From contig JBBKWS010000178.1 of NCBI GenBank assembly GCA_037969075.1, positions 1 to 21,750 of the forward strand: DNA of 21,750 nucleotides, given 5' to 3'. How positions within the stretch are numbered: the stretch's first letter is position 1; each line of letters starts with the position of its first letter. Shown piece by piece: positions 1 through 21,750 of the stretch. The notes under the pieces are model-generated. The model searched no databases. It was not told where the DNA came from and was given only the letters and a program-made list of their open reading frames with translations. Source of the DNA: Bdellovibrionales bacterium. Its GTDB lineage: Bacteria > Bdellovibrionota > Bdellovibrionia > Bdellovibrionales > UBA840. Made by a program: the position numbers and the translations under genes.

Positions 1-489
1 AGAATTGGAACAACCATTGGGGCATGTGTATTAAGTACAGTCTTAGCTTTAGCAGTGACACCAGAGAACTATTTAATAACCGTAGGTTCAGGAGATGATG
101 ATATTAATGTTTATGATATCTCTGATGCGGGTAATACTCTCTGTGTGGATTCCAACGCGTCTTTGGGCAATGTGAATCCTGCTGCAGTTATATTTCACTC
201 TAATGGCAGTATTTATGTTGGTACGCAAGGTGACGATGCTATTTATCGCTATAGTTACAATAATGGAATTATTGGTGCAGGAGCTATCATTTTTCAGCCA
301 GGAACTACAGTACTAAATAACCCTACGGCGATGGCAGAGTTGCCAGATGGAAGTATCATCATTGCCTCTGATGGAACTAATAACATTATAAAAATTGACG
401 GCGATGGTAACCTGATCGCCTCACCGTTTATCCAGACTGCCTTTACAGGTCAAGTTGGTCAAATGGCAATCATTGGAGGTGGTAATTGA
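1..489 (+). CDS. 5'-truncated beta-propeller repeat protein (NHL/SMP-30-like blades)
   Basis: Frame is open from base 1 (RIGTTIGACVLSTVLALAVTPENY...). Repeated blade pattern NPAAVIFHSNGSIYVG / NPTAMAELPDGSIIIA. Confidence 0.6.
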   Translation, partial: RIGTTIGACVLSTVLALAVTPENYLITVGSGDDDINVYDISDAGNTLCVDSNASLGNVNPAAVIFHSNGSIYVGTQGDDAIYRYSYNNGIIGAGAIIFQPGTTVLNNPTAMAELPDGSIIIASDGTNNIIKIDGDGNLIASPFIQTAFTGQVGQMAIIGGGN

Positions 490-1100
490 GGATGTTGCCA
501 TATACGTTTGCCTTATTCTTATTATGTACATCCGCGAACGCTGGCAGTAAAGGTGAGGTTGCTTTTCAATTATCCGTAGGATCTCCTGAGATTTCTATCA
601 CAAATCCTGACAACAGCATGGCCTACTATGATGGCTTAGCGCTTGATGCTAAAGGTTTATTTCCAATTTTTTTTGGAGAAAATTCTAGCTTAGATCTAAC
701 ATTTAATTACAAGTATTTAGATACTGAAAACACCACAACAAAAAGTGTAGGAGAAACTCTTAGTGTCAATGGTGTAGGTACAGGTGTAAATATGAATTTT
801 TATTCATTTATACTTGGTGGGTCTGTAGAGTATCTAAGTGCTAAGCACAATGCCTCCAGTAATGTGCAAAACAGTAATCTTAGTTATAAGTTTATAAACC
901 TTACCTATTATGTAGGTATGGTAAAATCATTTGGCAAATTTGATGTAGGTGGGTTTTATTCGGTCAGCACTGCTACAATTTCAAAAGATGATACTGGTCT
1001 CAGTCGCGACTCTGATTTCGAGGCGCGTACTATATGGATGACCGTACGGTTTGATTTAGGCGTGAAAAGTAAAGATTTTCTAAAATTAATATATGATTGA
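486..1100 (+). CDS. Secreted, probable outer-membrane beta-barrel protein
   Basis: Signal peptide ending SANA; alternating amphipathic strands (LDLTFNYKY, LTYYVGM, WMTVRFDLG); GGAGGT upstream of a TTG start that overlaps the previous stop. Confidence 0.55.
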   Translation: MRMLPYTFALFLLCTSANAGSKGEVAFQLSVGSPEISITNPDNSMAYYDGLALDAKGLFPIFFGENSSLDLTFNYKYLDTENTTTKSVGETLSVNGVGTGVNMNFYSFILGGSVEYLSAKHNASSNVQNSNLSYKFINLTYYVGMVKSFGKFDVGGFYSVSTATISKDDTGLSRDSDFEARTIWMTVRFDLGVKSKDFLKLIYD

Positions 1101-1967
1101 TCAATCTTCACAGTACATTTGATTAGGATCACTATCCCAAGTGCTTGAATCATTTGGATCGATATCTGAATCTACAGGGTCATTATAATTAACTAGCGGG
1201 CCAGCTTGGTATCTAAAATTACCCGGTGAAAAACAGTTGTAACTACCAATGCCGTTTGTGATCGGGCGGCAGTCTTCTCTTTCTCCAGGAAGGGGAGCGT
1301 TTACAGGCTCTGGCTGCGAAAAGTTGTTCCATGTGCTTTGTTCACTAACGGCTAGTAAATTATTTTTAAAATCATTTAAATTCCAAACTGCAATATAATT
1401 TGCACTTGGGATACCGCCAAAATTAAAGGTAAGTTTTGTAGTTCCGGCTGGTATTTTGATCCAGTACTTTGGATCATTACCAAACTTACCAAATTGAATA
1501 ATGGTTGTAGTGAACGGTCTTTGGGTTTGAAATTTTGCTAAAAGTGCTTGGGTCCACGTAGAGGTATGACACACATTAAATAATGGTTGATTAGTTGCTG
1601 TTACAGTATCATAGGTAACTACAAATGAATCGGGATGAGCATAGGTACTAACTTCTATATATAAGTATTTTTCTGAAGGTGTCCCGTGAGTTAGATCATT
1701 GGCTACTAAACTAAATTTTGATAGTTGCGCGTTACTAAGTTGAAAGCCAACAGAGCTTGCCGTCAAAAACGATGGTTTTTGTAAGCATGGGCTAGGGTAA
1801 GTTGAAACTCCCTCTGGGTTTCCTGCATGGCAGGCAAGAGGATCAATGGGTTCTGAGGGCCCACCAAGATCACCTACGACATCACTAAAACGCACCTCAC
1901 CACAATTTTGATAAAAAACAGCTATGACTATTGATAGTAAAGCTAAAATAACCACATTCTTCTTCAT
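1101..1967 (-). CDS. Hypothetical lipoprotein with QNC-type signal peptide
   Basis: MKKNVVILALLSIVIAVFYQNC. Start placed at 1967 rather than 1973 because it aligns exactly with the ATG at 3121 in the duplicated cassette. Confidence 0.7.
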   Translation of the reverse strand: MKKNVVILALLSIVIAVFYQNCGEVRFSDVVGDLGGPSEPIDPLACHAGNPEGVSTYPSPCLQKPSFLTASSVGFQLSNAQLSKFSLVANDLTHGTPSEKYLYIEVSTYAHPDSFVVTYDTVTATNQPLFNVCHTSTWTQALLAKFQTQRPFTTTIIQFGKFGNDPKYWIKIPAGTTKLTFNFGGIPSANYIAVWNLNDFKNNLLAVSEQSTWNNFSQPEPVNAPLPGEREDCRPITNGIGSYNCFSPGNFRYQAGPLVNYNDPVDSDIDPNDSSTWDSDPNQMYCED

Positions 1968-2004
1968 ACACATCTATCGGTCTAGTCAGATCTCAACTTG
2001 AGAC
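1902..2004 (-). repeat. Copy 1 of 103-bp direct repeat (promoter + signal-peptide coding region)
   Basis: Ungapped match to 3056-3158, 87/103 identical by manual count. Confidence 0.9.
1973..2004 (-). promoter_or_regulatory. Sigma28/FliA-like promoter with overlapping TCTCAA-G-TTGAGA palindrome
   Basis: Minus strand GTCTCAAGTTGAGATCTGACTAGACCGATAGATGTGTATG: TCAAG-N15-ACCGATAG versus consensus TAAA/TCAAG...GCCGATAA. Confidence 0.55.
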
Positions 2005-2035
2005 GAAAAAAACTTTTTTAAAGAAAAACTATGTA

Positions 2036-3121
2036 TTAAGGTTGTAAAACCAGATTACACTGATTGTTAACTACATAACGCTGACCGTTTATAGTTTGAG
2101 TGGCACCAGAATATATAGGTTGTGTCATCAATAAAAACGCGCATCCGCCAGGGTTTCTACAAGTTGGATCCATTTTAATATTTATATAATATTTTCGCCC
2201 ACGATCCATTAGACAATTATTATTAGGCTCAATATCTGGGTTAGATCTTACGCGTCCCCACATACCACCAGCAGAAGTGTGAGATATACATGACCCACTA
2301 AAATCCCCAGGGTTTGTACTTAGAGCCCAAGTGTCAACGGCAGCTGGTATTCCTCCACAGGCACTAGCAGGTCCTTCACCCATAAAGAAAAATCCGCAAA
2401 GTGTCTTACTTGAATCATAGTTTACATGGGGGACTTCAATTTCCATGGCCACATACTCATCAGGACGTATACTCAGATAATAAATACCTTGCCCTGGTTG
2501 TGAAACATCGACACCACTCTGGCGACATTGATTGTATTGAGCCGCAACTTGTGGTGATGCTCTAAAGTCATAATCCGCATGACAATACTTCGCTTGTGCA
2601 TAATTAAAATTCGGATTGGTAGCAATACCTCCCCCAATACAACCTGAACCAACACTTTGCTGTCCTGGGGGCGCTGGATTTGGCGGTGGATAAATAGGCT
2701 CAGGGGTTGGAGTTGGTATAGGTGGTGGATCGCAGTTTTCACCATCGGCTGTATAGTTAACTTCTAAATTAATTTCTTCATCACAGTCTATGTATGTAGC
2801 AGTAACTTCATAGGTATGGCAAGCAACAAGGTCTGCTTTGTGTACCACTAACTCGGGAGCTTCAGCAGACTGTAAATTAATTCTATTTTCTGAAAACTTC
2901 CAAGAAAAATTTCTTTGGCTAACTGTGATCAAGGTATCTAGGTCGATAATAGAAAAGCGAACATTATCTGGGTCCGTATTGTCAGTTCTTATTCCGTAAG
3001 TTACAGGGTTACATGTTTTTGATAAAGAATTAATATGATTTAAATCAATTTCGCTACAATTTTGATACGTAGCAATTATGACTATAGATAGTAAAGCTAA
3101 AATAATCACATTTTTTCTCAT
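2036..3121 (-). CDS. Cys-rich hypothetical lipoprotein with QNC-type signal and Pro-rich linker
   Basis: MRKNVIILALLSIVIIATYQNC; linker PPPIPTPTPEPIYPPPNPAPP; 15 Cys. Confidence 0.75.
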   Translation of the reverse strand: MRKNVIILALLSIVIIATYQNCSEIDLNHINSLSKTCNPVTYGIRTDNTDPDNVRFSIIDLDTLITVSQRNFSWKFSENRINLQSAEAPELVVHKADLVACHTYEVTATYIDCDEEINLEVNYTADGENCDPPPIPTPTPEPIYPPPNPAPPGQQSVGSGCIGGGIATNPNFNYAQAKYCHADYDFRASPQVAAQYNQCRQSGVDVSQPGQGIYYLSIRPDEYVAMEIEVPHVNYDSSKTLCGFFFMGEGPASACGGIPAAVDTWALSTNPGDFSGSCISHTSAGGMWGRVRSNPDIEPNNNCLMDRGRKYYINIKMDPTCRNPGGCAFLLMTQPIYSGATQTINGQRYVVNNQCNLVLQP

Positions 3122-3158
3122 ACTTATTTATCGGTCTAGTTAGATCCCAACTTGAGAC
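3056..3158 (-). repeat. Copy 2 of 103-bp direct repeat
   Basis: Matches 1902-2004 at an offset of 1154 bp. Confidence 0.9.
3128..3158 (-). promoter_or_regulatory. Sigma28/FliA-like promoter
   Basis: Minus strand GTCTCAAGTTGGGATCTAACTAGACCGATAA, followed by ATAAGT then ATG. Confidence 0.55.
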
Positions 3159-3280
3159 AAATGTTTAAATTTAATTATGAATAAATACCAAACAAACTGG
3201 GCAAAATTATCAAAAATGCAAGTGGTCCTAAGTGAAGTCATTCCGTTTGCTGAAGACCCAAATCATTTTTAATATAGTTT

Positions 3281-3309
3281 TTGTAAAACTACCGAAAGCA
3301 TTCTATATA
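3281..3309 (+). promoter_or_regulatory. Sigma70-like promoter, probable leaderless start
   Basis: TTGTAA-N17-TATATA-N6-ATG(3316). Confidence 0.4.
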
Positions 3310-3315
3310 TTTCTC

Positions 3316-4344
3316 ATGCTGCCCATTGAAAAATTCAATTTTCCAGTTTGTCTAGCGCCTATGGTGGCGTTAAGTCATGTGGCTCTTAGGCATTTAATCT
3401 ACGAATATTTGCCTGAGGGTGCCAAGACAATTTGGCCCACCGAGATGTTAAATTCTAGAAGAATACCACAACAGACTTTAGGAGAAACCCCCGAGACCAA
3501 ACTGCATGCCTTTGATCATAATCTTGTGCCTCAGCTTTTAGCCAATGAAGAAAATTTTATTGTAGAAAGTGTCGCTAAGCTACAAGAATGGGGAGCAAGG
3601 GGCATAGATATCAATATGGGGTGCCCTGTTAAAAAAGCCCTGAACCATAATTACGGCGTGGCTTTAATGGGCGATATAAACTACGCCACTAAAATTGTAG
3701 AATGGACTGTCAACGCCGCAAGCGTACCCGTTTCTGTAAAAGTGCGGGCAGGATTAGAGAATAATAAAACCTATTTGAAGGATTTCTTGCAATCCATCGA
3801 GGGGGCAGGGGCCGCTTGGATTACACTTCACCCAAGGTTAGCAAGTGAAAAGAGAAGGGGTGAGGCTGATTGGTCGTTAGTAAATGAAGCAAAATCATGG
3901 CTAAAAATCCCAATCATTGCTAACGGGGACGTGCAAACGGCTACAGATATTGATAACTATTTTTCTGTCAGCGGGGCTGACGCTATTATGATTGGTAGGG
4001 CATTGAATGCCAGGCCATGGTTACTTTGGCAGTGGGGGCAGGCAAAAGGCTTTTTGAATCCAATAGGAAAAGAGATATGCCCTATGAGTCCCATTGAAGA
4101 GGGAAGAGAATACGGCATCAGCATGCTAAGATTATTAGATTTATTAGAAATGTATTTTGGTACAATGGAAGCTGTTAAAAAATTTCGTTTTCATATTCGG
4201 ATGAGCCACATGTGGCTTGATTTTGGACATTCATTGATATCGATCGTTGGGAGATCGCAGGATATAAATGTCATTCGAAAAGATTGGATCGAATTTTTTG
4301 AAAAACCGCAAAGAATGAATCCGAAAACTCTTTTGCGGTTTTAG
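3316..4344 (+). CDS. tRNA-dihydrouridine synthase family protein (Dus)
   Basis: Motifs LAPMV, DINMGCP, SVKVRAG, TLHPR, IANGDV, IMIGR. ATG 3316 preferred because the family fold begins just before LAPM. Confidence 0.9.
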   Translation: MLPIEKFNFPVCLAPMVALSHVALRHLIYEYLPEGAKTIWPTEMLNSRRIPQQTLGETPETKLHAFDHNLVPQLLANEENFIVESVAKLQEWGARGIDINMGCPVKKALNHNYGVALMGDINYATKIVEWTVNAASVPVSVKVRAGLENNKTYLKDFLQSIEGAGAAWITLHPRLASEKRRGEADWSLVNEAKSWLKIPIIANGDVQTATDIDNYFSVSGADAIMIGRALNARPWLLWQWGQAKGFLNPIGKEICPMSPIEEGREYGISMLRLLDLLEMYFGTMEAVKKFRFHIRMSHMWLDFGHSLISIVGRSQDINVIRKDWIEFFEKPQRMNPKTLLRF

Positions 4345-4349
4345 TTACC

Positions 4350-5108
4350 TTATTGGATTATGTATAGAGTTTTGTAAGCAGTTTTATTTGCTCTTGTGCC
4401 GTCAGTAAGTGTCTTTACCGATCCATCGCGATTTATAATATCTACTTGGCCTTGACCATTGCTTCCGATTAAATGAAACAAGTCTTGCGCTCTCTGCGTC
4501 TCGACTCGGATGCAACCATGAGAAGCTTTTTTTCCAAGGTTAGCATTAGATGTAGTTCCGTGCGTAGCATACAAATAATCAAGTGTGAAAAAAACGGCCC
4601 AAGGCATTGGAGCGTTGTTATATGTTGTTGATCTGTGCTCAGAAGAAAACATTTCAGGTGTAAAATGTCCCTTTGGAGTGATTCTGCCAGCAACGGCAGT
4701 AGACACTTTCCAATAATATAGTAGTCCTACGTCAGGATCATAGGGTTTATCCATGTGAAATCTGTCCCAACCAATTTGTTCAATGGCATTGGGTCTAACG
4801 TATACACGCATACGCTGGCCTTCTGCGGATCTTTGCCCCGCTAACTCTGCTTCATTTTCTAAATTAACTAAAACTATAATATCATAAGTCTCAAAGCGAT
4901 CGTCTTTAAGTGGACTAGCTAGCTCTTGTGCGTAGGAGTAATCGGGGTCTTCATAGTGTGTAACATCTTCAAATACGCCGAATTTGTGAATCTGAGTTTC
5001 ATCTGAATTTTTATCAGACTCGTAGTTGGGTTGTTTCCAAGTTCTGGCAGCGATGGCAGTATTTGGGATTAAAAACGGTAGGACGATAAGTAGTAGTAGT
5101 TTAGTCAT
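4350..5108 (-). CDS. Secreted L,D-transpeptidase (YkuD family)
   Basis: Signal peptide; VSTA, TPKG, MPWAVFF, ATHGT...GKKASHGCIR catalytic His/Cys motif. Confidence 0.88.
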   Translation of the reverse strand: MTKLLLLIVLPFLIPNTAIAARTWKQPNYESDKNSDETQIHKFGVFEDVTHYEDPDYSYAQELASPLKDDRFETYDIIVLVNLENEAELAGQRSAEGQRMRVYVRPNAIEQIGWDRFHMDKPYDPDVGLLYYWKVSTAVAGRITPKGHFTPEMFSSEHRSTTYNNAPMPWAVFFTLDYLYATHGTTSNANLGKKASHGCIRVETQRAQDLFHLIGSNGQGQVDIINRDGSVKTLTDGTRANKTAYKTLYIIQ

Positions 5109-5114
5109 GAGGGC

Positions 5115-5143
5115 TATATAGCCACTTTTTTAATCACATTAAA
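5115..5143 (-). promoter_or_regulatory. Sigma70-like promoter, probable leaderless start
   Basis: TTTAAT-N17-TATATA-N6-ATG(5108); no SD. Confidence 0.35.
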
Positions 5144-5252
5144 GGATTAAAAAGATGCTGGAAAAATATACAGGATATGGAAAGCTAGTATACATGAGTA
5201 GTAGTACAGCGTGACCCATTAGTAGTTAATATGGATCAAATCGATGCTACAT

Positions 5253-5519
5253 CTAAGTATTAATTTTTAACAGCGCATCCAATTTACCTTCTCTTTCTAA
5301 CTCCGCCATATCTGAATAACCACCAATTAGTTGGTCGCCGATAAAAATTTGCGGAACAGTTCTAAGACCTGTCTTTTTCATCAAAGCTTCAAATTCTTCG
5401 GGTTTATCTTCAAGATCATGCTCTTCATATTTTACGCCCTTAGAGTCTAACAAGCGTTTGGCGTGCTTGCAGTAGGGGCAATAATCTTTGGTGTATAATA
5501 ATACTTTTACAGCTGACAT
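5253..5519 (-). CDS. grxC: Glutaredoxin 3
   Basis: CPYC active site, TVPQIFIG, GG motif. ATG 5519 follows an AAGGA SD; the longer track start overlaps the EVE gene. Confidence 0.9.
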   Translation of the reverse strand: MSAVKVLLYTKDYCPYCKHAKRLLDSKGVKYEEHDLEDKPEEFEALMKKTGLRTVPQIFIGDQLIGGYSDMAELEREGKLDALLKINT

Positions 5520-5529
5520 AATAAATCCT

Positions 5530-5991
5530 TTATTTTGTGATACTAACAATATAGTCAAAATCTTTTTTACTAACAGGCTGCACGCTCAATCTTTGACCTC
5601 TTTGTACGACGAGCATGTCTTTTAATTTTTTATCTAACTTTAATGCAGCTAGTGTTGCAGGATTCTTTAAGTGGGATTTATACTTAATTTCAACGCAATA
5701 CCAGACAGGTTTTTCTTTAGTGGCTCGTTTTTCAAAGTAGTCTGATTTTTTATCAAACTGTGTCTGATCTGGGGCTGCAAGGCTTGATATTTGTGCTAGA
5801 CCAAAAATACCAGCGGGCTCAGCATTGGAGTGATAAAACAAAACTTCATCTCCGACTTGCATATCTTTCATCATATAGTTTCTTGCTTGATAATTTCTAA
5901 CGCATTCCCACCAAGTGGTTTTATCCTTCTTTAGATTGTCGATAGAGTAAACTTCTGGCTCAGACTTTAGTAACCAATAGTTTTTTGACAT
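5530..5991 (-). CDS. EVE domain protein (PUA-like; THYN1-like)
   Basis: YWLLKSEP, W.CVRNYQARN, GD.VLFYHS, RLSVQPV. Confidence 0.93.
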   Translation of the reverse strand: MSKNYWLLKSEPEVYSIDNLKKDKTTWWECVRNYQARNYMMKDMQVGDEVLFYHSNAEPAGIFGLAQISSLAAPDQTQFDKKSDYFEKRATKEKPVWYCVEIKYKSHLKNPATLAALKLDKKLKDMLVVQRGQRLSVQPVSKKDFDYIVSITK

Positions 5992-6054
5992 TTTTACCCT
6001 CTCTTAACACGTAACATAATTCTTCTATTCTCTAGAGACTATAAGAACTTAAAA

Positions 6055-6083
6055 TTGCTTTCAACTAGAAATATTACTACAAT
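6055..6083 (+). promoter_or_regulatory. Sigma70 promoter, probable leaderless start
   Basis: TTGCTT-N17-TACAAT-N7-ATG(6091). Confidence 0.65.
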
Positions 6084-6090
6084 GTACCTT

Positions 6091-6969
6091 ATGGCTATAG
6101 TGGACTGGATACAAAGAGACGACATAAAACCCTATATATTTGTTCGTAAAGACAACAGGTCAGCTCTTCCAGGCTCTGCACACCCCATAGATTGGTTTCA
6201 AGCAAGCCAGGCTCTGTATATAGATCCCATGAAATTACAAAATCTAAATTTTGCCGAAGCCATTTACAATCTTGAGACTGCACTTTTTACCAAGTCCTCC
6301 ATGCAGATGCCAAGGTGGGTATTTTATGATTGTGCCGTTATGCCGGGTATTGTTGTTGGCTATGCTATGCACAGAGACTCTCTGACAGAAGAGATGCGTA
6401 AATGTATTAAGCCTAACAAAGATTTAGAGTGGGTACCTTTATCCATGTTTATCGCGATCCCTACTAATAGTGCCGGACAATGGGTAGCTCACAATTTATG
6501 CTCGATTAATAGTGTTTTGCCAAAAAAGAAACAGTTAAGGTCTCTAGGTTTTTTATCGAAGGCCTTTGGCTTATGGTATGCCAATATTCAAAATTTACAC
6601 GGTATGACCCAGTGGGACTCTCCAGCGCTAAAACTTCATTCGTTATTTGGCCATTTGGAGATTTTTGCTGCTTATTCACCTATACATACGTATGCTTCTA
6701 CACTTACTTATCGCACTTGGGTGGATTCTAAGCTATGGTATAGATTCTTCTCAAAAACAGGCTCTGTAGAGTTTGATGAGTTTTTTGAGAAGTCGGACAT
6801 AGTGATTGATCCTAAGGATGAAGAAACGATGAAGGTTCTACAAAAGAAAATTGAAAGGCAAACGGGACCGTTCTACTTATCGGGCCAAGAGATTGCTAAA
6901 AACCCTTTAGGTTCACCACTACGAGTATTTAAATTAAGAAAACATTTACGACAAAAGATTAACTTTTAA
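6091..6969 (+). CDS. Hypothetical protein, possibly divergent GNAT-like fold
   Basis: 292-aa ORF with start inferred from the promoter. LRSLGFLSKAFGL and TQWDSPALKLHSLFG weakly resemble GNAT motifs A and B. Confidence 0.6.
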   Translation: MAIVDWIQRDDIKPYIFVRKDNRSALPGSAHPIDWFQASQALYIDPMKLQNLNFAEAIYNLETALFTKSSMQMPRWVFYDCAVMPGIVVGYAMHRDSLTEEMRKCIKPNKDLEWVPLSMFIAIPTNSAGQWVAHNLCSINSVLPKKKQLRSLGFLSKAFGLWYANIQNLHGMTQWDSPALKLHSLFGHLEIFAAYSPIHTYASTLTYRTWVDSKLWYRFFSKTGSVEFDEFFEKSDIVIDPKDEETMKVLQKKIERQTGPFYLSGQEIAKNPLGSPLRVFKLRKHLRQKINF

Positions 6970-6979
6970 GGCGGTACAA

Positions 6980-7390
6980 ATGAAGTTAGATATTATCCCA
7001 GCAGTAGCAAAACGCTTTCCTACATTTTGTAAAAAATGTGACTCAGAAAGATATCACATAGTTTTAGCTCATGTTAAGGGAGGATCAGCAAAGATTGAAT
7101 GTGAAGTTTGTCACAAAAAATCTACCTTTAGTTTAAATAAGCAGCCCACAGCTCCTGCAAAAACAAGAGCAAAGAGAAAGACAGTATCTTCAACTTACAG
7201 AAACTGGTCAGAATTCAAAGAGCATGTGGATGAAAAAAATGCGCAGCCGTATAAAATTCATAATAAGTACGATGAAAAAGCATCCATTTTACATCCGACA
7301 TTTGGTTTAGGCTTAGTTTTAAAATCGGAAGCTACAAAAATTGAAGTAGCATTTGAAGAAGGAATAAAGGCTCTAGTTCATAATCGATGA
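6980..7390 (+). CDS. Zinc-ribbon + UvrD/PcrA-type Tudor-like domain protein
   Basis: CKKC...CEVC; basic linker; HPTFGLGLV...IEVAFEEGIKALV. Confidence 0.7.
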   Translation: MKLDIIPAVAKRFPTFCKKCDSERYHIVLAHVKGGSAKIECEVCHKKSTFSLNKQPTAPAKTRAKRKTVSSTYRNWSEFKEHVDEKNAQPYKIHNKYDEKASILHPTFGLGLVLKSEATKIEVAFEEGIKALVHNR

Positions 7391-8361
7391 AGCTCTTAAG
7401 TTGGAATCTTTGGAATAGTTTTAAACGAATTGAAAACCCATTTCTAGTTTCCTTTCTTGAGCCATCAAGACGCCGTGATCGTCGTTACTTACACCAGCTT
7501 AAACTCTTGCAAGAGAAACAGTTCGATATTTGCCTTTTGCAAGAGGTGAACCCCATCTTTGATAAGATTAGAGATTTTAAAGAAATTCTGAACTATCAGA
7601 CAACCTACCAAATAGATCAGGGCGGACTACGGTTCAAAAGAGTTGGCCTTCCTTTAAATTTTACCAATGGGTTAGCCACGTTAACAAAAGCACCGCAAAA
7701 AAAAATTAAAGGATTAAAGTTAAGTGGAAAGTTTGGGACAAGTGAAGAGGATTACTCTTTGCAATTTAGTGAGTTTAGATATGCGAGTTTTTCTGAGTCT
7801 GAGATTAACAATAAAAAAATACTTTTGGTAAACACCCACTTTCATCATGGTGTTGAATGGTCGGAAGAGATCGAGAACGAATTGATCACAGAGACCACTA
7901 CTGAGGACTTTGACCTCATCAAATCTTCTATAGAAATATCTACAAAAAGAAAAGAGCAGGAAATTTCGATATTAATCGCTGAAATCAAAAAACACCATGC
8001 TAGTTACGATATTGTGATTGTAGCAGGGGATTTTAATTTTAGTACTACGGCTGATGTATTAAAGTGTTTTGCTGAGGTAGGATTAAAGCGAGTAGATCAC
8101 GTTGGTCATACTTGGGAGCCTGAAGTGAATCACGAGAATTTTACATTTACTAATGCACTTAGGCCTCCAGTCGGACTTGATGTTTCAGACCTAGCTCTTA
8201 AGATTTTAAGAAAATATGATGGCAGAAGTCGCACTATTGATCATGTGTTTATTAGTGAAAATATAAAATTAAATTACGCGAAATTGTTTGGACAAATTAC
8301 TAACCGAGAAGGATTTTTTCCGTCGGATCATTTTGGCGTCGAGGTAGATTGCGATATATGA
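7387..8361 (+). CDS. Endonuclease/exonuclease/phosphatase (EEP) family protein
   Basis: LLSWNL, LLQEV, NTHF, AGDFN, IDHVF, PSDH motifs; ATGA overlap with the upstream gene. Confidence 0.9.
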   Translation: MKLLSWNLWNSFKRIENPFLVSFLEPSRRRDRRYLHQLKLLQEKQFDICLLQEVNPIFDKIRDFKEILNYQTTYQIDQGGLRFKRVGLPLNFTNGLATLTKAPQKKIKGLKLSGKFGTSEEDYSLQFSEFRYASFSESEINNKKILLVNTHFHHGVEWSEEIENELITETTTEDFDLIKSSIEISTKRKEQEISILIAEIKKHHASYDIVIVAGDFNFSTTADVLKCFAEVGLKRVDHVGHTWEPEVNHENFTFTNALRPPVGLDVSDLALKILRKYDGRSRTIDHVFISENIKLNYAKLFGQITNREGFFPSDHFGVEVDCDI

Positions 8362-9107
8362 TAGCTAGCATTTGCTTGGGACTTATTGTTGGAGTGATCT
8401 CTGTCCTTACAGGACTTGGGGGAGGAGTGGTTATGGTTCCATTGCTTCCACTGCTGACGGGCGCTGATCAAAAACAAGCTATAGCAACAAGTCTATTTGT
8501 AGTTTTTTTGAATGGTGCGCAAATCACATTTTTTTCGGTTCGCAAGAAAAATTTAGATATTAAGTTTGCTCTCCCTATTGCTGTTATCGGCATCATGACA
8601 GCTTATTTTGCCAGTATACTTATTTATAGATTTACCAATTATAATCTTCGCGTTTTTCTATGCGTTGTTATGGCTTTTATTATTTTCATCCTTGTACGTC
8701 CTCCCAAATTTACGTTTCATCGAGGTAAAAATATTTTTAGATACGCAGTTGGAGCAATAGCTGGCTTTGTTTCAGGCCTTAGTGGTCTTGGGGGTGGTAT
8801 TGTTGTTGGCCCCCTTCTGCTGGCAGGAAAGGCTATCTCGCACCAAGCGCTTCCCTCAACCATTACCTTTGTTAGCATGTGCTTCGCTGGTGTTGCAACA
8901 CTCACTCATTTGGTTCTAAATGTACCTACTATGACTTCTTGGGGGCCGATATTATGGAAAGAGGCTATATTGGTATTTATCCCTGCTGTTTTTGTTACCA
9001 AAGCCTTATTTCCACTACAGCAAAAGCTAACTGAAAACCAGCGTAGATATTTGTTATTATTGTTCAGTATAGTGCTATTTTTAAAGTCACTCGTAAGTAT
9101 TCTTTGA
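8358..9107 (+). CDS. TauE/SafE (TSUP) family membrane transporter
   Basis: Two GLGGG..V.P repeats, AIATSL, about 8 hydrophobic segments; ATG 8358 in ATGA overlap with the EEP stop. Confidence 0.88.
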   Translation: MIASICLGLIVGVISVLTGLGGGVVMVPLLPLLTGADQKQAIATSLFVVFLNGAQITFFSVRKKNLDIKFALPIAVIGIMTAYFASILIYRFTNYNLRVFLCVVMAFIIFILVRPPKFTFHRGKNIFRYAVGAIAGFVSGLSGLGGGIVVGPLLLAGKAISHQALPSTITFVSMCFAGVATLTHLVLNVPTMTSWGPILWKEAILVFIPAVFVTKALFPLQQKLTENQRRYLLLLFSIVLFLKSLVSIL

Positions 9108-9132
9108 TTCTACTTGGTTTCCTTTCTATATC
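9104..9132 (+). promoter_or_regulatory. Sigma70-like promoter, probable leaderless start
   Basis: TTGATT-N17-TATATC-N6-ATG(9139); no SD. Confidence 0.45.
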
Positions 9133-9138
9133 TAAAGT

Positions 9139-11115
9139 ATGTCGTGGTTAACCAATCTTAATCCAGAACAAGTTGAAGCAGTCCTGCATAATCAGGGGCC
9201 TATGCTTATTCTGGCTGGAGCAGGTTCAGGGAAGACAACCGTTTTGATATCTCGTGCCGGTAGGCTGATCGAAGAAAAGATCTGTACTGTCGAACAACTA
9301 CTGGTATTAACATTTACCAATAAATCCTCTCGGGAATTAAAACATCGGGTTGAAGCTCGCATCGGAAAATCTGCCAAAAAATTATGGGCCTCTACGTTTC
9401 ATAGTTTTGGAGTGAAAATTTTAAAAGAACATGGCACTCATCTAGGACTACCAAAGAATTTTGCGATTTTAGATCAAAGAGATGTGGGTGGAATCTTAAA
9501 AGAGCTGGTTAAAAACACCCATGTGTACGGTAAGGACGCATTTGATATCGATCAATTGCAATCAATGCTTGGAGCGTGGAGAGAGAAGGGGCAGAAGAAA
9601 GCAAATGTAGATGACCCCTATGAAATCATTTTAGAAGCTATTTTACCCAGTTATGAAGAACGTTTGTATGCAATGGGCGCGGTGGATTTTGATCAATTGA
9701 TTCAGGGGCCGATAGAACTTTTAGAAAAACATCCAGAGGCAGCTAAAAAGATCACCTCCAGGTTTTCGCAAATAATGGTAGATGAGTTTCAAGATACAAA
9801 TAAATCCCAGTTTAAACTAATTAAACTGCTACTTCAGGGACATACAAATCTTACGGTGGTTGGAGATGATGATCAATCGATCTATGGCTGGAGGGGAGCT
9901 GAAATTGAGAATATCTTACGATTCCCTCAGTCGTTTAAAAATTGCAAAACAGTAAAACTGGTTAGAAACTATAGATGTAACCCCGCAATTTTAGATATGG
10001 CAAATGCCGTTATTTCAAAAAACACAGATAGACATGGTAAAAAATTAATTGCCGAAAAAAAAGTAGCTTCTTTAAATAAGCCTGAGTTCTTTGAATATGA
10101 AACCGAAGAGCAAGAAGCAGAGAAAACACTGGCTGAATTTGTACGTTTAAAGCGTGATGGTGTGAAGTATAGTGATATGGCGGTACTGTATAGGTCGAAT
10201 TCTCAAGGGGCTCTTTTAGAGTCCTATTTACGTAAAGAAAAGATCCCCTATAGAATTAGTGGTGGGACAGCTTTTTTTGATCGTAAAGAAATAAAAGATA
10301 TTTTAGCCTACCTTCGCTGCGCGATTTATCCTAGTGAAATAGCTCTTAGACGAATTATGAATACCCCGGCCCGTGGGATAGGCTCTACAAGTGTTGAAAA
10401 ATTGCAAAAATCAGATATGAACTTCGTAGCGGCCTGCAGAAGTTGGAAAGACTTAGATCTTCCAGAAAAGGCAGGTGCAGCTATTGATATGCTACTGCAT
10501 TCTTTTACAGAGTTTCAAAATGATTTAATAAAAGCTCCTAGCTTTAGTGTGTGTGTAAAAGACTATTTACAAAAGATTGGGTATTTAAAATATTTAGAAG
10601 ATCAATCCAAGTCGGCGGCCGCCTATCACAAGACGAAATCATTAGTAGATATATTTTGTAATGTCTTTGATTCGTATCAAAAGCAAGAAAGCAAGGATCC
10701 AAAGAAAGCTTTGGTAGAGTTTGTTGAAAATATGGAGTTACGTGATCTCCCAGATGAAGAAAATAAGGATGAAGTAAATCTTCTAACGTTTCATGCTTGT
10801 AAAGGCTTAGAGTTCACCCATGTGTTTTTATTAGGGGTAGAAGAAGATTTAATACCGCATAGAGTGCTTGGGACTAATATCTCAGAAGAGCGTCGCCTGT
10901 TTTATGTGGCAATTACTAGAGCGAAAGATCGCTTATATTTGTCTCGTGCTAAAAAAAGAAACAGAAATGGCAGAACTGTATCTACGCAGCGATCTAGATT
11001 TTTACTAGAGCTAAAGCCAGAGTTTTTTACTGTTCTAGAGGGCGGAAGACCAATTACTGAAACAGACCGAGAATCATTAGTGTCATCTTTTTTAGCAAAA
11101 TTTAATACTCCCTGA
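9139..11115 (+). CDS. SF1A UvrD/Rep/PcrA-family ATP-dependent DNA helicase
   Basis: LNPEQ, AGAGSGKT, TFTNK, VDEFQD, VGDDDQSIYGWRGA, NYR, LYR.N, TFHACKGLEF, EERRLFYVAITRA. Confidence 0.96.
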   Translation: MSWLTNLNPEQVEAVLHNQGPMLILAGAGSGKTTVLISRAGRLIEEKICTVEQLLVLTFTNKSSRELKHRVEARIGKSAKKLWASTFHSFGVKILKEHGTHLGLPKNFAILDQRDVGGILKELVKNTHVYGKDAFDIDQLQSMLGAWREKGQKKANVDDPYEIILEAILPSYEERLYAMGAVDFDQLIQGPIELLEKHPEAAKKITSRFSQIMVDEFQDTNKSQFKLIKLLLQGHTNLTVVGDDDQSIYGWRGAEIENILRFPQSFKNCKTVKLVRNYRCNPAILDMANAVISKNTDRHGKKLIAEKKVASLNKPEFFEYETEEQEAEKTLAEFVRLKRDGVKYSDMAVLYRSNSQGALLESYLRKEKIPYRISGGTAFFDRKEIKDILAYLRCAIYPSEIALRRIMNTPARGIGSTSVEKLQKSDMNFVAACRSWKDLDLPEKAGAAIDMLLHSFTEFQNDLIKAPSFSVCVKDYLQKIGYLKYLEDQSKSAAAYHKTKSLVDIFCNVFDSYQKQESKDPKKALVEFVENMELRDLPDEENKDEVNLLTFHACKGLEFTHVFLLGVEEDLIPHRVLGTNISEERRLFYVAITRAKDRLYLSRAKKRNRNGRTVSTQRSRFLLELKPEFFTVLEGGRPITETDRESLVSSFLAKFNTP

Positions 11116-11149
11116 ATTATTAGAATCGTGTTTGCAATAAAATTACGTT

Positions 11150-11178
11150 TTGCCAAGTCCTCATTGGCTTCGTAGGCT
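11150..11178 (+). promoter_or_regulatory. Sigma70-like promoter (leadered; GGAGG SD downstream)
   Basis: TTGCCA-N17-TAGGCT. Confidence 0.45.
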
Positions 11179-11201
11179 TTTGGTATACACGGAGGTTCAT
11201 T

Positions 11202-11792
11202 ATGTTATTTTTTATCCTTTCACATATTGCGTTTGCATCGGTTACTTTTGACTCTACTCGCGTAGACAATAAAATGCCGGCGAATTGTGTAAACCTGACA
11301 TCAGAAGATTTTTCAGAAAAGCGTTCAAAAGTAATTTATGGGATTAAGGGCTCAAAAGAAAAAGGCTTTACCCATGAGTTTCCGATTACAAGGCAAGAGG
11401 CGAGAGATCTTTGGTTAGCTATCAATGACGACATCACTAGCTTAGATATTGTTAGAAACTCAGAAAGACTAACACAACTCAAGAATGTTTTGGATATTGA
11501 CGGCAGAGATATGGGTTTTGATTTTAAAAAAGAAGGAGACATCTTAGAGGTATTTGCGCTTTTAGACCTTAATAACCAGTACCCTGACGGAGAATACTTC
11601 AGAACCGGCGGCTACGAATATCATGGTGATAACGGTAGAGTTGTCGGAGAGCTTGATATTTTGGTGGGGAAACGCTCTGACTGTAATATTGTAGTTATTG
11701 GGGAGACAAAATTAGGTGTTAAGATGATTGGTAAAGCTAACGAACAGCTTTCTAGGTTCGAGCGTTTTTACTCACAAGAAAGTCCTAGGTAA
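11202..11792 (+). CDS. Putative secreted protein with PD-(D/E)xK nuclease-like C-terminal domain
   Basis: GGAGG SD; short hydrophobic N-terminus ending AFA; EGDILE...GELDILV...IGETK...ANEQLSRF. Confidence 0.55.
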   Translation: MLFFILSHIAFASVTFDSTRVDNKMPANCVNLTSEDFSEKRSKVIYGIKGSKEKGFTHEFPITRQEARDLWLAINDDITSLDIVRNSERLTQLKNVLDIDGRDMGFDFKKEGDILEVFALLDLNNQYPDGEYFRTGGYEYHGDNGRVVGELDILVGKRSDCNIVVIGETKLGVKMIGKANEQLSRFERFYSQESPR

Positions 11793-11806
11793 AATGCTTC
11801 CAAGTC

Positions 11807-11835
11807 TTGCTTCATTGGTAAAGGCTTGGTAATTT
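11807..11835 (+). promoter_or_regulatory. Sigma70 extended -10 promoter, probable leaderless start
   Basis: TTGCTT-N17(ending TGG)-TAATTT-N7-ATG(11843). Confidence 0.55.
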
Positions 11836-11842
11836 TATAAGA

Positions 11843-12148
11843 ATGAAACTCAAAGTACAAATTATAGAAGCCCTTAGTATATTGAAGCCTATACATTTAG
11901 ATATAATTAATGAGAGTGATATGCATAGTGGGCCCCCCAATCGGGAGAGCCATTTTAAGCTAATCATCGCTAGCGCTGAGTTTTTAAATAAAAGTCGGAT
12001 TCAACGACAACAGCAAATCTATGGATTGCTAGATTTTGCCTTTAAACAAGGGCTGCATGCTCTAAGTATGAAGGCTTACACGCCTGATGAATGGGCTCAA
12101 GAGGAACAGGCGTTTAATAGTCCTGATTGTATGGGTAAGAACAAGTAA
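11843..12148 (+). CDS. bolA: BolA family protein
   Basis: NES.MH...ESHFK, F...SRIQRQQ.IY, GLHALS...YTPDEW, SPDCMG. Confidence 0.92.
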   Translation: MKLKVQIIEALSILKPIHLDIINESDMHSGPPNRESHFKLIIASAEFLNKSRIQRQQQIYGLLDFAFKQGLHALSMKAYTPDEWAQEEQAFNSPDCMGKNK

Positions 12149-12186
12149 GCGCTATTCAATGTACCAATAGTTAAACTTAAGTTTAA

Positions 12187-12732
12187 TTATTTTAATTTTT
12201 TATAAAGCTGTAAACCAATCCACGCATCGGTGGCGGCATAGGTAATTTGTTGAGGTGTTAGCACAGGCGCTTGCCAATTAGAAGTTTTAGCTCGCTTGGA
12301 TAGCCTGCCTTGTAGCACCTCTGCGGTCATCCCCTTAAGTCCAAAGTTTTTAAGTCCTTTTTCTTTGGCTACATCCTGCAATTCTATAAAGGCTTCAGGC
12401 TTAAACTCAAAAAGCTTGTGTAATTGTTTGATGTCATCACGGATGGCTACTCCAACTTTTAAAACATCAGGGTTTTCAAAAACAGTTTTGATAGCTGCAA
12501 ATTGGCTGATACCATGTAAGCGAATTAGATAAGCATCGGTTTCGGTAGATAGCTGTAATAGGGCAACTTGATAGGTATCACCTTTTTTAAAACTGGGTCT
12601 TGTCTCGGTATCAAAGCCAAATTCGCTTGCACTGACTAGTTGTGCGGTTACGATGGCAAGTTCTTGGTCGTTAGTGATTAAATGAATCTTTCCTGAAAAA
12701 GCGATTAATGGTAATTCACCAGGTAGGTCCAT
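12187..12732 (-). CDS. DnaQ-like 3'-5' exonuclease (WRN/RNase D-like, DEDDy)
   Basis: ExoI GFDTE, ALLQLS, ExoII KVGV..RDD, SNW, ExoIII YAATDA. Confidence 0.92.
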   Translation of the reverse strand: MDLPGELPLIAFSGKIHLITNDQELAIVTAQLVSASEFGFDTETRPSFKKGDTYQVALLQLSTETDAYLIRLHGISQFAAIKTVFENPDVLKVGVAIRDDIKQLHKLFEFKPEAFIELQDVAKEKGLKNFGLKGMTAEVLQGRLSKRAKTSNWQAPVLTPQQITYAATDAWIGLQLYKKLK

Positions 12733-12750
12733 TTTGTCCTTAGCCTTTTT

Positions 12751-12945
12751 TTAAGACAAAGTGTCTAATTGATCTTTGATTTGCTGAAAAAGTGGCTCAG
12801 TTTCCTTCTGCAGCTTCTCGTGCTTCGGTTTCTTGTTTTCAACTGGGTCAGTAGAAGCTATATTCTCCCAGTCCTTCCATGCTTCTTGGAGGGATGTTAG
12901 ACTTGTCTGCAGTGCTTCTGATAACTTAGGTTTTTGTTTACTCAC
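12751..12945 (-). CDS. Small helical hypothetical protein
   Basis: 64-aa ORF (GTG start) filling the gap directly upstream of the exonuclease, with amphipathic helices. Confidence 0.5.
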   Translation of the reverse strand: MSKQKPKLSEALQTSLTSLQEAWKDWENIASTDPVENKKPKHEKLQKETEPLFQQIKDQLDTLS

Positions 12946-13017
12946 GTAAAAAGGTTTACGTATACTAGGGCCGTTGACAAGAAAAATCTGCTATATGCTT
13001 ACTATAAGAGAGGGTTT

Positions 13018-14694
13018 ATGTCTCAAGAGATTATTTATACGATGAAAGGTGTGGGAAAAGTTATCCCGCCAAACAACAAATTTATTTTAAAAGATATTTA
13101 TTTATCTTATTTTTACGGAGCTAAAATTGGCATTATCGGTGGCAACGGTTCAGGTAAATCCACACTCCTTCGTATTATGGCGGGAGTTGATAAAAACTTC
13201 GTGGGTGAAGCCTTTCCTGCAAAAGAAATGAAAGTTGGTTACCTCCCACAAGAGCCAGAAATTGATGAGTCAAAAACTGTAAAAGAGTTAGTTGAAGAAG
13301 GTGTCGGGGAGCTAGCTGAGAAGATAAAAGAATTTAATGTTATTTCAGCTAAATTTGCCGAAGAAATGACAGACGATGAAATGAATGCGCTTTTAGAAAA
13401 ACAAGGCAAGGTGCAAGAGTTCATTGAGGCCAACAATGGTTGGGAATTAGACCACAAGTTAGAGAGAGCTATGGATGCACTTCATTGCCCTCCAGGGGAT
13501 GCAATAGGTAAAAATTTATCGGGAGGAGAGAGAAGACGGGTAGCGCTTTGTAGGCTCCTTTTAAGTAATCCTGATATTTTGTTATTAGATGAGCCTACCA
13601 ACCATTTGGATGCCGAATCAGTATCGTGGTTAGAGCGCTATTTGTCAGAGTTTCCAGGAACAGTAATTGCGATAACCCATGATAGATATTTTTTAGATAA
13701 CGTGGCTGGTTGGATTTTAGAATTAGACCGCGGGGAAGGAATTCCTTGGAAAGGAAATTACTCTTCATGGCTTGAGCAAAAGCAGGGCCGCCTAGCAACA
13801 GAGCAAAAGCAAGAAAACAAACGTCAAAAAGTCCTACAAAAAGAATTAGAGTGGGTGAGACAATCGCCAAAAGCTCGAGCTGCGAAAGCAAAATCGAGAT
13901 TATCTTCTTATGAAAACCTATTAAAGGCGCCGACTAAAGAGCGCATCCAAGATTTAGAGCTATTTATACCTCCGGGCCCAAGATTGGGTGACAAGGTGGT
14001 AGAAGCGGTAAATATCACCAAAGCCTTTGATGATAAGCTATTATATGAAAACTTGAGCTTCAGTATTCCCAAAGGAGCTATTGTTGGAATTATTGGTCCA
14101 AACGGTGTTGGTAAGACCACATTGTTTAGAATGATTGTAGGTCAAGAAAAACCTGATAAGGGTGAATTTGATGTGGGCGAGACGGTTAAGTACGCCTATG
14201 TGGATCAAGGAAAAGAAACTCTAGATCTAGATAAAACAGTATATGACGAAATAGCAGGCGGAAATGAAGTGATGTTAGTTGCAGGAGTTGAATTGCAATC
14301 AAGAGCTTACATTTCTAGATTTAACTTTACTGGTGTGGATCAGTCTAAAAAAGTTGGGATGCTATCAGGCGGAGAAAAAAACCGCTTACAGTTAGCGAAA
14401 CTTTTAAGTGAAGGGGCAAACCTTTTACTTCTGGATGAACCGACCAATGATCTTGATGTAACAAGCATTCGAGCCATCGAAGAAGCGCTTTTAGATTTTG
14501 CGGGATCTGTTGTGGTTATTTCCCATGATCGTTGGTTTTTAGATCGGATTTGTACTCATATACTAGCTTTTGAGGGAGAGTCTCACGTAGAGTTCTTCCC
14601 AGGTAATTATAGTGAATACGAAGAGAATTTAAAGAAGCGTCTTGGGGTCGAGTTTCTTGAACCTAAAAAGGTTAAATACAAGCGTCTGCAGTAG
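13018..14694 (+). CDS. ettA: Energy-dependent translational throttle protein EttA (ABC-F)
   Basis: MSQEIIYTMKGVGKV, two ABC cassettes, LELDRGEGIPWKGNYSSWLEQK, ELEWVRQSPKAR, IPPGPRLG. ATG 13018 follows GAGAGGG. Confidence 0.95.
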   Translation: MSQEIIYTMKGVGKVIPPNNKFILKDIYLSYFYGAKIGIIGGNGSGKSTLLRIMAGVDKNFVGEAFPAKEMKVGYLPQEPEIDESKTVKELVEEGVGELAEKIKEFNVISAKFAEEMTDDEMNALLEKQGKVQEFIEANNGWELDHKLERAMDALHCPPGDAIGKNLSGGERRRVALCRLLLSNPDILLLDEPTNHLDAESVSWLERYLSEFPGTVIAITHDRYFLDNVAGWILELDRGEGIPWKGNYSSWLEQKQGRLATEQKQENKRQKVLQKELEWVRQSPKARAAKAKSRLSSYENLLKAPTKERIQDLELFIPPGPRLGDKVVEAVNITKAFDDKLLYENLSFSIPKGAIVGIIGPNGVGKTTLFRMIVGQEKPDKGEFDVGETVKYAYVDQGKETLDLDKTVYDEIAGGNEVMLVAGVELQSRAYISRFNFTGVDQSKKVGMLSGGEKNRLQLAKLLSEGANLLLLDEPTNDLDVTSIRAIEEALLDFAGSVVVISHDRWFLDRICTHILAFEGESHVEFFPGNYSEYEENLKKRLGVEFLEPKKVKYKRLQ

Positions 14695-15085
14695 CATTCG
14701 TTAAGATAGCGATCTTCTGTTTTAAAACGATAAAATTTTCTTTAGCACCTTGGTCTGTCGATTGATCAGGGTGCATCTTTAGCGCAAGCTTTCTCCACGT
14801 AGCCTTTATGTCCCATGGAAAGACCTGAACGGCTTGCTCCTTGGCCTGTGCCTCGATCCACTGCCATGCACTTTGCGCCTCTATTGACAGTCTTGATACA
14901 TATAGAGTCTTTCTTTGTTCCAGGGGTATTGCCGTTACTTTGTATGCCTTTTTAAGTTTTACAGTGGGGATATTGAGGGTGAAGACAAAGCTAGGTGTAT
15001 ATTCATGGCTATCTATAGACTCGGGTGATTCCATGTAGGCATCGTTTAGGTAGTCCTCGAAGTCTTTTTTCTTTATCCAATCCAT
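14672..15085 (-). CDS. Protein with C-terminal J-domain (class C DnaJ-like)
   Basis: IKATWRKLALKMHPDQ...AKENFI. ATG 15085 preferred over TTG 15112. Confidence 0.7.
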   Translation of the reverse strand: MDWIKKKDFEDYLNDAYMESPESIDSHEYTPSFVFTLNIPTVKLKKAYKVTAIPLEQRKTLYVSRLSIEAQSAWQWIEAQAKEQAVQVFPWDIKATWRKLALKMHPDQSTDQGAKENFIVLKQKIAILTNATADACI

Positions 15086-15242
15086 ACTAAATAGATCGGA
15101 ATATTCATGCAAAAGCTTACGTCTAGATCGATAAACTTATCCTTCTGCTAGGAAAAAACGACCGATTGCCTGTTTTTTCTTAAGCCTTATGGATGATTTT
15201 CTTAAAGAAATGGGAAGTTCTATTAACTTTTATCAGGTACCT

Positions 15243-15340
15243 CAGAGGGGAAAATGGCTTTGGTATTCAGTAAAACGGCTCACTCCAGAGGGGGAAAATG
15301 ACTTTCTAGAGGGAAAAAGCCTCTTTTTAGAGAGAAAAAT
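15243..15340 (+). repeat. Degenerate direct repeats YAGAG(G)nAAAA on a ~21-bp grid
   Basis: Units start at 15243, 15286, 15307 and 15328. Confidence 0.6.
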
Positions 15341-15371
15341 CAAAAATAATGCAAAAACCTTCATTTTTTTT

Positions 15372-15399
15372 TGGACAAACCTATAAACCTGTTTATCAT
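15372..15399 (+). promoter_or_regulatory. Sigma70-like promoter of the SWIB gene
   Basis: TGGACA-N16-TATCAT, with A/T tracts upstream. Confidence 0.5.
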
Positions 15400-15437
15400 G
15401 AACTTAGTTAACAACACCATTCTTGGAGGAACTAAAG

Positions 15438-15830
15438 ATGGCAAAGAAAAAAGCAACAAAAAAGAAAGCTACTAAAAAAGTAGCGAAGAAAGCTACTGCA
15501 AAGAAAGCTACTAAAAAAGTAGCGAAGAAAGCAACTGCGAAAAAAGCTACTAAAAAAGCTACTAAAGCAAAGACTAAAAGAAAGCCAAATGCTGCTTTCA
15601 TGAGACCTTTGACTCCTAGTTCTGATTTAGCTGCTGTTATCGGTTCTGGAAATGTTCCAAGAACTGAAGTAGTTAAAAAAATCTGGGCATACATCCGTAA
15701 GCACAACTTACAAGATGCTAAAAACAGAAGAAACATCAATGCTGATGACAAATTAAAAGTTGTTTTCGGTGGTAAGAAACAAGTTTCTATGTTCGAAATG
15801 ACTAAACTAATCAGCAAGCACTTGAAATAG
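15438..15830 (+). CDS. SWIB/MDM2 domain protein with histone-H1-like Lys/Ala-rich N-terminus
   Basis: GGAGG SD at 15425; KKAT repeats; RKPNAAFMRPLTPS..LAAVIG...PRTEVVKKIWAYIRKHNLQD.KNRRNINAD. Confidence 0.92.
   Translation: MAKKKATKKKATKKVAKKATAKKATKKVAKKATAKKATKKATKAKTKRKPNAAFMRPLTPSSDLAAVIGSGNVPRTEVVKKIWAYIRKHNLQDAKNRRNINADDKLKVVFGGKKQVSMFEMTKLISKHLK
15462..15539 (+). repeat. Two tandem 39-bp coding repeats (KKATKKVAKKATA)
   Basis: 15462-15500 and 15501-15539 are near-identical, followed by a partial third copy. Confidence 0.85.
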
Positions 15831-15855
15831 TATTTGTTTAATTAGATAGAAGCTT

Positions 15856-15885
15856 AAAAAGCCCGGTTATGCCGGGCTTTTTTTT
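15856..15885. terminator. Bidirectional rho-independent terminator
   Basis: AAAAA-GCCCGG-ttatg-CCGGGC-TTTTTTTT between convergent genes. Confidence 0.9.
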
Positions 15886-15897
15886 GATCTTTAAAGA

Positions 15898-17184
15898 TTA
15901 ATAGCTATATCTTACAATGATTGGGTTTACAGAGATTTTTGCTAAACCCTGTTTTACATCATTAATCATCTGATTCATTCCCGTAGAAACTTCATAAGAA
16001 GGTTCATCGGTGATTAGGATGATCTCTCTGTTTAAGCTTTTCCAATCTAACTTTTTAACAGCCATGTTTAAACCATGGTAACTAGCCTCACCAGGGTCAA
16101 TAGAATGTTGGCTTTGTGAGAATCTGTTTAATAGGTTTCTTAATGTTGCATCGACTTTATTTAAGTCTTCAGTGAAAGCAAGGTCTATTGCTTCTCTACC
16201 AGGCTCACCAAAAGTAACGACAGCAATTCTAACTGTTCGTCCACTTTGTTTGATGGCTTTGAAATTAGCATTTAACTTAATTAGGTTAGATATAACTTCA
16301 CTAATGTTGTTAGACATAGAACCCGAGTAATCGATAACCAAAGCAAGTTCTAGATTGTCTGCATTTGTATTCATTTTACTTTTTAGAACGCTAACTTGAT
16401 CAACCATAACATCTGATAATTCAGTAGAAGAGTTTGCGATACCTAAAACACCGTTTGTCTCTTCGGCCATGCTAAGGTTTTGGATTACTGTATCTCTGCT
16501 AAAACCCTTAGAGGTTGCATAAGATAAGATATTGTCTTTGCCGGATTGTACATGAGTACTGCCATTTGAACGATAAATTGCATTTGAGCTGCCTTGGCTT
16601 ACATTCTGCAAAATAGCAGTTTCTCTAGCGGTAATCTCAATATTTTTTTCAACTGCTGAGGGGCAAGATTCTTGAGATAAGCTCAAAGCAACTGATTCCA
16701 TATTGCTAAGTATGCTTCTAAACCCTGTTAACTGCTTAGATATGCCTAAGGTAACTTTTAACAATTCAGCACGTTGAGAAGTTTCGGCTTGATAAACCAA
16801 CTTTGCATTATCTCTCAGCGTTTGTACACTTAGTAGGCCAGCCTCTTCTGCTTCAATAATTTCATTAAGTGCTGTCTTTTTATTAGCAGTAAACGCTGTG
16901 AAGGCATTGCATGAACTCTTACTATTTAAAGTAAAGTAGCTATCGCTAACTAGTTTCATTTTACTATCTAGAGATTTAATTCCTGCTATATATGAGGAAA
17001 TGTTTTTATCCACTACGGTTCCATTCGTAGTAAGATCATTATATTTTTTTACTAAGTCATTATATTGGCTAACCTGTTCATTGTAGGTGTCTTCATTTAC
17101 ACCGCTGCTAGAATCATCGTCGCAGGCAGCAAGAAACATAGTTAAAGAGGCAATCAGTAATACGGGTAATTTTTTAAATAACAT
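15898..17184 (-). CDS. Lipoprotein with helical/coiled-coil stalk and C-terminal von Willebrand factor A domain
   Basis: Lipobox FLAA-C; LALVIDYSGSM (MIDAS DxSxS), IAVVTF, IILITDEP; AGGAG SD. Confidence 0.85.
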   Translation of the reverse strand: MLFKKLPVLLIASLTMFLAACDDDSSSGVNEDTYNEQVSQYNDLVKKYNDLTTNGTVVDKNISSYIAGIKSLDSKMKLVSDSYFTLNSKSSCNAFTAFTANKKTALNEIIEAEEAGLLSVQTLRDNAKLVYQAETSQRAELLKVTLGISKQLTGFRSILSNMESVALSLSQESCPSAVEKNIEITARETAILQNVSQGSSNAIYRSNGSTHVQSGKDNILSYATSKGFSRDTVIQNLSMAEETNGVLGIANSSTELSDVMVDQVSVLKSKMNTNADNLELALVIDYSGSMSNNISEVISNLIKLNANFKAIKQSGRTVRIAVVTFGEPGREAIDLAFTEDLNKVDATLRNLLNRFSQSQHSIDPGEASYHGLNMAVKKLDWKSLNREIILITDEPSYEVSTGMNQMINDVKQGLAKISVNPIIVRYSY

Positions 17185-17275
17185 ATTTACTCCTAAGTAA
17201 TTTTTTATATTTATAAACCAGCAGAGCTTTTATTGAAATAGAAGCTCCTTATAGCTGTTTCAAGGCTGCAAACGT

Positions 17276-17302
17276 TGTAAAAAAGGCAAGCCTATTTTTA
17301 CA
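17276..17302 (-). terminator. Hairpin after the 121-aa gene, possible terminator or operator
   Basis: Minus strand TGTAAAAATAGG-CTTG-CCTTTTTTACA. Confidence 0.4.
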
Positions 17303-17323
17303 GCATATGCTCAGTATCACTTT

Positions 17324-17689
17324 TTATTTGAGAAAATTTGGATGTCTTATCTTATAGTCCTCAAGACTTCGAATGCTACCAAGAGAGATGTATAATGTTC
17401 TTACTCCAATTACATAACTAAGATCAATTACAACTTTTTGATGGCTTTTAAAGGTTAATAGACGCGTATTAAGAGTTTTTTCGAGTTGATAAAGAGTTTC
17501 CATATTTTGCGACCAGGTACGGTATATCTCTTCGCCGTCTACATATAAGATAATTTCATTATAGATAGGAAATGTGTGGTCAATGACTTCGGTTTCAATA
17601 GAGTAGGGGCTAGTAACAATAACTTTAGAGTTAGCAAGAAGCTGTGGGCTTAAAAATAGTAGTGCTAATCCTAAAGTTATTTTTTTCAT
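17324..17689 (-). CDS. Secreted hypothetical protein
   Basis: MKKITLGLALLFLSPQLLA signal peptide; TAATG coupling to the upstream gene. Confidence 0.7.
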   Translation of the reverse strand: MKKITLGLALLFLSPQLLANSKVIVTSPYSIETEVIDHTFPIYNEIILYVDGEEIYRTWSQNMETLYQLEKTLNTRLLTFKSHQKVVIDLSYVIGVRTLYISLGSIRSLEDYKIRHPNFLK

Positions 17690-18282
17690 TACATCACTTC
17701 ACATCTTAAAGACATTTTAGTAGTGCGGTTTTTACCTGATTCAGTAATTAGCAAACTAGCTCGATTTGATTTTTGATCTACTTTTACATCGACTGTTTTA
17801 CCAATGTCATCTTCCTGATAAATACGAATAGAATCTTTAGTAGGTCTATATTCTCCAGCACCTAATTGATGTACCATTCTATACTGCTTGTTTCTAACAG
17901 TATCTTGTTGATATAAAGCACTGGCTTGTACTTCTTTAACCAGTTCTTTTTTACCTTGTAGGTAAGAAAGCTGACCATTGAAGTATAATTCAGTTCCTTG
18001 TCTGTGTTCATTTAATAGAGCAACACAAAACTCAGCTTCTTTAGTTTTCTTAGCATCAAAATCAGAAAGGTCTAATTTTGATAAAGGGTCAATGGCCTCT
18101 ACACGGATATTCTCGGCTTGATGACATGAATAAAGAGCTTTGATTTTAGGGACATCTTCACGTCCTTTTAAAACTTCTTTCTTAGAGCAGGGTTGATATA
18201 CCTTATAAGCTGCAGCTTGAGCAACGCTACTAAAAGCCTGCAAAAGTATAAACCCAAGTAGAATGGATCTTGTTAACTTCAT
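17689..18282 (-). CDS. Secreted hypothetical protein (4 Cys)
   Basis: GGAGG SD before ATG 18282; signal peptide MKLTRSILLGFILLQAFSSVAQA. Confidence 0.75.
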   Translation of the reverse strand: MKLTRSILLGFILLQAFSSVAQAAAYKVYQPCSKKEVLKGREDVPKIKALYSCHQAENIRVEAIDPLSKLDLSDFDAKKTKEAEFCVALLNEHRQGTELYFNGQLSYLQGKKELVKEVQASALYQQDTVRNKQYRMVHQLGAGEYRPTKDSIRIYQEDDIGKTVDVKVDQKSNRASLLITESGKNRTTKMSLRCEVM

Positions 18283-18388
18283 TTTTTCCTCCGAACGTAC
18301 AAAAATTTGTTTGCAACAACCAAAAATTGTCACTTTAAACAATGCTAAAGCTACCCTAAGGCGACTTTAGCTCAACAAGGTACTTATA

Positions 18389-18406
18389 ATGCAGTTGGTG
18401 TGCCAG
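18389..18406 (-). promoter_or_regulatory. Sigma54 (RpoN) -24/-12 promoter
   Basis: CTGGCACACCAACTGCAT: GG-N10-GC, matching TGGCAC-N5-(T)TGCA. Confidence 0.65.
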
Positions 18407-18453
18407 AGGCTTGGTATGTGGATATAGGGTGTATAGTTATAATAAAGAGAGAA

Positions 18454-18864
18454 CTATTTTTCAATTACGATTTCTAGAGGATCATAATAATCAAGTTGTT
18501 GTTGCTGTGGACTGATGGTAGTTGCGGTCCAAGTTTTACCACCAAAACCAAATATGGGACCAAAGATAAATTCATACCATGATACTTTTCGCTCAAGTGT
18601 TGCTTTTGATTCCAGGGCATTTTTAACATGTCCTGTTTTATCATCGATGGTTGTGTAGATTAATTTGTAAGAAACTTCAATTTTTGCATCAATCTCAGTA
18701 GATTCTAATATTTCTAAGGTTTCAATCTCTTCAAAACCCTCTTTACCAGTTAAGAGTTCTGTTAATTTTTCTTTAAAATTATTTGTAACAAAATTTTTAT
18801 CAGCCTCAGATAGAGGTGGATAAGAACAGCTAGTGAGTAATAGTAATATAATTAGGCGTATCAT
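18454..18864 (-). CDS. Hypothetical lipoprotein
   Basis: MIRLIILLLLTS-C lipobox; GGAGA SD. Confidence 0.7.
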   Translation of the reverse strand: MIRLIILLLLTSCSYPPLSEADKNFVTNNFKEKLTELLTGKEGFEEIETLEILESTEIDAKIEVSYKLIYTTIDDKTGHVKNALESKATLERKVSWYEFIFGPIFGFGGKTWTATTISPQQQQLDYYDPLEIVIEK

Positions 18865-18878
18865 ATATCTCCATAAGA

Positions 18879-19673
18879 TTAATATAGTAAACTGTAGCTA
18901 AGGGATAATACCCGGTATGTGGACACGTAACTTTGTCTTCCAGAGTTTACTTTTGATGTTGCATCAAACTCATTGCTGTAAGCGGATTGCCAGTAGGCAA
19001 GGCCTACTTGACCACGGCGGCTAAACCAATTGACCAAATAATTAAATTCGCCGCGCACAAATAGGGCGTAACCATTGTCGTCTACGCTTAAGTCTGAATT
19101 TTCATCCACATTTAGTGTGTAGAGTACATCTAGGCTAGCATTTAAATGAATATTGTTAGTGATGGTGACACCTCTTTCAATCCCAAAAGCAGGACCGCTG
19201 TAACCAGCTGCTAAGAAGTCAGTGGTAGGCGTTTCAAGTTCAAAGTTGTTTGAGGTTTGGTGGTAAAATAGTTTAAAGGCAAAATAATTGCCTTTTCGTA
19301 GTGGATCAAATTCTAAGATATATCTGAGACCAACATCAATGGTTCTAAAAAAAACATCAGCTTCATTTTTATCGTTAGAAGCTGGATATAAAATATTCTG
19401 ACCATGTAAAACTCTAAGTTCGCTACCCCAATGCTTGTTAAACCTCGCAATCCATTCGGCAGCGATAAATGGCATGGCATCATCACCAGAGTTTAGTGCA
19501 ATGCCAGGAGTGTTTCCTTTAATTTGAATTAAGCCCGTTCTTAGGCTTAATTTAGTTTGTGAGCTGGGATTGTTATTTAGGATCTCTCCAATATAGGTAC
19601 GTGTTTGTTGTTCAATATTGGACTCTTCAGAGCTGTAACTACATAGTGAAATAACAAAAATCAAAAATATCAT
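18879..19673 (-). CDS. Probable outer-membrane beta-barrel protein
   Basis: Hydrophobic N-terminus, amphipathic strands, aromatic C-terminal beta-signal YRVLSLSYSLLY. Confidence 0.65.
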   Translation of the reverse strand: MIFLIFVISLCSYSSEESNIEQQTRTYIGEILNNNPSSQTKLSLRTGLIQIKGNTPGIALNSGDDAMPFIAAEWIARFNKHWGSELRVLHGQNILYPASNDKNEADVFFRTIDVGLRYILEFDPLRKGNYFAFKLFYHQTSNNFELETPTTDFLAAGYSGPAFGIERGVTITNNIHLNASLDVLYTLNVDENSDLSVDDNGYALFVRGEFNYLVNWFSRRGQVGLAYWQSAYSNEFDATSKVNSGRQSYVSTYRVLSLSYSLLY

Positions 19674-19679
19674 ACTATT

Positions 19680-19708
19680 AGCTTAGAGGAGGCGGAGGGG
19701 GCTTGCAA
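19680..19708 (-). promoter_or_regulatory. Sigma70 promoter, probable leaderless start
   Basis: TTGCAA-N17-TAAGCT-N6-ATG(19673); it occupies the whole intergenic gap. Confidence 0.6.
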
Positions 19709-20215
19709 TCATAATTTGGGGAGATGCAAGATAGGATCAACAGCTTTTTTTTGCTTTCTTAGTTCAAAGTGTAAATGCACGCCTCTTGCGTTACCTGTGG
19801 CTCCCATAAGCGCTATTTTCTGTCCGACCTGTATCCATTGACCTTCGCCAACTAATATTTTGTTGTTGTGAGCATACAGACTGCCCCAACCATTTGGATG
19901 TTCAATGATAATGAGTTTACCGAAGCCACGATACTTATTTCCAACATAGACAACTCTACCATCGTGAGCGGCAAGAATAGGTTCACCTTTAGCTTTTGCT
20001 AAGTCGATACCATAGTGGTTTTTACGAAATGGAGAAAAACCTCTAGTCATTCTGGCCCCACGTACTGGCCATTCGAGTGTAAAAGTGCTGTTTTTTGCAG
20101 GCGCACGACTTACAGAGCCTGCTGGTTTGTAATCATCTGATGAAGTTCTAAATGGCGCTAGCTGCAGCGGAGCACAACCAGTAAGCAAAAGAAATAGGAC
20201 TAAGCAAAATCGCAT
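19709..20215 (-). CDS. M23 family metallopeptidase lipoprotein (NlpD-like, no LysM)
   Basis: Lipobox LTG-C; WPV.G, HYGIDL, YAHN, GATGNA.GVHLHFE, VDP. Confidence 0.92.
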   Translation of the reverse strand: MRFCLVLFLLLTGCAPLQLAPFRTSSDDYKPAGSVSRAPAKNSTFTLEWPVRGARMTRGFSPFRKNHYGIDLAKAKGEPILAAHDGRVVYVGNKYRGFGKLIIIEHPNGWGSLYAHNNKILVGEGQWIQVGQKIALMGATGNARGVHLHFELRKQKKAVDPILHLPKL

Positions 20216-20220
20216 ACTTT

Positions 20221-20248
20221 AGTATAACCAGAAAAGTCTGTTTGGTAA
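20221..20248 (-). promoter_or_regulatory. Sigma70 promoter, probable leaderless start
   Basis: TTACCA-N16-TATACT-N5-ATG(20215). Confidence 0.55.
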
Positions 20249-20261
20249 GCTTTTTCTGGCC

Positions 20262-21494
20262 TTACGTTTTATATATTGGAAAGTCTTTACAAAGCTCGCG
20301 TACTTCCTGATGAATTCTGTGCAAACTTGCGTCTTCTGTTAGATTTTTAAGACTTTGATCAATCCACTTAGCAATGAGTTTCATTTCGCTTAAACCCATT
20401 CCCCTAGTAGTAAGCGCCGGTGTACCAATACGAATCCCGCTGGTTACAAATGGACTTCTTTTATCATATGGGACTGTGTTTTTGTTTACAGTGATTCCTG
20501 CTTTTCCTAAACCAATTTCGGCATCTTTTCCTGAGATATTTTGTTTAGTAAGATCTATCAGCAACAGATGATTGTCAGTTCCACCAGTAACTAAGTCATA
20601 TCCATAGCTAGTGAGCTCACTTGCAAGTAGTTTTGCATTGTCTAAAACTTTTTGACAGTAGATTTTAAAAGAAGGTTCTAAGGCTTCTTTAAAAGCGACA
20701 GCTTTTGCTGCAATCACATGCTCTAACGGGCCACCCTGAATTCCTGGAAAGATAGCAGAGTTAACCATCTTAGCGTTAGCTTCAGAGCATAAAATCATAC
20801 CGCCGCGCGGGCCACGAAGAGTTTTGTGAGTTGTAGTCGTAGTGAAATCAGCATAGGGGATAGGTGAGGGATGAAGGCCCGTTGCTACGAGTCCTGCAAA
20901 GTGAGCCATGTCAGCAAAAAGGTAGGCCCCAACGTCGGTTGCGATTTCTTTAAATTTTACAAAGTCGATTTGTCTTGGGTATGCCGAGTAGCCAGCGATT
21001 AAAATTTTTGGTTTTACTTCACGTGCTGTTTTTAGAATTGTATCGTAATTGATCAAATTAGTTGTTGGATCCAATTGATAGTGAGTGGCATTAAACATTT
21101 TACCCGAAAAGTTCACAGGACTGCCATGAGTTAAATGCCCACCATGGGATAAATCCATTCCTAAAATCGTATCACCTGGTTTTGCAATCGAAAAAAACAC
21201 TCCGAAGTTTGCTTGTGAGCCCGAGTGCGGCTGCACATTAGCGTGCTCGGCGCCAAATAGTTTTTTAGCTCTGTCTATGGCAAGTTGTTCGATGACATCG
21301 ACATTTTGACAACCGCCGTAGTAGCGTTTGCCGGGGTAACCCTCTGCATATTTATTGGTTAAGATAGATCCTTGCGCTTCTAAAACATCGCGTGAGACGT
21401 AGTTTTCGGATGCAATCATCTCTAGTTCAAACTCTTGTCTTTCGGTTTCATTTTGAATGCTAGCATAAATTTCAGGATCGTTTTTTTGTAACAT
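20262..21494 (-). CDS. glyA: Serine hydroxymethyltransferase
   Basis: [41 protein letters not shown] (PLP Lys), PGIQGGP, SGIRIGT. Confidence 0.98.
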
Positions 21495-21524
21495 AAGATC
21501 TCCTGCAAGGGATAGATTTTCTAA

Positions 21525-21552
21525 ACTCTACAATCTACCTATAATCAGTCAA
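21525..21552 (-). promoter_or_regulatory. Sigma70-like promoter of glyA
   Basis: TTGACT-N16-TAGAGT; AGGAG SD downstream. Confidence 0.4.
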
Positions 21553-21567
21553 GATAGAAGTAAGAGA

Positions 21568-21750
21568 CTAGCAGTCTCCTAACTTATTTACTCGGTCTTG
21601 ATGGCGTCCACCTTCAAACTCGGCGTTAATAAATGCAGTTAGGATGTCGGCTGCATGATCAGCAGCAGTATGTCTTGCGCCAAGGCATAGCACATTGGCG
21701 TCGTTGTGCCCACGGGATAAGATGGCGATATCTTCATTCCAACATAGGGC
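21568..21750 (-). CDS. rpiB: Ribose-5-phosphate isomerase B, C-terminal part (runs off the window; absent from the ORF track)
   Basis: Manual translation ALCWNEDIAILSRGHNDANVLCLGAR...FEGGRHQDRVNKLGDC*; rpiB-glyA synteny is common. Confidence 0.92.
   Translation of the reverse strand, partial: ALCWNEDIAILSRGHNDANVLCLGARHTAADHAADILTAFINAEFEGGRHQDRVNKLGDC

Follow-up and report, generated by a model that had tools for sequence, protein, structure and literature searches.

Two dissimilar predicted lipoprotein genes of a Bdellovibrionales bacterium with a near-identical promoter and leader: a probable case of insertion with long target duplication

The erp (ospE/ospF/elp) genes of Borrelia burgdorferi have an upstream homology box and, in the accessible parts of the reports on them, form a many-copy family with repeated exchange in which one promoter and leader stand before evolutionarily unrelated mature lipoproteins (PMC9060444, PMC10016077). 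In the clustered vpma genes of Mycoplasma agalactiae and vsp genes of M. bovis, a conserved 5′ region and signal peptide likewise precede differing lipoprotein bodies; as far as the accessible text describes them, these systems have one unique promoter, inversions that switch silent genes, and a tyrosine recombinase, Xer1/Mbr (PMC2268961). A third system, insertion with long target duplication, is a class defined for restriction-modification genes, in which an insert of less than 20 kb is flanked by direct repeats of more than 30 bp that are unique in the genome, a relative carries one copy and no mobility gene is seen; the cases in the accessible part of the source are mostly within one species (PMC2853133). 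Expression of the genes described below has its nearest parallel in the FliA regulon of Bdellovibrio bacteriovorus, where TTAAG-N16-CCGATA, a motif assigned to FliA, is found at 92 of 140 attack-phase promoters and which takes in non-flagellar surface proteins (PMC3627812, accessible part). The architecture of one promoter-leader heading unrelated lipoproteins is therefore already known.

The locus described here lies in a 21,750-nt stretch of DNA (the window) from an uncultured relative of Bdellovibrio (genome G000, 90% complete). It was compared with a genome of the same genus (G001), which represents another species (about 73% DNA identity), is 86% complete and serves as the single outgroup. 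As in erp, two unlike genes, A and B, begin with copies of one promoter and leader; unlike erp, there are two copies only, in a chromosomal context, and no phage match was found for B. Unlike vpma/vsp, each gene has its own promoter copy and both are in direct orientation. The fit with the restriction-modification insertions is closer: direct repeats of 82-103 bp flank an insert well within the size limit, G001 has one copy followed directly by A, without B there, and a scan of 20 window ORFs turned up no integrase, transposase or recombinase. The cargo here is instead a predicted lipoprotein gene, two species are compared, and the target that was duplicated consists of a promoter and leader that fuse in frame with the cargo. 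The A/B pair has the look of one event of a known kind, not of a widely reused cassette, and the reading favoured here, at a probability of roughly 0.55, is that B entered by an insertion that duplicated a long target, the promoter and leader of A. The features of the locus are as follows.

1101 to 1967, minus strand: gene A, 288 aa (P0001), a predicted lipoprotein with a low-confidence jelly-roll core at aa 67-199 (pLDDT 43, best Z 5.8); its orthologue at the same locus in G001 is 78% identical.
1902 to 1922, minus strand: codons 16-18 and YQNC of A, lying outside the probable copied tract; codons 16-18 match B at 3/9 and the G001 orthologue at 6/9.
1923 to 2004, minus strand: copy A of the tract, promoter to codon 15 of gene A, 72/82 identical to copy B.
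1975 to 2001, minus strand: promoter predicted for A, of FliA/sigma28 type (TCAAG-N16-CCGATA) and separated by 7 nt from the ATG at 1967, identified from the sequence and the consensus of PMC3627812.
1991 to 2003, no strand: palindrome TCTCAA-G-TTGAGA, overlapping the -35 box.
2005 to 2035, minus strand: A/T-rich spacer of 31 nt from the B stop to copy A, with no hairpin on folding.
2036 to 3121, minus strand: gene B, 361 aa (P0002), likely an inserted gene; predicted Ig-like domain, Pro-rich linker and PPC/jelly-roll-like domain (model, fold search).
2108 to 2503, minus strand: predicted jelly-roll/PPC-like beta-sandwich of B, aa 207-338, from a fold search of the model.
2738 to 3010, minus strand: aa 38-128 of B, predicted to form an Ig-like domain (pLDDT about 73-83 for aa 41-130), without counterpart in A.
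3056 to 3121, minus strand: signal peptide of B, predicted from the translation to be of lipoprotein type, with 22 aa and YQNC at its end.
3077 to 3158, minus strand: copy B of the tract, promoter to codon 15 of gene B; also present in a contig of a co-occurring relative that aligns over 2048-3161.
3129 to 3155, minus strand: promoter predicted for B, also of FliA/sigma28 type (TCAAG-N16-CCGATA) and separated by 7 nt from the ATG, identified in the same way as that of A.
3319 to 4344, plus strand: divergent tRNA-dihydrouridine synthase gene (dus), the synteny anchor (PF01207, E 7.7e-51), 85.6% identical to its G001 orthologue.

A first-pass annotation of the window had proposed that 1902-2004 and 3056-3158 align without gaps and that a promoter core of 30 bp is nearly identical between them, and both statements are borne out, at 87/103 positions overall and 28/30 over the first 30 nt on the minus strand. 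With a period of 1154, this is the largest repeat of the window. The same 103-nt Cys-anchored window gives a mean of 39.5 ± 6.2 identities in 325 control pairs from 26 motif hits in G000, two of which are internal ENC matches in a paralogous pair and not signal peptides. One contig from the probable source sample covers the whole stretch unbroken, with 1 letter differing, so the repeat is not an assembly artefact; the 87/103 identity, the control pairs and this spanning contig together rule out chance or artefact as its origin.

Each copy reads, on the minus strand, TCAAG-N16-CCGATA, 7 nt, ATG and a 22-residue leader ending in YQNC, and both have consensus -35 and -10 boxes at 16-nt spacing. 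A sigma70 promoter was sought at the position of each copy on the minus strand and no site was found. By the spacing between promoter and start that is typical of sigma28, the 7-nt gap to the ATG suggests that the message is leaderless. Since the sequence differs from the published Bdellovibrio promoters in TCAAG for TTAAG and has the same N16-CCGATA, and fliA is present in G000 (TIGR02479, 275.7 bits, cut-off 189.6), transcription from both copies would be attack-phase and FliA-dependent; leaderless spacing and the [YF]QNC class of leader are absent from the accessible part of that account (PMC3627812). Between the two genes, no terminator-like site was found on the minus strand in the 2005-2035 spacer.

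The leaders of A and B have the basic N-region, hydrophobic stretch and invariant Cys of lipoprotein signals, and QNC is invariant in all full-length homologues of both proteins. The motif [YF]QNC departs from the textbook lipobox; lipidation and cleavage of the two predicted lipoproteins would take place at Cys22. In G000, 24 genes encode a hydrophobic stretch followed by [YF]QNC, and TYAA-N17-CCGA is found upstream of 12 of them, compared with 91 of 20,000 random windows. Across the order, 51 of 61 genomes contain a CCGAT-to-QNC pattern, a count that includes chance matches, and a reversed control gives mostly 0. The mature parts of the 24 have no pairwise BLASTP match at E<0.01, and Pfam matches were obtained for five of the 20 scanned (trypsin, RCC1 and three FG-GAP). 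Promoter type and leader type are common to the class, so that sharing them is ordinary here; near-identity is not. A literature search found no paper naming a QNC or FQNC motif with Bdellovibrio, supplements, which may list such genes or start sites, being outside its reach; a search for a shared promoter or signal peptide with target duplication likewise found nothing relevant.

Where the copied tract ends can be judged from the identity of A and B by segment: promoter, 34/43; codons 1-4, 9/12; codons 5-15, 31/33; codons 16-18, 3/9; YQNC, 12/12; and the part beyond it, 16/60. The drop after codon 15 is sharp (Fisher p=4e-4), and a read-alignment tool placed the B-copy contig exactly on 1923-2004. 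The [YF]QNC 12-mers of the 24 G000 genes agree pairwise at a mean of 9.9/12, with 15 of 276 pairs at 12/12; the YQNC identity is thus largely expected for the gene class, and the junction probably lies within the signal peptide, about seven codons before the Cys. Similarity does end at the Cys, as the first-pass annotation had it, while the tract that was copied appears to be shorter by those codons.

That the mature proteins look unrelated holds for their sequences: BLASTP and profile comparison confine the similarity of A and B to residues 1-30. Of the two, B (15 Cys in 340 aa) suits the description as Cys-rich more than A, which has only 7 in 267. Neither protein has a Pfam or NCBIfam match at E<=1. 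An Atlas search gave no usable match for A; for the C-terminal part of B it gave, as a lead, a PPC cluster (0.88; 39% of its members carry PF04151), and also unnamed clusters at 0.92-0.93. In the structure models, built on shallow alignments of 3 and 4 sequences, the Ig-like domain of B resembles the mirolase C-terminal domain (8qb1; Z 8.5, rmsd 2.6, 80 aligned) and its jelly-roll domain resembles Tk-SP (9ues; Z 9.0, rmsd 3.0, 99 aligned) and collagen-binding domains (Z 8.0-8.1). From this architecture of Ig-like domain, linker and PPC-like domain one might guess at a surface-binding role for B.

Structure prediction of the mature parts, which had been proposed as a check for remote paralogy, gives a mixed answer. 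Both models contain a jelly-roll-like beta-sandwich, and A (aa 67-199) and B (aa 207-338) match overlapping jelly-roll structures (the GOLD domains 7rrm and 5azw, XepA 6i56 and the collagen-binding domain 3jqw), as would be expected had the whole gene been duplicated in tandem and the mature parts then diverged rapidly. The A model is nonetheless poor, its best Z lying within the background range stated by the fold-search tool, and the sandwiches agree neither in sequence nor in profile (domain profiles, probability 0.3%, E 0.21). The Ig-like domain, moreover, directly follows the Cys in B and is lacking in A. The two proteins may be very remotely related through the jelly-roll domain, but ancient kinship of one domain would leave the recent identity of the leaders unexplained: each gene has homologues that are 47-84% identical to it, which makes the bodies far older than the 84%-identical leader. 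Tandem duplication is accordingly the least probable of the explanations considered.

Homologues of either gene are few. Those of B are 84, 47 and 47% identical to it, the nearest proteins to both A and B are labelled Bdellovibrionales bacterium, and profile searches of 251 genomes of the order placed B in four and A in three, G000 included. Scans of metagenomes yielded no confirmed relative among 127 pattern stretches for B or 79 for A. A pattern scan of all genomes gave 49 stretches, mostly outside Bdellovibrionota and probably due to chance, which were excluded from the counts.

The first-pass annotation regarded the repeat as a reusable expression-and-export module and proposed that its copies be counted in the whole genome. 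Only two were found: a blastn search of G000 at word size 7 gave no third full copy, only a weaker match to the promoter region on contig C35 (E 0.006). Of the two findings that, in the first-pass annotation, would speak against its reading, the absence of more copies is what was seen, and a common fold is seen in part, at low confidence for A. The 110 nt upstream of the Cys were also compared among 120 QNC genes of 10 genomes, of which G000 was scanned whole and the other nine through those loci that a promoter-plus-QNC pattern retrieved (loci came with 30 of 34 pattern matches in one fetch and with 30 of 31 in another; matches without a hydrophobic stretch were dropped). Among 771 within-genome pairs, A/B is the only near-identical one, with a score of 127 against 52 for the next and a mean of 21 ± 6. 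Between genomes, 16 of the 17 best leader scores belong to pairs with homologous bodies, so leaders elsewhere follow their own genes, and the one exception pairs copy B with the leader of G001's A orthologue (score 74).

These counts bear on whether a dedicated cassette is shuffled onto many payloads in the manner of Borrelia erp or Mycoplasma vpma/vsp. The exception just named speaks for such a cassette, in that one promoter slot stands before A in one species and before B in the other, and to that extent the earlier idea of one promoter and signal peptide on different bodies stands; reuse beyond this pair was not found. The mutual dissimilarity of the 24 QNC bodies, trypsin, FG-GAP and RCC1 domains among them, would also suit it, as would a tandem pair in another genome (G095), where a distant B relative stands behind another QNC gene and the two have a common C-terminal domain but a different N-terminal part and leader (35/103), which shows domain exchange within the class. 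With two copies, one near-identical pair in 771, no recombinase among the window ORFs scanned, and no contig fusing leader B to body A when three runs from one sample were searched (contigs drop rare variants), a dedicated cassette is nevertheless very unlikely, if marginally less so than tandem duplication.

The state of the locus in relatives bears on the direction of the event. In G001 the order is dus, a 250-aa ORF X, one promoter-leader and A, inside which the contig (C38) ends. Both G000 copies align to this single copy, copy B at 46/52 and copy A together with gene A at 73% over 744 nt. The G001 body is that of A (42/60, against 18/60 to B). At the third codon positions of the leader, A and B agree at 18/22, whereas they agree with G001 at only 9/22 and 11/22, which places the common ancestor of the two copies after the split of G000 from G001. 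The B homologue in G001 is only 47% identical, against 78% for A and 85.6% for dus. It stands first on its contig, next to a coiled-coil gene, and the G000 orthologue of this coiled-coil gene has no B adjoining; B therefore looks foreign to the locus, and we infer insertion and not loss. Since the G001 contig breaks off within A, and the B homologue of G001 likewise begins at the edge of a contig, an A-then-B order may exist in that genome.

Two relatives co-occurring in sequencing run X2 add further states. In one contig dus is followed by a 780-nt stretch of other sequence and then by the leader plus B (about 83% identity); the 780-nt stretch is close to the size of the ORF X interval in G001, a size match which suggests that B took the slot held there by A. 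In the second, a 213-nt contig joins the end of B to the YQNC of A through 81 letters instead of 122, with no match at 80% identity. This relative may have lost a redundant promoter, or may represent an older state with a different A leader, which would favour later gene conversion. A joint deleting B was not seen in the three runs searched, all from one sample that is possibly the source of this DNA.

On the favoured reading, B would be a predicted surface lipoprotein gene of outside origin that entered the start of the resident gene A once G001 had split off. The insertion would have duplicated a target of about 80-100 bp, leaving both genes to start with a copy of one predicted sigma28 promoter and signal peptide, and its junction inside the signal peptide near codon 15 may have been helped by a [YF]QNC leader already present in B's family. 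The new gene would gain correct timing and export in one step, the resident gene would keep both, and the 81-nt strain would reflect later loss of the redundant promoter. Other direct repeats of 89-183 bp flank stretches of 1-3 kb in G000 (contigs C163, C188 and C28). The repeats include pairs of 89, 152, 183 and 102 bp, the last three around stretches of 1.5-3.2 kb. The C163, C188 and C28 pairs each match one copy in the G001 loci fetched, where the empty sites are not fully spanned. These stretches duplicate 3′ ends, unlike the A/B promoter-leader, which counts against the parallel.

The main rival to insertion, gene conversion by segment, draws on the same data. It supposes that B and A were already adjacent with different leaders and that a later copying event carried B's promoter and first 15 codons onto A; the G001 arrangement would then have arisen by a deletion of B that joined its promoter to A's own leader. 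Such a hybrid should resemble copy B in front and copy A behind, and so does G001: in the promoter and codons 1-4 it agrees better with copy B (46/55, against 37/55 for copy A), in codons 16-18 better with copy A (6/9, against 3/9). Copy A also has more private changes relative to G001 than copy B, although this asymmetry is expected as well if the downstream promoter copy became redundant after insertion. The 81-nt strain is better accommodated by conversion, having no room for a full, non-overlapping promoter copy; the B orthologue P0006 has the same leader type while the A homologues P0004 and P0010 do not; and QNC genes stand in tandem elsewhere, on contig C83 of G000 and at locus L190 of G095. 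The divergence of A's leader was considered as proof of its replacement and rejected. In the hydrophobic region the G001 leader is about equally far from both copies (22/42 and 19/42), values that are low yet inside the span seen in 13 orthologue pairs (16-37 of 42), so that leader divergence does not discriminate; A's value is the third lowest of the 13, and the two pairs below it (16 and 17 of 42) diverged as far without replacement. Conversion also needs more events, namely arrival of B, conversion and deletion of B, and we regard it as possible but clearly less probable than insertion with target duplication.

What the locus offers is one well-bracketed case, with single-copy, filled and partly reduced states in relatives, of a predator-type bacterium putting a new exported protein under existing control. 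The added value may lie in the in-frame capture by target duplication and in the unnamed sigma28/QNC gene class. A wider and rather doubtful extension is that Bdellovibrionales build their attack-phase surface repertoire by placing foreign lipoprotein bodies behind a duplicated leaderless sigma28 promoter and [YF]QNC leader. As promoter and leader take up only about 100 bp, a single event of this sort would then yield a correctly timed and exported protein; the A/B pair (contig C178) would then be a recent snapshot, and the unrelated QNC lipoproteins across the order an eroded record, of a process shaping prey range. The QNC genes are candidate attack-phase surface proteins, for which the lipobox adhesin Bd0875 offers a comparison (PMC11003981, accessible part), and genes of the homologous class in cultured Bdellovibrio are testable.

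The palindrome that the first-pass annotation placed in the promoter is present, but it is perfect in copy A only, with one mismatch each in copy B and in the G001 copy; a palindromic operator as the point of the repeat was rejected on this imperfection in two of three copies. The related pattern GTCTCAA.TTGAGAC occurs eight times in G000, both strands counted.

Genes with a predicted lipoprotein signal peptide ending in YQNC or FQNC ([YF]QNC leader) and with mutually unrelated bodies form a class downstream of sigma28-type promoters, with 24 sites genome-wide in the source genome (G000) and pattern matches, chance ones included, in 51 of the 61 genomes of the order. Among 109 such genes with an upstream CCGA[TA] box, a set enriched by the search pattern used, the start codon lies 7-8 nt beyond the box in 46, and a second mode of this distance falls at ~19-26 nt. 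The short spacing suggests, from sequence, that the mRNAs of those 46 genes are leaderless. The motif GTCTCA / TGAGAC recurs close to QNC-gene promoters in G000 upstream regions on contigs C24, C188, C46, C35, C49, and C83, in some cases forming the palindrome GTCTCAA-N-TTGAGAC, which has 8 occurrences in G000 with both strands combined.

Tandem QNC genes and direct repeats were located as follows.
G095 (a further genome) C506, L190:229-2469, tandem QNC-leader genes
G000 C188:24575-24726 / 26102-26253 (L212), 152-bp direct repeat, 89%
G000 C28:5073-5255 / 7337-7519 (L214), small membrane-protein ORF repeated over 183 bp
G000 C53:5100-5199 / 8253-8352, intergenic repeat of 102 bp that follows gene ends and has hairpin-like arms

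The tandem genes of G095 share a C-terminal PPC-like domain and differ in their N-terminal domains and leaders. The C188 repeat corresponds to the 3′-terminal part of a lipoprotein-like gene, and its copies enclose a 408-aa ORF for which a DNA search found no match in G001 (same genus, other species); judged by sequence, this arrangement is a candidate insertion with long target duplication. On C28, a short QNC-leader ORF near 7279 is cut into by the second copy of the 183-bp repeat, and another repeat pair, of 200 bp, lies nearby.

In G001, a 250-aa ORF (ORF X) separates the tRNA-dihydrouridine synthase gene dus from the promoter, as is probably also the case in a co-occurring strain; ORF X is missing from the window at 3162-3318 and had no tblastn match in G000. 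Other window genes are as follows.
4350-5108 (-), gene for an L,D-transpeptidase (YkuD), oriented convergently with dus
15423-15830 (+), SWIB-domain protein
15898-17184 (-), predicted lipoprotein whose C-terminal domain is of the von Willebrand A class (PF13519, E 3.4e-8)

Synteny of the L,D-transpeptidase gene is kept in G001. The Bdellovibrio adhesin Bd0875, like the predicted lipoprotein, has a domain of the von Willebrand A class. The N-terminus of the SWIB-domain protein is a Lys/Ala-rich repeat of repeat family D2.
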